From a virus (taxonomy: Duplodnaviria > Heunggongvirae > Uroviricota > Caudoviricetes), in IMG/VR virus record IMGVR_UViG_2778261675_000002: 4,194 bases of DNA, one strand, 5' to 3'. Position 1 is the first letter of the stretch. Each line of letters starts with the position of its first letter. The position numbers and the translations under genes are program-made. The notes beneath the pieces are model-generated. The model had not been told where the DNA came from and did no database searches. It saw nothing but the letters and a program-made list of their open reading frames with translations. This document shows positions 1 through 4,194 of this stretch, piece after piece.

Positions 1-3065
<3,065 letters not shown>

Positions 3066-3070
3066 TCACG

Positions 3071-3074
3071 CTCC
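3071..3074 (-). promoter_or_regulatory. Shine-Dalgarno (GGAG) for J, 8-nt spacer to the ATG
   Basis: Minus-strand sense reads ...GTTTATGGAGCGTGAGGA-ATG. The GGAG (plus-strand 'ctcc' at 3071-3074) is 8 nt from the start codon. A second GAGGA abuts the ATG directly and is too close to act as the SD. Confidence 0.55.
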
Positions 3075-3104
3075 ATAAACGATAAAACCGCCCGGAGGCG
3101 GTTT
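3075..3104 (-). terminator. Perfect 8-bp stem / 4-nt loop hairpin with a U-rich 3' tract in the I–J spacer; possible weak intrinsic terminator or RNA-stabilising/processing hairpin
   Basis: Minus-strand sense: AAACCGCC-UCCG-GGCGGUUU followed by UAUCGUUUAU (plus-strand 3085-3092 aaaccgcc, 3097-3104 ggcggttt). It lies 18 nt after the I stop and about 40 nt before the J start. The stem is palindromic so it also forms on the plus strand, but there it lacks a clean U-tract. Confidence 0.3.
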
Positions 3105-3122
3105 CACATAAAACATTTTGCA

Positions 3123-3770
3123 TCAGCGACCAATCACCACAACCTGACCACCATCCCCTTCGTCTGCCGTGCTGATCTCCTGAGAAACCACACGTGACCC
3201 CACGCGCATTTCACCGTACAGAACAGGCAGAACATTGCCCTGGGCAACCATGTTATCCAGTGAGGAGAAATAGGTGTTCTGTTTGCCGTTATCTGTACTG
3301 GCTGCCGTGGGCGTCCTGGCTTTCGGTGCCAGCATCTGCGCCACTCCGCCCAGGATCATACTGGCCCCTGCCGCATACATGCCCGATACAGCCGCGGCCC
3401 CCAGCCAGCCCACAGGGTTCCACCATGCCACCGCAATCAGCGCCGCCCCAAGCACCACCTGAAACACACCGCCACTTTTAGCTCCCGCCAGACGCGGCAC
3501 GATGTGGATCACGGCACCATTTGCCAGCGGCTCATTAAGACGGGCAGATAATTCATTTTCGCCTGCATCACGCCCGGCAATGCGCACCTGATACCAGCCC
3601 TCATTCAGTTTCTGACGAAACACCGGGAGCTGTGTGGCCAGTGCCCGGATGGCTTCAGCCCCCGTTTTCACACGAAGGTCGATACGGCGACCAAATCGTT
3701 GCAAATCCCCGTAAAGGCAGATGCGTGCCATGCCCGGTGACGCCAGAGGGAGTGTGTGCGTCGCTGCCAT
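3123..3770 (-). CDS. I: Tail tip assembly protein I (lambda gpI family), complete, 215 aa
   Basis: ORF-track entry 3123..3770 (-). ATG at 3768-3770 and TGA stop at 3123-3125 confirmed by hand. Protein starts MAATHTLPLASPGMARICLYGDLQRFGRRIDLRVKTGAEAIRALATQLP and ends SRVVSQEISTADEGDGGQVVVIGR, matching lambda gpI at both ends as recalled. Gene order and the 60-nt spacer before J are as in lambda. Confidence 0.93.
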   Translation of the reverse strand: MAATHTLPLASPGMARICLYGDLQRFGRRIDLRVKTGAEAIRALATQLPVFRQKLNEGWYQVRIAGRDAGENELSARLNEPLANGAVIHIVPRLAGAKSGGVFQVVLGAALIAVAWWNPVGWLGAAAVSGMYAAGASMILGGVAQMLAPKARTPTAASTDNGKQNTYFSSLDNMVAQGNVLPVLYGEMRVGSRVVSQEISTADEGDGGQVVVIGR

Positions 3771-4194
3771 TTGTCGGTGTACCTCTCTCGTTTACTCAGT
3801 TGTTCAGGAATATGGTGCAGCAGCTCGCCGTCGCCACAGTAAATGGCGGCATGATTCGGCACCGATGAACCAAAACAGCACAGCAGCACATCGCCCGGCT
3901 GGGCCGCTGACAACGGCACCTGATACAACCCCGTTGCCTCCATATTATCCAGATAGAGATTCTGGCCGTGACGCCACCAGTCATCCCCGCGATGAAAATC
4001 CGGCATCTCAATTCCCGCCAGATGGTAAGCGTCCCGGAACAGCGTGTAACAGTCCGTCACCCCGTGCTCAAAGCGCCGCCCGGTGAGATGCGGCACACAG
4101 CGGAATTTATGAATCGCCCCCCGGCAGACCAGCCACCACGGCAAATCACTCTGCACCTGCAGCCGCCGGTCGGCCTCACTCAGCCAGGGCAGAC
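3668..4194 (-). CDS. K: Tail tip assembly protein K (lambda gpK family; NlpC/P60-like cysteine-peptidase signature), 5' end truncated by the window edge
   Basis: ORF-track entry 3668..4156 (-) with TGA stop at 3668-3670. The track's 'M' at 4154-4156 is an internal GTG (Val) codon. The same frame stays open to the window edge; hand translation of 4157-4192 gives LPWLSEADRRLQ ahead of VQSDLPWW. The protein (...HGVTDCYTLFRDAY...PGDVLLCCFGSSVPNHAAIYCGDGELLHHIP...) matches lambda gpK as recalled. Lambda K is about 199 aa, so roughly 24 N-terminal codons lie outside the window. Confidence 0.93.
   Translation of the reverse strand, partial: LPWLSEADRRLQVQSDLPWWLVCRGAIHKFRCVPHLTGRRFEHGVTDCYTLFRDAYHLAGIEMPDFHRGDDWWRHGQNLYLDNMEATGLYQVPLSAAQPGDVLLCCFGSSVPNHAAIYCGDGELLHHIPEQLSKRERYTDKWQRRTHSLWRHRAWHASAFTGICNDLVAVSTFV
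3782..3785 (-). promoter_or_regulatory. Candidate Shine-Dalgarno (GAGG within GAGAGAGG) for I, embedded in the K coding sequence
   Basis: Minus-strand sense reads CGAGAGAGGTACACCGACAA-ATG. The GAGG is 11 nt upstream of the I start, which is rather long for an SD spacer. Initiation could instead be coupled to K translation. Confidence 0.3.

What the first reader, a model, noticed from the sequence alone, without database searches (positions are those of the whole stretch)
3327..3770. gpI architecture: compact N-terminal domain, Ser-Gly-Gly, then a ~50-residue Gly/Ala-rich hydrophobic segment
Directly from the translation: residues 1 to ~95 are a charged, mixed domain. Residues 99-101 are S-G-G (codons at 3468-3476). 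Residues ~102-148 are an uncharged Gly/Ala/Val/Trp-rich stretch (VFQVVLGAALIAVAWWNPVGWLGAAAVSGMYAAGASMILGGVAQMLA), followed by a polar tail. Comparative-genomics work that I recall only from memory proposed that gpI-family proteins carry a ubiquitin-like beta-grasp domain ending in a di-glycine and are partnered with a peptidase in gpK. The layout here is consistent with a processed or membrane-associated Ubl-type assembly factor. My impression is that the hydrophobic segment is several residues shorter than in lambda, suggesting an indel-prone low-complexity linker.
Basis: partly seen in the sequence, partly recalled or inferred. Interest (0 to 1): 0.45.

Follow-up and report, generated by a model that had tools for sequence, protein, structure and literature searches.

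The report
Lambda-type tail-tip protein gpI
This is an ordinary allele of the phage lambda tail-tip protein gpI: a ubiquitin-like domain that the neighbouring peptidase gpK removes, then two hydrophobic helices and a plug domain. All of this is already published.

Summary
The minus-strand ORF 3123..3770 encodes a 215-aa lambda gpI homologue (E 7e-107 to the lambda gpI sequence deposited with PDB 8iyk). It has a charged N-terminal domain, S99-G100-G101 at 3468-3476, and a 47-residue uncharged Gly/Ala-rich stretch that is 8 residues shorter than in lambda.

Two details need correcting:
- **The tail motif.** The family-wide conserved motif is P92-x3-G96-[A/S/G]97, and it aligns with the terminal Gly-Gly of MoaD and ubiquitin. 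G100 is Gly in only 19 of 59 homologues, and SGG is predicted to cap helix H1.
- **The hydrophobic stretch.** It is not a low-complexity linker. It is a conserved two-helix hairpin (invariant G108, G135, G142) that is resolved in lambda tails and proposed to enter the outer membrane. Only its middle varies in length.

The Ubl/JAB hypothesis dates from 2006. gpK-dependent cleavage was reported at a 2025 meeting. Verdict: already known, low interest.

The parts
3123..3770 (-). Gene I (tail tip assembly / plug protein gpI), 215 aa plus stop codon
   Evidence: ORF. Pfam PF06805 Lambda_tail_I, E 3.1e-24. E 7e-107 to the lambda gpI sequence of PDB 8iyk_I. PHROG 32 'tail assembly protein'.
3732..3770 (-). 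N-terminal extension, residues 1-13 (MAATHTLPLASPG); lineage-specific and disordered in the model
   Evidence: pLDDT is below 50 for residues 1-6, and the first 10-residue block averages 46. Most distant homologues begin at the equivalent of M14. A GAGAGG Shine-Dalgarno-like motif lies 11 nt upstream of M1, and none precedes M14 (read).
3480..3731 (-). Ubiquitin-like beta-grasp domain (ThiS/MoaD type), residues 14-97
3480..3497 (-). Conserved Ubl tail motif P92-R-L-A-G96-A97, positional equivalent of the MoaD/ubiquitin C-terminal Gly-Gly; my preferred candidate for the gpK (JAB) cleavage site
   Evidence: P92 59/59; G96 58/59; position 97 is A49/S8/G2. Profile position 83 (= G96) aligns to residue 73 of 74 in MoaD 3rpf_C and to 89 of 90 in CysO 4n6e_B. 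It also aligns to G80 of E. coli MoaD and G75 of ubiquitin, using sequences recalled from memory. The cleavage position itself is an inference.
3468..3479 (-).
   Evidence: G100 is Gly in 19/59 with 13 gaps; G101 is Gly in 49/59. The AF2 helix starts at residue 100. pLDDT is below 50 for residues 97-101 in the isolated domain.
3420..3473 (-). Hydrophobic helix H1, residues 100-117, with conserved Q104 and invariant G108
   Evidence: AF2 H100-117. G108 59/59, Q104 40/59. Lambda H1 is resolved in closed tails and was predicted transmembrane by TMHMM (PMC11101478).
3399..3419 (-). Variable turn between H1 and H2, residues 118-124; this region and the start of H2 hold all the length variation
   Evidence: The gaps against lambda fall between residues 119 and 131. 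Spacing between G108 and G135 ranges from 18 to 35 residues across 59 homologues. The segment is 31-58 aa among close relatives.
3330..3398 (-). Hydrophobic helix H2, residues 125-147; its C-terminal half G135-A-S-M-I-L-G-G142-V-A-Q-M-L is conserved
   Evidence: AF2 H125-147. G135 and G142 are 59/59. The equivalent lambda residues 135-152 are resolved in virions next to the gpH C-terminal coiled coil (PMC10721106).
3126..3329 (-). C-terminal structural domain, residues 148-215: plug loop plus beta-strands that dock onto gpJ
   Evidence: Residues 131-214 match the 90-residue gpI chains of PDB 9e7m at E 7e-44. 76 of 82 aligned positions are identical to lambda over residues 134-215. The function (trimeric plug, beta-sheet augmentation with gpJ) comes from PMC10721106 and PMC11101478. 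The AF2 monomer model is low-confidence here.
3668..4194 (-). Gene K, 3' part (runs off the window): end of the JAB domain (LPWLSEAD...) plus the NlpC/P60 domain; overlaps gene I by 103 nt
   Evidence: Translation. PF00877 NlpC/P60, E 6.6e-13. The full-length gpK of mEp460 (98.3% identical DNA) has Prok-JAB PF14464 at residues 4-105 and NlpC/P60 at 111-224, with the motif HSHPGGLPWLSEAD.
1..3062 (-). Gene J, 5' part: central tail fibre, first 1020 aa, the docking partner of the gpI C-domain
   Evidence: Pfam Phage-tail_3, FNIII-A_GpJ, Ig_J, Ig_J_second, Phage_Tail_Tip.

Best explanation
The ORF is a standard allele of the lambdoid tail-tip protein gpI. The window is the K-I-J stretch of a lambdoid (pro)phage tail operon.

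The protein has three parts:
1. A ThiS/MoaD-type ubiquitin-like beta-grasp domain, residues 14-97.
2. A hydrophobic, glycine-studded helical hairpin, H1 (about 100-117) and H2 (about 125-147).
3. A C-terminal plug/strand domain, residues 148-215.

Most likely mechanism, following the lambda literature. Full-length gpI joins the nascent tip with gpJ and gpL. The JAB metallopeptidase domain of gpK, encoded just upstream and overlapping gene I, then cuts the Ubl off at its conserved tail. This acts as an assembly checkpoint. Neither the Ubl nor gpK ends up in the virion. The remaining C-terminal fragment stays as a trimer in the tip lumen. [quoted passage not shown] On receptor binding the plug opens, and H1/H2 are released toward, and possibly into, the outer membrane.

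Shown here: homology, the beta-grasp fold, conservation of the tail motif and of the hairpin glycines, gene context, and allele length variation.

Taken from the literature: cleavage by gpK, the plug role, and the proposed membrane insertion.

My inference: the scissile bond lies at or just after G96-A97, not after G100-G101.
For: Identity:
- PF06805 hit and NlpC/P60 plus gpJ domains in the neighbouring genes.
- E 7e-107 to lambda gpI.
- 98.3% DNA identity to phage mEp460.
- The cassette matches in 4656 of 5426 complete E. coli genomes.

Fold:
- AF2 pLDDT >90 for residues 14-95.
- The Foldseek top 11 are all SAMP1 or MoaD.
- The profile search gives sub-threshold MoaD/ThiS hits.

Tail motif:
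- P92 59/59, G96 58/59, position 97 always A, S or G.
- G96 aligns with the penultimate Gly of MoaD, CysO and ubiquitin.

Hairpin:
- AF2 helices 100-117 and 125-147.
- G108, G135 and G142 are invariant, and 45 of 59 homologues have no charged residue in the segment.

Partner peptidase: Prok-JAB + NlpC/P60 in mEp460 gpK.

Literature:
- Prediction of a Ubl processed by a JAB peptidase (PMC1779556).
- Meeting report that gpK cleaves the Ubl only after gpI has joined the tip complex (PMC12908700).
- gpI residues 135-223 form a trimeric plug, and gpK is absent from virions (PMC10721106).
- gpI is resolved from residue 101 in closed tails, H1/H2 were predicted transmembrane, and both are lost from the density in the open state (PMC11101478).
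- The N-terminus of the F-pyocin homologue PA0640 is absent in mature particles but present in stalled tips (bioRxiv 10.64898/2026.02.24.707460).
Against: - No experiment exists on this allele.
- The only source I found for gpK-dependent cleavage is a conference summary, not a data paper.
- The exact cleavage site is not public.
- The window lacks most of the JAB domain, so its presence is inferred from a 98%-identical phage.
- Cryo-EM cannot tell a removed Ubl from a disordered one. One paper still treats the N-terminal domain as merely 'unseen' (PMC11101478).
- Hydropathy is only just above the classical transmembrane threshold (Kyte-Doolittle 1.70).
- Outer-membrane insertion of alpha-helices remains a proposal.
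- The AF2 monomer model is unreliable for residues 150-215.
Confidence: 0.88

Rival explanations
1. One reading: the Ubl ends at S99-G100-G101 and gpK cuts after that Gly-Gly, as a deubiquitinase cuts after ubiquitin's G75-G76.
For: K-S-G-G is conserved among the lambda-like alleles. G101 is Gly in 49 of 59 homologues. Lambda gpI density begins at about residue 101 (PMC11101478), which fits a cut just before or at that point.
Against: G100 is Gly in only 19 of 59 homologues, and 13 have a gap there. The residues that align with the MoaD/ubiquitin Gly-Gly are G96-A97. AF2 places residues 100-101 in helix H1. If residue 101 is modelled in mature lambda tails, a cut after G101 is excluded. A cut after G100 remains possible.
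Confidence: 0.25
2. No processing occurs. The Ubl stays attached in the virion and is invisible only because it is flexibly tethered, and it might act during infection.
For: The cryo-EM papers report only that the N-terminus is unresolved (PMC10721106, PMC12617516). PMC11101478 speculates that it could have a role at the cell wall.
Against: A meeting report describes gpK-dependent cleavage (PMC12908700). In the F-pyocin homologue, mass spectrometry detects N-terminal peptides in stalled tips but not in mature particles (bioRxiv 10.64898/2026.02.24.707460). A JAB peptidase gene is conserved next to gene I (PMC1779556). Three roughly 85-residue Ubl domains would have to fit in the tip lumen, where the resolved gpI fragment and the gpH C-terminal coiled coil already sit (my inference). 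The Ubl fold shows no resemblance to a peptidoglycan hydrolase.
Confidence: 0.07
3. The Gly/Ala-rich stretch is a flexible, indel-prone low-complexity linker with no structure of its own.
For: It is 42% Gly+Ala. Its length varies from 31 to 58 aa among close relatives and from 38 to 57 aa family-wide. Iyer et al. [quoted passage not shown]
Against: It has three invariant glycines and conserved Q104 and Q145 across representatives that are 50% identical or less. AF2 predicts two helices. Both helices are resolved in lambda tails (PMC11101478, PMC10721106). Only residues 118-134 vary.
Confidence: 0.05
4. The Ubl acts as a ThiS/MoaD-like sulfur carrier or as a conjugated modifier (activated by an E1 enzyme) rather than as a removable assembly domain.
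For: Its closest structural relatives are the sulfur carriers and modifiers MoaD, SAMP1, CysO and Urm1.
Against: It is fused N-terminally to a structural protein, so its C-terminus is not free. Position 97 is usually Ala rather than Gly. The window holds no E1-like gene, and the mEp460 tail module has none between the tape-measure gene and J.
Confidence: 0.02

Closest known systems
Bacteriophage lambda gpI (tail tip assembly protein I; UniProt P03730 from memory; PDB 8iyk/8iyl/8k35/8xcg/9e7m; Pfam PF06805)
   Same: Same three-part architecture, same K-I-J gene order, and the same 103-nt K/I overlap. Identity to lambda is 86 of 101 positions in residues 1-101 and 76 of 82 in residues 134-215. 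The K-S-G-G motif and the H2 and plug sequences are the same.
   Different: The hairpin is 8 residues shorter (47 against 55 aa), and only 14 of 40 aligned positions match in residues 102-133. The differences lie in a central block (codons about 58-165) whose DNA is 33-65% identical to lambda, against 96-100% in the flanks. This is a mosaic allele. An identical hairpin occurs in two protein clusters (P0007, P0066). The most frequent window-type hairpin differs at one residue and sits in a cluster of 6374 E. coli sequences (P0001, 98% identical overall).
TAPI/TAPK Ubl-JAB pair predicted by Iyer, Burroughs and Aravind 2006 (PMC1779556)
   Different: Nothing substantive. The 2006 paper stated that gpI is not incorporated into the tail. 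Later cryo-EM shows that its C-terminal part is.
F-pyocin tip plug protein PA0640 with PA0639 (gpK homologue) (PDB 25vf; bioRxiv 10.64898/2026.02.24.707460)
   Same: A homologue over residues 11-201 (E 1.1e-20 to 25vf_9). Only the C-terminal part (residues 127-200) is visible in the particle. The N-terminal domain is removed in mature particles.
   Different: It belongs to a tailocin rather than a phage and is a more distant homologue. The responsible protease was not established in that work.
MoaD / ThiS / SAMP1 / Urm1 / CysO beta-grasp sulfur carriers and modifiers
   Different: In gpI the tail is followed by more protein instead of a free carboxylate. The last residue is usually Ala. There is no E1-like partner. 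The role is in assembly and proteolysis, not sulfur transfer or conjugation.
Phage T5 pb3 plug domain
   Same: It occupies the same position in the tip lumen and has a proposed membrane-facing role. This comparison was made in PMC10721106.
   Different: In T5 the plug is an insertion within the hub protein, not a separate Ubl-fused gene product. I did not test this comparison here.

Membership tests
Lambda gpI / TAPI family (Pfam PF06805 Lambda_tail_I) | Significant match to the family profile above the curated threshold | tested here: met
   85.6 bits against a gathering score of 23.8; residues 14-97 cover profile positions 2-83 of 83.
Lambda gpI / TAPI family (Pfam PF06805 Lambda_tail_I) | Full-length collinear homology to lambda gpI, including the C-terminal domain resolved in virions | tested here: met
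   E 7e-107 over residues 1-215 against 1-223 of lambda. Residues 131-214 match the 9e7m gpI chains at E 7e-44.
Lambda gpI / TAPI family (Pfam PF06805 Lambda_tail_I) | Gene order K (peptidase) - I - J (central fibre) in a tail operon | tested here: met
   ORFs, Pfam assignments, and the mEp460 annotation H-M-L-K-I-J.
ThiS/MoaD-type ubiquitin-like beta-grasp fold | Beta-grasp topology with structural similarity to solved Ubl proteins | tested here: met
ThiS/MoaD-type ubiquitin-like beta-grasp fold | Conserved C-terminal Gly-Gly immediately after the last strand | tested here: inconclusive
   At the aligned position gpI has G96 (58/59) followed by A97 (A49/S8/G2), so it is Gly-small rather than strictly Gly-Gly. 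The literal Gly-Gly at 100-101 is not family-conserved (G100 19/59).
ThiS/MoaD-type ubiquitin-like beta-grasp fold | Free C-terminal carboxylate activated by an E1-like adenylyltransferase | tested here: not met
   The Ubl is an N-terminal fusion. No E1-like ORF or domain is present in the window or in the mEp460 tail module.
Ubl-JAB processing pair (TAPI/TAPK) | Adjacent gene encoding a JAB/MPN metallopeptidase with an intact JAMM motif | tested here: met
   The window holds only the end of the motif (LPWLSEAD). The 98.3%-identical mEp460 gpK has PF14464 Prok-JAB (E 2.8e-14) with HSHPGGLPWLSEAD.
Ubl-JAB processing pair (TAPI/TAPK) | Demonstrated cleavage of the Ubl from gpI by gpK | not testable with these tools
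   Reported for lambda only in a conference summary (PMC12908700). N-terminal removal is shown by mass spectrometry for F-pyocin PA0640 (bioRxiv 10.64898/2026.02.24.707460).
Transmembrane helical hairpin | Two uncharged hydrophobic helices of about 18 residues or more | tested here: met
   AF2 H100-117 and H125-147. No charged residue in 99-148. Kyte-Doolittle maximum 1.70, just above the classical 1.6 threshold.
Transmembrane helical hairpin | Actual insertion into a membrane | not testable with these tools
   Only proposed for lambda, from the loss of H1/H2 density in the open state (PMC11101478).

The most novel reading that the evidence does not exclude
Two readings go slightly beyond what is published.

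1. gpK's JAB domain cuts at the family-conserved G96-A97 tail rather than at the literal Gly-Gly. The mature plug protein would then begin K-S-G-G, with that tetrapeptide capping helix H1.

2. The second half of the Ubl, the cleavage site and the H1-H2 hairpin are exchanged among lambdoid phages as one mosaic cassette. The hairpin length alleles (31-58 aa) could tune plug release or membrane insertion.

My data show the cassette linkage: Cramer's V is 1.0 between hairpin type and the second half of the Ubl. They show no specific co-variation with the gpH C-terminus.
Probability: 0.3. Interest if true: 0.3.

Novelty: already known. Interest (0 to 1): 0.1.

Why it matters
It matters little as a discovery. 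The gpI Ubl and gpK JAB pairing was predicted in 2006, the hairpin and plug have been seen in several lambda cryo-EM structures since 2023, and gpK-dependent cleavage was reported in 2025.

The practical value is in annotation and experiment design.

- **Annotation.** Many database entries start gene I at M14 (200-202 aa) or at V34 (182 aa). The V34 start deletes the first beta-strand of the Ubl.
- **Mutagenesis.** The conserved tail to target is P92-x3-G96-A97, not S-G-G.
- **The hairpin.** It should be treated as a structured, conserved element whose middle tolerates 31-58-residue alleles.

Tried and rejected
1. A fold search with the full-length AF2 model did not retrieve lambda gpI chains, because the C-terminal domain is low-confidence as a monomer. 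I therefore could not read the modelled residue range of 8iyk from coordinates and relied on the text of PMC11101478.

2. NCBIfam has no model that matches gpI.

3. PDB sequence searches found no solved structure for the gpK fragment. They also found none for the gpI N-domain beyond deposited sequences whose N-termini are reported as unresolved.

4. I tested whether hairpin alleles co-vary with the gpH C-terminal helix. Across 162 dereplicated viral loci, all three hairpin types occur with all four major gpH alleles. The association (bias-corrected V about 0.5) is no higher than with K, L or M at fine clustering (V 0.59-0.65 at 98%). I rejected this as evidence of specific co-evolution. Sampling was also biased toward the three query alleles.

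5. The virion mass-spectrometry table of PMC10721106 lists only one gpI peptide (9.87% coverage), which says nothing about the N-terminus.

6. P0207, a 2783-aa protein with 23 matched stretches, is a repetitive sequence. Its FGDFENLSRRMDLKVFADAIRA repeat weakly resembles gpI residues 10-45. I dismissed it as spurious.

7. The simple terminator scan did not flag the I-J hairpin, although RNA folding shows one.

8. The sulfur-carrier or conjugation role was rejected for lack of a free C-terminus and of an E1 partner.

Full report
**What is in the window.** All three genes lie on the minus strand: the 3' part of gene K (3668 to beyond 4194), gene I (3123..3770) and the first 1020 codons of gene J (1..3062). 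Pfam assigns NlpC/P60 to the K fragment, Lambda_tail_I (PF06805, 85.6 bits against a cut-off of 23.8) to residues 14-97 of I, and the gpJ domain set to J. The closest phage record is mEp460 at 98.3% identity. The cassette matches in 4656 of 5426 complete E. coli genomes. It is therefore one of the commonest prophage modules known.

**Checking the observation.**
- Residues 99-148 contain no charged residue and are 42% Gly+Ala. The flanking parts hold 22 of 98 and 13 of 67 charged residues.
- The protein is 215 aa against lambda's 223. The segment is 47 against 55 residues, and every gap lies between residues 119 and 131.
- A Gly-Gly dipeptide is not informative on its own. The protein has three of them.

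**The N-terminal domain is a beta-grasp.** I built an alignment of 59 full-length homologues. Fifty-four of them are cluster representatives at 50% identity from a search of 1.84 billion proteins.
- AlphaFold2 gives pLDDT above 90 for residues 14-95, in both the full-length and the isolated-domain runs. The order of elements is strand, short helix, strand, two helices, strands, short helix, strand.
- The Foldseek top 11 hits are all SAMP1 or MoaD family members, the best at E 9.5e-5.
- A sequence profile of the domain also finds MoaD and ThiS entries just below significance.
- This is what Iyer, Burroughs and Aravind reported in 2006. They recovered lambda tail protein I starting from a Thermus thermophilus MoaD homologue (PMC1779556).

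**Where the Ubl ends.** Conservation does not single out S-G-G.
- P92 is invariant (59/59), G96 is 58/59, and position 97 is always small (A49, S8, G2).
- Position 98 is G or K. G100 is Gly in only 19 of 59 with 13 gaps. G101 is Gly in 49 of 59.
- In profile alignments G96 pairs with the penultimate residue of MoaD (73 of 74 in 3rpf_C) and of CysO (89 of 90 in 4n6e_B).
- It also pairs with G80 of E. coli MoaD and G75 of ubiquitin. I supplied those two sequences from memory, so this is supporting evidence only.
- The local match is plain by eye: gpI HIVP-RLA-GA against MoaD FFP-PVT-GG.
- In the model the ordered Ubl stops at about residue 95 and helix H1 begins at residue 100.
- I therefore infer that G96-A97 is the equivalent of the ubiquitin tail and the more likely JAB target, and that K-S-G-G is the connector and N-cap of H1.
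- Ge et al. state that lambda gpI is resolved from residue 101 onward in closed tails (PMC11101478). That fits a cut a few residues upstream and excludes a cut after G101.
- The exact site has not been published, as far as I could find.

**The hydrophobic stretch is a conserved hairpin, not a linker.**
- AF2 predicts helices at 100-117 and 125-147.
- Across the family G108, G135 and G142 are invariant, Q104 and Q145 are conserved (40/59 each), and 45 of 59 homologues have no charge in the segment.
- Variation is confined to residues 118-134. The spacing between G108 and G135 ranges from 18 to 35 residues. Close relatives carry 31-, 41-, 45-, 47-, 48-, 55- and 58-residue versions.
- In lambda these are helices H1 and H2. 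H2 lies beside the C-terminal coiled coil of the tape-measure protein in the tip lumen (PMC10721106).
- Both helices were predicted transmembrane by TMHMM and disappear from the density when the tip opens on LamB. The authors propose outer-membrane insertion (PMC11101478; echoed in PMC12617516).
- My hydropathy maximum for this allele is 1.70, which is marginal.

**The length difference from lambda is a mosaic, not a slippage event.**
- Codon-threaded DNA identity to lambda gene I is 96-100% for codons 1-55 and 171-223. It falls to 33-65% for codons about 58-165, even where the protein is conserved.
- In 162 dereplicated viral loci the hairpin type is perfectly linked to the second half of the Ubl. 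It is not linked to the first 45 residues or to the C-domain at 90% clustering.
- So a central cassette (second half of the Ubl, the tail motif and the hairpin) recombines as a unit.
- I tested whether hairpin alleles track alleles of the gpH C-terminal helix. Every combination exists, and the association is no stronger than with K, L or M.

**The partner peptidase.**
- The window cuts gene K inside the JAMM motif, so the fragment begins LPWLSEAD.
- The full gpK of mEp460 has Prok-JAB at residues 4-105, including HSHPGGLPWLSEAD, and NlpC/P60 at residues 111-224.
- gpK has not been detected in lambda virions (PMC10721106, PMC12617516).

**Mechanism and state of knowledge.**
- The 2006 prediction was that the JAB domain of gpK releases the Ubl at its C-terminal glycine (PMC1779556).
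- A report of an October 2025 meeting says the Davidson laboratory showed that gpK cleaves the Ubl from gpI, and only after gpI has engaged the tip complex, which enforces stepwise assembly (PMC12908700).
- For the F-pyocin homologue PA0640, mass spectrometry finds the N-terminal region in stalled tips but not in mature particles (bioRxiv 10.64898/2026.02.24.707460).
- The C-terminal fragment is a trimeric plug that docks onto gpJ by beta-sheet augmentation (PMC10721106).

**Verdict.** Novelty: already known. Interest: low.

Noticed in passing
window 3668-3770 (K/I overlap); starts at 3770 (M1), 3731 (M14), 3671 (V34): The start of gene I is annotated inconsistently in public records: 215/223 aa from M1, 200-202 aa from M14 (many PGAP entries), and 182 aa from GTG V34 in RefSeq mEp460. 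The V34 start deletes strand beta-1 of the Ubl. M1 gives a 103-nt out-of-frame overlap with K and has a GAGAGG motif 11 nt upstream. M14 has no Shine-Dalgarno motif, yet it is where most distant homologues begin.
   Followed up: partly
window about 3300-3600 (codons about 58-157 of gene I): A central mosaic block. DNA identity to lambda drops to 33-65% here, against 96-100% in both flanks of the same gene. The block carries the second half of the Ubl, the tail motif and the H1-H2 hairpin, and it behaves as one recombination unit across 162 viral loci.
   Followed up: yes
window 3085-3104 (I-J intergenic region, minus strand): A strong GC-rich hairpin, AAACCGCC-UCCG-GGCGGUUU, followed by a U-rich stretch, lies between the stop of I and the start of J. 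The 63-nt spacer folds at -22.8 kcal/mol (z = -3.1). It looks like a terminator or RNA-stability element. The record for phage Ayreon lists a 'terminator' feature among those under the 1195-bp match. The consensus scan did not flag it.
   Followed up: partly
L001 5455-5757 (mEp460 gpH C-terminus) against L003 102-404 (lambda): [quoted passage not shown] Each combines with every gpI hairpin type.
   Followed up: yes
proteins P0071 and P0089 (290 aa), P0111 (193 aa), P0117 (199 aa): Some database gpI variants carry an internal duplication running from the Ubl second half to the hairpin (a 155-residue 'segment'), a chimeric 58-aa hairpin, or a 31-aa hairpin apparently lacking the turn. These may be recombinants or assembly artefacts. 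I did not check them.
   Followed up: no
protein P0207 (2783 aa): A highly repetitive protein scores E 1.2e-29 against gpI through 23 weak repeats of FGDFENLSRRMDLKVFADAIRA. It looks like translated satellite DNA and is a false positive for the family.
   Followed up: partly
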